Source: an uncultured Gemmatimonadaceae bacterium
GTDB taxonomy: Bacteria > Gemmatimonadota > Gemmatimonadetes > Gemmatimonadales > Gemmatimonadaceae
Direction of reading: 5' to 3'
DNA length: 64,000 nt
NCBI GenBank assembly: GCA_963822945.1
Contig: CAWGJO010000004.1
Span: 64,001 to 128,000, forward strand
A program made the translations under genes and the position numbers. Positions 1 to 64,000 of the stretch are shown here, piece by piece. The notes under the pieces are model-generated. The model did not search any database and was not told the DNA's origin. It saw only the letters and a list, made by a program, of their open reading frames with translations. Position 1 is the stretch's first letter; each line of letters starts with the position of its first letter.

Positions 1-399
1 GAGGCGAGCCGGGAGGCCGGCGCTGAGGCGCTCCGGCGCGCGCGCGAATCGCTGGCCTGCGGCGAGTACGCGGCGGCGCTCGAGGCGGGGCGGGCCGCGG
101 TCGAGACGCAGGGCACCGAGGCGCGGCTGGTGACCGCGCGCGCCCTCGTGAAACTGGAGCGCTACGCCGATGCCGCCGAGGAACTCCGGCGGGCCGTGTA
201 TGCCGACCCGCTCACCGCGCGCGTGCACCTCGACCTCGGGTTCGCCGCCGTGCGCACGGGCGAGTTCGCCACCGCGCGCGCGAGTTGGGAGCACTTTTTG
301 CGATTGGCATCCGGCGGGGCCGACGCCGCCCGCGCCCGCTCGGCACTCGACGCGCTCACCCGCCTCATGCACCTGCTGGAGGCGCACGCCGATGGCTGA
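1..399 (+). CDS. TPR-repeat protein, C-terminal part (5' end lies outside the window)
   Basis: Frame is open from base 1 to TGA 397-399. TPR-like helices ARALVKLERYADAAEELRRAVYADP / ARVHLDLGFAAVRTGEFATARASWEHFL. Stop overlaps the next ATG. Confidence 0.75.
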   Translation, partial: EASREAGAEALRRARESLACGEYAAALEAGRAAVETQGTEARLVTARALVKLERYADAAEELRRAVYADPLTARVHLDLGFAAVRTGEFATARASWEHFLRLASGGADAARARSALDALTRLMHLLEAHADG

Positions 400-1234
400 C
401 GACATCCGGCGGTGGAGCGAGGAGCTGGCGCGCGATCCGGGCAGCCTGGCGTTCCTGCTCCTCGGCGAGGCGCTGCGCCGCCAGGGCGACCTGGAGACCG
501 CGCAGCGTGTTGCCGTCCACGGCCTCAAGCGGCATCCGCACCACGCCGATGCGCACGACCTTCTGGCCCGCATCTACGCGGACCAGGGGCAGGTGGACCG
601 GGCGGCGGAGGAGTGGGAGATGACGCTCCGCATGACGCCGGAACATCCGGGAGCGCTCAAGGGGATGGCGTTCGTCTGCTTCCAGCGGCACCAGTTCGAG
701 GAAGCCGAGGACTACCTGCGTCGGGCGGCGCTGGGCGACGCGCCGGATTCGGGCATCCGGGCCGCGCTGGACACCGTGCGGCGCAACTCGACGGCCATCG
801 ACGCGTCCGAAGTCGAGGCGGCGGTGGATGCGGAGACCGATGCGGATCCCCAATTGGTGTTCGCGCGCATTCTCGAGACGGAAGACCGGACGGCGCTCCT
901 GCTCGACGGATCGGGATTGGTGCTCGCCGGCGCGTACCTGACCCCCGACGGCGACGATGTCGCGGCGGAGGTGGGGGCGCAGCTGAGCGGCGTGTCGGAG
1001 GAAGCCGACCGCGCGACGCGGCATCTCGGTATCGGCGAGTGGACGTCGATCGTGTTCGAGACGGAGGCCGCGGTGGTGGCCATGGCGCCGGCGGCCGACG
1101 GCGGGCTGCTCGTGCTCGCCGCCTCACGCGCGACGCCGCTGGGGCTGCTGCGGCGGCTGCTCGACCGGTGTGCCGAGCAGGCGCGCCGATGGATGGCGTG
1201 GCACGACGCGGGCCGGCCGGGGGACGGCGCATGA
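392..1234 (+). CDS. TPR + C-terminal Roadblock/LC7 (MglB-like) domain fusion protein
   Basis: ATG at 392 (MADDIRRW...). N-terminal TPRs (HADAHDLLARIY...AAEEWEMTLRMTPEHPGALKGMAF). C-terminal Roadblock pattern ALLLDGSGLVLAG...VGAQLSGVSEEADRATRHLGIGEWTSIVFETE...LLVLAA...LGLLR. Confidence 0.8.
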   Translation: MADDIRRWSEELARDPGSLAFLLLGEALRRQGDLETAQRVAVHGLKRHPHHADAHDLLARIYADQGQVDRAAEEWEMTLRMTPEHPGALKGMAFVCFQRHQFEEAEDYLRRAALGDAPDSGIRAALDTVRRNSTAIDASEVEAAVDAETDADPQLVFARILETEDRTALLLDGSGLVLAGAYLTPDGDDVAAEVGAQLSGVSEEADRATRHLGIGEWTSIVFETEAAVVAMAPAADGGLLVLAASRATPLGLLRRLLDRCAEQARRWMAWHDAGRPGDGA

Positions 1235-1578
1235 GTTCGCCGTTTCGGGAGATGCTGCATTCGCTCATGCGACTGCGTGGGGTGTTGGCCACCATGCTCG
1301 TGGACGAGCACGAGGGCATGATCATCGATTCGATACTGCAGGTCGGTCAGGACGGCGACCGCGTGGCGGCCCTCGCCGCGTCGCTCCACCGCAAGGCGCG
1401 CAAGTCGGCCGAGGCGGCGGGAATGGGTGGCGTCTCGTACATGCAACTCGATGCAGCGAGCGGGCGGATCTGCGCGGCGGGGCGCGGCACGATGGTGCTG
1501 GTGGTCGTCGCGGCGCCCACCGCCAACATCGGGCTGGTGCGGGTGGAGACACTCAAGGCCGTGCAGGCGCTGCCATGA
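1231..1578 (+). CDS. Roadblock/LC7 domain protein (MglB/MglC-like), 115 aa
   Basis: ATGA overlap at 1231. RGVLATMLVDEHEGMII...VAALAASL...MGGVSYMQLDAASGRI...LVVVA...NIGLVR fits the Roadblock consensus. Confidence 0.85.
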   Translation: MSSPFREMLHSLMRLRGVLATMLVDEHEGMIIDSILQVGQDGDRVAALAASLHRKARKSAEAAGMGGVSYMQLDAASGRICAAGRGTMVLVVVAAPTANIGLVRVETLKAVQALP

Positions 1579-2051
1579 CCATCCGCGTCGTCGAACCCTG
1601 GGTCGAAGCGCCGCTGAAGCGCTTCGTGGACGATGCCCGCGTGACGATTGCGCTGCTGCTGCTGCCGAGCGGACAGGTGCTCGCGGAGCACGGGTTCACG
1701 CGATCGCTCGACGTCGCCGCGGCCTGCGCGCTCGCGGCGGCCATCCACGCGTCGGGGGGCGAACTCGGCCGGATGCTCGACGGTCGCCCGTTCAGTGGGC
1801 TGCACCACGCGGGCCAGGACCGCCAGATCTTCCTGGGCGAGGCGCGGACGCCGCGGGGTACGTACATTTTCCTGACCGTCTTCGACCAGGAAAGCTCACT
1901 CGGGCTCGTTCGGCTGTATTTTGACGAATTCGTGGCGAACCTGAGTGCCGCGGCCCCCGAAGACAGCGGCGCCTCCTCCGACACCGTTCTCGCCGACACC
2001 TTCGAACGGGATCTCAACCGCAACCTGGCCGCCCTGTTCGGTCGGGCCTGA
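1575..2051 (+). CDS. mglB: MglB, Roadblock-family GAP of MglA, 158 aa
   Basis: ATGA overlap. ALLLLPSGQVLAEHG...ALAAAIHASGGELGRML...FSGLHHAG...FLTVFDQESSLGLVRL, plus a C-terminal helix FERDLNRNLAALFG. Sits directly upstream of mglA. Confidence 0.8.
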   Translation: MTIRVVEPWVEAPLKRFVDDARVTIALLLLPSGQVLAEHGFTRSLDVAAACALAAAIHASGGELGRMLDGRPFSGLHHAGQDRQIFLGEARTPRGTYIFLTVFDQESSLGLVRLYFDEFVANLSAAAPEDSGASSDTVLADTFERDLNRNLAALFGRA

Positions 2052-2071
2052 CCTCCACCTCCCATCGCTCC

Positions 2072-2677
2072 GTGCCGCTCGTCAACTACGCTACCCGCGA
2101 GATCACCTGCAAGATCGTCTACTACGGACCCGGCCGGTCCGGAAAGACGACCAACTTGCATCACATCTACGGGCAGGTGCCGGAAGACCGGAAGGGGAAG
2201 ATGGTGTCGCTGGCGACGCAGACCGACCGCACCCTGTTCTTCGATTTCCTGCCGCTCGATCTCGGCACGATCTCGGGGTTCACCACCAAATTCCAGCTCT
2301 ACACGGTGCCGGGGCAGGTATACTACCAGTCCACGCGGAAGCTGGTGCTGCAGGGGGCCGACGGCGTCGTGTTCGTGGCCGACAGCCAGACGCGCCAACT
2401 CGACGAGAACATCGAGAGCTTTCAGGACCTGCACGCGAACCTGGCGGATCAGGGCGTCGACGTGCGGGCGGTGCCCCTCGTGCTCCAGTACAACAAGCAG
2501 GATCTGCCGCGCGACCTGATCATGGCCACCGAGGAGTTGCGCGACGCGATCAACTTTCGCGGCGTTCCCGATTTTCCGGCCGATGCCCTGCACGGGCCGG
2601 GGGTGTTCGAGACCCTGCGGGGCATCTCGGAACTCGTGTTGAAGCGCCTGAGTTCTCCCTCACGTGCGGCGAGGTAG
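2072..2677 (+). CDS. mglA: MglA small Ras-like GTPase
   Basis: KIVYYGPGRSGKTTN (G1), TDRTLFFDFLP (catalytic Arg), LYTVPGQ (G3), YNKQD (G4): canonical MglA motifs. Confidence 0.95.
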   Translation: MPLVNYATREITCKIVYYGPGRSGKTTNLHHIYGQVPEDRKGKMVSLATQTDRTLFFDFLPLDLGTISGFTTKFQLYTVPGQVYYQSTRKLVLQGADGVVFVADSQTRQLDENIESFQDLHANLADQGVDVRAVPLVLQYNKQDLPRDLIMATEELRDAINFRGVPDFPADALHGPGVFETLRGISELVLKRLSSPSRAAR

Positions 2678-2680
2678 CGC

Positions 2681-4639
2681 GTGTCGTTGGACACCCGGAT
2701 GCGATTCGAGCACTTCGAGGCGGGCGCGGCCAATCACGAGGCCGTGTCCGCGGGGCGCGCCGTCGCCCGATCGCCGGGGCAGAAGCACAACCCGCTCACC
2801 TTCTTCGGGGTCGCGGGAGTCGGCAAGACGCATCTGATGCAGGCCATCGGGCATGCCGTGGTGGAAGCCCAGCCGGCCCTGCGCGTGGAGTATCAGACGG
2901 CGGACGAATTCGCGAAGCAGCTCCACGCCGCCGTCGCCGCCAGCCAGACCGACGAGTACATCCGGGGATGGGCGCGCGTGGACGTCCTGCTGCTGGATGA
3001 CATCCAGGGGCTCGCCGACCAGCGCGAGGCGCAGTCGGAGCTGCTGCGGCTGCTCGAGGCGATGCAGAGCATGGAGCGCCAGGTGGTGATGACCAGCGAC
3101 CGTCCGCCGGCCGAGATCGCGGGGTTCGATCCCGCCCTGGTCTCGCGGATCGCCGGCGGCCGGATCGTGGAGATCGGCGCGCCGGACGCTGCGACGCGCG
3201 TGGCGATTCTCAGGGCACGGTGCCGGGAGCGGGACGTGATCCTGGAGCCGGGCGTGGTGGAGGAGATCGGGCGCATCGAGACCGGCAACGTGCGCGAGCT
3301 GCACGGACTGCTCCATCGCATCGTCGACTTCCAGTCGCTGGGCGACGAGCCGGTGCACGCCGACGACGTGCTGACTCTGCTCGACCACGCGCCCGAAGCG
3401 CGGGCGGCAGTGGGCGACTCGGCGCCGTCCGCGGCCACGGGTGCCCTCGATTTCGAGAGCTTCCTCACCGACATCGCGAGCGCCGTGACGGCGCACGTCG
3501 AAGGGTGGAAGTCGCACGTGGCCGAGGCCGTGGCGGGGTGGCAGTCGGCGGGATACCGCACCAAGGTGCTGGAGCGGCTGCTGGACGAGCCGTCGCCGCC
3601 CCCCAACTACGAGGCCCTGCTGCGCGGATTCGGCGCCACGGTTCGCCGGCTCAAGGAGCTGGAGTCCGAGGCCGTCGAGGCCGATCCGTCGGTGGCCGGC
3701 CACGACGTGTTCCGCGACCCCGAGCGCATGCGCGAGGCCGAGGCCATGGTGCAGCGCGCGCGGGCGGGCGCCGTGGACCTGCCCGGCCCCTCGGTGGAGT
3801 TCTCACGCGCCGGGTTCGAGGTCGGCAAGTCGAATCAGGCGGCCGTGCGTGCGGCCGACGCCGTGGCGGCCGAACCGGGCAGCCGGTACAACCCCCTGGT
3901 GATCATCGGTCCCGGCGGGACGGGGAAGACGCACCTGCTCAACGCGCTCGGCCACGAATTGGTGAACGCCAGCGGAGGCGCGGCCGCGGTGGCGTGCGTG
4001 ACCGGCCAGCAGTTCGCCGACGAGTTCATCGCCGCGCTGCGCGACGGCACGCTCAATCAGTGGCGCCGGCGGTACCGGCGCGTGGACGCGCTGCTGATGG
4101 ACGACCTCCAGGCGGTGGCCGGGAAGGAGCGCACCCAGGACGAGGTGTTCGAGCTGTTCGGCGACCTGCTCGACGCCGGCAAGCAGATCGCGTGCACGGC
4201 GGCGCAGCTGCCTCGGGACATGACCGGCCTCGACGAGCGCCTCCGCGTACGGTTCGAGGGCGGGCTCGTGGTGGAGTTGGCGCCTCCGGACGTCGCGATG
4301 CGCGAGCAGTTGTACCGGCGGTTCCTGGACGGGGTGGCCGCCGATCAACTCGACCCGCTGGCGCGCTACCTCGCGTCGCGGCCCGCCGCCGGCGTACCCG
4401 ACATCATCGACACGATCCATCGGCTGTCCGTATCGGCCGACGCGGTGGGGGCGCCGCTGTCGTTGGACGTGGCGCGGCGGGAACTCGAGGGGCCGGAGCC
4501 CGTGGCGGCCCGGATGCCGACGCCGGTGAGCGCCGCGCCGGTGGTCCGCGCGGCCAGTGACATGTTCTTCCTGGACGACGAGAAGGTGGTCTGGGAGTTG
4601 CGCGATGTCGCGTCGCGCGTGGTCGAGGAGCTGGGCTAG
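2681..4639 (+). CDS. Protein with two tandem DnaA-domain-III-like AAA+ modules; lacks DnaA domains I and IV
   Basis: Module 1: FEHFEAGAAN..NPLTFFGVAGVGKTHL..LLLDDIQ..TSDRPP..LVSRI..NVRELHG. Module 2: FEVGKSN..YNPLVIIGPGGTGKTHLL..LLMDDLQ..KERTQDE..DERLRVRF. No HTH/DHTT domain IV. Confidence 0.88.
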   Translation: MSLDTRMRFEHFEAGAANHEAVSAGRAVARSPGQKHNPLTFFGVAGVGKTHLMQAIGHAVVEAQPALRVEYQTADEFAKQLHAAVAASQTDEYIRGWARVDVLLLDDIQGLADQREAQSELLRLLEAMQSMERQVVMTSDRPPAEIAGFDPALVSRIAGGRIVEIGAPDAATRVAILRARCRERDVILEPGVVEEIGRIETGNVRELHGLLHRIVDFQSLGDEPVHADDVLTLLDHAPEARAAVGDSAPSAATGALDFESFLTDIASAVTAHVEGWKSHVAEAVAGWQSAGYRTKVLERLLDEPSPPPNYEALLRGFGATVRRLKELESEAVEADPSVAGHDVFRDPERMREAEAMVQRARAGAVDLPGPSVEFSRAGFEVGKSNQAAVRAADAVAAEPGSRYNPLVIIGPGGTGKTHLLNALGHELVNASGGAAAVACVTGQQFADEFIAALRDGTLNQWRRRYRRVDALLMDDLQAVAGKERTQDEVFELFGDLLDAGKQIACTAAQLPRDMTGLDERLRVRFEGGLVVELAPPDVAMREQLYRRFLDGVAADQLDPLARYLASRPAAGVPDIIDTIHRLSVSADAVGAPLSLDVARRELEGPEPVAARMPTPVSAAPVVRAASDMFFLDDEKVVWELRDVASRVVEELG

Positions 4640-4640
4640 C

Positions 4641-6257
4641 ATGGCCATCAAGGGCAGCTTGAAGGAGGCCAGCCTCCCCGACGTGCTCCAGCTCCTGGCG
4701 ATGGGCCGGAAGACCGGGTGTCTGAGCGTCAACCACCGGACGAACTTCGGCTACATCTATTTCGACAAGGGGCGCATTTCGTACGCGTCGATCGTGAACC
4801 GGCGGGACCGGTTGGGCGACATGCTGGTGAAGAACGGCATCATCTCCGCCGAGCAGCTCAAGTCGGCCATCGAGGCCCAGGATCAGGAGCGCGAGCGGCG
4901 CATCGGCGAACTGCTGGTGGAGATGGGCTACCTGTCGCGCGACGCGCTGCGCCAGCACATCCGCGAGCAGATCGAGGAGGCGGTGTACTTCCTGTTCACC
5001 TGGAATCAGGGCTCGTTCAACTTCGAGGCCGACGTCCAGCCGGACGAGCAGGAATTCCTGGTGTCGATCAATCCCGAGTCGCTGCTGCTCGAAGGCGCGC
5101 GACGCGTGGACGAGTGGACGCTCGTCGAGAAGAAGATTCCCACGTTCGACATCGTGTTCGAGGTCGATCGGCCGAAGATCCTGGCCAGCGACCTCGATCT
5201 GACGCCGGAGCAGCGGGGGCTGCTGGAGCTGGTCGACGGCCGGCGGGACGTGCAGCAGATCATCGACGCCTCGGGCATGGGCGAGTTCGAAGTGGGGAAG
5301 GTGCTGTACGGCCTCGCCACCACCGGCTTCCTGCACCGCATCGGCACGTCGAAGGCCGGGGACGCCCAGGTGTCGGAAGCCCGGGTGCAGGAGCACTACA
5401 ACCTCGGCGTCGCGTTCTACAAGACGGGGATGTTCGACGAAGCGGTGCGCGAGTTCCGCCGCGTGATGGACCTCAAGCCCAACGACCCGTCGGCGCAGTT
5501 CTACCTCGGGCTGGTGCAGCTGCGCCAGGAACGGTGGCACGATGCGCTGGCGACGTTCGAGGCCGCGGTGGCGCGCCCCGGCGCCACCGCCGCGGTGTAT
5601 CACAACCTCGCGTACGCACTCGAGCGGCTGGGGCGCCTGGCCGAGGCGCAGCGGGCGCTGCAGGAGGCGTCGGCCCGCAGTCAGGGGGCCAGCCCGCAGA
5701 TCGAGACCTCGATCGGCATCGTCGCGCTGCGCTCCGGCGATCTGGCGGCCGCTGACGAGGCGCTGACGGCCGCGCGGCCGCTGTGGCCCCGGGCGCCGTC
5801 GGCGGCCTGGTATCACTATGCGGCGCTCACGGCGGCGCTGCTCGGCGACCTCGGGCGTGCCCAGACCATTCTCGACGAAGCGGTGGGCGCGCATCCGCAC
5901 AGCGCCGTGCTCTACAACAATCTCGCCGTGGTGCGCGAACGCCAGAACGCCGGCGAGGCGGCGGCGGCGGCGCTCGACCGGGCGCTGTCGGAGGATCCCT
6001 CCGTGCCGCAGGTGCACAAGAACCTTGGCGACGTGGCCTACCGCGCCGGGCGGTTCGACGAGGCGCTCGAGTCGTACCAGCGCGCCATCAAAGCGAAGCC
6101 GGATCTCGGGGACGACGTCTACCTCAAGCTCGGGAACATCAAGTTCCGCCAGCAGCAGAAGGAGGAGGCGCTGCGGCTCTGGCAGCGCGCGCTCGAACTC
6201 GATCCCACCAACGCCATCGTGCGCACCAACCTCGACGCCGTGCGGCAGGCGCTGTGA
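4641..6257 (+). CDS. DUF4388 (PatA_N-like) + MshEN-type motif + TPR repeat protein
   Basis: ATG 4641. GSLKEASLPDVLQLLAMGRKTG..IYFDKGRI..FLFTWNQGSFNF..LLLEGARRVDEW (DUF4388). Tandem RLG/RIG..L...G......L...(I)..Q motifs. Many TPRs in the C-terminal half (HYNLGVAFY, YHNLAYAL, YNNLAVV, HKNLGDV, YLKLGNI). Confidence 0.85.
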   Translation: MAIKGSLKEASLPDVLQLLAMGRKTGCLSVNHRTNFGYIYFDKGRISYASIVNRRDRLGDMLVKNGIISAEQLKSAIEAQDQERERRIGELLVEMGYLSRDALRQHIREQIEEAVYFLFTWNQGSFNFEADVQPDEQEFLVSINPESLLLEGARRVDEWTLVEKKIPTFDIVFEVDRPKILASDLDLTPEQRGLLELVDGRRDVQQIIDASGMGEFEVGKVLYGLATTGFLHRIGTSKAGDAQVSEARVQEHYNLGVAFYKTGMFDEAVREFRRVMDLKPNDPSAQFYLGLVQLRQERWHDALATFEAAVARPGATAAVYHNLAYALERLGRLAEAQRALQEASARSQGASPQIETSIGIVALRSGDLAAADEALTAARPLWPRAPSAAWYHYAALTAALLGDLGRAQTILDEAVGAHPHSAVLYNNLAVVRERQNAGEAAAAALDRALSEDPSVPQVHKNLGDVAYRAGRFDEALESYQRAIKAKPDLGDDVYLKLGNIKFRQQQKEEALRLWQRALELDPTNAIVRTNLDAVRQAL

Positions 6258-7081
6258 TGACGGTCGCCGAGCCGCAGGACGAGGACTTTCAGGCCCTGCT
6301 CGACAAGATCTCGCGCGATCGGGGATTTCACTGCGCCAGCTACAAGGCCACCTGCCTGCGCCGCCGGGTCGGGGTGCGCATGCGGGCACGCGGGCTGCAC
6401 CGCTACGTGGACTATGCGGGCCTGCTCGATGCCGACCTGGGGGAATACGACCTGCTGCTCGACGCGCTGACGATCAACGTCACGAAGCTGTTCCGGAATC
6501 CCGAGGTGTACCACGCCATGCTGCGCGACGTGGTGCCGGTGGTGTGGGACGCCGCGCCGTCGCGAATTCGGGTGTGGAGCGCCGGATGCGCGTCGGGCGA
6601 GGAGCCGTATTCGCTGGCCGCCCTGTTCCACCTGCACGCGGCGGCGCGTGGCGAACTCCACCGGCTGCCGCGCGTGGAGATTCTGGGCACCGACATCGAC
6701 CGGCGCAGCCTGGCGGCGGCGGAGTGCGGCGAGTTCGAGGAGCGCGATTTCAGCGAGACGCCCGAGGCCTGGCGGTCCGCGTATTTCGCGCCCGCGGCGC
6801 CGTTCACGGTGGTCCCCGAGTTGCGCCGGCTGGTGAAGTTCCGCCAGCATGATCTACTGCGCGAGCCCCCGCCGCAGGGCGAGCACGACTTGATCGTGTG
6901 CCGAAATGCGATCATCTACTTCGATCGGGTGTCGCAGGAGCGGCTGTTCGAATCCTTTTACTCGGCGTTGGCCCCCGGAGGGTTCCTGGTACTCGGCAAG
7001 GTGGAAACGCTCTTCGGTCGTGCGCGGCAACTCTTCCGTCCCGTGGACGCTCGCGAACGGATCTTCGTGCGGCCCGCATGA
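6257..7081 (+). CDS. cheR: Chemotaxis protein-glutamate O-methyltransferase CheR
   Basis: TGATG overlap. LTINVTKLFRN, RVWSAGCASGEEPYSLA, GTDID, DLIVCRNAIIYFD, LAPGGFLVLG. Confidence 0.92.
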   Translation: MTVAEPQDEDFQALLDKISRDRGFHCASYKATCLRRRVGVRMRARGLHRYVDYAGLLDADLGEYDLLLDALTINVTKLFRNPEVYHAMLRDVVPVVWDAAPSRIRVWSAGCASGEEPYSLAALFHLHAAARGELHRLPRVEILGTDIDRRSLAAAECGEFEERDFSETPEAWRSAYFAPAAPFTVVPELRRLVKFRQHDLLREPPPQGEHDLIVCRNAIIYFDRVSQERLFESFYSALAPGGFLVLGKVETLFGRARQLFRPVDARERIFVRPA

Positions 7082-7560
7082 GCGAGCAACGCGTCGGGAT
7101 CGCCGATCTCGCGGTCGCCGCGGGGGAGGGAACGCTCTGCACGCTCGGGCTCGGGTCGTGCGTGGCGATCGTGCTCTACGACGCGGAGGCGCGGGTGGGC
7201 GGGCTGGCGCACGTCCTGTTGCCCGAGCCGGGCATGTCGCGCCTGCACGACAACCCGGCGCGCTTCCCGGAGACCGCCGTGCCCGCCCTCATCGCACGGA
7301 TGCGGGAGCTCGGCGCCGATCCGGCCCGGATGACGGCCCGCCTCGTGGGCGGGGCCAGCATGTTCTCCAGTCTGCTGCCCCGCGGCACGCCGACCATCGG
7401 CGGGCGCAACGTCGACTCCTCGCGGCAGGCCCTGCAGCGGGCCGGCATCACGATTGCCGGCGAGGACGTGGGGATGGAGCACGGGCGCAGCGTCTATCTG
7501 CACATCGCCGATGGCCAGGTCGAAGTGCGCTCGCTCGCGCGAGGGAGTCGTGTCCTCTAA
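7078..7560 (+). CDS. cheD: Chemoreceptor glutamine deamidase CheD
   Basis: VGIAD..TLGLGSCVAIVLYD..GGLAHVLLP (catalytic Cys/His), ARLVGGASMF, IGGRN, EDVG..GRSV. Confidence 0.93.
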   Translation: MSEQRVGIADLAVAAGEGTLCTLGLGSCVAIVLYDAEARVGGLAHVLLPEPGMSRLHDNPARFPETAVPALIARMRELGADPARMTARLVGGASMFSSLLPRGTPTIGGRNVDSSRQALQRAGITIAGEDVGMEHGRSVYLHIADGQVEVRSLARGSRVL

Positions 7561-8617
7561 GCCCTCCGTCCTGGTGGTGGACGACAGCGCGCTCATGCGG
7601 CGCGTGATCGCGGAGCTGGTCACCGAATCGGAGGAGTTCACCGTGGTCGGCGTGGCGCGGAACGGGCGGGAGGCGATTGCCCACGTGCTGGCGCTCAACC
7701 CCGACCTCGTGACACTCGACATCGAGATGCCGGAGATGGACGGGCTGCAGGCGCTGGCGCAGATCATGCGCGATGCTCCCCGCCCGGTGGTGATGCTGAG
7801 CGGGGCCGAGACGATGGATGGGCGCGATGCCGCGCTGCGCGCGCTGGAACTCGGCGCCGTGGACTTCGTGCGCAAGCCGTCGGGCCCCATCAGCCTCGAC
7901 CTCGCCGTGGTGGGCGAGCGGTTGCGGGGCGCGCTCCGGGCCGCCGCGCAGGCGAACCTGCGCGGCCTGCAGACGCCGGTACGGCGCCCCGGCACGGGAC
8001 GCCGCGGGGGCGTGCGGCCGGCCGCGTCCCGACCCAGGCGCGCCGTGGCGATCGCGGCCTCGACCGGCGGCCCGCGCGCGCTCACGCAGGTCCTGCCGGG
8101 GCTGCCGGCGGCTCTCGACGCCGCGGTGCTCGTGGTGCAGCACATGCCGCCCGGGTTCACGCGCAGCCTGGCGCAGCGGCTCGACGCGATGGGGCCGCTG
8201 CCGGTGCACGAGGCCGAGGCGGGTCAGATCGTCCAGAGCGGGCATGTATACGTGGCGCCGGGCGGCAAGCACATGCGCGTGGCCGACGACGCCCAACCGG
8301 TGATCGTGCTCGACGAGACGCCGCCCGTGTGGGGCGTGCGACCGGCGGCCGATCCGCTCTTCCGGTCGGTGGCGGCCCTGTTCGGCGAGCGGTGCGTGGG
8401 GGTGGTACTCACCGGCATGGGGCGCGACGGCGCCGACGGGCTGCGGGCCATTCGCGATGCGGGGGGCCGCCGCGTCGTGCAGGACCGGGACACCTCGATC
8501 ATCTACGGCATGCCGCACGCCGCCCTGGAGGCCGCGGGCGCCGATCGCGTGGCGCCGCTGGCGAGCGTCGCGGCCGCCATCGTCGCGCTGCTGGCCACGG
8601 CGGGTGAGCCGGCGTGA
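7550..8617 (+). CDS. cheB: Chemotaxis response regulator protein-glutamate methylesterase CheB
   Basis: GTG 7550. Receiver VLVVDDSALMR..TLDIEMPEMDG..DFVRKP. Esterase triad motifs ASTGGP, QHMPP, TGMGRDG. Confidence 0.95.
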   Translation: MSSKPSVLVVDDSALMRRVIAELVTESEEFTVVGVARNGREAIAHVLALNPDLVTLDIEMPEMDGLQALAQIMRDAPRPVVMLSGAETMDGRDAALRALELGAVDFVRKPSGPISLDLAVVGERLRGALRAAAQANLRGLQTPVRRPGTGRRGGVRPAASRPRRAVAIAASTGGPRALTQVLPGLPAALDAAVLVVQHMPPGFTRSLAQRLDAMGPLPVHEAEAGQIVQSGHVYVAPGGKHMRVADDAQPVIVLDETPPVWGVRPAADPLFRSVAALFGERCVGVVLTGMGRDGADGLRAIRDAGGRRVVQDRDTSIIYGMPHAALEAAGADRVAPLASVAAAIVALLATAGEPA

Positions 8618-9411
8618 TCGACGAACACTGGGGCCTGCTGCGCAAACCGTTCGCGAACACGCCGGATCCGGCGTTCGTGTACCACTCCCCGGTGTTCGAC
8701 GAAGGATACGCCCGCCTGCTGTACGACGTCACGGATCTGCGGGGGGGCCTGTCGCTGGTCACGGGCGAGATCGGGTGCGGCAAGACGATGCTCGTCGAGG
8801 CGCTGCGCGCCCGGCTCGGCGGCACTGCCTACGACCCCTGGGTCGTGGAGTATCCGCGCCTCACCGGTGCGCAGTTGCTGCAGTTCGTCGCTGCGGCGGC
8901 CGCGCTGCCCAACCCGCCGAAGAACAAGCCGGCGCTGGTGGCGGCGCTGCGGGGCCGGCTGGCCGAGCTGCACGCCGGGGGACGGCGCCCCGTGCTGATC
9001 GTGGACGAGGCGCAGCTGGCGAGTCCGAGCCTGCTCGAGGAACTGCGGCTGCTCACGAACTTCGAGGACCGGACCGACAAGCACCTCCACGTCGTGTTGC
9101 TGGGGCAGCCGGAGTTGCGCGAGCGCGTCGTGAAGCGTCCGCAGATCGACCAGCGCGTGAGCCTTCGGTTCCATCTCGACCCACTCGATGCCGGTGACGT
9201 GCAGGCGTACGTCCTGCATCGGCTGCGTGTGGCGGGCGCGATGCACGAGATCTTCACGGCCGAGGCGCTGGCCGCCCTGGCGGCGCGGAGCGGTGGTGTT
9301 CCGCGCGTCGTGAACAACCTGGCCATGCAGGCGCTGTTCGTTGGGGCGATGCGCGGATTGCCGCGCGTCGATGAGCGACTGATACACGACGTGGCGGACG
9401 ACCGGCAATGA
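8614..9411 (+). CDS. ExeA/GspA/MshM-like AAA ATPase (short, soluble form)
   Basis: HWGLLRKPFANTPDPAF, Walker A GEIGCGKT, Walker B LIVDEAQ, LEELRLLTN, LLGQPEL, SGGVPRVVN. No TM or PG-binding tail. Confidence 0.88.
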   Translation: MIDEHWGLLRKPFANTPDPAFVYHSPVFDEGYARLLYDVTDLRGGLSLVTGEIGCGKTMLVEALRARLGGTAYDPWVVEYPRLTGAQLLQFVAAAAALPNPPKNKPALVAALRGRLAELHAGGRRPVLIVDEAQLASPSLLEELRLLTNFEDRTDKHLHVVLLGQPELRERVVKRPQIDQRVSLRFHLDPLDAGDVQAYVLHRLRVAGAMHEIFTAEALAALAARSGGVPRVVNNLAMQALFVGAMRGLPRVDERLIHDVADDRQ

Positions 9412-10103
9412 AGACACCCACCATCAGCTACCGCGAATGGCTCCACCGGAAGCCGACGCCGCCGGCGTCGGGCGCGCCGGTGGCGGAGCCCGGTCTGCCG
9501 TCTCCGGAAACGCCCGCGCCTGCTGGCGGGGAGCCCGACGCGCAGCGTGCCGAGCCGGTGGAGGTCGTCGGTCCCGCGCAGCCGCGGTCCGCCGCAGCGC
9601 AGGCGGCGGTCTCCGTCGCAGCGCAGGCGGCGGTCCCCGTCGCAGCGGCGGCGTCCGCCGTACCCGCGGCGAAAGCGGTGGAGCATCTGGTGTTCCGGGT
9701 GGGGCGCGAGTTGTTCGCGCTGCCCCTCGACGTGGTCGAAGAAGCGCTCGACATCGACCGCATCCAGCGCATCCCCGAGATGAACCCCACGATGTTGGGG
9801 GTGCTCACGCTGCGCGGCGCCACCGTGCCGCTGTACGCGCCGTCGATTCCGCTGGGCGTGCCCGACAGCGACCACCGGGCGGCACTCGTCTTCGTTCGGG
9901 CGAGAGGGATGGTGGCCCTCGCCGTGGACGATGTGGACGACGTGCTGGAGATCGCCGCCGACGACGTGCAGCGCCCGCCGCTGGATTTCACCGACGGCGT
10001 GTTGTCGGGCGTCGCGCGTCGTGGCGCGGACCTCATCGGCGTGCTGGATGCCGACGCGCTCATCGCCGCCTGTCGCGCCGAACCGGTGCTGGAGACCGCA
10101 TGA
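9408..10103 (+). CDS. cheW: CheW with a long Pro/Ala-rich N-terminal extension
   Basis: LVFRVGRELFALPLDVVEE..IQRIP..MLGVLTLRG..VALAVDDVDDV..LIGVLD is the CheW pattern. About 90 aa of low-complexity sequence precede it. Confidence 0.85.
   Translation: MKTPTISYREWLHRKPTPPASGAPVAEPGLPSPETPAPAGGEPDAQRAEPVEVVGPAQPRSAAAQAAVSVAAQAAVPVAAAASAVPAAKAVEHLVFRVGRELFALPLDVVEEALDIDRIQRIPEMNPTMLGVLTLRGATVPLYAPSIPLGVPDSDHRAALVFVRARGMVALAVDDVDDVLEIAADDVQRPPLDFTDGVLSGVARRGADLIGVLDADALIAACRAEPVLETA
9594..9665 (+). repeat. 24-bp tandem coding repeat (2 near-identical copies + 1 degenerate)
   Basis: gcagcgcaggcggcggtctccgtc / gcagcgcaggcggcggtccccgtc / gcagcggcggcgtccgccgtaccc, encoding AAQAAVSV AAQAAVPV AAAASAVP. 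Confidence 0.75.
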
Positions 10104-10582
10104 CCAAGCCTCGTATTGCCAAGATCGTCTGGTTCCGCCTGGGCCCGGACTACTTCGCGGCCGACATCTTCTCGGTGGAGCGCGTGCTCCGCTACCAGCC
10201 GCCGACCACGGTGCCCAACGTGCCCGAATGGATCGAAGGCGTGATCGAGTATCAGGGGCGCGTGGTCCCGGTGGTGAGCCTGCGCCGCCGCTTCCAGCTC
10301 CCGGCCGTGCCGGCCACGCCCGAGACCCGCGTGCTGATTCTCAAGTCGGGCGACGAGTGGGTGGGTGTGGTGGTCGACGCCGTGCTCGAAGTCGCCAGCT
10401 TCGACGAGGCGCTGCTGTCGCCGCCGCCGCCGCTCTTCCGGGGGCTCGCCGGGGAATACCTGCGCGGCATCGTCCGCCTGAACGACCGTCTGCTGATCTA
10501 TCTCGACGTCGACCGGCTGCTGTCGTCCGACGACCGGTTGGCCCTGGAGCGCGCGACCGAGGAGGCGCTGCCGAATGGCTGA
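10100..10582 (+). CDS. cheW: CheW coupling protein
   Basis: FRLGPDYFAADIFSVERV..TTVPNVPEWIEGVIEYQGRVVPVVSLRRRF..VGVVVDAVLEV..LLIYLDVDRLL. Confidence 0.92.
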   Translation: MTKPRIAKIVWFRLGPDYFAADIFSVERVLRYQPPTTVPNVPEWIEGVIEYQGRVVPVVSLRRRFQLPAVPATPETRVLILKSGDEWVGVVVDAVLEVASFDEALLSPPPPLFRGLAGEYLRGIVRLNDRLLIYLDVDRLLSSDDRLALERATEEALPNG

Positions 10583-11420
10583 TGCCCCGCTCGGCGAATA
10601 CCGGGCACAGTACGCGGCGTTGGACTCGCGGCTCGACGCGCCGACCGCCGGCGCCGAACGCGATGCACTGAAGGCCGAGATCGTGGCGTTCTTCCGGCAG
10701 GTGGAGCGGGACGTCGTCGAACTCACGAAGCTGCGCGACGAGATCAAGACGCTCGTGGACAAGTGGAAGGCGCTTGCCGCGCCGTCGCTGGCCCCCGAGT
10801 TCAGCGCGGCGCGGCCGGTGGTTCACGCCGACCACATCGGGGCGTCCACGTTCATCGAGAAGGGCTGGAGCCGGCTGTCGCTGGGCGAGTACGAGGCGGC
10901 GGAGGCGGCCCTGCGCAAGGCCATCGAACTGTCACCCAACGATCCGCAGTCCGAAGCGCTGCTCGGCTGGGCGCTGATGCTCCAGGAGAAGTACGACGAC
11001 GCGCTGCTGACCTTCCAGCAGGTGCTCACCCGCGAACCGATGAACGCGTTGGCGCGCATCAACGTCGGCTATATCTGCCTCAAGAAGCGGATATTCGGGG
11101 AGTCCATCGAACACCTGTCCAAGGCCATCCGGCTGGACAACGACAAGAAGGCGACGCTGTACGCGCACTTCTACCTGGGGCTGGTGTATCTGGAGCGCGA
11201 CATGTTCGAGGACGCCCAGACCTTCTTCCAGAAGACCATCGCGCTGGGACCCAACTTGATCGAGGCCTACTACGAACTGGGACGCGCGTACTGGTTCAAC
11301 GGCCAGCGCGACGAGGCGATGCAGACGTGGCGCGACGGATTCGCCATGAACAAGTTCAATCCATGGGGAAAGCGGTGCGCCGAAGTCCTGAAAACGGTGG
11401 AGGCGGGCGGGGAGCCATAG
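10575..11420 (+). CDS. Coiled-coil + TPR repeat protein
   Basis: N-terminal heptads (LKAEIVAFFRQVERDVVELTKLRDEIKTLVDKW) followed by about 5 TPRs (GEYEAAEAALRKAIELSP, AHFYLGLVY, AYYELGRAY). Confidence 0.85.
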   Translation: MADAPLGEYRAQYAALDSRLDAPTAGAERDALKAEIVAFFRQVERDVVELTKLRDEIKTLVDKWKALAAPSLAPEFSAARPVVHADHIGASTFIEKGWSRLSLGEYEAAEAALRKAIELSPNDPQSEALLGWALMLQEKYDDALLTFQQVLTREPMNALARINVGYICLKKRIFGESIEHLSKAIRLDNDKKATLYAHFYLGLVYLERDMFEDAQTFFQKTIALGPNLIEAYYELGRAYWFNGQRDEAMQTWRDGFAMNKFNPWGKRCAEVLKTVEAGGEP

Positions 11421-11452
11421 CCGGACGGCGCGCCCGCGCGCCGGTGCGTGCC

Positions 11453-12418
11453 ATGCTGGTCGCGTGCGCGGTGGCGCTGGCCTTGCCGGCGGCGGCGCGG
11501 AGCCAGGCGGCTGCCCCGCTTCGCCTCGACCGTGGGCGGTTCACCGTGGTCGCCTATCCGGAGGACGCGCGGCTGGCGCGGACCATTCTCCAGACCGCGC
11601 TGGTGCACGACACCTTTCCGTGGCTGCCCCGTCCGCGGGAGCACGTGCTGATCGCGATCGCGCCCGACTACGCGCGATTCCGCGAATGGGCCGGCCCCGA
11701 CGCGCCCGAATGGGGCGCGGCGCTCGCCTTTCCCGACACGCGGCGCATCGTGCTCCAGGGAAGCCGGTCTGGCGCCGACGCCGGAAACCCCGTCGAGGTG
11801 GTGCGCCACGAACTGGCGCACCTGGCGCTCCACGAGTATCTGGGCGGCCTGCCGCCGCGCTGGTTCGACGAGGGCTATGCCAGTTACTCGGCCCACGAAC
11901 TCTCGCGCGACGATGCGCTCGCGGCGAATCTGGCGCTGGCGCTCGAGGGGGTGCCGACCCTTCGGCAGTTGGAGGGGTACTTCTCCCAGGGGGCCACGAC
12001 GGCGCGCGCCGGGTATGCGCTGGCGGCGAGTGCCGTGGCCGATATGGCAGCGCTGGATCCCCGGAACGGTCTGACACATGTGTTTGCGGCCTGGCGCGAG
12101 ACCGGGTCTCTCGATCGGGCGTTGCGCCAGTCCGACGGGATCACGCTCGACGGCTTCGAAGCCGACTGGCGAAAGCAGGCGCGCCGCCGTTACGGCGCAC
12201 TGGCCATCATGGAAGATCTCACCCTGCTCGGGATCCTGTTTCTGGTGTTCGTGCTGCCGCTCTGGATTGCGCGACGCCGGCGCGATCGCTCCCGGATGGA
12301 GGCGTTGAAGGCGGCGGATGCGGCCGCCGAGGCGTTGGAGCGCGAAAGCGCGCTGGCGGAGCTGCTGGGCCCGTGGCCGCCGGCGGGAGGGACGGGCGGT
12401 GGAACGGGCGATGCGTAG
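11453..12418 (+). CDS. Exported zinc metallopeptidase (peptidase MA-like / gluzincin) with a C-terminal TM anchor
   Basis: Signal-like N-terminus, VVRHELAH (HExxH), PRWFDEG, and a hydrophobic TM (LLGILFLVFVLPLWIA) followed by RRRRDR. Start position uncertain. Confidence 0.75.
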   Translation: MLVACAVALALPAAARSQAAAPLRLDRGRFTVVAYPEDARLARTILQTALVHDTFPWLPRPREHVLIAIAPDYARFREWAGPDAPEWGAALAFPDTRRIVLQGSRSGADAGNPVEVVRHELAHLALHEYLGGLPPRWFDEGYASYSAHELSRDDALAANLALALEGVPTLRQLEGYFSQGATTARAGYALAASAVADMAALDPRNGLTHVFAAWRETGSLDRALRQSDGITLDGFEADWRKQARRRYGALAIMEDLTLLGILFLVFVLPLWIARRRRDRSRMEALKAADAAAEALERESALAELLGPWPPAGGTGGGTGDA

Positions 12419-12451
12419 CTGCCGTAACCGCCCGTAGTGACTAGGGTTGCC

Positions 12452-12480
12452 TTGACACTAACTTTGGCGGTCCATAGTGT
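12452..12480 (+). promoter_or_regulatory. Putative sigma70 promoter (TTGACA-17bp-TAGTGT)
   Basis: Perfect -35 TTGACA at 12452-12457 and TAGTGT at 12475-12480. ATG follows 8 nt later at 12489. Confidence 0.6.
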
Positions 12481-12488
12481 TGTGGTTT

Positions 12489-12659
12489 ATGGCAGAAACC
12501 GACATTTCATCCCGCTCTCGCCGCCTGGGCTGGTGGGGCCTGGCTCTTGCGACGATCCTCGCCGGGTACGCCGACCTCGCTCGGGGCGGCGACACGATTG
12601 CACCGATCCTCCTCGTCGTCGGTTACTGTGTTCTCGTTCCACTCGCAATTCTGAAATAA
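12489..12659 (+). CDS. Small two-TM membrane protein (56 aa; resembles DUF3098-type proteins)
   Basis: Two hydrophobic segments, LGWWGLALATILAGY and TIAPILLVVGYCVLVPLAILK. Promoter immediately upstream. Confidence 0.6.
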   Translation: MAETDISSRSRRLGWWGLALATILAGYADLARGGDTIAPILLVVGYCVLVPLAILK

Positions 12660-12683
12660 TCTCCCGGGGTGTTGGCGTTCTGA

Positions 12684-12757
12684 GGGCGAATAGCTCAGTT
12701 GGTTAGAGCGCCTGCCTTACACGCAGGAAGTCGGGGGTTCGAGTCCCTCTTCGCCCA
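12684..12757 (+). tRNA. tRNA-Val (anticodon TAC)
   Basis: Acceptor stem GGGCGAA/TTCGCCC, D-arm TAGCTCAGTTGGTTAGAGC, anticodon arm CCTGC-CTTACAC-GCAGG, T-loop GGTTCGAGTCC. Discriminator A is followed by CTA, so CCA is not encoded. Confidence 0.97.
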
Positions 12758-12825
12758 CTAGGGGTAAAGGGGGAACTACGTTCCGTTGTCTTGGGTACGA
12801 TTTACATAGTGCGGAGGAGCCGACC

Positions 12826-14577
12826 GTGAAGGTATTGCAGCGCCGGATGGTGGTGGGTCTCGCGATCGCCGTGGTGGCGGGTATGCCGTCGATGGCCGAA
12901 GCGCAGTACGGGTACAACCGTCCGCGCGGCCCGACGGCCGATACGCCGCACCTGCTGGTGGGCACGTGCCACAGCACGCCGCGCCAGCTCGGCGTCGACG
13001 CCGCCAAGGAGCTCCGCGATCGCATCCAGATCGAGAACAACCCGCGCGACCTGTACGTCATTCCCAACAAGGACGTGAACACGGCGCTCACGGCGTCCGG
13101 CTACGCGCCGGACTCCGCGCTGAGCATGAGCGACCTCGGGGCGCTCGGCAAGCTCGTGCACGCCGACGAGATCCTGGACTGCGATGCGTCGCAGACCTCG
13201 GACGGCGTCCACCTGGCCGTGCGCATGCTGCTGGCGAGCGACGTCACGAAGACCCAGCCACTGCCCTCCGTGGACGCCAAGAACTTCGGCGACGCGGCCA
13301 AGGTGGTGGAGCGCGAGCACACGGCGGCGCGCAAGCAGCTCGAAGGCTACAACAAGTGCCGCAACGAACTGCTGGACGGCAAGCTGCAGGACGCCGCGAA
13401 GGATGCGCTGGACGCGATCCGGCAGTACCCGCAGGCAACGCTCGCCCGGCTCTGCCTGGCGTCGGTGTATGCCGACAAGCGGATGAACTACCCGCCGGAT
13501 TCGGTGCTGGCGATCACCGACCAGATCCTCAAGATCGACCCGAACAACGCGTTCGCCCTCCGCATCGCGATCGGCGCCTACAGTCAGAAGGGCGACCAGG
13601 CCGCGGAGATCGACGCCGAGCAGCGGCTGTTCAAGCTCGAGCCGCAGAACCAGACGTTGGCCACGCAGATCGTCGACGCGCTCGCCGCGTCCACCGATCC
13701 GTCCAAGGCGCTGCCGATTCTCGAGAATCTGCTCAAGAAGAACCCGGGCGACCCGAGCTACCTGCAGCAGCTGTGGAAGCTCCAGGCCAAGCTGAACATG
13801 TTCCCGCAGGCCCTCGCCACCGGCGATCAGATGGTGCAGTCGGATTCGACACTGGCCGACAGCGCGTACTTCCATCGCCAGATCGCCATGGCGTCGCAGG
13901 ACAGCAACTGGGCGAAGGTGGCGCAATACGCGCAGCAGGGCGAGCAGAAGTTCCCCAAGGACGGGCAACTCGCATACCTCGGCGGCGTGGCGTTGCGGAA
14001 CCTCAAGCAGTACGACCAGGCCGCGGCGTCGTTCCGCGCGGCACTGGCCGCGGATTCCACGAACACCAATGCGCGCCTCTACCTGGCGCAGACGTATTCC
14101 GACCTCAACCAGCCGGATAGCGTACTGAAGATCGCCGATGCGGCCATCGCCGACGGCGGCGACAAGAGCGTGTGGGGGCCGATGCTGCTCGCGCCGGTGC
14201 AGGACCTTCTGGAGAAGACCAAGACCGACACGGCCAATGCGACGCAGTACTACCAGCGCGCCTATCAGTTGTCGGTGCACGCGGACAGTCTGGCCCCGTC
14301 GGCCACCGGACACTTCTTCATCGGTGTGACGTCGGTCCAGTTGGCCGTCGATGCGATGCGCCGGTCGCAGACGGCCGCGCAGGACAAGCACATGGAAGAC
14401 GCCTGTACGGCCGCCAAGGAAGCGCAGGAATACTTCACCCAGTCGCAGCTGCACATGCCGCAGGGCGGCTCGGTGGACGCGCAGACCGCCGGCGCGGTGA
14501 TGAACGCCGTCACACAGTACGCCCCGAATGCCGACAAGATGGTGAAGGCCTACTGCACGACCAAGAAGAAGCACTAG
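12826..14577 (+). CDS. Exported TPR-repeat protein
   Basis: RBS GGAGGAG + GTG. Signal peptide ending AEA-Q. TPR-like helices (LKQYDQAAASFRAALAADSTNTNARLYLAQTY). Six Cys. Confidence 0.8.
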   Translation: MKVLQRRMVVGLAIAVVAGMPSMAEAQYGYNRPRGPTADTPHLLVGTCHSTPRQLGVDAAKELRDRIQIENNPRDLYVIPNKDVNTALTASGYAPDSALSMSDLGALGKLVHADEILDCDASQTSDGVHLAVRMLLASDVTKTQPLPSVDAKNFGDAAKVVEREHTAARKQLEGYNKCRNELLDGKLQDAAKDALDAIRQYPQATLARLCLASVYADKRMNYPPDSVLAITDQILKIDPNNAFALRIAIGAYSQKGDQAAEIDAEQRLFKLEPQNQTLATQIVDALAASTDPSKALPILENLLKKNPGDPSYLQQLWKLQAKLNMFPQALATGDQMVQSDSTLADSAYFHRQIAMASQDSNWAKVAQYAQQGEQKFPKDGQLAYLGGVALRNLKQYDQAAASFRAALAADSTNTNARLYLAQTYSDLNQPDSVLKIADAAIADGGDKSVWGPMLLAPVQDLLEKTKTDTANATQYYQRAYQLSVHADSLAPSATGHFFIGVTSVQLAVDAMRRSQTAAQDKHMEDACTAAKEAQEYFTQSQLHMPQGGSVDAQTAGAVMNAVTQYAPNADKMVKAYCTTKKKH

Positions 14578-14597
14578 GCGCACCTCGAGGTCGTTCG

Positions 14598-14628
14598 CGA
14601 AGCCCGCCGGTGTTTCCGGCGGGCTTCG
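14598..14628 (+). terminator. Putative intrinsic terminator hairpin
   Basis: 13-bp perfect stem cgaagcccgccgg-tgttt-ccggcgggcttcg, 20 nt after the stop. U tail is weak. Confidence 0.6.
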
Positions 14629-14668
14629 TCGCTTGTGGGGGATGCCCTCTCCATATTGCTTTCTCTCC

Positions 14669-15643
14669 GTGATCTCCGACGTTCATCAGCCCACCGAGCC
14701 TGCCACCGACGCCGCGCCGTCCATTGCCTGGGCCAGCGCATACCATGCGCCGGTGCTGGCCGACGAGGTGGTGCGGCTCATGGAGGGCGCGCGACACGTG
14801 CTCGATGGCACGTTGGGCGGCGGGGGCCACACCGCGGCGCTGCTCGCGGCCGGAGCCCGCGTGACGGCCGTGGACCGCGATCCGGACGCCATCGCGGCGG
14901 CGGGCGCCCGGCTCGCGCACTACGTGCGCGAGCGGAAGCTGCGGCTCGTGCCCGGCAACTACGCGCAGCTCGAACGCACGCCGATTGCCGGCGAGCGATT
15001 CGACGGCATCCTGCTCGACCTCGGCATCTCGTCGCACCAGATCGACGATGCTGCGCGCGGATTCAGCTTTCGCGAAGGTGCGCCGCTGGACATGCGCATG
15101 GGCCCCGATGCCGCGCAGGATGCGGCCACCTTCCTGAACACGTCGGACGAGGGGGAGTTGGCGTGGGTGTTCCGCGAGTACGGCGACGAGCGCCGCGCCA
15201 TCCGGCTGGCGCGCTCGGTGGTGCACCGCCGTGCCAACCGTCCATTCGCCACCAGCGACGATTTCGTGGGCGCCATCCGTGCAACCCTCGGGCCGCGGAG
15301 CGGGCCGGGGGATTTCGCGCGCCTGTTCCAGGCCGTGCGCATCGCGATCAACGAGGAACTGCTCGGCCTGGAGCGCGCGCTGCCCGATCTCCGCGATCGC
15401 TTGGAGCCGCACGGCGTGTTCGCGGTCATCTCGTACCACTCGGGTGAGGACCGCATCGTCAAGCACGCGTTCCGCGACTGGAGCACGGCCTGTACCTGCC
15501 CGCCGCGGCAGCCGGTGTGCACGTGCGGTGGAAAGGCTCTTGGTGCGCTCGTCACCCGCCGGGCCGTGCAGGCCACGCCGGCCGAAGTGGACGCCAACCC
15601 CCGCGCGCGGAGCGCGCGGCTCCGGGCATGGCGCGCCGCGTGA
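14669..15643 (+). CDS. rsmH: 16S rRNA m4C1402 methyltransferase RsmH
   Basis: HAPVLADEV, DGTLGGGGHT, DRDPDA, LLDLGISSHQID..RGFSF..PLDMRM, FQAVRIAINEEL, ISYHSGEDRIVK, NPRARSARLR. Start approximate. Confidence 0.95.
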   Translation: MISDVHQPTEPATDAAPSIAWASAYHAPVLADEVVRLMEGARHVLDGTLGGGGHTAALLAAGARVTAVDRDPDAIAAAGARLAHYVRERKLRLVPGNYAQLERTPIAGERFDGILLDLGISSHQIDDAARGFSFREGAPLDMRMGPDAAQDAATFLNTSDEGELAWVFREYGDERRAIRLARSVVHRRANRPFATSDDFVGAIRATLGPRSGPGDFARLFQAVRIAINEELLGLERALPDLRDRLEPHGVFAVISYHSGEDRIVKHAFRDWSTACTCPPRQPVCTCGGKALGALVTRRAVQATPAEVDANPRARSARLRAWRAA

Positions 15644-15936
15644 AGCGCGGGTGGAGCCCGCGCGCCGTGGTCGCCCTCGTTTTGCTGGGTTTCGTTCTGG
15701 TGGCTACGGGCGTCATCTGGCGGAGGAGCCTCGGCATCCGGCAGCAACGCGCCCTGCGCCAACTGGAGCGGCAGCGCGACGCACTCGAGGCCGAGCGCGT
15801 CCGGCTGACGGGCGAGATCCGCGATTCGTCGAGCCTGGCGCGGCTGGCGCCCATTCTACAACGCATGCACATGCACGTCCCCGCCGACAGCACCGTCATC
15901 ACCCTGCCGCGGTCGCGCCCGCATGATCCGGAATAG
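15628..15936 (+). CDS. ftsL: Cell division protein FtsL (putative)
   Basis: Short basic N-terminus, one TM, then a leucine-zipper coiled coil (LRQLERQRDALEAERVRL). Lies between rsmH and ftsI. Confidence 0.75.
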   Translation: MARRVKRGWSPRAVVALVLLGFVLVATGVIWRRSLGIRQQRALRQLERQRDALEAERVRLTGEIRDSSSLARLAPILQRMHMHVPADSTVITLPRSRPHDPE

Positions 15937-17962
15937 CCGGATCGGGCTCGTGCACCTGTCGCTCGCCGCGCTCGCGCTGGCCGTGATCGCGAAGGCGGGG
16001 CAGGTGCAGCTGGTGCAGGGACGGACGTGGGCGGCGCAGGCGCACAACCAGCACTTCACGAGCCGCACCGTGCCGGCACCGCGCGGCGACATTCTCGACG
16101 CGACGGGACGTACGCTCGCCGAGAGCCGGATCATGGTGCAACTCGCGGTGGCGCCGCGGGAAGTGCTCGACCGCCGTCGCCTGGCCACCGTGCTGGCCCA
16201 CGCCGGCATCGATCGCAAGTGGATCGGACGGGCCACCGACACCTCGCGCAAGTGGGTCGCCATTCCCGGGCACTTCCGCGCCACCGACGTGGCGCCGGTA
16301 ACGGCGCTGCGGGGCGTGTACACCGATCCCGTGTCCGACCGGGTGTATCCGGGCTCCGACGCCACCCGCCGCATCGTGGGCCGGGTGAACGCCGAGGGGC
16401 AGCCGGTGGACGGCATCGAACTCGCGCTCGACAGCCTGCTCCGCGGCCGGGCCGGCGTCGCGGGGATGGTGCGCGACGGCACCGGCCACAGCTTCAACTC
16501 CCCGACGCTGCCGGGCACGCCCCCGCGCGAGGGGAACACGGTGGTGCTCACGCTCAACTCCGACCTGCAGCAGATCGCCGAGCAGGCGTTGGACGAGGCC
16601 GTGGCCAAGTTGGGCGCCGACGGCGGGGACATCGTGATTCTCGACCCGGCGGACGGCGACGTGCTCGCCATGGCGAGCCACCGGCAGAATCCCCGGTCCA
16701 CCTCGGCCACTGCACTCACCGAGCCGTACGAGCCGGGATCCACCATGAAGCCGCTGATCGCCGCGGCGCTGCTGGCCCGCGGGCTGGTGACGCCCAGCGA
16801 CTCGGTGGCGACGTTCGGTGGCGAACTCACGATCAACGGGCGCACCATCCACGACGATCGGGAGGAAGGGCCGGAGCCGACGCACCTTTCGCTGGCCGAC
16901 GTGATCCGGCGGTCGAGCAATGTCGGCATCGTGCAGTTCGCCGAACGGCTCACCCCCGCCCAGGAATATCAGGCGCTGCGCGACTTCGGGTTCGGCACGC
17001 CGACCGAGATCGCCTATCCGGCGGAGAGCAACGGCATTCTTCGGCCGCCCTCGCAATGGACGTCGGAGTCGCCGAATTCGATGGCCATGGGCTACGAGAT
17101 CGCCGTCACTCCGCTGCAGCTGGCCACGGCCTACGCCGCCATCGCCAACGGCGGAGACCTGCTCCAACCGGCCATCGTCAAGGAGATCCGTTCACCCGAC
17201 GGGCGGGTGCTCTACGAGCACCATCGGCGCGTGGTGCGCCGCGTCATTCCGCCCGCCGTCGCGGCCGAGGTGCGGCAGATGCTGCTGGGCGTGGTGGAGA
17301 ACGGGACCGCGGTCAAAGCCGACCTCGCCGACTACCTGCTGGGCGGCAAGACGGGCACGCCGCGTCGCACCGTGAACGGGCGCTACGCGCCGCATGCGTA
17401 CACCCCGAACTTCGTGGGGCTCTTTCCCGGGAACGCGCCACAGTTCGTGATCGTGGTGAAACTCGACAACCCGCAGGCCGAGTACTACAGCGCGAGCACG
17501 GCGGCGCCGCTCACGAAGACGATTCTCCAGGCGGCGCTGGCGGCGCGCGACGCGGCGCTGAATCGCCGGCAACTCATGAACGACGTCGTCACCCGAGCGT
17601 CGGCGACCGACGGCCCTCGTGCACGGCTGGCGCTGGATCGGCCGGAGTCGGACTCGACGGCGGCGGTGGTGCGGGCCGAAGCGGCTGCCGCACGGGCTGC
17701 CGCCGCGGCCGACCTCGCCGCGGAGCCACCTCCCGTCACGTTCACGCTGCCGGCATCGCCCACGCCTGACCAGGCGGCACCGACGCTGCCGCCGCGCGCC
17801 GTTCCCGCCGTGGCCGGCATGCCGTTGCGCGACGCCGTGCGCACCCTGCACGATGCGGGGTTCCGCGTCCGGCTCGTGCGCGGCACCCCGGTGGCGACGG
17901 TGCCGGCCGCCGGCGCCATGGCGGGGGCCGGGTCGACGGTCGTCCTGCGGTACGACTTCTGA
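15923..17962 (+). CDS. ftsI: Class B penicillin-binding protein FtsI/PBP3 with C-terminal PASTA-like domain
   Basis: RGDILD, DGIE, SxxK (GSTMK), SxN (SSN), KTG; C-terminal VPAVAGMPLRDAVRTL; position in the dcw cluster. Confidence 0.92.
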   Translation: MIRNSRIGLVHLSLAALALAVIAKAGQVQLVQGRTWAAQAHNQHFTSRTVPAPRGDILDATGRTLAESRIMVQLAVAPREVLDRRRLATVLAHAGIDRKWIGRATDTSRKWVAIPGHFRATDVAPVTALRGVYTDPVSDRVYPGSDATRRIVGRVNAEGQPVDGIELALDSLLRGRAGVAGMVRDGTGHSFNSPTLPGTPPREGNTVVLTLNSDLQQIAEQALDEAVAKLGADGGDIVILDPADGDVLAMASHRQNPRSTSATALTEPYEPGSTMKPLIAAALLARGLVTPSDSVATFGGELTINGRTIHDDREEGPEPTHLSLADVIRRSSNVGIVQFAERLTPAQEYQALRDFGFGTPTEIAYPAESNGILRPPSQWTSESPNSMAMGYEIAVTPLQLATAYAAIANGGDLLQPAIVKEIRSPDGRVLYEHHRRVVRRVIPPAVAAEVRQMLLGVVENGTAVKADLADYLLGGKTGTPRRTVNGRYAPHAYTPNFVGLFPGNAPQFVIVVKLDNPQAEYYSASTAAPLTKTILQAALAARDAALNRRQLMNDVVTRASATDGPRARLALDRPESDSTAAVVRAEAAAARAAAAADLAAEPPPVTFTLPASPTPDQAAPTLPPRAVPAVAGMPLRDAVRTLHDAGFRVRLVRGTPVATVPAAGAMAGAGSTVVLRYDF

Positions 17963-19434
17963 TGGCGGTCGCCTCCGAAACCATCGTTCGCGTTCTGCGC
18001 GAGGCGGGAATGTTGGCCGGCACCCGCGGCCACCTGCCGGACAGCTTCGCCGGGATCACGGACGACAGCCGTCGCGTGCCTCGCCAGGGTCTGTTCCTGG
18101 CGGTGCGGGGGTCGCTTCGCGACGGGCACGACTTCCTGGACGCGGCGCGCGAGGCCGGCGCCTCCGCCGCGCTGGTCGAGGATCCCACTCGCACCGAGCT
18201 GCCTGCGATCATCGTGCGCGAGGGCACGGGGCGGCGGGCCGCCGCCGTGGCGGCCGCCGCGGCATACGACTGGCCGGCGCGCGGGCTGCGGTTCGTCGGC
18301 GTCACCGGGACCAACGGCAAGACGACCACGGTGCACATGCTGCGGCACCTGCTGGATGATGTCGACGCCCTCAGCGCCTCGATCGGCACGCTCGGGGTCC
18401 GCGTCGGCAGTGCCGGCGAGCCGCTCGACGGCGGATCGGGGCTCACGACGCCGGGCCCCGTGGAGTTGCAACGGGTCTGCCGGTCGCTGGTGGACGCGGG
18501 GGTGCGCGCGGTGGCGATGGAGATGTCGTCGCACGCGCTCGACCAGCACCGGGCCGAGGGCATCACGTTCGACGCCGCGGTGTTCACGAATCTCACGCGC
18601 GACCATCTGGACTACCACGGCACCATGGAGGCGTACTTCCAGGCGAAGGCCCTGCTGGCCGAGCAGGTGGCGGCGGATGGGGTGGTGGTCGTCAACGCCG
18701 ACGACCCGGCGTGGGAGGCGCTGCGGCCGCCGGCGCGGCTGGTTCGCTTCTCCGCGGCCGGCGCGGTGGCCGAAGTGCGGGCCATGGACATCGAGGCGGG
18801 TCCGCGGGGCAGTGGGTTCGTGCTCGCCATCGGCGCCGAGCAGCACCGCGTGGAACTTCCACTGATCGGCGATTTCAACGTGGCCAACGCCGCGGGGGCC
18901 GCGGCAGCGGCATGGGCACTTGGCGAACGGCCCTCCGTCATCGCCGAGCGCCTGTCGTCGATGCCTCAGGTGCCCGGCCGGTTGGAACTGCTCGCCCACC
19001 GGCCGCTGGTGCTGCGGGACTACAGCCACACGCCCGACTCGCTCATGCGGGCCCTGGCGGCGCTGCGCCCATTCACGGCGGGGCGGTTGATCTGCGTGTT
19101 CGGCGCGGGTGGCGATCGCGACCGGGGCAAGCGGCCACTCATGGGCGCGGTGGTGGACCGGGGTGCCGACGTCGTGGTGGTGACGAGCGACAACCCGCGC
19201 ACGGAGGATCCCGAACGCATCATCGACGAGGTCGTGGCCGGAATCGCGCGCAGCGACTACGTTCGCATCGCGGACCGGCGCGAGGCCATCGCGCATGCCC
19301 TCTCGGAGGCTCGCGCCGGCGACGTGGTGCTTCTGGCCGGCAAGGGGCACGAGACGTATCAGGTCATCGGCACCACCAACGTTCCCTTCGACGAGAAAGC
19401 GATCGTGCACGAACTGCTGGGCTCGGCGGCATGA
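17962..19434 (+). CDS. murE: UDP-MurNAc-L-Ala-D-Glu--meso-DAP ligase MurE
   Basis: GVTGTNGKTT, LTTP, MEMSSH, FTNLTRDHLDYH, DYSHTPD, GGDRDRGKR, DNPR (mDAP-type), AGKGHE. Confidence 0.96.
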   Translation: MAVASETIVRVLREAGMLAGTRGHLPDSFAGITDDSRRVPRQGLFLAVRGSLRDGHDFLDAAREAGASAALVEDPTRTELPAIIVREGTGRRAAAVAAAAAYDWPARGLRFVGVTGTNGKTTTVHMLRHLLDDVDALSASIGTLGVRVGSAGEPLDGGSGLTTPGPVELQRVCRSLVDAGVRAVAMEMSSHALDQHRAEGITFDAAVFTNLTRDHLDYHGTMEAYFQAKALLAEQVAADGVVVVNADDPAWEALRPPARLVRFSAAGAVAEVRAMDIEAGPRGSGFVLAIGAEQHRVELPLIGDFNVANAAGAAAAAWALGERPSVIAERLSSMPQVPGRLELLAHRPLVLRDYSHTPDSLMRALAALRPFTAGRLICVFGAGGDRDRGKRPLMGAVVDRGADVVVVTSDNPRTEDPERIIDEVVAGIARSDYVRIADRREAIAHALSEARAGDVVLLAGKGHETYQVIGTTNVPFDEKAIVHELLGSAA

Positions 19435-20837
19435 GCATCGATGTGCGGGCACCCGAACGGCGGGAACCGCCCGCGTCGGCCCCGGTGTTCTGGACACGAG
19501 ACCGCGTGGCGGCCGCGCTCGGGCAGGGGCCGGGGGGCGACGGCCGCTTTGGCCGCGTCTGGACCGATACGCGGACCGTGCAGCGGGCCGATCTCTTCGT
19601 GGCGCTGCGGGGCCCGAACTTCGACGGCCACGACTTCCTGCAGGCGGCGGTGGACGCCGGCGCCGGGGGCGTCGTGGTCTCGGACGCCAGGCGCGGCGCG
19701 AATCTCGGGGTGCCGGTCTACGTCGTGGCCGACACGACGGAGGCGCTCGGCGCGCTGGCGCGGTTCCGACGACGCGTCTGGAGTGGACCGGTGATCGGCG
19801 TGGTCGGCTCCAACGGGAAGACCAGCACCCGGGCGCTGCTGCAGGCCGCGCTCGAGTCGCGGCTCGAAGTGCACGCGTCGGCCGCGAACTTCAACAACCT
19901 CATCGGCGTGCCGCTCACGCTGCTGGCGCTCCCCGACCACGCCGACGTGGCCGTGGTCGAGATGGGCACCAATCATCCGGGAGAGATCGCCACGCTGCGC
20001 GTGATCGCCGAACCCGACATCGTCGTCGTGACGTCGGTGGCCGAGGAGCACCTGGAGGGACTCGGGGATCTGGCCGGCGTCATGCACGAGGAGCTTTCGG
20101 CGTGCGATGGCGTGCCGCTGGCCATCGTGCCGGCCTCGCAACCCGACGTCGTCGCGGAGGCGCGGCGCCGGGCGGGCAGAACGCTGTCGGCCGGGGTGGA
20201 GGCGGGCGACTGGCGGGCCGACGACTGGAGCCTCGATGCGGACGGATTCGGGAGGGCCCGGGTGGGCGCCGTGGAGGTGACCCCCCCGGCGCGGGGCGCG
20301 CACCACCTGCGCAACGCGATGCTGGCGCTGGCAGCGGCCGACGCCTGCGGCGTGTCCGCCGAGGACGCGGCGCGTGGGCTGGCCGGCGCCCGCATGCCCG
20401 CCATGCGCGGCACCGTCGAGCCCCTTGGCCGGGCGTTGCTCGTGAACGACGCCTACAACGCCAATCCGGCGTCCGTGCTGGCGGGCCTCGAGTTGCTGTC
20501 GCGCATGGGGCAGGGACGGCAGCGCGTCGCCGTACTGGGCTCGATGCTCGAGATGGGCGCGCATTCGGCACGGGTGCACGACACCGTGGCGCGGGCGGCG
20601 CTCGACTCACCAGTGGAGTTGCTCGTCGGCATCGGCGAGTTCGCCGCCGCCTTCGATCGTGCCGGAGCGGCCCCCTCGCGCGTCATCACAGCGTCGGACG
20701 TGCCTTCGGCGTGGACGGCGCTGGCGCCCCGGCTCCGACCCGACGCCGCCATCCTGCTCAAGGGATCGCGAGGGGGGCGGCTGGAGCGGATGGCGCCGTT
20801 GGTTGCCGCGTGGGCGGCGGAGATTCAACGACAGTAG
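19431..20837 (+). CDS. murF: UDP-MurNAc-tripeptide--D-Ala-D-Ala ligase MurF
   Basis: DTR, FDGHDF, GSNGKTST, NFNNLIGVPLTL, EMGTNHPGEI, NDAYNANPAS, LGSMLEMG, LLKGSRG. Confidence 0.95.
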   Translation: MSIDVRAPERREPPASAPVFWTRDRVAAALGQGPGGDGRFGRVWTDTRTVQRADLFVALRGPNFDGHDFLQAAVDAGAGGVVVSDARRGANLGVPVYVVADTTEALGALARFRRRVWSGPVIGVVGSNGKTSTRALLQAALESRLEVHASAANFNNLIGVPLTLLALPDHADVAVVEMGTNHPGEIATLRVIAEPDIVVVTSVAEEHLEGLGDLAGVMHEELSACDGVPLAIVPASQPDVVAEARRRAGRTLSAGVEAGDWRADDWSLDADGFGRARVGAVEVTPPARGAHHLRNAMLALAAADACGVSAEDAARGLAGARMPAMRGTVEPLGRALLVNDAYNANPASVLAGLELLSRMGQGRQRVAVLGSMLEMGAHSARVHDTVARAALDSPVELLVGIGEFAAAFDRAGAAPSRVITASDVPSAWTALAPRLRPDAAILLKGSRGGRLERMAPLVAAWAAEIQRQ

Positions 20838-20865
20838 GGCGGTAGGTCAGTAGGTTGGTAGGTCG
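20834..20865 (+). repeat. Intergenic 8-bp tandem repeat, 4 copies of GTAGGKYR
   Basis: gtagggcg gtaggtca gtaggttg gtaggtcg, beginning at the murF stop. Confidence 0.7.
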
Positions 20866-20938
20866 GTGCCTCCGCAGCCACGCATCCGCCCCGCGCCGAC
20901 CAGTTCACCGTTTCATCACCGCGATCTCACCCGAACAC

Positions 20939-22084
20939 GTGCTCTACCACTTCCTGGTTCCGCTCATCCACCGGTTCAGAGTCCTGAACCTGTTCACGTA
21001 CATCACGTTCCGCGCGGCCGGCGCGGCGGTGACGGCGCTCGTCCTGGCGTTCATCGTGGGCCCGATGATCATCAACCGGCTGCGCCGCCGCGAGGTGACG
21101 CAGACGGTGCGCGAAGGGACGCCGGACTCGCACGCCGGCAAGGGGCACACGCCGACGATGGGCGGGCTGATCATTCTCTTCTCCGCAATCGTGTCGACGC
21201 TGCTCTGGGCGCGGCTGAGCAGCCGGTACATCTGGCTGGCGCTCGCCGTCACCGCCGCCATGGGGGGCATCGGGCTGCTGGACGACGTGCTCAAGCTGCA
21301 CCAGAAGCGCGCCGGCAAGAAGAATCTCGGCCTGGTGGAGCGGTACAAGCTGGCGGGGCAGGTGACCATCGGCCTGCTGCTGGGGCTGTACGTGTGGCAG
21401 TTCCCGCTCGCCCCCGATCTTCCGGGCGCTTCCACCACACTCCCCTTCTTCAAGTACGTCCTGGTGGTGCCGATCTCGGCGGGCTTCGCGTGGCTGTACG
21501 TCGTGTTCACGACGTTCGTGCTCACGGGGGTGAGCAACGCGGTCAACCTCACGGACGGTCTCGACGGACTGGCGGCGGGGCTCTCGGCGATCGCGTTCTC
21601 GTCGTTTGCCGTGTTCGCCTACGCCATCGGGCGTGTGGACTGGAGCCACTATCTCGGGTTGTTCTATCTTGCCGACTCCGGCGAGCTGACGGTGTTCTGT
21701 ACGGCGATCGTGGGCGCCCTGCTGGCCTTCCTCTGGTTCAATACGCATCCCGCCGAGATCTTCATGGGCGACACCGGGTCGCTGGCGCTTGGCGGCGGGC
21801 TCGGCGCGGTGGCCATTCTGCTCAAGTCCGAGTTCCTGCTGGTGTTCATCGGCGGAGTGTTCATGTGCGAGACGTTGTCGGTGATGATCCAGCGCAGCGT
21901 GTTCAAGTACCGGCGCCGGCGATACGGGGTGGAATACGCGAGGACGCACCGGGTCTTCCTGCGCGCGCCCATCCATCATCACTTCGAGTTGAAGGGCTGG
22001 CCGGAGACGCAGGTGGTGGTCCGATTCTGGATTCTCGGGCTGCTGTGCACGTTCCTGGCGCTGGCCACGCTCAAGGTGCGGTGA
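20939..22084 (+). CDS. mraY: Phospho-MurNAc-pentapeptide transferase MraY
   Basis: KGHTPTMGG, GLLDD, SNAVNLTDGLDGL, FMGDTGS, APIHHHFE; multiple TM segments. GTG start at 20939. Confidence 0.96.
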   Translation: MLYHFLVPLIHRFRVLNLFTYITFRAAGAAVTALVLAFIVGPMIINRLRRREVTQTVREGTPDSHAGKGHTPTMGGLIILFSAIVSTLLWARLSSRYIWLALAVTAAMGGIGLLDDVLKLHQKRAGKKNLGLVERYKLAGQVTIGLLLGLYVWQFPLAPDLPGASTTLPFFKYVLVVPISAGFAWLYVVFTTFVLTGVSNAVNLTDGLDGLAAGLSAIAFSSFAVFAYAIGRVDWSHYLGLFYLADSGELTVFCTAIVGALLAFLWFNTHPAEIFMGDTGSLALGGGLGAVAILLKSEFLLVFIGGVFMCETLSVMIQRSVFKYRRRRYGVEYARTHRVFLRAPIHHHFELKGWPETQVVVRFWILGLLCTFLALATLKVR

Positions 22085-22091
22085 GCCGTTC

Positions 22092-23485
22092 ATGACGCGG
22101 AACGTTGGAGTGGCCGCGGAGTTCGGTTGGCTGCGCGGCGAAGTCGCGGTGGTCGGGCTGGCGCGGAGCGGGGTGGCCGTGAGCCGGCTGCTGGCCCGGC
22201 AGGGCGGAACCGTATACGCCTCCGATGCGGGTGAGGGGCGGGCTCTCCAGGAGGCCGCGCAGTCGCTGCGGGCCGAGGGCGTGGCGGTGGACGTCGGCGG
22301 TCACGACCTCGAGCGCATCGCCGGCGCGTCGCTCGTGGTGACCAGCCCCGGCGTGCCGCCAGACGCGCCCCCCATCGCGCGCGCGCGGCGGGAAGGAGTG
22401 CCGGTGGTGAGCGAGGTGGAGATCGGCCTGCGGTTCCTGCCCGCGCTCCGCTACATCGCGATCACCGGCACCAACGGCAAGACGACCACTACGTCGCTGG
22501 TCGCGCACCTGTTGCGATCGATGGGGCTCCGGGCGGAGGCGGCCGGGAACATCGGACGCCCGCTCAGCGAGTTGGCCCTCTCCCCGATCCGGCGCCGTGG
22601 GTGGCGCTGGAGGTGTCGTCGTTTCAGCTGCACGACACGCCGGGGATCGCGCCCGACGTGGGGGTGCTCACCAATCTGTCGGGCAATCACCTGGACCGGT
22701 ACGCCAGCGTGGAGGCGTACTACGCCGACAAGGCGCTGCTGTTCCAGAACGCGACGCCGCGCGCCACGTGGGTGGTCAATGGCGACGACGTCGCCGCGCA
22801 GGCCATGACGTGGGACGTGGCGGGGCTGCGCACGGAGTTCTCGACCGCGCATCCGGCCGACGCCCATTACGATCGCGAGGCGGATCAGTTGGTGGTGCTA
22901 GGAGAACCGCTGCTCGCGCGCCACGAACTGCGCCTGGTGGGGGACCACAACGTGGCCAACGCGCTGGCGGCCACGCTGGCCGTCATGCTGGCCGAACGGA
23001 GCCACCGCGCCCGGCCGGCGGTGTCGCAACTGGCGCAGGGGTTGCGCGAGTTCCGCGCGTTGGAGCATCGCATCGAGCCCGTGGCGGACATCGACGGCGT
23101 GCAGTGGATCAACGATTCGAAATCCACCAACGTGGCGTCCACACTCGTGGCGCTCCGCGGCATGGACCGCCCCACCGTGCTGCTGCTCGGTGGGCGCCAC
23201 AAGGGGGAACCGTACACGCCGCTGGCGGCCGAGCTGCGCCGGACGGTGAAGCGGGTGATCGCCTACGGGGAATCGGCGCCGCTCATCGAGAAGGATCTCC
23301 GGAAGGTGGTCCCCGTGGAACGCCTACCGGCCGGCGCCTCGTTCGAACGCGTGGTGCAGGCCGCGCGGGCGGCGGCGAAGCCCGGTAACGCGGTGTTGTT
23401 GTCGCCGGCGTGTTCCAGCTACGACATGTTCGACAACTACGAACAACGCGGAGCCGAGTTCAAGCGGCTCGCGTCGCGCCCGTGA
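22092..23485 (+). CDS. murD: UDP-MurNAc-L-Ala--D-Glu ligase MurD (one frameshift near 22583, probably a sequencing error)
   Basis: Part 1: VVGLARSG, SPGVP, ITGTNGKTTT, AGNIG. Part 2: LEVSSFQL, NHLDRY, NDSKSTN, LLSPACSSYDMF. Adding one C to the C4 run at 22582-22585 joins the frames (..LSPDPAPWVALEVSS). Confidence 0.92.
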
Positions 23486-24696
23486 CGGCATACTCCGGCC
23501 CCGACGGGTTTGCCGGTGGATCGGACGCCACGCCGGCGCGCCGGGCGGCGATGGCGAGCGGCGTGGACGTGCGCGAACGTTGGCGCATGGGGCCGGAAGC
23601 GAAGGCGCTGGTGTTCATCACCGCCGCCGTGCTCGCGTTCGGGCTCGCCGTGCTGTACAGCGCCAGCGCCATCGTGGCCATGAACGAGAACCGGTCGAGC
23701 GCCTACTTCCTGATCCGGCAGTTGGAGGGCACGGCGGTGGGCGTGGTGGCGTTCGCCATCGCCGCCAAGATGGACGCGCAGAAATGGGAGACGTGGGCCT
23801 GGCCGCTGATGTGGCTCGCGATCGTGGCGATGACGCTGGCCCTGTTCTCCCCGCGCATCCACGGCTCGCGCCGCTTCCTGTTCGGACAGTCGCTGCAGCC
23901 GTCCGAGATGGGCAAGTTCGCCGTGATCGTCTGGGTGGCGATGCTCACGGTCAAGAAGGGCGACCAGCTGCGGCATCTCACCAAGGGGATCCTCCCCTTC
24001 CTGCTCGTGATCGGGCTGCTCGACGTGCTGGCGGTGCTCGAGCCCGACCTGTCGGTAGCCATGCTGTACACGCTCCTGATGGCCGTGATCCTGTACGCCG
24101 GCGGTGCGCGGATCGGCCACTTCGTGGCCATCGGCGTGGTGGCGACGCCGCTGCTCTGGTCGCGCGTCGAGAAGCTGCAATACGCCATTCTGCGACTGAC
24201 GAGCTTCTTCGACCCCGGCTCGGCGCCGGCCACGGTGAGCTACCAGTTGCAGCAGTCGCTGGTGGCCGTGGGATCGGGCCGTCTGTTCGGCGTGGGGTTC
24301 GGGCAGGGGCGGCAGCAGTACGGATTCCTTCCCTTCCCGTACAGCGATTTCATCGCCAGCAACATCGGCGAGGAGTGGGGCTTTCTGGGACTGGCGGCGA
24401 TCACGCTGGCGTTCGCGGCGTTCGGGCTGTTCGGATTCCGCATCGCGCGACAGGCCAGATCGCCGTTCCTGCAACTGGTGGCCGTGGGGCTGACCTTCGT
24501 CACGGTGCTCACGGCACTGCTGCATGTGGGCGTCGTGGTGGGCTTGCTGCCCACCACGGGGCTCACGCTGCCGTTCGTGTCGTACGGCCGCTCGAATCTC
24601 GTCCTCACGCTGTTCACCACCGGGGTGCTGGTGAACATCGGCAGCACCAAGGAACGCGTGTACGGTGCGAACGCCACCAACCCGCTGGGCGAGTAG
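23482..24696 (+). CDS. ftsW: Peptidoglycan glycosyltransferase FtsW (SEDS)
   Basis: LYSAS, GSRR, LQPSEMGK, EPDLS, YQLQQS..GSG..GVGFGQGRQ, SDFI..IGEEWG, PTTGLTLPFVSYG. Start may be ATG 23551. Confidence 0.93.
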   Translation: MTAYSGPDGFAGGSDATPARRAAMASGVDVRERWRMGPEAKALVFITAAVLAFGLAVLYSASAIVAMNENRSSAYFLIRQLEGTAVGVVAFAIAAKMDAQKWETWAWPLMWLAIVAMTLALFSPRIHGSRRFLFGQSLQPSEMGKFAVIVWVAMLTVKKGDQLRHLTKGILPFLLVIGLLDVLAVLEPDLSVAMLYTLLMAVILYAGGARIGHFVAIGVVATPLLWSRVEKLQYAILRLTSFFDPGSAPATVSYQLQQSLVAVGSGRLFGVGFGQGRQQYGFLPFPYSDFIASNIGEEWGFLGLAAITLAFAAFGLFGFRIARQARSPFLQLVAVGLTFVTVLTALLHVGVVVGLLPTTGLTLPFVSYGRSNLVLTLFTTGVLVNIGSTKERVYGANATNPLGE

Positions 24697-24700
24697 CGGC

Positions 24701-25810
24701 ATGCGGGTGATCTTCGCCGGCGGCGGCACCGGGGGCCACCTGTACCCGGGGCTGGCGATCGCCCGCGCGCTGGTGCGCCTGCGTCCCGATATCGAACCGT
24801 TCTTCGTGGGGGCGCTCCGTGGCATCGAGCGCGAGGTGCTGCCGAAAGCGGAATTCCCGTATCAACTGCTCGATCTGCAGCCGCTGCACCGGCGGTCGCC
24901 GTGGAAGAACTGGCGCACCGTGGTGAGCGCGGTGACCGTGTGGCGGAAGATCGGCAAGCTGGTAAAGGAGCAGCGGCCGGCACTCGTGGTGGGCACTGGC
25001 GGCTACGCGTCGGGGCTCATGCTCGAGTACGCCCGCCGTCGCCGGATTCCCATCGTGGAGCAGGTGGGGGACAGCTTTCCCGGCATCACGGCCCGGCGGT
25101 ACGCGCGGGACTGCGTGGAGGTCTACCTGACCTTTCCCGAAGCGGCGCGCTACCTGCGCGTCCGGTCGAAGTCCGTGCTCATCGACACGGGGGCGCCCAT
25201 CGATCCCCCGACCTCGATGAGTCTGTCGCGCGGCACGGCGCGCGCCAAGTGGGGCTTTCCGCGCGAGGGGGGCCACGTGGTGCTGGTGTATGGCGGCAGC
25301 CAGGGATCGCAGGCCATCAACCGTGCGGTGGCCGGCTGGCTCAACCTGGGGCTGCCGGACGACGTGTACCTCATCTGGATGACGGGGAAGGCGACGTACG
25401 GCGAGTTCGCGTCGTACGAGAGCGACCGGGTGCGGGTGCGCGAGTACCTGTCGCCCATTGCCGACGCATATGCTGCCGCGGATCTCGCCGTGGCGCGCGC
25501 CGGCTCGATGACCACCAGCGAACTGTTCGCGTGGAAGATTCCGGCGATCCTCGTGCCGCTCCCGACGGCGGCGGCGCAGCATCAGACCACGAATGCGGCG
25601 ACGCTGGAACACGCCGGCGCCGCGATTCACCTCCCCCAGCACCAGTTGACCGGCCCAAAGCTGCACGAACTGATCGGCGGATTGCTGGCCGATCCCGAGC
25701 GGCTGGCGCGAGTTTCAGAGGGAGCGGCGCGCCGGGCGCGCCCGCGCGCCGCCGAGGATATCGCGGAACACATCATCGCGCTCGTCGATCGGCAGCCGGC
25801 GAAGGCTTGA
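24701..25810 (+). CDS. murG: Lipid II GlcNAc transferase MurG
   Basis: AGGGTGGHLYPG, GTGGYAS, YGGSQGS, ARAGSMT, HQTTNA. Confidence 0.96.
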   Translation: MRVIFAGGGTGGHLYPGLAIARALVRLRPDIEPFFVGALRGIEREVLPKAEFPYQLLDLQPLHRRSPWKNWRTVVSAVTVWRKIGKLVKEQRPALVVGTGGYASGLMLEYARRRRIPIVEQVGDSFPGITARRYARDCVEVYLTFPEAARYLRVRSKSVLIDTGAPIDPPTSMSLSRGTARAKWGFPREGGHVVLVYGGSQGSQAINRAVAGWLNLGLPDDVYLIWMTGKATYGEFASYESDRVRVREYLSPIADAYAAADLAVARAGSMTTSELFAWKIPAILVPLPTAAAQHQTTNAATLEHAGAAIHLPQHQLTGPKLHELIGGLLADPERLARVSEGAARRARPRAAEDIAEHIIALVDRQPAKA

Positions 25811-25849
25811 GTCGCGGGGCGCGCGGCGCCTATATTGCCCGCGCCTTCC

Positions 25850-27226
25850 ATGTCCCTCATCGATCCCAGTGACCCGCGCCCCGTCCACTTCGTGGGCATC
25901 GCCGGCGCCGGCATGCGCGCACTGGCCGAACTGCTCAGCAGACGCGGGGTGCGGGTCACCGGTTGCGACGCCGTCGCCGACGACGTGGGCGATCTGCGCG
26001 CCGCCGGCATCGAGGTGTTGACTGGGCACGACCCATCGCACGTGCAGGGCGCGCGCGCCCTCGTGGTCACCTCCGCCATGCCGCCGGCGCATCCCGAACT
26101 GGAGCGCGCGCGCTCGGTCGGGTGCCCGGTGATCCGGCGCGCCGAAGCGCTGGGCGAGGCCACCGCCGGCGCGGAACTCGTGGCGGTGGCCGGGACCCAC
26201 GGCAAGTCCACGACCACGGTCATGGCAACGGAAGCGCTGGCGGCGGCGGGGCTCGATCCGACGGCGCTCGTGGGCGCGCGGGTGACCGGTTGGCGCGGCA
26301 ACCTCCGCCCCGGCGGCACCACGTTGTACGTGGTGGAGGCCGACGAGTACGACCGGTCGTTCCTCGCCCTGTCGCCCACCGTCGCCGTGATCACGAACAT
26401 CGAAGCCGACCACCTGGACATCTACCGCGACCTGGACGACATCCGCGGCGCGTTCGCGCAGTTCGCGTCGGGCGCGCGCGCGGTGGTGGTCTCCGCCGAC
26501 GACGAGGTGGCCACCGGGCTGCCGCTGCCGGCGTCGGCCGACGTGGTGCGATTCGGTATCCGCTCCGCGAACGCGCGACTCCGCGCCGCCGACGTGCGGG
26601 CGGAGGACGGCGGTACCCGGTTCGAGGTGCGGTTCGACGGCACGCGCGTGGGGCAGGTTCACCTGCGGGTACCGGGAACGCACAACGTGCTCAATGCCCT
26701 TGCCGCGCTCGGCGCCGGACTGGCCGAGGGGCGCACGGTGGTCGAGATGGCGCCCGGGCTCGAAGCGTTCGGCGGCGTGGAGCGCCGCTTCCAGCGCGTG
26801 GGCGATGCCGCCGGTGTTGCGGTGGTGGACGACTACGCCCACCACCCCACGGAGATCGCGGCCACGATCGCCGCGGCGCGCGAGGCATTTCCGGGGCGGC
26901 GGCTCGTCGTGGCGTTCCAGCCGCATCTCTACTCGCGCACGCGCGACTTCGCGCCGGCCTTCGCCGCGGCGCTCGCCGGGGCCGACGTCATCTTCCTGGC
27001 CGACATCTATCCGGCGCGCGAGCAACCGATGCCCGGCGTGTCGGCGGACCTGATCGCGGACCAGCTCGGTGCGGCGCGCCACCGTCTGCAATGGCGCGGC
27101 GCGCGGAGCGACATGGCGGAGGCGCTCGCGGCCTCGGTGCGCGAGGGCGACGTGGTGCTCACGATGGGCGCGGGCGACGTGACCCGGGTCGGGCCGGCCC
27201 TCGTGGAACGGCTGGGCGGCCGGTGA
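25850..27226 (+). CDS. murC: UDP-MurNAc--L-alanine ligase MurC
   Basis: HFVGIAGAGM, AGTHGKSTTT, EADEYDRSF, TNIEADHLD, DDYAHHPTE, FQPHLYSRT, MGAGDV. Confidence 0.96.
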   Translation: MSLIDPSDPRPVHFVGIAGAGMRALAELLSRRGVRVTGCDAVADDVGDLRAAGIEVLTGHDPSHVQGARALVVTSAMPPAHPELERARSVGCPVIRRAEALGEATAGAELVAVAGTHGKSTTTVMATEALAAAGLDPTALVGARVTGWRGNLRPGGTTLYVVEADEYDRSFLALSPTVAVITNIEADHLDIYRDLDDIRGAFAQFASGARAVVVSADDEVATGLPLPASADVVRFGIRSANARLRAADVRAEDGGTRFEVRFDGTRVGQVHLRVPGTHNVLNALAALGAGLAEGRTVVEMAPGLEAFGGVERRFQRVGDAAGVAVVDDYAHHPTEIAATIAAAREAFPGRRLVVAFQPHLYSRTRDFAPAFAAALAGADVIFLADIYPAREQPMPGVSADLIADQLGAARHRLQWRGARSDMAEALAASVREGDVVLTMGAGDVTRVGPALVERLGGR

Positions 27227-27966
27227 GCGCGCGGCGCGCCGGTGCGGCGGGCGCGGAGTCCCCGCACGCCGGGGGCGAGGCGTCCGGCCGCCGGCGGCGC
27301 TGGAAGCGGATCGGGTACGTCGTGCTCGCGCTGTGTGTGCTGGCGTCGCCCTGGTGGGGACCGCCGCTGCTGTCGCAGCTGGCCTTCTTCCGCGTGCGCC
27401 ACGTGGAAGTGGTGGGAGCGCGCTACACGTCGCCGCGTGACATTCTCCGTGCGTTGCACGTCGATACCACGGCGTCGGTGTGGATCGAGCCGGGTCCCCT
27501 GGAAAAGCGGGTGGAGCAGTTGCCGGAGGTGCGCCGGGCCGTGATTCGGCGTAAGCTTCCGGGGACGCTCGTCGTCGCCGTTACCGAACGGGTGCCGGTG
27601 GCGCTGGTGCCGACGCCGCAGGGACTTCGACCGTACGACGCGGCGGGGATGCCGCTGCCGATCGATCCATCGCGCTCGCACGTGGATGTGCCGATCGTGA
27701 CGCCCCGCGACACGGCAGCCCTGCGCCTGTTGGGCGCCCTGCGGCGGCAGGCGCCGGAGTTGTACCAGCGCGTGAGTGAAGTGCGGCGGGTGGGAGACGA
27801 GTTGGATCTCTCGCTCAGTTCGTTCCTCGTTCGCGCGATGGCCGATGTGACCGTTCGCCGTCTGGAAGACGTGGAACCGGTGGCGCGGGACCTCGCCAAC
27901 CGCCGGCTCTCCGTTGCCGAGCTGGATCTCCGCTACCGTGACCAAGTGATCGCCCGACTCAAATGA
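27223..27966 (+). CDS. ftsQ: Cell division protein FtsQ/DivIB
   Basis: GTGA overlap. One TM, POTRA (FRVRHVEVVG..LEKRVEQLPEVRRAVIRRKLPGTLVVAVTERVPVA), C-terminal DLRYRDQV. Lies between murC and ftsA. Confidence 0.88.
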   Translation: MSARRAGAAGAESPHAGGEASGRRRRWKRIGYVVLALCVLASPWWGPPLLSQLAFFRVRHVEVVGARYTSPRDILRALHVDTTASVWIEPGPLEKRVEQLPEVRRAVIRRKLPGTLVVAVTERVPVALVPTPQGLRPYDAAGMPLPIDPSRSHVDVPIVTPRDTAALRLLGALRRQAPELYQRVSEVRRVGDELDLSLSSFLVRAMADVTVRRLEDVEPVARDLANRRLSVAELDLRYRDQVIARLK

Positions 27967-29219
27967 ACGCAGACAATCTCGTTGCCGGTCTCGACATCGG
28001 CTCCGCCAAGACCACCGCCATCATCGCCGAAGTCGTCGGCGATCTGCCGCGGCATCCCTCCATCAAGGTGCTCGGGGTGGGGCAGACCCGCACCACCGGC
28101 ATGCGGCGCGGCGTCGTGTCCGACATCGAGGAGACGACGCGATCGATCCGCAAAGCCCTCCAGGACGCCGAACGGATGGCCGGCGTCCAGGTACAGGAGG
28201 TGTACGCGGGGATCGCCGGCGAACACGTGCAGGCGATGACCAGCAAGGGCATCGTGGCCGTGTCGGGCGACGAGATCACGCGCGCCGACGTGGAGCGCGC
28301 CAACGAGGTCGCGCGGGCCCAGGCCATTCCGCAGGATCGCGAGCTGCTGCACGCCATCCCGCAGGAATACACGGTGGACAAGAACACCGGCATCCGCGAT
28401 CCCGTCGGCATGAGCGGGATGCGGCTGGAAGTCGAGATGTACCTGGTGACCATCGGCAGCTCGCCGGCCGTCAATCTCCGCAAGAGCGTGGAGCGGGCCG
28501 GCTACAAGGTGCGCGACCTGGTGCTGGAGCCGCTCGCGAGCGCGCTCGCCGTGCTGACGGAGGACGAGAAGGAACTGGGCGTCGGGCTCGTGGAAATGGG
28601 CGCCGGCACCACGGACATCGCGCTGTTCCACGAGGGGAAGATCCGGCATCTGGGCACCGTGCCCTTCGGTGGGAACAACGTCACCAACGACATCGTGCAC
28701 GGGCTGGGCGTGACCCAGTCGGACGCCGAGCGGCTCAAGGAGCGCTACGGCAGCGCCTACGAGCCGCTGGTCGATCCGCAGGACATCATCCAGCTCCCGA
28801 GCACCGTGGCCCAGGGCGAACGGCAGATCCCCCGCGAACTGCTGGCCCACATCATCCACCAGCGCATGGACGAGATCTTCGACCTGGTGCAGCACGACAT
28901 CGCCGGCGCGGGGTACGCCAACCGTTTGAGCGCCGGGATCGTGCTCACCGGGGGCGCGGCAGCCATGGAGGGGTCGGGCGAGCTGGCGGCCGACGTGTTC
29001 GGGACCGGGGTGCGCGTGGCCTCCCCGGCGGAGAACCTCGGCGGCCTGAGCGACTCGGTGGAAGCACCCCGGTTCGCGACGGTGGTCGGGCTCGCCCAGT
29101 TCGGCGCCACCCGGCTCGCACTCGGGGCGTCGTCCACGGCGCGTCGCGTGTCGGTGGGAGGGGCCGGGGTGGAGAAATGGGTCCAGCGGCTCAAGTACTG
29201 GCTGCAGGACTTCTTCTGA
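27963..29219 (+). CDS. ftsA: Cell division protein FtsA
   Basis: AGLDIGSAK, GMRRGVVSDI, DPVGMSGMRLE, EMGAGTT, GGNNVTNDI, AERLK, GIVLTGG, amphipathic C-terminus KWVQRLKYWLQDFF. Confidence 0.97.
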   Translation: MNADNLVAGLDIGSAKTTAIIAEVVGDLPRHPSIKVLGVGQTRTTGMRRGVVSDIEETTRSIRKALQDAERMAGVQVQEVYAGIAGEHVQAMTSKGIVAVSGDEITRADVERANEVARAQAIPQDRELLHAIPQEYTVDKNTGIRDPVGMSGMRLEVEMYLVTIGSSPAVNLRKSVERAGYKVRDLVLEPLASALAVLTEDEKELGVGLVEMGAGTTDIALFHEGKIRHLGTVPFGGNNVTNDIVHGLGVTQSDAERLKERYGSAYEPLVDPQDIIQLPSTVAQGERQIPRELLAHIIHQRMDEIFDLVQHDIAGAGYANRLSAGIVLTGGAAAMEGSGELAADVFGTGVRVASPAENLGGLSDSVEAPRFATVVGLAQFGATRLALGASSTARRVSVGGAGVEKWVQRLKYWLQDFF

Positions 29220-29248
29220 TTCTTCCCGGCAGTCGGCCGGTCGGCCAG

Positions 29249-29786
29249 TCAGCCTGCCGGACGGTCGAACAGCGACGGGGCGGCACTGCCCAGGATCCGC
29301 TGTTCGTGCTCCAGCAGCCAGCGCTTTCGTTCGATTCCGCCCCCGAACCCCGTGAGCGAGCCGTTGGCGCCCACTACCCGGTGGCAGGGCACCACGATCG
29401 AGATCGGATTCCGGCCGTTGGCCGCGCCCACGGCGCGGGCGGCTCCGGGGTTGCCCAGCCGGCGGGCGAGCTCCCCGTATGAGGTGAGCTGCCCGAAGGG
29501 GATGCGCCGGAGTTCTGCCCACACGCGAAGCTGAAAGGGTGTGCCGAGCGGATCCAAGGGCAGATCGAACTGCGTGCATTCACCGCTGAAATAGGCGGGT
29601 CAACTGCTCGCGGGTGCGTGCCAAGATGCTGGATGCCGGGTTGCGGCCGTCATCGCGCGTCCAGGCGGCACGCGCCGTGTCCGCGGGGGCGTGTCGGTGT
29701 TGCGCGAAGTAGACGGCGGCGAGCCCGTGATCGCTGGCTGCGAGGGTCAACTCGCCGACTGGGCTGGGCATGGTGACGAAGTGCAT
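29249..29786 (-). CDS. ogt: Methylated-DNA--protein-cysteine methyltransferase Ogt (one frameshift near 29598)
   Basis: N-part [21 protein letters not shown]-part [41 protein letters not shown]. Removing one G from ggg 29597-29599 restores [21 protein letters not shown]. Confidence 0.9.
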
Positions 29787-29855
29787 CGTGCCGGTGAAGG
29801 TAGGGGCGGACGGCGTGAAAAATCCACATCAAAAACCTGCTGTCGCATCATCGTC

Positions 29856-29864
29856 TGTGGATAA
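29856..29864 (-). promoter_or_regulatory. Consensus DnaA box (TTATCCACA on - strand)
   Basis: TGTGGATAA at 29856-29864 in the ogt/ftsZ divergent intergenic region. A 7/9 box, AAATCCACA, lies at 29820-29828 in the opposite orientation. Confidence 0.6.
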
Positions 29865-30061
29865 GAAGCACGTGCTCTTTCACCGCATCCCTCGTCCTAG
29901 ATGCGGGGGTAGTCGCAAGCGGTAAAAGCATTATATTGCCGCAACTGATTACACCACTGTGGCGTGCGACATTCCGACACGCCCGGTTCCCGGTCCCGTC
30001 CGGCGATCGGCAGGGTGAACGCCGACCGTTCCCACCTCGCAAGTGCGGGAGTTCCACTCGC

Positions 30062-31249
30062 ATGGTCTTCGAGTTCGAGGAAAACGCGACTCAACACGCC
30101 CGGATGAAGGTCGTGGGCGTTGGCGGCGGCGGTGGCAACGCCGTCAATCGCATGATCGAGGAACGCCTCGAGTATGTCGAGTTCATCTCCGTCAATACCG
30201 ACAATCAGGCCCTGCTGAACTCGAAGTCGGACATGAAGGTTCAGATCGGCAAGAAGCTGACGCGCGGGCTGGGCGCAGGGGCTCGTCCGGAGATCGGACG
30301 CCAGGCGATCGAGGAGAATCGGGAAGAGGTGGCCGCGACGCTGCAGGGCGCGGACCTGGTGTTCATCACCTGCGGCATGGGTGGCGGCACGGGTACCGGC
30401 GCGGCGCCGGTGGTGGCAGAGCTGGCGCGTGCGGCGGGCGCCCTGACCGTGGGCATCGTGACCAAGCCCTTCCTGTTCGAGGGACGGAAGCGGATGCGGC
30501 AGGCCGAGCAGGGCATCGCCGAGATGCGCAAGAACGTGGATACCATGATCGTGGTCCCCAACGAGCGGCTGCTGGCCGTGGTGGGCAAGGGGATTCCGTT
30601 TCAGGATGCGCTGAAGAAGGCCGACGAGGTGCTGCTGCACGCCACGCAGGGCATCAGCACGCTGATCACCAAGCCGGGCCTGGTGAACGTGGACTTCGCC
30701 GATGTGCGCACGGTGATGCGCGAGGGCGGGTCGGCGCTCATGGGCACGGGCGTGGGCCGCGGCGAGAACCGCTCCATGGAAGCGGCGCAGCAGGCCATCT
30801 CGAGCCCGCTGCTCGACAACGTGTCGATCTCCGGGTCGCGCGGCGTGCTGCTCAACATCACCGGCGGCGGCGATCTCACGCTGGGTGAGGTGACCCAGAT
30901 CAGTGACATCGTCCACGACGCGGCGGGTGACGACGCCGAGATCATCTTCGGTGCGGTGCACGAGCCCGCGATGCAGGGTGAGCTGCGGGTGACCGTCATC
31001 GCCACCGGGTTCGACAAGACGGTGGCCACCGGACTCACGCCGGCACACGACCTCAAGGGTGCGCCGGTCATTCCGTTCCCGAGAGTGCGGCCCGGGCGCG
31101 CCGGCGCGGCGCCGATGCGCAGCACGGGGGGCGCGCCGGCCGATCAGTCTCGGCAGGCCCGGCCCGCGGAGCCGGACGACAAGGAGAAGGGGCCGGGCGA
31201 TCTCAGCGACATGGAGATCCCGACCTTCATCCGGAGGCAGATGGATTGA
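30062..31249 (+). CDS. ftsZ: Cell division protein FtsZ
   Basis: [30 protein letters not shown] tubulin signature, NVDFAD, C-terminal [13 protein letters not shown]. Confidence 0.98.
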
Positions 31250-32517
31250 CGGTTCGCGGCGCGCGCGTCATCACCTATCTGGTGGTGGCCCTTCTTGCTT
31301 TCGTCGCCATTCGCGTGACGACTCCGGTGGCCTCGGCCGGCGGCCAGGTGGTGCCGCGGGATACGCTGCCGACGCCCAGCTGGGATCTCTCGTACGACAG
31401 CGTGGCGCGCGGTGAGACGCTCATCAATGCCCTCGTGCGCGGCGGGCTGAGCGACACGGCAGCGGGCAGCGTGGTGCGCGCGGCCATCCCGGCCATCGAT
31501 CCGCGGCGGATTCCCGTGGGGCTGCCGGTGGCGGTTCTCCACGCGGCCCCCACCGATTCGCAGCCGGTGGAGGTGGTGGTGGAACTCGCCACCGATCACT
31601 ACCTGCATCTGACCCGCGATTCCAGCGGATGGAAGGAGCGCGACGAGCGCCTGCCGTGGAAGACCGACACGATCGCCATCCAGGGCACGATCCACACCAA
31701 TCTCTACCAGGCGATGTACGCGGCGGCTGACAGCGCGTTGCCCCGCGACGCGCAGAACGCGCTCGTGGTGAAGCTCGCCGACGACGTGTACGAGTATCGG
31801 GTGGACATGAGCCGCGATCTGCAGGACGGCGACACCTTCCGCGTGCTGGCCGAGCGGAGCACGCTGGCCAACGGCGTCGTGAAGATCGGTGACATCGTGG
31901 CGGCGCAGTTGAATCTGTCGGGCACCGAGATCGACGCCGTGCACTTCACCGACGACAAACTGGCCGGCAATTACTTCGATCAGAACGGCCGCTCGCTCAA
32001 GGCGGCGTTCCTGCGCGTGCCGCTGAAGTTCAAGTACATCACCAGCGGGTTCGGCGAGCGGTTCCATCCGATCCTCAAGCGCTGGCGCGAGCACAAGGGC
32101 ATCGACTACGCCGCCAACGCGGGCACTCCGGTGCGCGCCATCGGGGCCGGCGTCGTGGTGCGCGCCGGCGTGGCGAGCGGCTATGGCAATCTCATCGAGA
32201 TTCGCCACGCCAACGGATTCTCGTCGCGCTACGGACACCTGCGCGGCTTCGCCCGGGGCATCCACGCCGGCGCGCATGTGGACATCGGCCAGACCATCGG
32301 CTACGTCGGGATGACGGGGCTGGCCACCGGGCCGCACCTGCATTTCGAGTTCCTGGTGCATGGCGTGCAGCGCAATCCGCGCGTGGCGCTCAGGAACGTG
32401 GGTGGCGATCCCATCCCCAAGGCGCTCATGGCGTCGTTCGATTCGCTGCGCAACCGGCTGATCGGCGCCATGGTGGCCAGCACGGGACGAGTGACGACCG
32501 TCGCGGTCGGTCAGTAG
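31246..32517 (+). CDS. M23 family peptidoglycan DD-endopeptidase (MepM-like)
   Basis: N-terminal TM/signal. FLRVPL..ITSGFG.RFHPI..HKGIDY (HxxxD), [15 protein letters not shown] (HxH). TTG start overlaps the ftsZ stop. Confidence 0.9.
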
Positions 32518-32562
32518 TCTCGGCGCGCCCGAGCGGCGCCCACCACGGGGCGAGGGCCCACG

Positions 32563-34384
32563 ATGCTCTGGCTGATCTCGCTGCTTGCCGGCCTCGCCGG
32601 CGCGCTCCTGCAGTACGGCTGGGCGGGGTGGGGAAGCCGGAGCGCGTTCAAGCAGGCCGCCGCCGCGCCACTGCCCGCGTTGCTGCGCGCCGCCGCGTTC
32701 GCCCTGGTGGTGGCCCTGCTGCTGAACGCGCCGGCGGGGCGGTCGCGCGTGGCCCCGCCGTGGGTGGCGTTGGACGCGTCCCTGAGCATGTCCCGGGGGA
32801 ACGATCCGGCGGTGTGGCATGCTGCGGTCGACTCCGCACGCGCCGTCCACGCCGACTCGATCTTCCTGTTCGGCGACTCGCTGCGCGCGGCCAACCCACC
32901 CGCGCAGCCTGCCGATCTGCACTCGAACGTTGACGCCGTGGTGCAACGGGCGCTCGCCACGGGCCGCCGCGTGGTCGTCGTGACGGACGGCGAGTTGCCA
33001 CAGGCCGCCGAACTCCGCCAGCTTCCCGCCGGGTCGCGCGTGATCGTGGTGCCGCACGTCCGGGCGCCCGACGCCGCGGCGGTGAATCTGGACGCACCGC
33101 GGGCCGTGGTGTCGGGCGACACCACGGAGATCCGGCTCACCGTGGGTGCCGGCGCCGGCGGGGCCGGGGGCGGCATCGTGCGCTTCTTCCTCGACGGGCG
33201 TCCGCTCGGCACGGGCCGCTTCGATTCCCTCGGCGCGTTCGCCGAGCAGGACGTGACGCTCCGAACGGCGATCGTGGCGCCCGAGGGGCCGGCGGAGCTG
33301 CGCGCCGTGGTGGTGGCCGCGACGGATGCGGAGCCGCGCAACGACTCCCTTGGCATGGGAATCGACCTGTCGCGACAGCCGGGCGCGGTGTTCGTGTCCA
33401 CGTCGCCCGATTACGACGCACGCTATGCGCTCGCGGTGCTGCGGGGGGCGCTGGCGCTCCCCACCCGCGCCTTCTACCATCTGTCGCCCGGGAACTGGCG
33501 GGTGGATGGCAGCTACGCGCCGATCACCGAAGCCCAGGTGCGCGCCGCGTTCCGCGATGCGCCGGTGGCGATCCTGCACGGTGACACGGCGGCGTTCGGT
33601 CCACCGCGCCAGGCCACGCGGGCGCCGCTGGCGCTCATCGTGCCGTCGGCGGGGGACGGGCACGAGTGGTACGTGAACGCGGCCCCCGTGTCGCCGCTCA
33701 GCGCCGCGCTCGCCGGCCTGCCGTGGGATTCGCTGCCGCCCCTGCTCGTGGGTGGCGGACCGGAGCCCAAGGGGCAGTGGCGCGCGCTCGACGCCCGGCG
33801 CGGACGCGAGGCGCTCACCCGGACGATCGTCGCCGGTGACGACGCCCCGCGGCGCGTGGTGGTGGTGGCCGCCTCCGACCTGTGGCGATGGGAGTTCCGC
33901 GGCGGCCCGTCGGCCGACGCGTTCACCGCGCTCTGGGGGAGCATCTTCGACTATCTCGCGTCGCAGCGCGCCGACCGGCGGGCTGCCGTGCCCGACGCGG
34001 GCGTGCTGCGCGCCGGGGACGCCGTCGCGTGGCGGCGCGGTGCATCGGGAGACAGCGACGTGGCCGTCGCACTCCAGCGGCCGCGAGGGCCGAGGTGTGG
34101 ACACCCTGCGGTTGCGCTTTCCGGCCGGAGCCGCGGCCGTGCGCTCGGCGCCGCTGCCGCCGGGGCGATACGCGGCGCGTATGGCCGGCGGCAGCGCCGT
34201 GCTGGTGGTGAATGCGGCCGAGGAACTCGTGCCGCGCGCGCCGGCCATCCGGTCGGGGCGCATCGGCGGGACGCCGCCGCGCGGAGCGGCGCCGGGGGCG
34301 CGTGACGCGGGCTGGATCTATGCGCTGCTCGTGCTGCTCCTGTGCGCGGAGTGGCTGTTGCGCCGCCGCGCGGGAATGCGATGA
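32563..34384 (+). CDS. Membrane-anchored vWA-like domain protein (frameshift near 34081)
   Basis: N-terminal TMs, MIDAS-like LDASLSM and VVTDG, Ig-like middle region. C-terminal TM WIYALLVLLLCAEWLLRRR is in the shifted frame. Confidence 0.65.
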
Positions 34385-34417
34385 TGCCCCGGGACCGCCA
34401 CCGTTAGATTCTCTGCC

Positions 34418-35353
34418 ATGCCCCGCCTCCTCCGAAAATCCGGCGATACCCCCCGGCGCACGTTCTGGCAGCGCGTCAAGGACGTGGCGCTGCGCGACGT
34501 GGGCGTCATGGTGCGGGGCGGCGTCAAGCAGGGATCGCTGGAGCAGCTCGAGGAATTGCTGCTCGAGGCCGACTTCGGCGTACCGGTGACCCTGCGCCTC
34601 GTGGCGGCGGTCGAGGACCGGGCCAAGCGCGGCCAGGTGAAGAGCGAAGAGGAATTCCGGCTGGCCCTGGCCGAGGGCGTGGAGGGCGCGCTGCGGGCGG
34701 GGAACAGCGATCCGGCGCTCGCGCTGCCCGCCGCGCGGCCGGCCGTCGTGCTGATCATCGGGGTGAACGGCGCCGGCAAGACGACGTTCATCGGCAAGCT
34801 GGCGGCGAAGCTGCGTGGGGAGGGCAAGCGGGTGATGGTGGCGGCGGGGGATACCTTCCGGGCCGGCGCCATCGATCAGCTCCGCGTGTGGGCCGATCGC
34901 ACGGGGGCGGAGTTCGTGGGAGCGCAGCCGGGGGCCGATCCCGCCGCCGTGGCGTTCGACGCGATCGACGCTGCCGTGGCGCGCGGCGTGGACGTGCTGA
35001 TCGTCGATACGGCGGGGCGGCTGCACACGAGCGGCGGCCTGATGGACGAGCTGCGCAAGGTGGCGCGCGTCATCGGCAAGCGGTTGGAGGGCGCGCCGCA
35101 CGAAACGCTGCTCGTGCTCGACGGAACGATCGGGCAGAACGCGGTGGCCCAGGCGCGCACGTTCACGGCCGCGGTGCCGGTGACGGGGTTGGTGGTCACG
35201 AAGCTCGATGGCACGGCGCGGGGCGGGGTGGTGGTGGCGGTGCACGAAGCCATCGACGTGCCGGTGAAGTTCCTCGGCGTGGGCGAAGCGGCCGAGGATC
35301 TCGAGCCGTTCGATCCTGCGGAGTTCGCGCGGGAGCTGTTGAGCGACGAGTAG
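34418..35353 (+). CDS. ftsY: SRP receptor FtsY (NG domain only)
   Basis: LEELLLEADFG, GVNGAGKTTFIGKLA, DTFRAGA, DTAGRL, TKLDGTARGG, GVGE..DLEPF. Confidence 0.96.
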   Translation: MPRLLRKSGDTPRRTFWQRVKDVALRDVGVMVRGGVKQGSLEQLEELLLEADFGVPVTLRLVAAVEDRAKRGQVKSEEEFRLALAEGVEGALRAGNSDPALALPAARPAVVLIIGVNGAGKTTFIGKLAAKLRGEGKRVMVAAGDTFRAGAIDQLRVWADRTGAEFVGAQPGADPAAVAFDAIDAAVARGVDVLIVDTAGRLHTSGGLMDELRKVARVIGKRLEGAPHETLLVLDGTIGQNAVAQARTFTAAVPVTGLVVTKLDGTARGGVVVAVHEAIDVPVKFLGVGEAAEDLEPFDPAEFARELLSDE

Positions 35354-35354
35354 C

Positions 35355-37457
35355 ATGCCGTCGGCGAATCCGCGGGTCACGCTGGACACGCCGATCACGT
35401 ACCTCAAGGGCGTCGGCCCGCGGCGCGCCGCGGCGTTCGAAAAGCTGAACGTCGCGACGGCGGGCGACCTGCTCTGGCTCATTCCGCATCGCTACGAGGA
35501 TGCGAGTACGGTGTCGCGCATCGCGTCGCTCCGCACGGGCGCCGACGCCACCGTGATCGGGCGCGTGATCTCCAAGGGCGTGCTGCCCACGCGCCGGGGC
35601 CTGCGGATCTTCCAGGCAGTGCTGCAGGACGACAGCGGCATGATCGAAGCCGCATGGCCGGGACAGCCCTTCCTCGATCGCAGCATCAACAAGGGCGACG
35701 TGTTGCTGGCGTCGGGCACGGTGCGCTTCTATCACGGGCGCCAGCTGGCCCCGCGCGAGTTCGTGAACCTCGGCCCCGACGACGAGGGCACGGAGCAGGG
35801 ACGGGTGCTCGCCGTGTATCCGGCCACCGAAGGGCTGTCGTTCAAGGTCATCCGGAACATCGTGGATGCCCATCTGGATCTGCTGCTGCCCCAGGTGAAG
35901 GAGTACTTCCCGCAGCCGATTCTCCAGGGGGCCGGCGTGGCCGGCATCACCGACGCGCTTCGCATGGTGCACCGGCCGCAGACGATGGCCGAGGCGATGG
36001 CGGGCCGCGACCGGCTGGCGTTCGAGGAGCTGTTCTTCGTGCACTTGCTGCACCAGCGGGTCAAGGCGCTGGCGCGGGAGACGCGGCGCGGCATCCGGTT
36101 CGAGAACAAGCGCCGCCTCACGACGCAACTGCGTGAGTCGCTGCCCTACACGCTCACCAACGCGCAGGTACGCGCCCTGCGGGAGATCGTGGACGACATG
36201 TGCAGCGACCGGCGCATGCACCGCCTGCTGCAGGGCGACGTGGGAAGCGGCAAGACGATCGTCGCGCTGTTCGCGGCGCTGCTCGCATTGGAGAACGGGT
36301 ACCAGGCCGCGATCATGGTCCCCACCGAACTGCTGGCCGAGCAGCACCATCGGACGATCAGCGGGCTCCTGGCGCCGCTCGGCGTGGCCCCGCTGCTGCT
36401 CACGGGCAGCCTGTCCACGAAGGCCCGCCGGGAGGTGGCGGGGCGGCTGTCGCAGGCCGAGCCGTCGCTGGCGCAGGAATGGCCGGAGCTCGTGATCGGC
36501 ACACACGCGCTGGTCCAGGCGGCCACGGAGTTCGCGCGGCTCGGGTTCGTGGCCATCGACGAGCAGCACCGGTTCGGCGTGGAGCAGCGCAAGGCGCTGG
36601 CCGCCAAGGGCGAGATGCCCGACGTGCTGCTGATGAGCGCCACGCCCATCCCCCGGTCGCTCGCCCTCACGGTCTACGGCGACCTCGACGTCAGCTTCCT
36701 CGACGAGCGGCCTCCCGGAAGGCGGCCGATCACGACCACGCTGCGATCCAACGCGTCGCGCGACCGGCTGCTGGCGTTCGTCGACCGCGAGGTGGAAAAG
36801 GGACGCCAGGCGTACATCGTCTATCCGGTGATCGAGGAATCGGAGAAGCTCGATCTCAAGGCGGCGACGACGAGCTACGAGGAACTGCGTGCCGGGCCGT
36901 TCGCGCACCGCCGCGTGGCGCTGCTCCACGGGCGCATCCCCAACGACGAGCGCGACGACATCATGCGCCGGTTTCGGGATGGCGCCATCGACATTCTCGT
37001 GGCGACCACGGTGATCGAGGTCGGCATCGACGTGCCCAATGCCACGGTGATGGTCATCGAACATCCGGAGCGCTTCGGCCTGTCGCAACTGCACCAGCTG
37101 CGCGGCCGCGTGGGACGCGGCGGCGAGCAGAGCTACTGCATTCTGCTCGGCGACATGGGGCGGGAGTCGCGGCAGCGTCTGCAGATCTTCGTGGAGACGG
37201 AAGACGGGTTTCGGATCGCCGAGGCCGATCTGCGCATGCGGGGCATGGGCGATCTATTCGGGGAGCGGCAGAGCGGCGTGCCGACGTTCAAAGTGGCCGA
37301 TCCGATGCGCGACGCCGCCCTGAGCGACCATGCGCGGGAAGCGGCGGCTGCGCTGCTGGCCACGGATCCCGAATTGCGGTCGCGAGAGGATGCCCCCCTG
37401 CGACGGGTGCTCGGCGCCCGGTACGCGCGCGCGGTCGAACTCTTCCACGTCGGCTGA
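35355..37457 (+). CDS. recG: ATP-dependent DNA helicase RecG
   Basis: LKGVGP, RLLQGDVGSGKT, PTELLAEQH, DEQHRFGV, SATPIPRSL, ERFGLSQLHQLRGRVGRG, DLRMRG.G. Confidence 0.97.
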   Translation: MPSANPRVTLDTPITYLKGVGPRRAAAFEKLNVATAGDLLWLIPHRYEDASTVSRIASLRTGADATVIGRVISKGVLPTRRGLRIFQAVLQDDSGMIEAAWPGQPFLDRSINKGDVLLASGTVRFYHGRQLAPREFVNLGPDDEGTEQGRVLAVYPATEGLSFKVIRNIVDAHLDLLLPQVKEYFPQPILQGAGVAGITDALRMVHRPQTMAEAMAGRDRLAFEELFFVHLLHQRVKALARETRRGIRFENKRRLTTQLRESLPYTLTNAQVRALREIVDDMCSDRRMHRLLQGDVGSGKTIVALFAALLALENGYQAAIMVPTELLAEQHHRTISGLLAPLGVAPLLLTGSLSTKARREVAGRLSQAEPSLAQEWPELVIGTHALVQAATEFARLGFVAIDEQHRFGVEQRKALAAKGEMPDVLLMSATPIPRSLALTVYGDLDVSFLDERPPGRRPITTTLRSNASRDRLLAFVDREVEKGRQAYIVYPVIEESEKLDLKAATTSYEELRAGPFAHRRVALLHGRIPNDERDDIMRRFRDGAIDILVATTVIEVGIDVPNATVMVIEHPERFGLSQLHQLRGRVGRGGEQSYCILLGDMGRESRQRLQIFVETEDGFRIAEADLRMRGMGDLFGERQSGVPTFKVADPMRDAALSDHAREAAAALLATDPELRSREDAPLRRVLGARYARAVELFHVG

Positions 37458-37611
37458 GACGCCGCCCGGCCCCGGTGGGGGTTGACCGGAAGGGGGCGGC
37501 CCGTGAGGGTTCCACAGCCGCGGAGCCGCCGCATTTCCAACGTTCCGCGCGCCGATGCGTAGTTCTCACAGTGTGTTCAACTCGATTCAAGGACTCCCAA
37601 GGACCTCGATA

Positions 37612-38040
37612 ATGCGTCGTTTCTTCGCGTTCCTGATCGTTATTGGCGGATTGGCGGCCGTTGCCGCACCGGCGTCGGCACAGTCGTCCATCGCCCCGCT
37701 GCCGTCGGGCGTGACCCTGCGCATCAATGGGCCCGGCTCGAACATCATCGGGGTGCTGTACGAGCAGTCGATCGACTCGGTGTGGGTACGGCCGCGCGGC
37801 GACAACACGATGATCCGGAGCATCGCCGTCTCGCGCATCACGCGCGTGGATCAGGAGCGGCCGGAATACGCCAAGAGCATCCTCGTCGGCACGGGGATCG
37901 GCATTCTCGTCGGCGCGGCGCTCTACCCGATCACGTCGCACAACGATCACGACGTCTTCATCGGGCTGAGCGTGATCGGCGGTGCCGTGGCGGGCATGCT
38001 GTTCCCGCACGCCGGCTGGGTGCCCGTTCTGCTGCACTGA
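37612..38040 (+). CDS. Hypothetical exported/membrane protein
   Basis: Signal peptide MRRFFAFLIVIGGLAAVAAPASA-Q and two Gly-rich C-terminal hydrophobic segments. Confidence 0.7.
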   Translation: MRRFFAFLIVIGGLAAVAAPASAQSSIAPLPSGVTLRINGPGSNIIGVLYEQSIDSVWVRPRGDNTMIRSIAVSRITRVDQERPEYAKSILVGTGIGILVGAALYPITSHNDHDVFIGLSVIGGAVAGMLFPHAGWVPVLLH

Positions 38041-38060
38041 GCAGCGTAACGGGTGAGGCG

Positions 38061-38095
38061 CGGGCGGCGGCGGGTGCCGCCGCCCGTCGTGTTTT
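38061..38095 (+). terminator. Intrinsic terminator
   Basis: 11-bp stem cgggcggcggc-gggt-gccgccgcccg followed by tcgtgtttt. Confidence 0.65.
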
Positions 38096-38212
38096 GACCC
38101 CGCCGGGGGGGCGACTGCCCCACACCCCCGCGGCATTCGCCCGACTTGGCCCCGTCATGGGCTGGTCTATCGTTTGGTGTCTACCAACGATTTCCAGAGG
38201 CGGGAGGCGATC

Positions 38213-39283
38213 ATGCGCGGCAAATCCTTGACGGCCATTGGCGTCGCCCTGATGGCGGCGGCGTGCACCGGCGGCACGAGTTCCAACCAACAGAACCAGG
38301 CGGCGGTGACGGGCAAGACCCTGCCGGCCGTGGAGACCGCGGCGCTCACGCCGTCGGAACGCGCGATGTTCGGCCCGCTGCCGGCGCGCATGGACCTGCC
38401 CGGGCAGCCGGCGACCGAGGCCCAGGTGGCGCTCGGCCGCGGGCTGTACTACGAGACGGTGTTGTCGGAGGGGCACGACGTATCGTGCAACTCCTGTCAT
38501 GCGCTCAACGGCTACGGCGCCGACGGGCGGCGGGTGAGCTTCGGCCACAAGGGCCAGATGGGAAGCCGCAACGCGCCGACCGTGTACAACGCGGCGGCCC
38601 AGGTGGCGCAGTTCTGGGACGGGCGGGCAGCGAACGTGGAAGAGCAGGCCAAAGGACCGATTCTCAACCCCGCGGAGATGGGTATGTCGGGCACGGGAGC
38701 CGTGCTGGAGCACCTGACGTCGTCACCCAAGTATCGCGCCGAGTTCGCGGCGGCGTTCCCCAATGAATCCAAACCCATCACGTACGACAACGTCGGCCGG
38801 GCCATCGGCGCGTTCGAGCGCGGCCTGGTGACGCCGTCGCGGTGGGACCGGTTCCTGAAGGGCGATACCGCGGCGCTCACCGAGCAGGAGCAACGCGGGG
38901 CGCGGACCTTCGTCGCGGCCGGCTGCGTGGCGTGCCATGCCGGTACCTACGTCGGCGGCCAGGTGTTCCAGAAAGCGGGGCTGGTGGAACCGTGGCCGCA
39001 GTTGGCGGACAGTGGGCGCATCGCGGTGACGCACGCACCGGCCGACCTGCACGTGTTCAAGGTGCCGACCCTGCGCAACGTCGAGATGACGGGGCCGTAC
39101 TTCAGCGACGGGTCGGTGGGATCGCTCGACAGTGCGATCATGTTGATGGCCCGGCACCAGTTGGGGCTCACGCTGACCGACGCACAGGTGGGCGATATCC
39201 ACGCCTGGCTGCGGTCGCTCACCGGGGAGATTCCGGTGGAGTACGTGGCCCATCCACAGCTGCCGGGGAAGGCGGCCTTCTAG
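38213..39283 (+). CDS. Di-heme cytochrome c peroxidase (CCP/MauG family), lipoprotein
   Basis: Lipobox AAAC. Heme motifs CNSCH and CVACH. RNAPTVYNA, QFWDGRA, GPILNPAEM, FKVPTLRNV..TGPYF.DG. Confidence 0.93.
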   Translation: MRGKSLTAIGVALMAAACTGGTSSNQQNQAAVTGKTLPAVETAALTPSERAMFGPLPARMDLPGQPATEAQVALGRGLYYETVLSEGHDVSCNSCHALNGYGADGRRVSFGHKGQMGSRNAPTVYNAAAQVAQFWDGRAANVEEQAKGPILNPAEMGMSGTGAVLEHLTSSPKYRAEFAAAFPNESKPITYDNVGRAIGAFERGLVTPSRWDRFLKGDTAALTEQEQRGARTFVAAGCVACHAGTYVGGQVFQKAGLVEPWPQLADSGRIAVTHAPADLHVFKVPTLRNVEMTGPYFSDGSVGSLDSAIMLMARHQLGLTLTDAQVGDIHAWLRSLTGEIPVEYVAHPQLPGKAAF

Positions 39284-39365
39284 CCGCCGGGGAACTGTTC
39301 CATCTCCGCGTGCCGGGGTGCATAGTAGGGGCACCGGGCCGGCACCCGGAGATGGAGGTCCCACC

Positions 39366-40514
39366 ATGCATACCGCGGCGCATCGTCCGTTCGTCGTCCA
39401 TCCACAAACGCTGTTCGCGTCGTTGCTGGCGCTGGCCGTTCTGGCGGCGCCGGCCCCTCAGCGTTCCCGGCAGCCGCTGCCCGACCGCCTGGCCGACAGC
39501 ACCTACTGGCGCCTGGTGACCACCATGTCGGAGCCCGGAGGCTTCTTCCGCTCCGACAACTTCGTTTCGAACGAGACCGACTATCAGCGGATTCTCGACC
39601 GGCTCCAGGCGGCCACGCCGCCGGGCGGCGTGTACCTGGGCGTCGGGCCCGACCAGAACTTCACGTACATCGTGGCGCTTCATCCCCGCATGGCGTTCAT
39701 CGTCGACATCCGCCGCCAGGCGATGTTGCAGCAATTGATGTACAAGGCGCTGTTCGAGATGTCGCCCACGCGGGCGGAGTTCCTCGCGCACCTGTTCTCG
39801 CGGCGGCTTCCCGCAGGCCTCGATACCAACGCCTCGGCGACGGCGCTCTTTCAGGCAGTCGCGGCGGCGCTTCCGGATTCGGCGCGCTATCGCGCCAACC
39901 TGGCCGAGATTGACGACCGGCTGGTGCACCGGCACGGCTTCACGCTGTCCGCCGACGACCTGAGCGGGCTGGCCTACGTGTACGACGCGTTCTTCACCAT
40001 CGGCCCCGATATCAGCTATTCGGGCGATCCGCGCGGTGGGCGCGGCAGCCGGTGGATGCCCGGCTACGCGGAGATGATGCTGCAGACCGACCCCGCCGGC
40101 ACGAACCGGAGCTATCTGGGGAGCGAGGCCCGCTACCGCGCGATCAGGAACTTCGAGGCGGCGAATCTGCTCGTGCCGGTGGTGGGCGACTTCGGCGGGC
40201 CGAAGGCCCTCCGTGCGGTGGGCGCTTACGTGCGCGCGCACGACGCCACCGTGACCACCTTCTATACGTCGAACGTGGAGCAGTACCTGTTCCGCGAGGA
40301 CGACGCTTGGCGCCACTTCTACGAGAACGTCGCCACCGTGCCCCACGACAGCAGCAGCCTGTTCATCCGGGCGGTGTTCGGCGGGTACGGCTACGGCCGC
40401 GGGTACGGTCTGCGGCGCGGCGAGATGCTGGTGGTGCCCATCGACCACATTCTCTCGGCCTTCCTGGACGGCCGGATCAAGCGCTACTGGGACGTGATCG
40501 ACCTGTCGCGCTGA
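39366..40514 (+). CDS. Hypothetical protein, probably exported, with a possible Rossmann/SAM-binding-like fold
   Basis: RBS GGAGGT. Hydrophobic N-terminus. Motifs SDNFVSNE, GGVYLGVGPDQNFTYI, FIVDIR, FYTSNVEQYL. Confidence 0.7.
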   Translation: MHTAAHRPFVVHPQTLFASLLALAVLAAPAPQRSRQPLPDRLADSTYWRLVTTMSEPGGFFRSDNFVSNETDYQRILDRLQAATPPGGVYLGVGPDQNFTYIVALHPRMAFIVDIRRQAMLQQLMYKALFEMSPTRAEFLAHLFSRRLPAGLDTNASATALFQAVAAALPDSARYRANLAEIDDRLVHRHGFTLSADDLSGLAYVYDAFFTIGPDISYSGDPRGGRGSRWMPGYAEMMLQTDPAGTNRSYLGSEARYRAIRNFEAANLLVPVVGDFGGPKALRAVGAYVRAHDATVTTFYTSNVEQYLFREDDAWRHFYENVATVPHDSSSLFIRAVFGGYGYGRGYGLRRGEMLVVPIDHILSAFLDGRIKRYWDVIDLSR

Positions 40515-40703
40515 CGGGTGGGGGCGGGTACGTGGCCAACCCGGTCCGCCGCTGGCGGGGCCGGGGTCTGCCCCCTCGCGGATTCGCGGTCCCCGCCGTA
40601 TTCATTGGCCCGTCGACCCCCCAAACGGCCGGCTCCCGCCGGCCCATCTCCCCCGCGATTTCCCCCCCCGTTCCCCCATACGACCATCGCATCAGGAGGC
40701 AGG

Positions 40704-43700
40704 ATGTCCAGCAGCAGAGGACGACTGCGCGCGTTTCCCTGGGCCCTTGTCGCCGCCGCCATGCTCTGGCCGGCGACGCGCGCCATCGCGCAGCAGAAGA
40801 ACGATCCAGAATACACCGCGCTGATCAGGAAGGATCTCACGGATCCGCGGATCTCGACCGAGCTGGTCGATCACCTGCCGGCCTCGGCGACGCGTGCCGA
40901 CGCCACTCAAGTTCCTCGGCCAGATCATCGGCACGCCGGGCGAGCTCGACCTACGCGGAGGACATCCACCGCTACTTGCAGGCGATCGCCAAGCCGTCGC
41001 CGCGCGCGCCAGATACTGGACGATCGGCAAGACGGAGGAAGGCCGCGACATGGTCATGCATCGCCATCGCCGACGAGGCGACGATCCGCGACCTCGAGCG
41101 GTACAAGGGCATGCTCGCCGAGCTGACCGACCCGCGCAAGACGAGCGAAGCCAAGGCCCAGCAGATCGATCAAGACGGCCAAGCCGATCTACTGGATCAC
41201 GAGCGGCATGCACTCGCCCGAGACGCGGCGGCCCGGAGATGCTGATGGAGCTGGCCTACCGGCTGGCGGTCGAGGAGACGCCGTTCATGCAGGACATCCG
41301 CGACAACGTGATCACCTTCATCACGCCGGTGGTCGAGGTGGACGGGCGCGAGAAGGAAGTCGACACCTACTACTTCAACAAGAGCGGCCCGACGGGCGAG
41401 GCGCGGCTGCCGCTGATGTACTGGGGCAAGTACGTCGCAGCACGACAACAACCGCGACGGCATGGGCCAGTTCCTCGAACTCACGCAAGAACATCACGAA
41501 GGCGACGCTCGAGTGGCACCCCACGGTCCTGCACGACCTGCACGAGGCGCAGACCTACCTCTACGCGTCGACGGGCACGGGCCCGTACAACGAGCAGCTC
41601 GATCCGATCACGATCGACGAGTGGTGGATGCTGGCCGAGAACGACGTCATGGAGATGACGAAGCGCGGCGTGCCGGGCGTCTGGACCTACGGGTTCTACG
41701 ACGGCTGGGTGCCGAACTACATGTTCTTCATCGCGCACTCGCACAACGCGACCGGCCGGTTCTACGAGGTGCAGAGCTACGGTCCGGACACCACGTCGTC
41801 CGTGCCGGCGCGACGACGACGAGCCGGGAGTGGTTCCGGCCGAACCCGCCGCTGCCGCGAGATCAAGTGGGGTCCGCGCAACAACACGAACATCCAGGAA
41901 TCGGCGCTCCTGTTCTCGCTGCACCACGTCGCGCAAGAACAGGGATCTCTATCTCGACGAACTACTGGATGAAGAACAAGCGACGCGGTCGAACAAGGGG
42001 AAGAACGGGCCCGGCGTATCGGCTGGGTGATTCCGGCCGACCAGCGCCGCAAGGCCGACGCGGCGGACGCCGTCAACGAGCTGCGTGCGCAGGGGCTGGA
42101 GATTCCACCGCGCCACGCGCGCGTTCCGGGCCGGCAACATCGAGGTGCAAGCCGGGCGACTACATCGATCCGCGGCGACCAGCCGTACCGCACGCTGGCC
42201 GACATGTACTTCGCCGTCCAGAACTACGCGCCTCGGCAATCCGCGCCGTACGACGACACCGGCTGGACGTTCCAGTTCATGCGCGACATCAAGATCGTCG
42301 CCGATCACCGACAAGGCAGTTCCTGCGACCAGCCGATGACGCCGGTGACGAGCCGCGTGACAGGCGGCGGGCGGTATCACCGGCAGCGGCACACGGTGTC
42401 GTCGTCGAGCACACCGCCGACAACAACCTGGTGACGTTCCGGTTCCGCTGAACGGACGTGACGATGCAGGCGGCCGAGCAGGACTTCGAGCTGGACGGCC
42501 ATCACTTCCGCGCCGGCGCCATCGATCGTCGCGCAACGCCAACCGCGGCCAGCTCGAGCCGGTGCTGCAAGCGAACTCGGCCTCTCGGGCTATGCGGTCG
42601 CGTCGGCGCCGACCGTGAAGACGCACGACCTCGACGTCCCGCGCATCGGCTACGTCCACAGCTGGTCGCGCACGCAGGACGAGGGCTGGGTGCGCGCGGC
42701 GCTCGACACCTACGGCGTGCCGTACACCTATTTCGCGCGACCAGAAGCTGCGGAGGCAACCTGCGGGCGAAGTACGACGTCATCGTGTTTCCGCACGTGG
42801 GCGGCAGCGCGCAGTCCATGGTGAACGGCATCGCGAAGACCGGCACGATGCCGCTGCCGTACCGAGAAGACGGCCAAGACGCCGAACCTGGGCACCCCCG
42901 ACTCCAGCGCGACGACATCCGCGGCGGCATGGGAGTCGAGGGACTGCATGAACCTGTACAAGTTCGTGAAGGACGGCGGCACGCTGATCACCGAGGGCGC
43001 GACACGACGATCGTTCCCCGAGTACAACCTCACGCCGGGAGTCACCGTCGAGGAGCCGGCCGAGCTGTTCGCGCGCGGCTCGGTGATGCGCGGCGTGATT
43101 GCCGACATGAACAGCCCGATCGTCTACGGCCTGGCCGATGCGCAGATGCCCGTCTACTTCAGTCAGGGGCCGGTGCTCAACGTCGCCGCCGGTGGCGGCG
43201 GGTTCGCGTTCAACCGGGGCGGCGCAGGGTACAGCCAGAACACGCAGCCCATGGCCACTCCGATCAAGGACATCTCGGTACTGCTCCCGGGTGGCGCGCC
43301 GCCGCTGCCCGACGAACTGAATCCCAGGACGCAGGCGGCCGAGGCCGGCCGAGCCGGTGGACGAGGCTTCGGCCGGGGCGGACGCGGCGGTCGCGGGGGC
43401 GCGGTTTCCGAAGCGCGCCCGCGTGTCGTGATGCGCTTCCCCACGGATACCACGCAGATGTTGTTGTCGGGCGTGCTCGCCGGCGGGAGCGCGCTCGATG
43501 GACGCGCCCAACTCGTGGACGATCCGATCGGCAAGGGACACGTGGTCATGTTCGCCATCCGCCCCTTCTGGCGGTGGCAGACCCAGGGCACGTTCATCCT
43601 CGGCTTCAACGCGATCATGAACTGGAACGACCTGAGCGCCGGCGAGCAGTCCGGCAACGGGGCGGGGCGGTCGGGTCGCGGCGGACGGCGGGGGGCGGCC

Positions 43701-43727
43701 GGTAGCCGCCGCGCGTTCGTTACATGA
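40704..43727 (+). CDS. M14 zinc carboxypeptidase-family exported protein with C-terminal GATase-like domain (many frameshifts)
   Basis: Signal peptide. Fragments across frames: IGKTEEGRDM, MHSPE (HxxE), HDNNRD, LHDLHE, PYDDTGWT, DEGWVRAALD, YDVIVFPH, FVKDGGTL, FAIRPFWRWQT. Confidence 0.8.
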
Positions 43728-43734
43728 ATGTGGT

Positions 43735-43768
43735 GAAGCGGCCCGCACCGGGTGGTGCGGGCCGCTTC
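43735..43768 (+). terminator. Putative terminator hairpin
   Basis: 15-bp perfect stem gaagcggcccgcacc-gggt-ggtgcgggccgcttc immediately after the M14 gene. Confidence 0.6.
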
Positions 43769-43867
43769 GCCTTCGTCCGCCGGACGGCTCCGCGAATTCC
43801 CGGACAGTAGATAAACCGCATACCGCCCCGATAGTTTGCGGGATCCGAAATGTCCGGAGGAGCAGCG

Positions 43868-45031
43868 ATGGGTGTCGGGCGTGTGGGGCGCCGCGGGCGG
43901 GCGATGCGGGCGGCCGCCGCGGCAGTGGCGGTGGGCGCCGCGGCGTGCGGGGGCAAGCCGCAGTCCGCGGGACCCGGCGGATTCACCATGCCGCCGGCGC
44001 AGGTGGCGGTGGTGACCGTGAGTCCCCATGTGGTGGCGACGCCCTACGAATTCGCCGGGCAGGTCGAAGCATTCCGGCGCGTCGAAGTGCGCTCGCGGGT
44101 GGAAGGGGTGATCGAAGCCCGGCCGTTCACCGAAGGGTCGCTGGTGAGGCGCGGCGCCTTGCTGTATCAGCTCGACACGGTCCGCTACTCCGCGGCGTAC
44201 GAAGGCGCCCTGGCAACGTACGACAACGCCACGCGAACGCTCGCCCGGTTGCAGCCGCTGCTTCCGCGTCACGCGGTGGCGCAGCAGGACGTGGACAACG
44301 CCCGGACGGCCGTCGAGGCGGCGAAGGCCGCGCTCGACCAGGCCCGCAAGGACCTGCAGATACGCAGATCCGCGCCGGGATCGACGGGCGCATCGCGCGT
44401 ACGCGGCTGGAGGTCGGCGCTCGCGTCACCGGGCCGGCGGACCTCCTGACGACGATCGATCAGCTCGATCCCATCTATGTCGGTTTCCGTCCGCCGTCCG
44501 ACCGGATCGCGGCCTGGCATCGCAGCGCCGCGGATCGCGCGCTGATCCGGCCGGGCAGCAAGCTCAAGGTCCACGTGGTGTTCGAGGACGGCTCGGAGCT
44601 GCCCGCCGTGGGCCGGCTCGACTACGTGTCGCCGGTGATCGACTCCGCCACCGGGACGCAGGAATACCGCGCGCGTTTCGCCAACCGCGACGGGACGCTC
44701 GTGCCGGGCGAGTTCGTGCACGTCCGGCTCGACGGGTTCGTGGATCCGACACGCGATCACGGTGCCGCAGCGGGCGGTGCAGCAGGGGCTCGGGCGCCAG
44801 TTCGTGTATGTCGTGGGACCGGGCGATACGGTCTCGACGCGCGATGTCGTGCCCGGCCGGTGGACGGGCCACGACTGGGTGATCGACAGCGGGCTCGTGG
44901 CGGGCGACCGGGTGATCGTGGACGGGGTGCAGAAGGTGGGCCCGGGCCGGGTGGTGAAGCCCGTGCCGGCGACCGATTCGAGTGCCGGTGACGCCGCCGC
45001 GGCGGCACGCCCGGGCGGCGCCAAGCCGTGA
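43868..45031 (+). CDS. RND efflux periplasmic adaptor (AcrA/MexA-like lipoprotein; frameshifts near 44357 and 44750)
   Basis: RBS GGAGGAG. Lipobox AAAC. VEVRSRVEGVI..FTEGSLV, IRAGIDGRI, QLDPIYV, DSATGT, LVPGEFV, VPQRAVQ, GLVAGDRVIVDG. Confidence 0.88.
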
Positions 45032-48000
45032 GCGGCCTCGTGCCGACCGCCGAGGGAGGGAGCGGCGGGCCGAGCGGCGGTGGGCGTCCCCCGGAAGCGC
45101 GCTACTTCTTCATCCGGCGCCCGGTGTTGGCGTCGGTGCTGTCCATCGTCATCACGCTGCTCGGGCTGCTGGCGATCTTCGTGCTGCCCGTCGCGCAGTA
45201 CCCGAACATCACGCCCCCGGCCATCCGGGTCACGGCGGTCTATCCGGGGGCATCCGCCGAGGACGTGGAACAGGCCGTGGCGGCGCCGATCGAAGAGCAG
45301 CTGGCGGGGCTGCAGGGCCTCCTCTACTACTCGTCGGCGAATTCGAGCGACGGGACGATGATGCTGACGATCACGTTCGACGTGTCGCGCGATCAGGATC
45401 TCGCGGCGGTCGACGTGCAGAACGCCATCAAGCTCGCCGAGCCGCAGCTTCCACAGTCGGTGCTCACCAACGGGATCACGATCGTCAAGGCGAACACCAA
45501 CATCCTGGCGCTGGTGGCGTTGACGTCCGACGATCCCAAGTACGACGCGTCGTATCTCACCAACTACCTGAATCTGTACGTGCTCGACGAGCTGAAGCGC
45601 GTACCCGGGGTGGGCGATGCGACGGCCTTTGCCGGGCTCAACTACGCGATGCGGATCCAGCTCGATCCCGAGAAGATGGCGCGGTTGGGGATCACCGTCG
45701 GCGACGTGACGAGCGCGGTGCGCGAACAGAACGCTACCAACCCGGCCGGGCGGCTGGGGCGGGAGCCGTCGCCGCCGGGCACGGAGTTGACGATCCCGGT
45801 CACGGCGCAGGGACGATTGCAGACCACGCAGCAGTTCGACGACATCATCGTCCGGGCCCGGCCCGACGGGGCGGTGGTGCGCATTCGCGACATCGGACGG
45901 GCGGTGCTCGGTGCCCAGAGCTACGACCTGCAGGGGCGGCTGGACGGCCGGCCCACCGCGGTGGTGCTGCTCTACGCGCGGCCGGGCGCCAACGCGCTCG
46001 CCGTGAAGGATGCGATCGCGAAGCGGATGGACGAACTGTCCGCGAGCTTCCCGCGGGGCGTGAAGTACGAGATTCCGTTCGACACCACGCCCTTCGTCAC
46101 CGCATCGATTCGCGAGGTCTCGATCACGCTCATCGAAGCGCTGATCCTGGTGACGCTGGTGGTGTTCCTCTTCCTGCAGAGCTGGCGGGCCACGCTGATT
46201 CCCATGCTCGCCGTGCCGGTGAGCGTGATCGGCACCTTCGGCGGGCTGCTCGTGCTGCACATGTCGATCAACGTGCTCACGCTGTTCGGCCTCGTGCTGG
46301 CCATCGGGATCGTGGTGGACGACGCGATCGTCGTGATCGAGAACGTCGAGCGCATCATGGCCAGCGAGAAGCTGCCCGCGCGCGAGGCCGCCGACCGGGC
46401 CATCACGCAGGTGGCGAGCGCGCTGGTGGCCATCGTGCTGTCGCTCTGCGCCGTGTTCATCCCGGTGGCGTTCATCGGCGGGGTGACGGGCGCGCTCTTT
46501 CGGCAGTTCGCCATCACGATCGTCGTCGCGGTCGTCCTGTCCGGGATCGTGGCGCTCAGTCTCACGCCGGCGCTCTGTTCGCTGCTGCTCAAGGAGTCGA
46601 ACGAGGCGAACACCACCGGCTTCTTCGGCTGGTTCAACCGCACCTTCGAGCGCGGCCGCCGGCGCTACACCGGGATCACCGGGAGCGTGCTCGACCACCC
46701 CCGCGTCTGGCTCGCGTTCTTCCTGGTGATCGTCGCGCTCACGGGGCTGCTCTGGCGCCGCATTCCGACGGCGTTCCTCCCCACGGAGGACAAGGGATAC
46801 ATGGCGATCGCGGTGCAGCTCCCGGACGCCGCTTCCCTGCAGCGCACGGTGGACGTGGTGCAGCAGGTCGAAGGCATTCTCCGGCAGCAGCCCGGGGTGG
46901 CGCACTTCGTGGCGCTGGCGGGGTTCAGCATCCTCGGCTTCTCGTCGCAGACCAACGCCGCGACGGTGTTCGCGCAGTTCAAACCGTGGGGCGAGCGGGG
47001 GCCGGGGCAGTCGGCCGACGCGATTGCCGCGCGGGTGAACGGGGCGCTGTTTGCCCTCAAGGGCGCCACGGCGTTCGCCTTCAATCTGCCCGAGGTGCCG
47101 GGTCTCGGCACGTCGGCCGGCATCGAGCTCAACCTGCAGAACCGCAGCGGACAGGACATCCGTGCCTTCGCGCAGCAGGTGCAGGCGTTCCAGGCGGACG
47201 TGAACCAGTTGCCGGCCGCGCAGAACGTTACCACCCAGTTCCGCGCCAGCGTCCCGCAGTTGTATGTAAACGTCGATCGTACGGCCGCCAAAGCGCGCGG
47301 CGTGAATCTGAACGACCTCTTCGGCACGCTGCAGACCTTTCTCTCGTCCGTGTACATCAACGATTTCAACCTGCACGGCAAGACGTTCCGCGTGCAGGCG
47401 GAGGCCGAGCCGCAGTTCCGGCAGTCCCCGGCCGACATAGGCCACTTGTACGTGCGTGGCCGCGGCGATGCCATGATCCCGGTGTCGGCGCTCACCACGA
47501 CCGAGTTCCGGAGCGGCCCGACGGTCATTCCGCGCTTCAACGGATTCCCGTCGGCGCTGTTCACCGGCACGCCCAAGCCGGGGTGGAGCTCGGGCCAGTT
47601 GCTCAACCAGATCGACTCGCTCGTCAGGACGCGGTTCGCCTCATCGGGGGTCGGTGTCGCGTATTCCGGGCAGTCGTACCAGGAGCGAGCCTCGAGCGGT
47701 GATGCGGCGCTCGTCTTCGGCATCGGGTTGCTGATCGTGTTTCTGGTGCTCGCGGCGCAGTACGAGAGTTGGTCCGTCCCGTTCGCGGTGCTGCTCGGAC
47801 TGCCGTTCGGCGTGCTCGGGGCGTTGCTCGGCATCTGGCTGCGCGGTCAGGCCAACGACATCTATTTCCAGGTGGGGGTGATCGCCGTGGTCGGGTTGGC
47901 GGCCAAGAACGCGATTCTGATCGTGGAATTCGCCACGGAGCTGCGCGGACAGGGCATGTCGATTCGTGAGGCCGCGCACGAAGCGGCGCGCGAGCGGTTG

Positions 48001-48237
48001 CGCCCCATTCTCATGACCTCGTTCGCGTTCATTCTCGGCGTGCTGCCGTTGGCGATCGCCACCGGCGCCGGCTCGGCGAGCCGCCACTCGATCGGCACCG
48101 GAGTGTTCGCGGGCATGCTCATCGCGACGACCGTGGGCATCTTCTTCATTCCGCTGTTCTTCGAAGTGATCCGGCAGCTCGCCGAGGGCGGGCGCGCACG
48201 GGCGGCCGCCCGGGACGCCGCGGGAGGGACACGATGA
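45028..48237 (+). CDS. RND efflux transporter (HAE1, AcrB/MexB-like)
   Basis: FFIRRPVLA, QYPNITPP, GIVVDDAIVVIENV (proton-relay DD), SLTPALC, AKNAILIVEFA, RLRPILMTS. Confidence 0.96.
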   Translation: MSGLVPTAEGGSGGPSGGGRPPEARYFFIRRPVLASVLSIVITLLGLLAIFVLPVAQYPNITPPAIRVTAVYPGASAEDVEQAVAAPIEEQLAGLQGLLYYSSANSSDGTMMLTITFDVSRDQDLAAVDVQNAIKLAEPQLPQSVLTNGITIVKANTNILALVALTSDDPKYDASYLTNYLNLYVLDELKRVPGVGDATAFAGLNYAMRIQLDPEKMARLGITVGDVTSAVREQNATNPAGRLGREPSPPGTELTIPVTAQGRLQTTQQFDDIIVRARPDGAVVRIRDIGRAVLGAQSYDLQGRLDGRPTAVVLLYARPGANALAVKDAIAKRMDELSASFPRGVKYEIPFDTTPFVTASIREVSITLIEALILVTLVVFLFLQSWRATLIPMLAVPVSVIGTFGGLLVLHMSINVLTLFGLVLAIGIVVDDAIVVIENVERIMASEKLPAREAADRAITQVASALVAIVLSLCAVFIPVAFIGGVTGALFRQFAITIVVAVVLSGIVALSLTPALCSLLLKESNEANTTGFFGWFNRTFERGRRRYTGITGSVLDHPRVWLAFFLVIVALTGLLWRRIPTAFLPTEDKGYMAIAVQLPDAASLQRTVDVVQQVEGILRQQPGVAHFVALAGFSILGFSSQTNAATVFAQFKPWGERGPGQSADAIAARVNGALFALKGATAFAFNLPEVPGLGTSAGIELNLQNRSGQDIRAFAQQVQAFQADVNQLPAAQNVTTQFRASVPQLYVNVDRTAAKARGVNLNDLFGTLQTFLSSVYINDFNLHGKTFRVQAEAEPQFRQSPADIGHLYVRGRGDAMIPVSALTTTEFRSGPTVIPRFNGFPSALFTGTPKPGWSSGQLLNQIDSLVRTRFASSGVGVAYSGQSYQERASSGDAALVFGIGLLIVFLVLAAQYESWSVPFAVLLGLPFGVLGALLGIWLRGQANDIYFQVGVIAVVGLAAKNAILIVEFATELRGQGMSIREAAHEAARERLRPILMTSFAFILGVLPLAIATGAGSASRHSIGTGVFAGMLIATTVGIFFIPLFFEVIRQLAEGGRARAAARDAAGGTR

Positions 48238-49712
48238 AGCGACGCTCGCTCGCCCTGCTGGCTGCCGCGCCGATGGCCGCCTGCATGATCGGTCCGTCGT
48301 ACCACGCGCCGGTGCCGGTACCGGCGGGCACCGCGATCACGAGACCGGCCGTCCCCGACTCGACGCGCGCGTTCTTCGATTCACTGGCCGCCGCCCGCCG
48401 GCGCGACAGCATCGCCACCGCGGCGACGCCGGTGATGCAGCGACTGGTCGTACAGGACTCGATGGCCGGCGTGGCGTGGCTCGACATCCTGCGCGACACG
48501 ACGCTCGTGAAGCTCGTGAACACCGCGCTGCGCCAGAACCGGAACCTGCAAACCGCCGTGGCGCGCATTCAGGAGTATCGCGCGGACGCCGGCGCGGCGC
48601 GGGCACCGCTGTTCCCCAGCGTCTCCGCCAATGGGTCCGTCTCCAGCAACCAGATCGCGCTCGGGTTCATTCCGCCCGTGTCGTACCGGGCGACGCGCGT
48701 CTCCGGGGACGTGGCGTGGGAGTTGGACTTCTGGGGGCGCATCCGGCACGGCCTCGATGCCGCGAACGCGGACGTGGGCGTTCAGGTGGCGGCCGAGCGC
48801 GGCGCCGTGCTGTCGCTGGTGAGCGACGTGGCGACGTCGTATCTGCAGCTCCTGGAACTCGATCAGGAGCACGCAATCGCGGAACAGACGCTCGCCTCGC
48901 GGCGGGCCACGCTCGCCATCGCCCGCCAGCGCTACGCGCAGGGGCTGATCTCGGAACTGGACGTGAAGCAGTTCGAAGCCCAGGTGGCGGCGCCGGCCGT
49001 GACGCTGGCCCAGACGGAGCGCGAGCGGGCGCAGACCGCGCACGCGCTCAATGTGCTGCTCGGCGAGGCCACGGCGCCGATTCCGCGCGGTGGAACGCTG
49101 GCCGCGGCCGTCAAGGCGCTCGTGGTGCCGGACTCGGTACCGGCCACGCTGCTCAGCCGGCGACCCGATCTGCAGCAGGCCGAACGGCAGTACGCTGCCG
49201 CCACCGCCCGGCTCGGCATGGCCGATGCGGCGCGGATGCCGACCATCATGGTGACGGGATCGTACGGGAGCCAGGCGGCCAAGCCGGGCGACCTGTTCGG
49301 CTCGAACACACGCATCTATCAACTCCAGGCCGGCGTGTCGATTCCCATCTTCGATGGCGGGCGACTGGCCGATCAGTCGGCGGCGGCGCGGGCGCGCGTG
49401 GAGCAGGCGAGACTCCAGTACCAGCAGGCGGCGCTCAGCGCCCTCCGTGACGCGAATGACGCGTTGGTGGCGGTGCACTCGGCGCGGGACGAGGAAGTGG
49501 CCCAGGCGACGCAGGTCGAGGCGCTCCGTGGCGCGCTCGACCTGGCGCAACTCCGCTATCAGTCCGGGCTGTCCAGCTACCTCGATCTCCTCGATGCGCA
49601 GCGAAGTCTGTTCGCGGCGCAACTGGCGCTGAGTCGGTCGCAATTGCAGCAACTCACCGCCGCCGTGCAGTTGTACAAGGCGCTCGGCGGCGGGTGGGCG
49701 GGATCGCCCTAG
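48234..49712 (+). CDS. Outer membrane efflux lipoprotein (NodT/OprM family)
   Basis: Lipobox MAAC-MIGPSY, WELDFWGR, PATLLSRRPD, IPIFDGG, YLDLLDAQRSL, LYKALGGGW. Confidence 0.95.
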   Translation: MKRRSLALLAAAPMAACMIGPSYHAPVPVPAGTAITRPAVPDSTRAFFDSLAAARRRDSIATAATPVMQRLVVQDSMAGVAWLDILRDTTLVKLVNTALRQNRNLQTAVARIQEYRADAGAARAPLFPSVSANGSVSSNQIALGFIPPVSYRATRVSGDVAWELDFWGRIRHGLDAANADVGVQVAAERGAVLSLVSDVATSYLQLLELDQEHAIAEQTLASRRATLAIARQRYAQGLISELDVKQFEAQVAAPAVTLAQTERERAQTAHALNVLLGEATAPIPRGGTLAAAVKALVVPDSVPATLLSRRPDLQQAERQYAAATARLGMADAARMPTIMVTGSYGSQAAKPGDLFGSNTRIYQLQAGVSIPIFDGGRLADQSAAARARVEQARLQYQQAALSALRDANDALVAVHSARDEEVAQATQVEALRGALDLAQLRYQSGLSSYLDLLDAQRSLFAAQLALSRSQLQQLTAAVQLYKALGGGWAGSP

Positions 49713-49745
49713 CGAGTCATCGGTCCGTCATGGCCCGTCGGCCGG

Positions 49746-50774
49746 TCAACGGGCGGGTTGATGCAACGTGAGCCCGAACGCCAGCTGCGTTGTGGTCGTG
49801 TGCGACGTGAACCGCGCAGTGCCGCCCGTGAATGGGAACGTCACGATATTGTCGAGGGTCTGCCGGAGCAGGCGAACATCGAAGGCCAGTTCTGGCGAGA
49901 GGTAGTGTCGAATCCCGATCGATGCGCCGTGCGTGCGGGTGTCGTAGCGATCCGGACTCCGGCCGGTGGTCGCGTCTCCGAACACGTCGACGAAAGGCTG
50001 GACCGCGAGTGCCGCCGGGTAGTACGCGCGCACGAGGGCGCTGCCCGAGTATATCGAGATCCGGGAAAGTCCATCCTGCGCCGGTGTGTATGAGGCGCCG
50101 CCGCCAACGCCTACCTGGAACCAGGAGGCGAGGAAGGGATCATATTCGCCGCTCAGCGAGGCCCCGTAGTGGGGCGAAACCGGTATGTTGACCGAAGCGT
50201 TCCAATCGAACGCGCCGCGCGTCTGGCGACCGACCGGCGCGTTGCCGAACAGTCCCGAGACGAAGGCCTCCGGTGCGGCGCTGAAGGCGGTCCCGGTCTT
50301 ACTGCCGGGCGCCGAGCTGGAGGCAACCTGAAACCGCGCGTCGACGGCCGTGAGCGGCGTGAGAAACCGGAGCCACCCGACGGCCGCTGACGCAGTGAAG
50401 ATTCCGAAGCGATGCTGTCCGCCCGATTCCCCAATCGACGCCGCGACGAAGGGCGCCGAGCGGGGGTTGTCGCCGAACAGGTAGCGGGCATTGGCCGATG
50501 CGCCGACGCTCTCACTCGCGAGCCCGGCGCTGGAGCCGGCATAGAACAGGCTGCCACCCAGTTGCAGATGGTTGTTCAGGAAGGGCGAGTATCCGAGGCC
50601 TACATTCCAGAGCGTGCTCGTGCCCTGCCGCCAGGTGACGCCGCCGCTGAGGCCGACGTTCGCCAGTCCGGTGACGGGCGCGGAGCTGCCCGCACCCCCG
50701 GTTTGCGCCGCCGCCGGCAGCGCCAGCACGATCAGGGTCAACAGCGTTGCGCTCATCGTTGCGCGTTTCGGCAT
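49746..50774 (-). CDS. Outer-membrane beta-barrel protein with an internal duplication
   Basis: RBS AGGAGGA. Signal peptide ..LALPAAA-Q. Alternating amphipathic beta strands arranged as two similar halves. Confidence 0.7.
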   Translation of the reverse strand: MPKRATMSATLLTLIVLALPAAAQTGGAGSSAPVTGLANVGLSGGVTWRQGTSTLWNVGLGYSPFLNNHLQLGGSLFYAGSSAGLASESVGASANARYLFGDNPRSAPFVAASIGESGGQHRFGIFTASAAVGWLRFLTPLTAVDARFQVASSSAPGSKTGTAFSAAPEAFVSGLFGNAPVGRQTRGAFDWNASVNIPVSPHYGASLSGEYDPFLASWFQVGVGGGASYTPAQDGLSRISIYSGSALVRAYYPAALAVQPFVDVFGDATTGRSPDRYDTRTHGASIGIRHYLSPELAFDVRLLRQTLDNIVTFPFTGGTARFTSHTTTTQLAFGLTLHQPAR

Positions 50775-50965
50775 GCGGAATCCTCCTGAAGTCTGGGTGC
50801 GGAATCGGCACGTGCCGGCATCGGCGCTCGCATCCATATTTGTGCACGATTCTCTTCAGTTCATACGGGCCGGCTTCGCAATCCGTTGACATGGCAGTAG
50901 CCGTATAGTTTCGGCCTGGTGGCGGACGGCTCCGCCCGCTTCGCAACGCCGTCCGGTCTGCCGCC

Positions 50966-52424
50966 CTACGGCACGATCCGGTGACCGTTCACGAAGTCGT
51001 ACAGCGTCAGTTGGCGGAGCTGGTAATAGGCCGTCCAGTATCCGCGCAGCGCCTGCACGAATTGCAGCAGCGCCTGATCCTTGTCGTTCTGGGCGATGTA
51101 CAGGTTGTCGATGGTGATCTTGCCGATCACGTACCGCTCGTAAGCGACGTCGAACCGTTTGGAGGCCACGGTGTCGGCCTTCGCCGACACCGTGAGATTG
51201 CGCCCTGCCTGCGCGAGCTGCAGCGCGGCGAACCGTGCGTTCTGGATGGTCTGCTCACGCGTGGCCTGCGACGTGGCCGACTCCTGCTCCTGATCGGCCG
51301 TGGCGGCCTGGACGTCGGCGCGAGTGTGCGCCCCACTGGATGAGGGGCACCTGCACGCCCAGCGAAAGCTGCTGCGCCTGCAGCAGGTTGCGGTACGCGG
51401 CGCTCGCCGCCGACCCGCTGGCGTTGAACCCGTAGCTGGCCTGCAGCGTGGCGCCGATGCCGGTGCCCAGCCGGGCCTGGGTTACGGCGCGGCGGGCCTG
51501 GACATCCTGCAACGCGAGCGTCGTGACGGTGGAGCTGTTGTGCAGCGCTTCGGCGACGGCCCGCGCCGTGTCGAGCGGCACCACCGGTACGTCCGACGTG
51601 ACGACGATGCTCACGTTCGCATTCGCCGGCACGTTGATGGCCAGCCGGAACGCGGCGAGTGCCCGGTCGTAATCGAGCTTGGCGCCGTCCACCGAGGTGC
51701 GCGCGCGGAGCAGCGCCAGTTCGCTCTGCAGCAGATCGTTCTCGCCGATCTTGCCCACCTGGTAGCGGCCCTTGTTGAGCGTGTACAGGGTGTCGTTGAC
51801 CGCGGCGTTGTGCGTCGCGTTCCGCAGCGCGGAACGCGCCGAGTAGAGATCGAAGAAGGCGCTCGCCGTCGCCGCCGCCACCGACTCGCGCGCTTCGAGG
51901 TATTGCCGCTCGGCGATCTCGGTCCGGAGGTCCTGCTCCCGCGTGTCCCACTTGATGGTGTTGGGGCGCAGGATGGGCTGCGAGAGCGTCACCGTCATCG
52001 GCGCCGACGACCAGGTGCGTACCTGCTGGGCGCCGCTCATCTGAAAGCGCTGCAGCGAGGACGACACGCTGAGGTTGCCCCCCGTGAAGGGGAGCTTCTG
52101 GGAGATGGTGAGCCCGAGTTGCGACGTCGTCTGCTGCAGCGGGGTGAACAGCTGCGCGCCGCTGGGTTGGATGACCGGCACGATGGCCCGGCTGTAGTTC
52201 GGGACCGTTGCCGCGAGACTGATCTGCGGCAGGAGCCGAGCCCCGTAGGCATGATCCCGGGCCAGCGCGGCGGCGAGCGCGTCCCGGGCGGCGCGTGCCT
52301 GCAGGCCCTGCTTCTGCGCCAGCGCGATGGACTGTTGGAGCGTGAGGGAATCCTGGCCGCGGGCGGCCGGCGCGAACAGACAGAGGGCCGCGAGGAGGAC
52401 CCCGGGAATGACGGGTCGGATCAT
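50966..52424 (-). CDS. TolC-family outer membrane protein (frameshifts near 51200-51330)
   Basis: Signal MIRPVIPGVLLAALCLFAPAARG-QDSLTLQQSIALA, LSQPIL, GRYQVGKIGENDLLQSEL, VQVPLIQWG, C-terminal LRQLTLYDF. Confidence 0.85.
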
Positions 52425-52432
52425 GGGGTGGC

Positions 52433-53847
52433 CTATTCGTAGCGGAGGCAGACGACGGGATCCTGCTGGGCGGCGCGCCACGCGGGCACGATCCCGAAAA
52501 CGAGGCCCACGGTGAACGAGACGCCGAAGGCGAGGAGCACGGAGAGCGAGGACACCGCGGTCGTGATGCCCGGCGAAGTGCTCGATGCCGCCGCTGATCA
52601 CCGCCCCCACGATGATGCCGGCGACGCCGCCCGCCACGCTGATCAGCATGGCCTCGCTCAGGAACTGGAAGAGGATGTCCTTCTGGGTCGCGCCGGTGGC
52701 CCGGCGGACCCCGATCTCGCGGATCCGCTCCAGCACGGACGCGAGCATGATGTTCATGATCCCGATCCCGCCGACGAGCAGCGAGATCGACGCGATGGCG
52801 CCGAGCACGATGTTGAAGATCGATCGCGTCCGCTGCTCCTGGCGCAACAGCAGCTCGGGCACGGTGATCTCGTAATCCACGACGTCGTTGTGTCGGCGCT
52901 TGAGCATCCGCCGCATGACGTCCGCCACCGCCGACATGTACTTGCTGTCGTCCACGCGAACGATGATCCGGTCGAGCTGGTTGTGGTTGGCGCGCTCGGC
53001 CCGCGCTGCTGCGAGTCGGTCGTCGTCGCCGGCCGCGTGACCGTGTACTGCCGGGCCGCACGCTCGAATGTCCTGCTGCGTGAGCAGCGCGCGGTTCCGG
53101 TAGCGCAGCAGCATGGTCTGGCGTGGGGACGTAGACGTCCATGTTGGCGTCGCGGATACCGAGCTGCTGCCGACGTCTGGGCGCTGCACGGGGCGGTCGG
53201 CGAGCACGCCCACCACCGTGAGCCACACGTTCCCCACCTTGAGCGTGCTTGCCGATGGGATCCTCCGTCGTGAAGAAGCGCGTGCGGACGCCCTGGCCGA
53301 TGATCGCCACCGCGCATGCCATCGCGCACCTGCGTGGGCGCGACCAGTCGGTGCCGCGCGCGATGCGCAGATTGAGCAGCCGGAAGTACGTGCGGATCGA
53401 CGCCCACGACCTTGCCGGATCGCCGCAGGCCCTCGCGGGTGAGCGTCGTGTTGAGCACGATCTCCCCGCTCGCGGCCACCGACGTGCGGCATGACGGCGG
53501 CAATGGCGGCTGGCGTCCTCGGTAGGTGAGCCCGGGCGTGTAGCGCACGACCTGTCGCTCTCGGGCTGCTGTCGGTCGGCCTTCTCTTCCTTCTGCTCCA
53601 CGATCGGCGTGACGATCACGTTGTTCGAGCCCAGCAGCTGCATCTGCTGGAGGATCTCCTGCTCGGCGCCCGGCCGATGGCGAGCATGGCGATCACCGAC
53701 GCGACGCCGAACAGGATGCCGAGCGAGGTGAGGCCGGCTCGCAGCTTGTTGTGCCCGACGGCCTCGAACGGCCGTGCGGAGGCTGGACAGGACGTGCGCG
53801 ATGATCTGTCGCCGCAGCGTGGCGACCGTCTCGTTGAGCGTCGGCAT
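52433..53847 (-). CDS. MacB/FtsX-family ABC permease without fused ATPase (several frameshifts)
   Basis: HNKLRAGLTSLGILFGVASVIAML, LGSNNVIV, IASISLLVGGIGIMNIMLASVLERIREIGVRRATGA..QFLSEA, DPVVCLRYE*. Confidence 0.85.
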
Positions 53848-53852
53848 GCCGC

Positions 53853-55254
53853 TCAGCCCGGCGAGAGCACGTGATGCGTGCTGTCCGCGGACGGGGCCGG
53901 CGGGGCGCCCTTCACTCCCGGTGTTGCCTTCTTCGAAGGCGCCGGCTGCACCGGAAGGGCGGTGTCGCCGTTCGGCACGGGAGCCACGTTGTGGGACCCC
54001 GGCAGATGTACGATCGCCAGACGGTCGTGATCCGCGGGTGCCGCCATCAGAATGCGGTCGCCCGGCTTGAGCCCCCGCGTGACGATCACATCGTCGTCGT
54101 TCATCTGCGCCGTCTCCACTTCCTGCTTGACCACGTGGGAGCCGGACTGGACGTAGACCACGGGCAGGCCGCTGTCGGTGCTCACCGCCTCGATGGGGAT
54201 GTAGATGACGTCCTTGGCGGTGAACGTGTTGATGGCGTTTCCGGTCGTCATGCCGGGGCGGAGCGTCGTATCGGGCTTCTCGATGTTGATATGGACCTCG
54301 AACACCTTGGCGTCGGAGTTCGGACGCTGCTCGCCGACGTTGGCCACGTTCGTGACCGACCCCGGTCAGCTTCTTCCCGGGATCCGCGTCGAGCGTGATG
54401 GCCACGTGCTGGCCGACGGCCACCTTGCGCACGTCGATCTCGTTCACGTAGGTCATCGACTCCATCTTGGTGAGATCGGGCAGCGTGGCCACCACGCCAT
54501 CGAAGCTGTTGACCTGCGAGCCCGCCGTGCGCTTCTGCCCGTTGTATTCCCGTTGGTAGATCACCATGCCGGGCGACGGCGCGCGGATCGTGAATCCCGC
54601 CATGACCGACTGGACCATCTGCAGCTGGTTCTTCTGACGGCTCAGATCGGCGCTCTGCTCGCTCATCTTGGCCTTGGCCTGCAGCACCTGGGTCTTGTAA
54701 TCCAGCCTTGGCCTGGTCACCGCGCGTTGGGCCTGCTGGTAGTCGATATCCGTCTGCTGCTGAATGCTCGGCGCCTCGTAGATCGACTGTTCCTTCACGA
54801 TCTTCTTCTGCTCCAGAGCCAGCTCGAGGGACCGGATGTTCTCGCGCGCCTTGGAGAGGGTGAGCGCCGAGTCCAGCATGGCCTGCTCGTACTCCGCCTG
54901 GGCCTTCTGCACGCCCAGCGTCACCTCGGCCAGCTTGGGCGCCAGTGTGGCCCGATCGAGCTCGCCACCACGTCCCCGGTCTTCACCAGCGTGCCCTCGG
55001 GCACGAGCGGTGGCGATCTTCATCTGATAGATCTGCGCCTGCATCGCCCCCTGCGGCACCGTGATCTGCACCGACTTGCGCGCACGAAGTTCGCCCGAGG
55101 TTGTGACCAGCACGCTGAAATCGCCGTGCTTCACGGTGGTGACCAGCGCGGTATCGGGCACCGCATCGTTGTGGGCGAACAGCCAGGTGGCGGGGATGCC
55201 GAGCAGCACGACCACGACTGCGACGCGGAACCAGCGCGAACGGACGAGCGCCAT
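53853..55254 (-). CDS. MacA/HlyD-like periplasmic adaptor (several frameshifts)
   Basis: N-terminal TM, VTTSGELRA, coiled-coil hairpin, IRAPSPGMVIY, YVNEIDVRKVAVGQ, LRPGMT, GLKPGDRI. Confidence 0.85.
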
Positions 55255-55694
55255 GACACCTCCACCGGAGTCAACGAGCGATGACCAGCCATGCGGACGC
55301 GGCCCCACGCGGAGCGCGCCCGGCATCCAACGCGCAACATCGTCGGTTCGACACCATGAGCGGCCCGACCGTTGCCCGCGACCGCCCAATTATCCCGTGC
55401 GTCGGCCGAACACGGCCCAGCCGGGGTCGAAACCGCGCCAATATGAGGACCCATCCGCGCGGGCGCATCGGGATTAATGAACTCGTAACGAAGAGTTCCT
55501 GAAGTGCTAATGTTGCGGCGAGACGCGCGTGCCCGGGCCCGGCCAGCCGGGCCCGGGCGGCCCGGCCGGCCATCGGGGCACGGACGGAGGGGGTGTGGCG
55601 GGCCTCGCCAGGCCGCGGCGCCGCCGAACTTGAAGTTTGGTGCCGCCGGTGGGAGCTTTCCCGGCAGTTCTTCCCACTACGGATGACATTCCAG

Positions 55695-56660
55695 ATGCAA
55701 GCATTCGGGTTACCCCGCCGTCTGGCGGGTGCGTTCACGGTTCTGCTGGTCGCGGTTGGGCCGGCGGCGTGCGGCCGCGGCGCCGAGCAGGGCGCGGCCA
55801 AGACCACCAAGACCATCGGCGTCTCGCTGCTCACCCGCGAGGACGAGTTCTATCGCCAGCTCGAGGCGGGACTGCGGCAGGCGGCCAAGGCGCATGGCTA
55901 CGCGCTGGTGCTCAACTCCGGCGATCGCGACCTCGCCAAGCAGCAGTCGCAGATCGACGACTTCATCGTGCAACACGTGGACGCCATCGTCGTCTGTCCG
56001 GTGGACTCCAAGGGCATCGGGCCCGCCATCCAGCGGGCGAATGCGGCCAAAATCCCCGTGTTCACCGCCGATATCGGAGCCGACGGCGGGCAGGTGGTGT
56101 CGCACGTCGCGTCCGACAACGTGGCGGGGGGAAAGCTGGCCGCCGAGTACATCGCCAAGGCGATCGGCGGCAAGGGTGACGTGGGCCTGATCGGCGAACC
56201 GGACGTGCAGTCGACCATCGACCGCGAAGCCGGATTCAAGGAGGCCCTGAAGGCCTACCCGAACATCCACCTCGTGGCCAACCTCAACGGCTACGGGACG
56301 CGCGACCATGCGCTCAAGGCGGCCGACGACATGCTGCAGGCGCACCCGAAGCTCAACGCGATCTTCGCCATCAACGACGAGTCCGCGCTCGGTGCGCTCT
56401 CCAGCGCCCAGTCCCACCACGACGCCCGGTTGGTGATCGTGGGCTACGACGCCGGCGCCGAGGCGCGGAAGGCGATCGCCGGGGGGACGCCGCTTCGCGC
56501 GGACGTGGCGCAGCAGCCGATGAAGATCGGCGAGGAGACGATCAACGCCATTGCCGACTACCTGGCGGGCAAGACGCCGCCGGCGCGCATCGCCGTGCCG
56601 GTGCGCATCGTCGACGCCGACTCGGTGAAGGCGATGACGGCGGTGGCGTCCGGCAAGTAG
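55695..56660 (+). CDS. Sugar (ribose-type, CUT2) ABC transporter substrate-binding lipoprotein, RbsB-like
   Basis: Lipobox PAAC, DLAKQQSQIDDFI, PVFTAD, HVASDNVAGG, R.AGF, FAINDESALGA, VGYDA, VAQQP. Confidence 0.88.
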   Translation: MQAFGLPRRLAGAFTVLLVAVGPAACGRGAEQGAAKTTKTIGVSLLTREDEFYRQLEAGLRQAAKAHGYALVLNSGDRDLAKQQSQIDDFIVQHVDAIVVCPVDSKGIGPAIQRANAAKIPVFTADIGADGGQVVSHVASDNVAGGKLAAEYIAKAIGGKGDVGLIGEPDVQSTIDREAGFKEALKAYPNIHLVANLNGYGTRDHALKAADDMLQAHPKLNAIFAINDESALGALSSAQSHHDARLVIVGYDAGAEARKAIAGGTPLRADVAQQPMKIGEETINAIADYLAGKTPPARIAVPVRIVDADSVKAMTAVASGK

Positions 56661-56664
56661 CCGC

Positions 56665-58152
56665 GTGGAACTCGCCGCCGACGCGTTGGTCAAACGGTAT
56701 CCCGGGGTGCTCGCGCTGGACGGCGTGAGCATCGTCGTGCGCGGCGGTGAGGTCCACGCCGTGGCGGGGGAGAACGGGGCCGGCAAATCCACCCTGATGA
56801 AGATCCTCTCCGGCGCCGTGCGGCCCGACGCCGGCACGCTGACCGTCGACGGCCAGCTGGTCCGCTTCGAGACCCCGCACGACGCGCATGCCGCCGGGAT
56901 CCGGATGATCCATCAGGAGTTGAGTCTCGTGCCGGAGCTGTCGGTGGCCGAGAACATCTTCCTGGGCGCCGAGCCGCGACATCGCGGAATCGTGGACCGC
57001 GACCGGCAGACGCGCGACGCGCGCGCGGTGCTCGACCGCCTGGGGCAAACGCAGCTCGACCCGGGCGCGCGGGTGGCGGATCTGCCGCTGGCGGCGCGCC
57101 AGATGACCGAGATCGCCAAGGCGGTCGCGGCCCGGGCCCGGGTGCTGATCATGGACGAGCCCACCGCCATCCTGGCGCAGGCCGAGACCGACGTGCTGTT
57201 CCGCGTCATCGAGCAGCTCCGCGACGAGGGCGTGGCGGTGGTGTACATCTCGCACCGGCTGGACGAGATCTTCCGTGTGGCAAACCGCGTCACCGTGCTT
57301 CGCGACGGACAGCGGGTGACGACGGCGCCGGTGTCCGAACTTTCGCGTGGCGAGATCGTACGGCTGATGGTGGGGCGCGAACTCGCCACCGGCTATCCGG
57401 CCCGAACCGCGGAACCGGGGGCCGAGATGCTGCGACTGGAAGGCGTCAGCGCGGGGCCGGTTCACGACGCGTCGCTCGTGCTGCGCCGCGGTGAGATCGT
57501 TGGGCTGGTGGGGCTCATCGGCGCCGGGCGTACCGAGCTGGCACAGGCCATTTTCGGCGCGACGCCGATGCGAGCAGGGCAGATGCTGCTGGAGGGCGCG
57601 CCGTTCCGGCCGCGGTCGCCGCGCGAGGCCATCGACGCCGGCGTGGCGCTCCTGCCGGAAGACCGCAAGCGGCAGGGACTCGTGCTCATGGGCGCCATCC
57701 GCGAGAACGTTTCGCTGCCGTCCCTCCCGACGCTGGCGCCCCGGGGCGTGGTGGACCGGGCCCGCGAGCGCGCCGGCGTCGAGAAGTGGATCGAGGCGCT
57801 GGGCATTCGCACGCCGTCGCTCGATCGGCCCGCGCAGCAGCTCTCGGGAGGCAATCAGCAGAAGGTGGTGCTGGCCCGCTGGATGCTGCGCCACTCCCGC
57901 GTGTTGCTGTTCGACGAACCCACGCGGGGCATCGACGTGGGCGCCAAAGCCGAGATCTACGCGCTCATGCGGCGGCTGGCCGAGGACGGCGCGGCGATTC
58001 TCATGATATCCTCCGACCTTCCCGAGGCACTCGGCATGGCCGACCGGCTGATCGCGATGCGCAACGGACGCATCGTGGGGCAACTGACGCGCGACGAGGC
58101 GACGCAGGACCGCGTCGCGACGCTCATCCTCGGCGAGAGCGCGGCGGCATGA
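56665..58152 (+). CDS. Sugar ABC transporter ATP-binding protein (double NBD), RbsA-like
   Basis: GENGAGKST, HQEL, IMDEPT, YISHRL, PEDRK, LSGGNQQKV, DEPTRGIDVGAK, ISSDLPE. Confidence 0.93.
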   Translation: MELAADALVKRYPGVLALDGVSIVVRGGEVHAVAGENGAGKSTLMKILSGAVRPDAGTLTVDGQLVRFETPHDAHAAGIRMIHQELSLVPELSVAENIFLGAEPRHRGIVDRDRQTRDARAVLDRLGQTQLDPGARVADLPLAARQMTEIAKAVAARARVLIMDEPTAILAQAETDVLFRVIEQLRDEGVAVVYISHRLDEIFRVANRVTVLRDGQRVTTAPVSELSRGEIVRLMVGRELATGYPARTAEPGAEMLRLEGVSAGPVHDASLVLRRGEIVGLVGLIGAGRTELAQAIFGATPMRAGQMLLEGAPFRPRSPREAIDAGVALLPEDRKRQGLVLMGAIRENVSLPSLPTLAPRGVVDRARERAGVEKWIEALGIRTPSLDRPAQQLSGGNQQKVVLARWMLRHSRVLLFDEPTRGIDVGAKAEIYALMRRLAEDGAAILMISSDLPEALGMADRLIAMRNGRIVGQLTRDEATQDRVATLILGESAAA

Positions 58153-59105
58153 CCTCCTCGCCGGCGCGGTGGCAGCGCATTGCCGACTACATGCTCGTGG
58201 TGGCGACGGTGGTGGAGGCGGCGGTGTTCGCCGGCATCGCTCCCGGGTTCTTCTCGCTCGCCAACGCGGTGAACGTGCTGCTGAGCGTGGCCGTCACGGG
58301 CATCCTCGCCGTCGGCATGACGGCGGTGATCCTCACGGCGGGCATCGATCTGTCGGTGGGATCGGTGGTGGCGCTCACCGGCGTCACCGGCGCGATGGCC
58401 GCGTCGCACGGCTTCATGCCGGCCACGATGGCGCTCATCGTCGCCGTGCTCGTCGGGACGGCCACCGGCGTGGTGAACGGGACGCTGACCGCCTATCTGC
58501 AGGTGCCGGCGTTCGTGTCGACGCTGGCCATGCTCACCATCGCGCGGGGGCTGGCCTTCATCGTGTCCGGCGGGCGCAGCATCGGCGACCTGCCGTCGTC
58601 GTTCGGCGCGCTGGGACGGTCGGTGCTGCTCGGCATTCCGGCGCCGGTGCTCGTGATGGCGGCGGTGATGCTGGTGGGCGCGTTCGTGCTCCGCCGCACC
58701 GTGTTCGGCCGCCACATCTACGCCATCGGCGGCAACACCGAGGCGGCGTGGCTGGCCGGCGTGAACACCAAGCGGGTGATCTGGTGGGTGTACGTGCTCA
58801 ACGGCGCGCTGGCGGGCATCGGCGGGCTGACGCTGGCCTCGCGACTCGGCGCGGGCGTGCCGAACGCGGGGCAACAGTACGAATTGGACGTGATCGCGGC
58901 GGTGGTCGTGGGCGGCGCCTCTCTGTTCGGCGGCCGCGGGACGATAGCCGGCACGCTCTGGGGTACGGTGTTCATCGGCGTGCTGACCAATGGGCTCAAT
59001 CTGGCGAACGTCGATCCCTACGTGCAGAAGATCGCGCTGGGCGTGGTGATCGTGTTGGCGGTGATCGGCGACGAGATCAGCCGCCGGAAGCGCGCGACGG
59101 GGTAG
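58149..59105 (+). CDS. Sugar ABC transporter permease, RbsC-like
   Basis: ILTAGIDLSVGS, PAFVSTL, FGRHIYAIGGN..AA.LAG, YELDVIAAVVVGGASL.GG.G. Confidence 0.93.
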   Translation: MTSSPARWQRIADYMLVVATVVEAAVFAGIAPGFFSLANAVNVLLSVAVTGILAVGMTAVILTAGIDLSVGSVVALTGVTGAMAASHGFMPATMALIVAVLVGTATGVVNGTLTAYLQVPAFVSTLAMLTIARGLAFIVSGGRSIGDLPSSFGALGRSVLLGIPAPVLVMAAVMLVGAFVLRRTVFGRHIYAIGGNTEAAWLAGVNTKRVIWWVYVLNGALAGIGGLTLASRLGAGVPNAGQQYELDVIAAVVVGGASLFGGRGTIAGTLWGTVFIGVLTNGLNLANVDPYVQKIALGVVIVLAVIGDEISRRKRATG

Positions 59106-59118
59106 GGCAGACGCCCGG

Positions 59119-60360
59119 CTAGCGAACCGGCGTCGGTGCCGGCGGGCGATAGTCCACGGCCGCATTCACGATGTTGATGGGACCGAGCGTGGCCAGGTCG
59201 GCGACGATCTTCCACGCCCCCGCCACGCGCCGAAGGTGGAGTTCCGGCCGGTACATGTTGGCGGCGAAGTACGTCACGCCAGCGTCGTCCACGCGATAGA
59301 TGACGTGGGCCAGATCGGCCCCTTCGCGCACGTCCCCGAGCACGGTGAAGTTGGTTCGACCGGTGCCTCGTGCGTATGCGGCTTCGAGCGTGCGGGCCGC
59401 GAACGCCATGGGGCTCAGTCGCGCCAGCTCGCCGATCGTGGTGGCGCCGCCCTGGGTTACCACCGGCACGGTGTCGTACTTGGCGAGATCGGCCGTGTCG
59501 GCGTCGGAACTCCATCCGATCGCGGCCGACTGACCCGGCCGCCGGTTCGCCGCCGTGGGTGCCCCTGCCTTGGCCCATCCCAGAAGATTCCGGATGCCGT
59601 GATCCCGGGAGGCGCGCAGCGTCGTCGAGTCGAAGAGGGCCACGGCCGCGGTCCAATTCTCGTCGCCGATCGCCCGGAAGAACGCCCGCGCGACGTCATC
59701 GGGAGTCTCGGCCGGCTCCGGGCTCGTCGTGTCCGCGTCGACCCGGCCCACGTGGCAGTCGCGCATCGCCTCGCGCGCGTGCCGGGCCGGCCGGTCCAGC
59801 AGCGGAAGATCGGCCACGGCCCGGGTCGAGACGTTGAGCGTCTGCAGGCTGCGGCCGCCACCGCGTTTCATCAGCAGTCCGGGATCGACGACGTAGTCGA
59901 GCGAGATGAGGGTGGAGCGCTCGGCGGCGGCGTGTGCGCGCAACGCGCTGTCGAGCGCGACGCGGGTCATGCCGGCGGGTGCGTGAAACCGGAACACCCC
60001 ATGGGTTTCGGACGATCGCACCAGGTGACCCGCGGAGTCGAGCGTCACCGTGACCGCGACCTCCGGGGCATCGCGGGACGGGTAGTCCACGGTCTCGATT
60101 ACGGCGCCGCTCGGCGTGGTGCGCACGGGCCGGCACTCGAACCGGTCGTAGTGCCAGGGCGCGACGGCGAAGTCAGCGACGGTTGCCGCGGCCGCGCGCG
60201 GGTTCACCGGTACGAAGACGTCCCGTGTCACGGCGGCCTCCCCAGCGGAGGCGGGAGCGGGTGTCGGGGCAGGGGTGGAACGTGGGGCACACCCGGCGGC
60301 TGTCGTGACCAGGGTGAGCGCGGCGAGCCGTCGCAACGGGGAGCGGAGGGCGGGGGGCAT
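59119..60360 (-). CDS. Hypothetical lipoprotein
   Basis: Lipoprotein signal MPPALRSPLRRLAALTLVTTAAG-C and a Pro/Ala linker. No family recognised. Confidence 0.65.
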   Translation of the reverse strand: MPPALRSPLRRLAALTLVTTAAGCAPRSTPAPTPAPASAGEAAVTRDVFVPVNPRAAAATVADFAVAPWHYDRFECRPVRTTPSGAVIETVDYPSRDAPEVAVTVTLDSAGHLVRSSETHGVFRFHAPAGMTRVALDSALRAHAAAERSTLISLDYVVDPGLLMKRGGGRSLQTLNVSTRAVADLPLLDRPARHAREAMRDCHVGRVDADTTSPEPAETPDDVARAFFRAIGDENWTAAVALFDSTTLRASRDHGIRNLLGWAKAGAPTAANRRPGQSAAIGWSSDADTADLAKYDTVPVVTQGGATTIGELARLSPMAFAARTLEAAYARGTGRTNFTVLGDVREGADLAHVIYRVDDAGVTYFAANMYRPELHLRRVAGAWKIVADLATLGPINIVNAAVDYRPPAPTPVR

Positions 60361-60473
60361 ACTGACCTTCAGGGATATGGGCGTTGGTGAACGGACCACG
60401 CCGGCCGGCGACAGTCGACCGGCGCCCCCTAAGTTGCACCACCACCTCCCACCGCGCCAGACCAGAACTCGTA

Positions 60474-60677
60474 TTACGGAGCGGTGCCGCGACTCGGGCG
60501 CATCACACGACGCGCCAGCCAGACCAGGAGCGCGATGGGCAGCGCGATGAAGATCAGGAACTTGAGGGCGACGATCGTGAACAGTCCCACGGCGATGAGC
60601 ACGATCACGGGAATGCCGAGGATCGCCATGGTCAGAAAGGGGCGCAGCGCGAAGAGACGAACGAGAGCGGCAATCAT
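60474..60677 (-). CDS. Small membrane protein (67 aa)
   Basis: Almost entirely hydrophobic, with two TM segments and a basic C-terminus. GGAG upstream on the - strand. Confidence 0.65.
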   Translation of the reverse strand: MIAALVRLFALRPFLTMAILGIPVIVLIAVGLFTIVALKFLIFIALPIALLVWLARRVMRPSRGTAP

Positions 60678-60777
60678 GGGGCACGACTCCGGGCAGGAGG
60701 TATGGCTACCCTACGAGTACACCGGCGTCCGGAGTTTCGCCATCCGACGGATCACGGGGGCGGGTTCCGCCGCTGGG

Positions 60778-61335
60778 TCAGGGGGTCTCGATCTGCACCC
60801 GGCCCTCGACCACGGCCGTCCATCCCGTGGGTCGATGCACGAGTTTGTAGATGCGCTCGAACCGGAGCGGGCCCACGCCGACGCTGGTCGGTGTCGAGTA
60901 GCGTTGCACGTACAGATTCACGCTCGCCGTATCGCCCGGCATCTGGAACACCTCCGAGAACCGGACCACGTAGCCCGCCATCGGGGCGTTGCAGTGGGCC
61001 AGCTTGCCTCCCTGGCTGGTGGGCTCGCAGGTGCCCTGTACGATGTGGCTCTCGAGGAGGCTGTTCCGCAGCCCGCTGGTCATCCTCTCGGTGCCCGCGC
61101 CGTAGCCGCCCGTCCGCGGGAGCAGCCTGGGGTCCAGCAGGAGGTAGAGCGACGGGTCTCCCACCTGGAAGGCGCCGCCCACGGCCTCCTGATAGATCGC
61201 GACCCGGTCGCGGAGCGGCAGGTCGGCCACCTTCAGGCCGTGGCCCCGGACGTACGATTCCGCGGGGTTGGGCGCGCAGCCCACCGTCGCCAGGGCAACG
61301 AAGACGAGAGTCCAGGTGCGGCGTGATGAGATCAT
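60778..61335 (-). CDS. Hypothetical lipoprotein
   Basis: MISSRRTWTLVFVALATVG-C lipobox; globular composition with a Cys pair. Confidence 0.65.
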   Translation of the reverse strand: MISSRRTWTLVFVALATVGCAPNPAESYVRGHGLKVADLPLRDRVAIYQEAVGGAFQVGDPSLYLLLDPRLLPRTGGYGAGTERMTSGLRNSLLESHIVQGTCEPTSQGGKLAHCNAPMAGYVVRFSEVFQMPGDTASVNLYVQRYSTPTSVGVGPLRFERIYKLVHRPTGWTAVVEGRVQIETP

Positions 61336-61464
61336 CGGGGATCGGGATTGGGAGGCAAGACGACCGGAAACCGGTCGTCGGAACCGAGTCGGTGACCGAC
61401 GTCCGCGGCGTGGAGCGTACCGGGTACCGAAATGTAACGCGCTCGATCCGTCATCGGATGCGAG

Positions 61465-61503
61465 CAACGCCGCCCGGCCCCGCATCGGGGCCGGGCGGCG
61501 TTG
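61465..61503 (-). terminator. Putative terminator hairpin downstream of the cupredoxin gene
   Basis: 17-bp perfect stem caacgccgcccggcccc-gcatc-ggggccgggcggcgttg. A second imperfect hairpin is adjacent at 61441-61465. Confidence 0.6.
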
Positions 61504-61528
61504 TCGGAGCCGATGCATAGCCGCCGGG

Positions 61529-62381
61529 TCAGTCGACCTTGGAATTCAGCATCATGCCGTGCATGAAGTGCGGCTTGCCGTCCTTGGCGTCCGGGATGAA
61601 GCACATCGTGACGTAATTCCCGGCGCTGAAATCGGCCGAGAAGTACGCGGTCCGGCCCGGCGCTTCGGGAGCGATGCCGCCGACGGCGTGGGCGGGCGGG
61701 GGCCCGGCCGGCTTCACCATCCATTTCGCGAAATCTTCCGCCGTCTTGCCGGAGTCGAGCTTGATGATCTCGAGCTCGTGCATCTGCGGCCCGTTGTTCG
61801 TGACGGCAAACACGTGGTGACCGGCCGTGATGGGCGTGGAGTACGTGAACGAATAGTCCGCCAGCGCGACGTCGACATCCGCTTTGGGCGCGACGCGACG
61901 TATCCGCGGCAGCGCCGCTGCTCGCCACCGCCGTGAACGCATGCATCATGCCCTTCATGAAGTGCGGTACGCCGCCAGGGACGTCCACCATGCAGAGAAT
62001 CGCATAATTGCCGGGCGTGAGGTTCAGCGTGGCGTTCGTGCTGTTGCCCGGGTCGGGCGCGTTGGGGCCTCCGATCGCGACGGCCCAGGCGGGCGGCGGA
62101 CCGGGGTTTTTGAGGGCCGCCGCGAGGTCGCTCATCGTCTTGCCGCTGTCGAGGCGGAAGATCGTCGCGTGATGGAAGCTCGGCCCGTCGTTGATCAGGG
62201 TGAAGGTGACGAAGCCGGAGGGCACCGTGTCGGGCGCCACGTAGGCGAAGTCCTTGGCATGGATGGTGACGGCTGCGGGTGCGGCAGGCTGCGCAGGGGA
62301 TGCCGGTTTCTCGTGGCTGCTGCAGGCGGCGAGGGCGGCGAGTGCGCCAACGACCGCCACGTACGTGATGCGGGCACGCAT
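61529..62381 (-). CDS. Lipoprotein with two tandem cupredoxin-like (type-1 Cu) domains (frameshift near 61895)
   Basis: Lipobox LAAC. Domain 1: N.G..FHH..PGNYAILCMVDVPGGVPHFMKGM. Domain 2: N.G..MHE..AGNYVTMCFIPDAKDGKPHFMHGM. Confidence 0.75.
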
Positions 62382-62589
62382 GGGGCTGGCCTCAATTGTG
62401 GAGGTGATGAAGGGGAGTGGGACTTCGCGCGGTACGATGCGCCGCCAGGGTTGCGGCGTCAATGCCGACGGCGAGAATCCCCATTGGAGGAGCGGACGCT
62501 AAGAGAGTGCGAGGGAAGCCGCGTGCTCTCGACGCAGTCGCTCGTGGATGGTAGTTTGGCGCGTCACCCACCTGATGGATCCCGAACCC

Positions 62590-64000
62590 ATGTATCGATT
62601 CGTGCGGTCTGCCCCGATGCTCGCGGCAGGCGCAGCGCTGGTTGCGTTCGCCGGTCCCCTTCGCGCCCAGCGCGAGCCCGTCGACACCGCGATGATCGCG
62701 AAGATCCGCGACGTCGGCCTGCACCACTCGCAGGTCATGGACCACATGATCTGGTTGGCCGACATCTACGGGCCGCGCCTCGAGGGCAGCCCGGCCACGG
62801 AGAAGGCCGGGCAGTGGGCGATGAAGACGCTCGAATCGTGGGGTCTCCAGAACGTGCACGAGGAGCGCTTCCCCTTCGGCAAGGGGTGGGAACTGCAGCA
62901 CTTCTACGCCGAGATGGTCGCGCCGCAGGAGCAGCCGATCATCGCCATGCCCAAAGCATGGACGCCCGGCACCAATGGGCCCGTGGAAGCCGAGGTCGTG
63001 CGTCCCGACATCCAGAGCGCGGCCGACTTCGCGAAGTACCACGGCACGCTGCGCGGCAAGATCGTGCTCACCCAGCCGGCGCGCATGGTGCGCATGCTCA
63101 CGGGCAAGATCATCCTCACGTACACGCCGAAAATGATCGATGAGATGATGACGCCACTGCCGCCGGGCTGGAAGCCGCCGGCGCGCCGCCCGACCGCGGC
63201 GCAGGCGTTCCGGCGTCGGCTGTTGAAGTTCTACCAGGACGAGGGCGTGGTGGCACTGCTCGACCGGGGCATGGATGCCGACACGGTCACCGGCGGAAGC
63301 GACCTGACGTGGTACGCGCAGCACACCGACGGCGGCACGTTCATGGTGCATGGCGGGCGGTCCGCACGACGCAACGGCCGGCAGCGGTCTGCCCGAGATC
63401 ACGCTCGCGGTGGAGCACTACAACCGCATGGTGCGCATCCTCGCCAAGGGGGTCCCGGTGAAGATGCGCCTCGACGTGGAAACGAAGTTCTTCGACGAGA
63501 CCACGCCGCGCGGCTTCAACATCATCGGCGACATCCCGGGCACCGATCCCGAACTGAAAGATCAGATCGTGATGATCGGCGCCCATTTCGATTCGTGGCA
63601 CGGGGGTACCGGCGCCACCGACAACGGCGCGGGCGACGCCGCGATGATGGAAGCCATGCGGATCCTCGAGCAGGTCGGAGCCAAGCCACGCCGCACCATC
63701 CGCATCGCGCTGTGGGGCGGGGAGGAGGAAGGACTGCTCGGCTCCAAAGCCTACGCTCGCGCGCACATCGGCGATGTGGCGACCGGCACGCGCAAGCCCG
63801 GTTTCCAGACCTTCGACGCGTACTACAACCTCGACAACGGGAGCGGGAAGATCCGCGGCATCTGGATGGAGAACAATCCGCGTGTGGCGCCGATCTTCAA
63901 GGCATTCCTCGCGCCATTCAGGGACCTGGGCGTCGACTTGTTCAGCCCCCGTCCGGTACGCTCCACCGATCACCAGACCTTCTCCGAGGGCTTCGGCCTT
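62590..64000 (+). CDS. M28/M20-family exported peptidase (carboxypeptidase Q-like); frameshift near 63357; 3' end outside the window
   Basis: Signal peptide MYRFVRSAPMLAAGAALVAFAGPLRA-Q, LADIYGPRLEGS, then GAHFDSWH..GATDNGAG, LWGGEEEGLLGS, YYNLDNG, STDH (Zn ligands). Missing from the ORF track because it has no stop in the window. Confidence 0.85.
   Translation, partial: MYRFVRSAPMLAAGAALVAFAGPLRAQREPVDTAMIAKIRDVGLHHSQVMDHMIWLADIYGPRLEGSPATEKAGQWAMKTLESWGLQNVHEERFPFGKGWELQHFYAEMVAPQEQPIIAMPKAWTPGTNGPVEAEVVRPDIQSAADFAKYHGTLRGKIVLTQPARMVRMLTGKIILTYTPKMIDEMMTPLPPGWKPPARRPTAAQAFRRRLLKFYQDEGVVALLDRGMDADTVTGGSDLTWYAQHTDGGTFMVHGGRSARRNGRQRSARDHARGGALQPHGAHPRQGGPGEDAPRRGNEVLRRDHAARLQHHRRHPGHRSRTERSDRDDRRPFRFVARGYRRHRQRRGRRRDDGSHADPRAGRSQATPHHPHRAVGRGGGRTARLQSLRSRAHRRCGDRHAQARFPDLRRVLQPRQREREDPRHLDGEQSACGADLQGIPRAIQGPGRRLVQPPSGTLHRSPDLLRGLRP

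Follow-up and report, generated by a model that had tools for sequence, protein, structure and literature searches.

The window, a 64,000-nucleotide stretch of contig CAWGJO010000004.1 from an uncultured Gemmatimonadaceae bacterium, begins with a tight string of genes on the plus strand, to which all coordinates below refer. At its 5' end lies a gene for a protein with TPR families and a Roadblock domain (170..1234; Robl_LC7 E 1.5e-8), followed by a Roadblock/MglB-like gene (1170..2051 as the longest frame; weak Robl_LC7 match, E 0.0065) and an MglA-like small GTPase gene (2072..2677; Arf, Ras and Roc matches). After a 3-nt gap from the mglA-like stop at 2677, and in the same reading frame, comes the gene under study (2681..4639; GTG start, GC3 0.93), whose 652-aa product (P0001), read from the ORF list and translation, carries two DnaA-type AAA+ modules and is called the twin protein here. 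One nucleotide separates its stop from ATG 4641, the start of a gene for a protein with a PATAN (DUF4388) domain, an MshEN-related c-di-GMP motif and TPRs (4641..6257; PF14332, E 3e-41). The earlier note had given these same spacings. The PATAN-MshEN-TPR protein scored 57 bits against NF053729 c-di-GMP_motif (cut-off 38) and is predicted to be a c-di-GMP sensor. Further downstream are CheB, AAA_22 ATPase and CheW genes of a Che-type cluster (7454..10103; Pfam), and CheW, CheY, CheA and CheC/X genes lie on the same contig upstream of the window. We saw no competence or DNA-processing gene in the cluster. It adjoins dcw cell-division genes, directly upstream of mraW-ftsI-murE, so a link to division is conceivable. 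The source genome encodes both type IV pili and flagella; it contains two PilT genes over the cut-off, FliG and 4 MCP genes.

The gene order recurs in relatives. We compared 21 loci, made up of 15 from three families of the order, 2 from genus g49 and 4 at class level. A gene with at least one DnaA domain III (DnaA-III) module and the linker domain described below is followed by the PATAN-MshEN-TPR gene in 21/21 and preceded by mglA in 20/21. The order is conserved in 15/15 loci of the three families and 2/2 of g49, and the four class-level loci have PATAN downstream in 4/4 and MglA upstream in 3/4. Within the set of 15, mglA orthologs (73-89% identical) always lie immediately 5' of the twin gene, the Roadblock/MglB-like gene just 5' of mglA, and the TPR-Roadblock gene is kept throughout. 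Relatives' matches to the Roadblock/MglB-like protein begin at query residues 3-147, and its true start is probably further downstream than the longest frame suggests. These counts bear out the earlier note, which had tied an initiator-clade ATPase to mgl/che genes. In family f7, a twin-PATAN pair occurs without an adjoining mglA or Roadblock gene, so MglA is perhaps not a direct partner. Complex prediction for the twin protein (A2) with MglA (A4) returned 0.32, 0.30 and 0.33 against 0.00, 0.14 and 0.00 for controls, a margin below the mark that weighs neither way on binding. Two apparent fusions, MglA-twin (P0351) and twin-PATAN (P0332), have deletion-type junctions and exist as single records; they are therefore weak at best and may be artefacts.

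The frame of the twin gene is uninterrupted in every locus examined. Independent DNA contigs from public runs (X1) match positions 2260-2804, including the mglA/twin junction, with zero differences, so this junction is not an assembly artefact. RNA contigs (X19) cover the stretch in part, the uncovered parts being uninformative on expression, and metatranscriptome contigs from a related strain bridge both junctions of the twin gene (a weak hint). A joint from 3007 to 4123 (X3), considered as a variant, was dropped; at depth 2.5 and with a side of 22 nt, it seems to be a chimera in which a contig joined the two homologous modules.

The twin protein matches PF00308 (Bac_DnaA) in two stretches (Pfam; E 5.2e-88, 293.8 bits), and its halves share 38% identity over 168 aa (E 6e-31). 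Neither PF08299 (domain IV) nor PF11638 (domain I) matched it in Pfam at E<=0.01, and module 1 begins at residue 4. Foldseek placed B. subtilis DnaA domain III first (8bv3_A; TM on target 0.93, rmsd 1.9, 35% identity). Two DnaA-like modules, their Walker A positions and missing domains I and IV had all been read from the letters in the earlier note and reappear here; on these searches, the protein is confirmed as a DnaA-clade ATPase without DNA-recognition domains. The refuting outcomes set out in the earlier note did not appear: there was no domain IV and no assembly artefact, and homologs are linked to mgl/che genes. The AF2 model has a mean pLDDT of 83.7 and a pTM of 0.46, the mutual placement of the two modules carrying no confidence. 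Against defence protein models (PADLOC), we found no match beyond the P-loop, the best being mad8 (36 bits, residues 405-464). Module borders were taken from an HMM of relatives' canonical DnaA domain III, and the end of module 2 from the alignment of the family.

Module 1 (residues 4-227, AAA+ base and lid; 2690..3361) is the one that occurs in every variant of the family. Its Walker A motif GVAGVGKT (2807..2830) includes invariant G46, K49 and H51 (alignment A2), and both Walker B aspartates, D106 and D107 (2996..3001), are present in 66/66 members. R156 (3146..3148), Arg in 63/66, aligns with R285, the arginine finger of E. coli DnaA. K49 is kept in 66/66, sensor I D140 in 64/66 and sensor II R205 in 62/66, and the ATP-site and arginine-finger residues as a whole are retained in 59-66 of 66 members. 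At the equivalent of E. coli R245, module 1 has Glu in 62/66, a reversal relative to DnaA, and at the V211 equivalent it has His in 59/66.

Module 2 (residues 373 to about 600; 3797..4480) has the Walker A motif GPGGTGKT (3908..3931; G413, G415, T417 and H418 invariant), with K416 in 65/66 and D474 in 66/66. The arginines R466 (= R227), R520 (= R281) and R524 (= R285) are present in 66/66, 65/66 and 64/66, and the L290 equivalent in 65/66. Equivalents of the ssDNA-contacting H/B motif are also kept (R484 (= R245) in 62/66; I450 (= V211), Ile in 57/66). ATP-site and arginine-finger residues are retained in 50-66 of 66 members. Sensor I is Asp in 50/66 and Ala508 in this protein; sensor II is Arg in 53/66 and Pro573 here, and in the source genus module 2 is degenerate, with both sensors gone. 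The module is missing in families f5 and f8 and lacks its lid in f4 and f7. From this pattern, module 2 seems to be accessory or regulatory.

Module 2 keeps the residues with which DnaA contacts ssDNA and other DnaA molecules, whereas module 1 reverses one of them, so a DNA- or DnaA-related role also fits module 2. One such role would be in a type IV filament system, as an ATPase that handles nucleic acids: module 2 would bind ssDNA (or RNA) in the manner of the DnaA filament, for instance during DNA uptake or to tether a polar complex to the nucleoid. The conserved I450 and R484 would serve it, the PilT genes are consistent with it, and DnaA-III is elsewhere joined to a T2SSE-type secretion ATPase (one protein, labelled Thermoplasmata) and, in giants of 1.9 kaa, to MshEN. 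However, the module that would bind is the one missing in f5 and f8 and truncated or degenerate elsewhere, the invariant module 1 carries Glu at the basic position, and the cluster showed no competence or DNA-processing gene; we regard this role as very unlikely.

Between the modules, the earlier note had described a helical linker of about 130 aa. Its helical character held up, but the connector is more than a linker: its ~138 aa comprise a ~37-aa disordered stretch (residues 236-272) and then a conserved, folded helical domain (core 273-363). The predicted disordered part (3386..3496) has pLDDT <50 at residues 236-260 and 264-272 and gappy, variable columns (A1). The linker domain spans residues 252-378, core about 273-363 (3434..3814), with the signature W..x..G-[YF]-x-T..LE ... 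F-R-D-P and invariant F258, F261, G291, L297, L324, F344, D346, A353 and P370. Predicted in isolation, it folds at pLDDT 83.9. No Pfam family matched it at E<=1, and among PDB sequences searched with a profile the best E was 0.33. EzrA (4uy3_A), its best structural match at Z 6.2, was rejected as its fold because that score is within noise for helical proteins. At E<=0.001 the linker profile recovered 399 representative proteins, some with 4-18 copies; overall, the domain recurs in long proteins as 2-18 tandem copies. The protein ends in a second conserved element, the C-terminal peptide FFLDDEKVVWELRDVASRVVEELG (4544..4636). Across 66 sequences it follows the motif [FW]F..x-EK-[VI]-[VI]-W-x-W-P ... 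R-[LV]-[IV]-E-[ED]-L, with E634, K635, R646 and E649 invariant, and every variant retains it, the single-module f5/f8 forms and the f4/f7 forms included. Given its low pLDDT, it is probably a docking peptide.

A separate, canonical dnaA, which the earlier note had expected elsewhere in the genome, lies on contig C20 as a 477-aa frame with PF00308 and PF08299, and is the only gene of the whole source genome to match PF08299. The twin protein scored 400 bits against the DnaA model TIGR00362 (cut-off 343.9), exceeding the cut-off only because the scores of its two modules sum; this accounts for names like 'chromosomal replication initiator protein' in some sources. In Gemmatimonadota it can mislead genome annotation as well as origin calling based on dnaA. 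We carried out the module phylogeny that the earlier note had called for. In a domain-III tree rooted on Hda (the root is a long branch), modules 1 and 2 fall into separate clades (100/100 and 99/100), both on long stems, outside a canonical clade (82/89) that holds all 26 sampled DnaAs. Long or truncated sequences (twin_L029_M1, twin_L030_M1, twin_L031_M1, Eco_DnaC, P0313_M1 and P0313_M2) were left out of the final trees.

These likenesses to DnaA raise the prospect of a replication or cell-cycle coupler, which would join DnaA oligomers or trigger DnaA-ATP hydrolysis, Hda-like without the clamp, and so tie initiation to polarity or division. The earlier note had raised co-assembly with DnaA or its inactivation, and that idea has lost ground. 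In its favour, module 2 retains the R285, R281, R227, L290 and R245 equivalents and a hydrophobic V211 position, the modules are 36-39% identical to relatives' own DnaA domain III, and the cluster stands just ahead of mraW-ftsI-murE. Set against this are the tree, in which both modules fall apart from canonical DnaA, and the Glu of the invariant module 1 at the R245 position. The Hda clamp-binding motif, of the QL[SP]LPL type, bears on it too: searched as QL[SPD]L[PF]L, it occurs in 0/66 family members, in line with the earlier note. Hda models stayed below their cut-offs (TIGR03420 137.4 vs 194.8 bits; NF005982 48 vs 268; NF006571 39 vs 297), as did those for DnaC/IstB (NF038214 106 vs 200 bits; DnaC NF005931 38 vs 357). 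Adding the distribution data that follow, we consider such a coupler distinctly unlikely.

Searching with the linker, we found the gene in 199/301 sampled genomes of the phylum. By family, linker and MglA occur, respectively, in 54/69 and 69/69 genomes of f1, 121/125 and 124/125 of f2, 3/3 and 3/3 of f3, 4/6 and 6/6 of f4, 1/1 and 1/1 of f5, 0/23 and 1/23 of f6, 11/47 and 22/47 of f7, 4/4 and 4/4 of f8, and 0/22 and 0/22 of f9-f12. Canonical DnaA is in every genome checked; the distribution of the gene tracks the MglA of the cluster, not DnaA. Families f5 and f8, of the same class, carry module 1, the linker domain and the C-terminal peptide only, so the twin state stressed in the earlier note holds for this gene without being universal or defining. 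In the sequences compared, the invariant core is module 1 plus the helical domain and C-terminal peptide.

The gene has also been lost cleanly in 4/4 examined loci of genera g22 and g35, where mglA and the PATAN gene are still present and PF00308 finds only canonical dnaA. The DnaA-III/linker gene is thus dispensable in nature, and the loss of the twin gene from four genomes that retain dnaA and the mgl cluster is a further point against a DnaA coupler. Such losses might instead point to a decaying paralog with little present function, retained only through its place in the operon, as might short forms in the source genus without the lid of module 1 and the absence there of sensors I and II from module 2. 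Its occurrence in 199/301 sampled genomes is hard to square with decay, as are 38 invariant columns over 66 sequences, catalytic residues that are nearly all retained and a frame intact in every locus examined. We think decay extremely improbable.

Outside the Gemmatimonadota twin family, the linker domain and DnaA-III recur together. A set of 120 proteins includes 37 twins with one linker copy and 25 single DnaA-III proteins with 2-7 copies; by this comparison, the linker domain stands as a unit of its own, found with DnaA-III in two architectures. Those 25 belong to the long proteins in which the linker domain recurs as repeats. Repeat-only linker-type proteins (P0174 and P0263) come from records labelled Thermoplasmata or Thermoplasmatota, and P0340, a DnaA-III protein without domain IV, from one labelled Thermoplasmata. 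It is established that archaea lack DnaA, and these archaeon-labelled records also speak against coupling to DnaA. In further proteins that lack domain IV, DnaA-III is joined with MshEN, DUF835 or a T2SSE secretion ATPase, partners that all suggest signalling or type-IV-filament themes.

Two previously undescribed groups resemble the twin protein in having DnaA domain III but no domain IV, together with helical repeats. The 8 giants with MshEN and two DnaA-III modules (P0276-P0284, 1867-1999 aa) are twins as well, with MshEN in the chain rather than in a neighbouring protein as here. The repeat, DnaA-III and zinc-ribbon proteins (for example P0195, P0267 and P0289) carry 2-7 copies of the linker domain of the twin protein. 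Unlike the twin modules, the DnaA modules of both groups branch among the canonical DnaAs. In the giants, the paired modules are sisters of one another (100/95), and their twin state thus stems from a separate duplication. Relatives of P0195 were sought in metagenome contigs, and those of P0267 and P0174 in genome contigs; none turned up. A scan with alignment A5 gave 80 loci, 79 of them ordinary DnaA genes with domain IV, and linker repeats or an MglA gene in none. A PATAN-like N-terminus of P0195/P0250 was considered and rejected (no DUF4388 at E<=1 in Pfam; BLASTP against the PATAN domain of the window E 3.2), and P0138, an apparent linker-DUF4388 protein, was dropped because it reads as a frameshifted gene call. 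We found no published description of this DnaA-III/linker family in the literature searched.

We give about an even chance to the reading that the twin protein is an ATP-driven, self-associating AAA+ part of a Che-controlled MglA/MglB/PATAN polarity module of motility type, and not a replication initiator. It best explains the fixed, tight gene order, the co-distribution with MglA, the conserved residues and the recurrence of the linker beside DnaA-III. ATP would be held at the intact Walker A and B motifs, and the arginine finger of one module would complete the ATP site of another, an arrangement found between neighbouring DnaA protomers. Such a contact could be internal, linking modules 1 and 2 of one chain, or could connect different chains, which is the sole option for single-module forms. 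A nucleotide-dependent oligomer would result, its lifetime set by hydrolysis. The polymerising scaffold of the earlier note, which we infer from the intact ATP-site and arginine-finger residues, is of this kind. The helical domain and C-terminal peptide probably attach the oligomer to products of neighbouring genes, likeliest the PATAN-MshEN-TPR protein and possibly MglA-GTP. In this way the module would help to position a polar machine or set its timing, with type IV pili or flagella as candidates.

Textbooks treat DnaA-clade ATPases as factors of replication and transposition, and a conserved member acting within a Ras-like polarity switch would represent a new use of initiator-type ATP-dependent assembly. 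The twin protein would then add a player to polarity control in a major, little-studied soil phylum. The newly defined helical domain, which travels with DnaA domain III, offers a way into the broader range of DnaA-III proteins that lack a DNA-binding domain. A bolder and, we think, unlikely extension is that DnaA-III, the W-x-G-[YF] helical domain and the C-terminal peptide form an old cassette for building DNA-independent, ATP-timed filaments or scaffolds, maybe shared by Gemmatimonadota and archaea. If true, initiator-type polymerisation would have turned cytoskeleton-like, placing type IV filament or other polar machines under small-GTPase and c-di-GMP control.

Among known proteins, DnaA (TIGR00362, PF00308; 8bv3, 2z4r, 3r8f, 1l8q, 2hcb) shares the AAA+ fold of domain III with both modules, along with Walker A GxGKTH, Walker B DD and the box VII arginines, and module 1 also has the NVRELxG sensor II. 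Unlike DnaA, the twin protein has no domains I, II or IV, carries two modules per chain and is not encoded at the dnaA locus. Hda/HdaA likewise consists of DnaA domain III without DNA-binding domains, but Hda has just one module of ~230 aa, bears a clamp-binding motif at its N-terminus and belongs to a replication context, in contrast to two modules in an mgl/che context. Type II tandem AAA+ proteins (p97/Cdc48, Rix7) also have two AAA+ modules per polypeptide. Foldseek ranked them after DnaA (TM 0.26-0.31, rmsd 15-23 A, 13-17% identity), and unlike theirs the twin modules are of the initiator clade, with a ~138-aa insert between them and no sign of a stacked double hexamer.

The closest parallel in circuitry shares a Che-type pathway, a Ras-like MglA and Roadblock proteins with the window: the Frz system of Myxococcus xanthus, acting on MglA/MglB(/MglC/RomR-RomX). 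Group 1 MglA has been recorded in Gemmatimonadetes, and the linkage of MglA/MglB and PATAN genes has been noted (PMC4316618, from the part of the text available). We found no DnaA-type ATPase in the published accounts of the Myxococcus system that we consulted, and 'DnaA' occurs 0 times in PMC4316618. Compared with Myxococcus, the Gemmatimonadota parts lie in one gene string, in which the PATAN-MshEN-TPR protein and the DnaA-type ATPase are extra members.

The gene for the twin protein (2681-4639, + strand) is an open reading frame of 652 aa (P0001) with a third-position GC of 0.93, in a window of high GC content (66-75%). Its coordinates and Walker A positions in the earlier note proved correct, as did the reading of its domains: Pfam matched Bac_DnaA (PF00308) twice along the protein (E 5.2e-88) and found neither domain IV (PF08299) nor domain I (PF11638). 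The NCBIfam DnaA equivalog TIGR00362 scored 400 bits with both modules summed, above its cut-off of 343.9, and aligned residues 3-234 with profile positions 104-335 of 437, so the alignment is limited to domain III; the NCBIfam Hda, IstB and DnaC models all scored under their cut-offs. The two halves share 38% identity over 168 aa. An AlphaFold2 model based on 66 homologs (mean pLDDT 83.7, pTM 0.46) predicted both modules and a helical region (residues 273-363) well, with residues 236-272, 606-627 and 647-652 disordered. Foldseek ranked DnaA domain III 8bv3_A first (TM 0.93 on target, rmsd 1.9, 35% identity), followed by the domain III structures 2z4r, 3r8f, 1l8q and 2hcb. The earlier note had raised the matter of a separate canonical dnaA; one is present on contig C20 of the source assembly (~4 Mb, 45 contigs, 88% complete) as a 477-aa frame with PF00308 and PF08299.

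The neighbouring genes place the twin mid-way in a Che-type/MglA/PATAN string adjoining the dcw cluster. A TPR and Roadblock gene (170-1234) and a Roadblock/MglB-like gene (up to 2051) precede an MglA-like GTPase gene (2072-2677, +), which shares the twin's frame and stops 3 nt before its start. One nucleotide past the twin's end, the ATG at 4641 begins the PATAN-TPR gene (4641-6257), which combines PATAN (DUF4388), a c-di-GMP motif related to MshE (NF053729, scoring 57 bits where the cut-off is 38) and TPR; both gaps had been noted earlier. A conserved 167-aa ORF (6412-6915, -) with no Pfam match lies between PATAN-TPR and cheB. Its position is shared by 10 of 15 order-level loci, all four twin-less loci and 2 of 4 class-level loci. 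Beyond it come CheB, an AAA_22 ATPase, CheW and further TPR proteins, then mraW, ftsI and murE. Upstream of the window, the same contig carries two lspA genes, CheW, a CheY-like receiver, CheA, CheC/X, an 896-aa TPR protein and the first PATAN gene (PATAN#1); the lspA (signal peptidase II) paralogs are adjacent and stand directly before the Che genes (L032:907-2011, G000:C4). Of the 15 order-level loci, only those of the closest relatives (L017, L018, L030 and L031) carry the AAA_22 gene (ExeA-like; 8614-9411, +) between cheB and cheW; the remaining 11 lack it. Among the TPR genes of the cluster tail, a 551-aa frame (10763-12418, +) weakly matches Peptidase_MA_2 (HExxH-type). Contigs from a public metatranscriptome of a related strain (run X19) cover 2567-2776 and 4551-4676, both junctions of the twin gene; DNA contamination is possible in such libraries, and we take these contigs as a weak hint of co-transcription with the neighbours. 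One low-depth contig from run X3 joins 3007 to 4123, with 11 foreign letters at the join and 1115 nt left out, and is probably a chimeric assembly of the homologous modules.

Close homologs of P0001 came from Gemmatimonadota metagenome-assembled genomes, under names such as 'DnaA/Hda family protein', 'DnaA ATPase domain-containing protein' and, at JGI, 'chromosomal replication initiator protein'; its language-model neighbours were Gemmatimonadota clusters too. Within the order, all 41 genomes searched (its own and the unpublished G022 included) gave a match, and in 40 the best match (E 1e-85 or lower) stood well above canonical-DnaA level, several being interrupted by a contig end or a frame break; only G018 matched no better than its canonical DnaA. 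All 15 loci examined from three families of the order share the arrangement PATAN#1, TPR-Roadblock, Roadblock, MglA, twin, PATAN-TPR, and in most of them CheB and TPR genes come next. The arrangement recurs in two loci of genus g49, where MglA is diverged (38% identity). Other families of the class vary the protein: flanked by MglA and PATAN-TPR are a 592-aa twin whose module 2 has no lid (f4) and a 401-aa protein of one module plus linker domain (f5), and an N-terminal extension, one module and a linker domain make up a 551-aa protein in f8, with PATAN-TPR next and MglA ~280 nt upstream. In the f7 locus a 679-aa twin precedes PATAN-TPR, with MglA and Roadblock genes absent nearby. Across all 21 loci (15 order-level, two of g49 and four from other families of the class), PATAN-TPR lies downstream in 21 and MglA upstream in 20.

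Distribution was mapped with only the linker region as the query, since this part of the protein gives no cross-matches to DnaA. It matched 199 of 301 Gemmatimonadota genomes drawn evenly across the phylum, and an MglA query (E<=1e-40) matched 231 of the same genomes; these tallies count four unpublished genomes (G022, G206, G087, G125), and dropping them alters no statement. By family, linker and MglA matches were 54/69 and 69/69 in f1, 121/125 and 124/125 in f2, 3/3 and 3/3 in f3, 4/6 and 6/6 in f4, 1/1 and 1/1 in f5, 0/23 and 1/23 in f6, 11/47 and 22/47 in f7, 4/4 and 4/4 in f8, and 0/22 and 0/22 in f9-f12. Fifteen f1 genomes gave no linker match: nine had a single, weaker MglA match (E 1e-46 to 1e-66) and six a strong one (E 1e-94 to 1e-99). 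Four of those six (G067, G078, G251 and G142; loci L054, L057, L056 and L055) were examined and had an intact cluster in which PATAN-TPR follows MglA by ~230-320 nt with no DnaA-type gene between, and PF00308 found just one gene in each genome, the canonical dnaA. Thus the twin gene can be lost alone while the rest of the module is retained. In G142, the stretch examined also lacked matches to Roadblock and PATAN#1 upstream.

The earlier note described a helical linker between the modules; it is helical, yet more than a linker, since it is predicted to fold alone (residues 252-378, pLDDT 83.9) and recurs as repeats. These residues had no Pfam match at E<=1, and a PDB profile search gave no convincing solved relative (best E 0.33). 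EzrA, the best VIA match (Z 6.2), fell within helical noise and was rejected. A profile built from 15 sequences and searched against 1.84 billion representative proteins matched 399 at E<=0.001 (67 of them at E<=1e-30), the majority being ~650-aa twins or their fragments. Twelve among the 150 matches listed were long, at 501-3090 aa, and carried the linker core 4-18 times; two of these, P0195 and P0267, terminate in DnaA domain III, and P0267 also has zinc ribbons. Two repeat-only proteins are labelled Thermoplasmata or Thermoplasmatota archaea at NCBI. Both belong to a set of long repeat proteins comprising P0158, P0160, P0174 (which starts with DUF835), P0185, P0229, P0250, P0256, P0263 and P0273, in which the repeat matches no Pfam family. 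A second search queried proteins of 686-2184 aa with the DnaA portion of P0195, and its matches were sorted by custom HMMs. The 120 matches listed comprised 45 canonical DnaAs with domain IV, 37 twins with one linker domain (MglA fused in front in one), 25 proteins with a single DnaA-III and 2-7 linker-type repeats, eight 'giants' of 1867-1999 aa (P0276-P0284) and five other forms, among them fusions of DnaA-III to DUF835 or to a T2SSE secretion ATPase. Giants consist of MshEN, DnaA-III, ~1200 aa of other helical repeats (weakly matching DUF4398) and a second DnaA-III. The label of one twin, P0313, is 'Candidatus Cloacimonetes bacterium'. In the T2SSE fusion P0340 (806 aa, with the label Thermoplasmata archaeon and annotated DnaA), a bacterial-type DnaA-III (18-177) is joined to T2SSE (PilB/GspE-like, 449-689). 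Three archaeal genomes used as controls (M. jannaschii, H. volcanii and M. acetivorans) also gave PF00308 scores above the cut-off, so a Bac_DnaA match alone is no proof of a bacterial-type DnaA in an archaeon.

We then placed the modules in a tree of 73 domain-III sequences (224 columns, IQ-TREE, LG+G4), rooted on the long branch of E. coli Hda and excluding twin_L029_M1, twin_L030_M1, twin_L031_M1, Eco_DnaC, P0313_M1 and P0313_M2. Module 1 (100/100), module 2 (99/100) and Gemmatimonadota canonical DnaAs (98/99) were each monophyletic. Modules 1 and 2 joined weakly (88/64) on two long stems, so their grouping may reflect long-branch attraction; both fell outside a clade (82/89) of all canonical DnaAs, giants and repeat-DnaA proteins. 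Giants and repeat-DnaA proteins grouped together (97/92) beside actinobacterial DnaAs (91/95), and the giants' two modules were sisters (100/95), a sign that duplication occurred a second time, independently. When class-level forms were added in a quick tree search, the f5 and f8 single modules fell within the module-1 clade (SH-aLRT 99) and the f4 and f7 second modules within the module-2 clade (97). The invariant core thus consists of module 1, linker domain and C-terminal peptide, with module 2 variable. That peptide, the C-terminal ~30 residues with invariant E634, K635, R646 and E649, also occurs in single-module and other class-level forms.

Aligning E. coli DnaA (NC_000913) with both modules, we counted residues over 66 members, using the residue roles of the DnaA literature. 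For Walker A, K178 corresponds to K49 (66/66) in module 1 and K416 (65/66) in module 2, and T179 to T50 (62/66, Ser in 4) and T417 (66/66); for Walker B, D235 and D236 correspond to D106 and D107 (66/66 each) and to D474 (66/66) and D475 (65/66). The arginine finger R285 is kept as R156 (63/66) and R524 (64/66), and R281 is Arg in 59/66 module 1 sequences (Ala152 in P0001) and R520 (65/66) in module 2. Sensor I D269 is D140 (64/66) in module 1 and Asp in 50/66 in module 2 (Ala508 in P0001); sensor II R334 is R205 (62/66) and Arg in 53/66 (Pro573 in P0001). From this census both modules look ATP-competent across the family, and in P0001's genus module 2 probably no longer controls hydrolysis. 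Some same-genus members are 573-580-aa forms with the module 1 lid (~70-80 residues including sensor II) deleted; these lid-less forms (L030:8001-9719 in G010, L031:7995-9716 in G004, also G013 and G002) have GKS in Walker A. The Hda-type clamp motif, absent according to the earlier note, was found in 0/66 members. At the ssDNA contacts, V211 (H motif) is His in 59/66 in module 1 and Ile in 57/66 in module 2, and R245 (B motif) is Glu in 62/66 and R484 (62/66), respectively. At the DnaA-DnaA contacts, R227 is Gly or Gln in module 1 and R466 (66/66) in module 2, and L290 is Leu in 62/66 (Arg161 in P0001) and L529 (65/66). Because the residues that DnaA uses to contact ssDNA and itself are retained in module 2, a role of the twin linked to DnaA or DNA stays alive as a minority view; the evidence argues against a replication initiator.

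Group 1 MglA has been recorded in Gemmatimonadetes and MglA/MglB-PATAN linkage noted (PMC4316618), and PATAN is discussed together with ComFB (PMC12448109). 'DnaA' has 0 occurrences in PMC4316618 and the terms sought have 0 in PMC11271474. Among the open-access papers found by full-text search, these three included, no passage covered describes the twin, its linker-type repeat, or any mgl cluster with a DnaA-type ATPase. Our evidence places the twin functionally with the MglA/PATAN/Che module, tightest beside the PATAN-MshEN-TPR protein. The mechanism we favour is that the twin would assemble head to tail via its arginine fingers, timed by nucleotide, and that its helical domain and C-terminal peptide would dock onto the neighbours, as surmised from the conserved residues and the known behaviour of DnaA.
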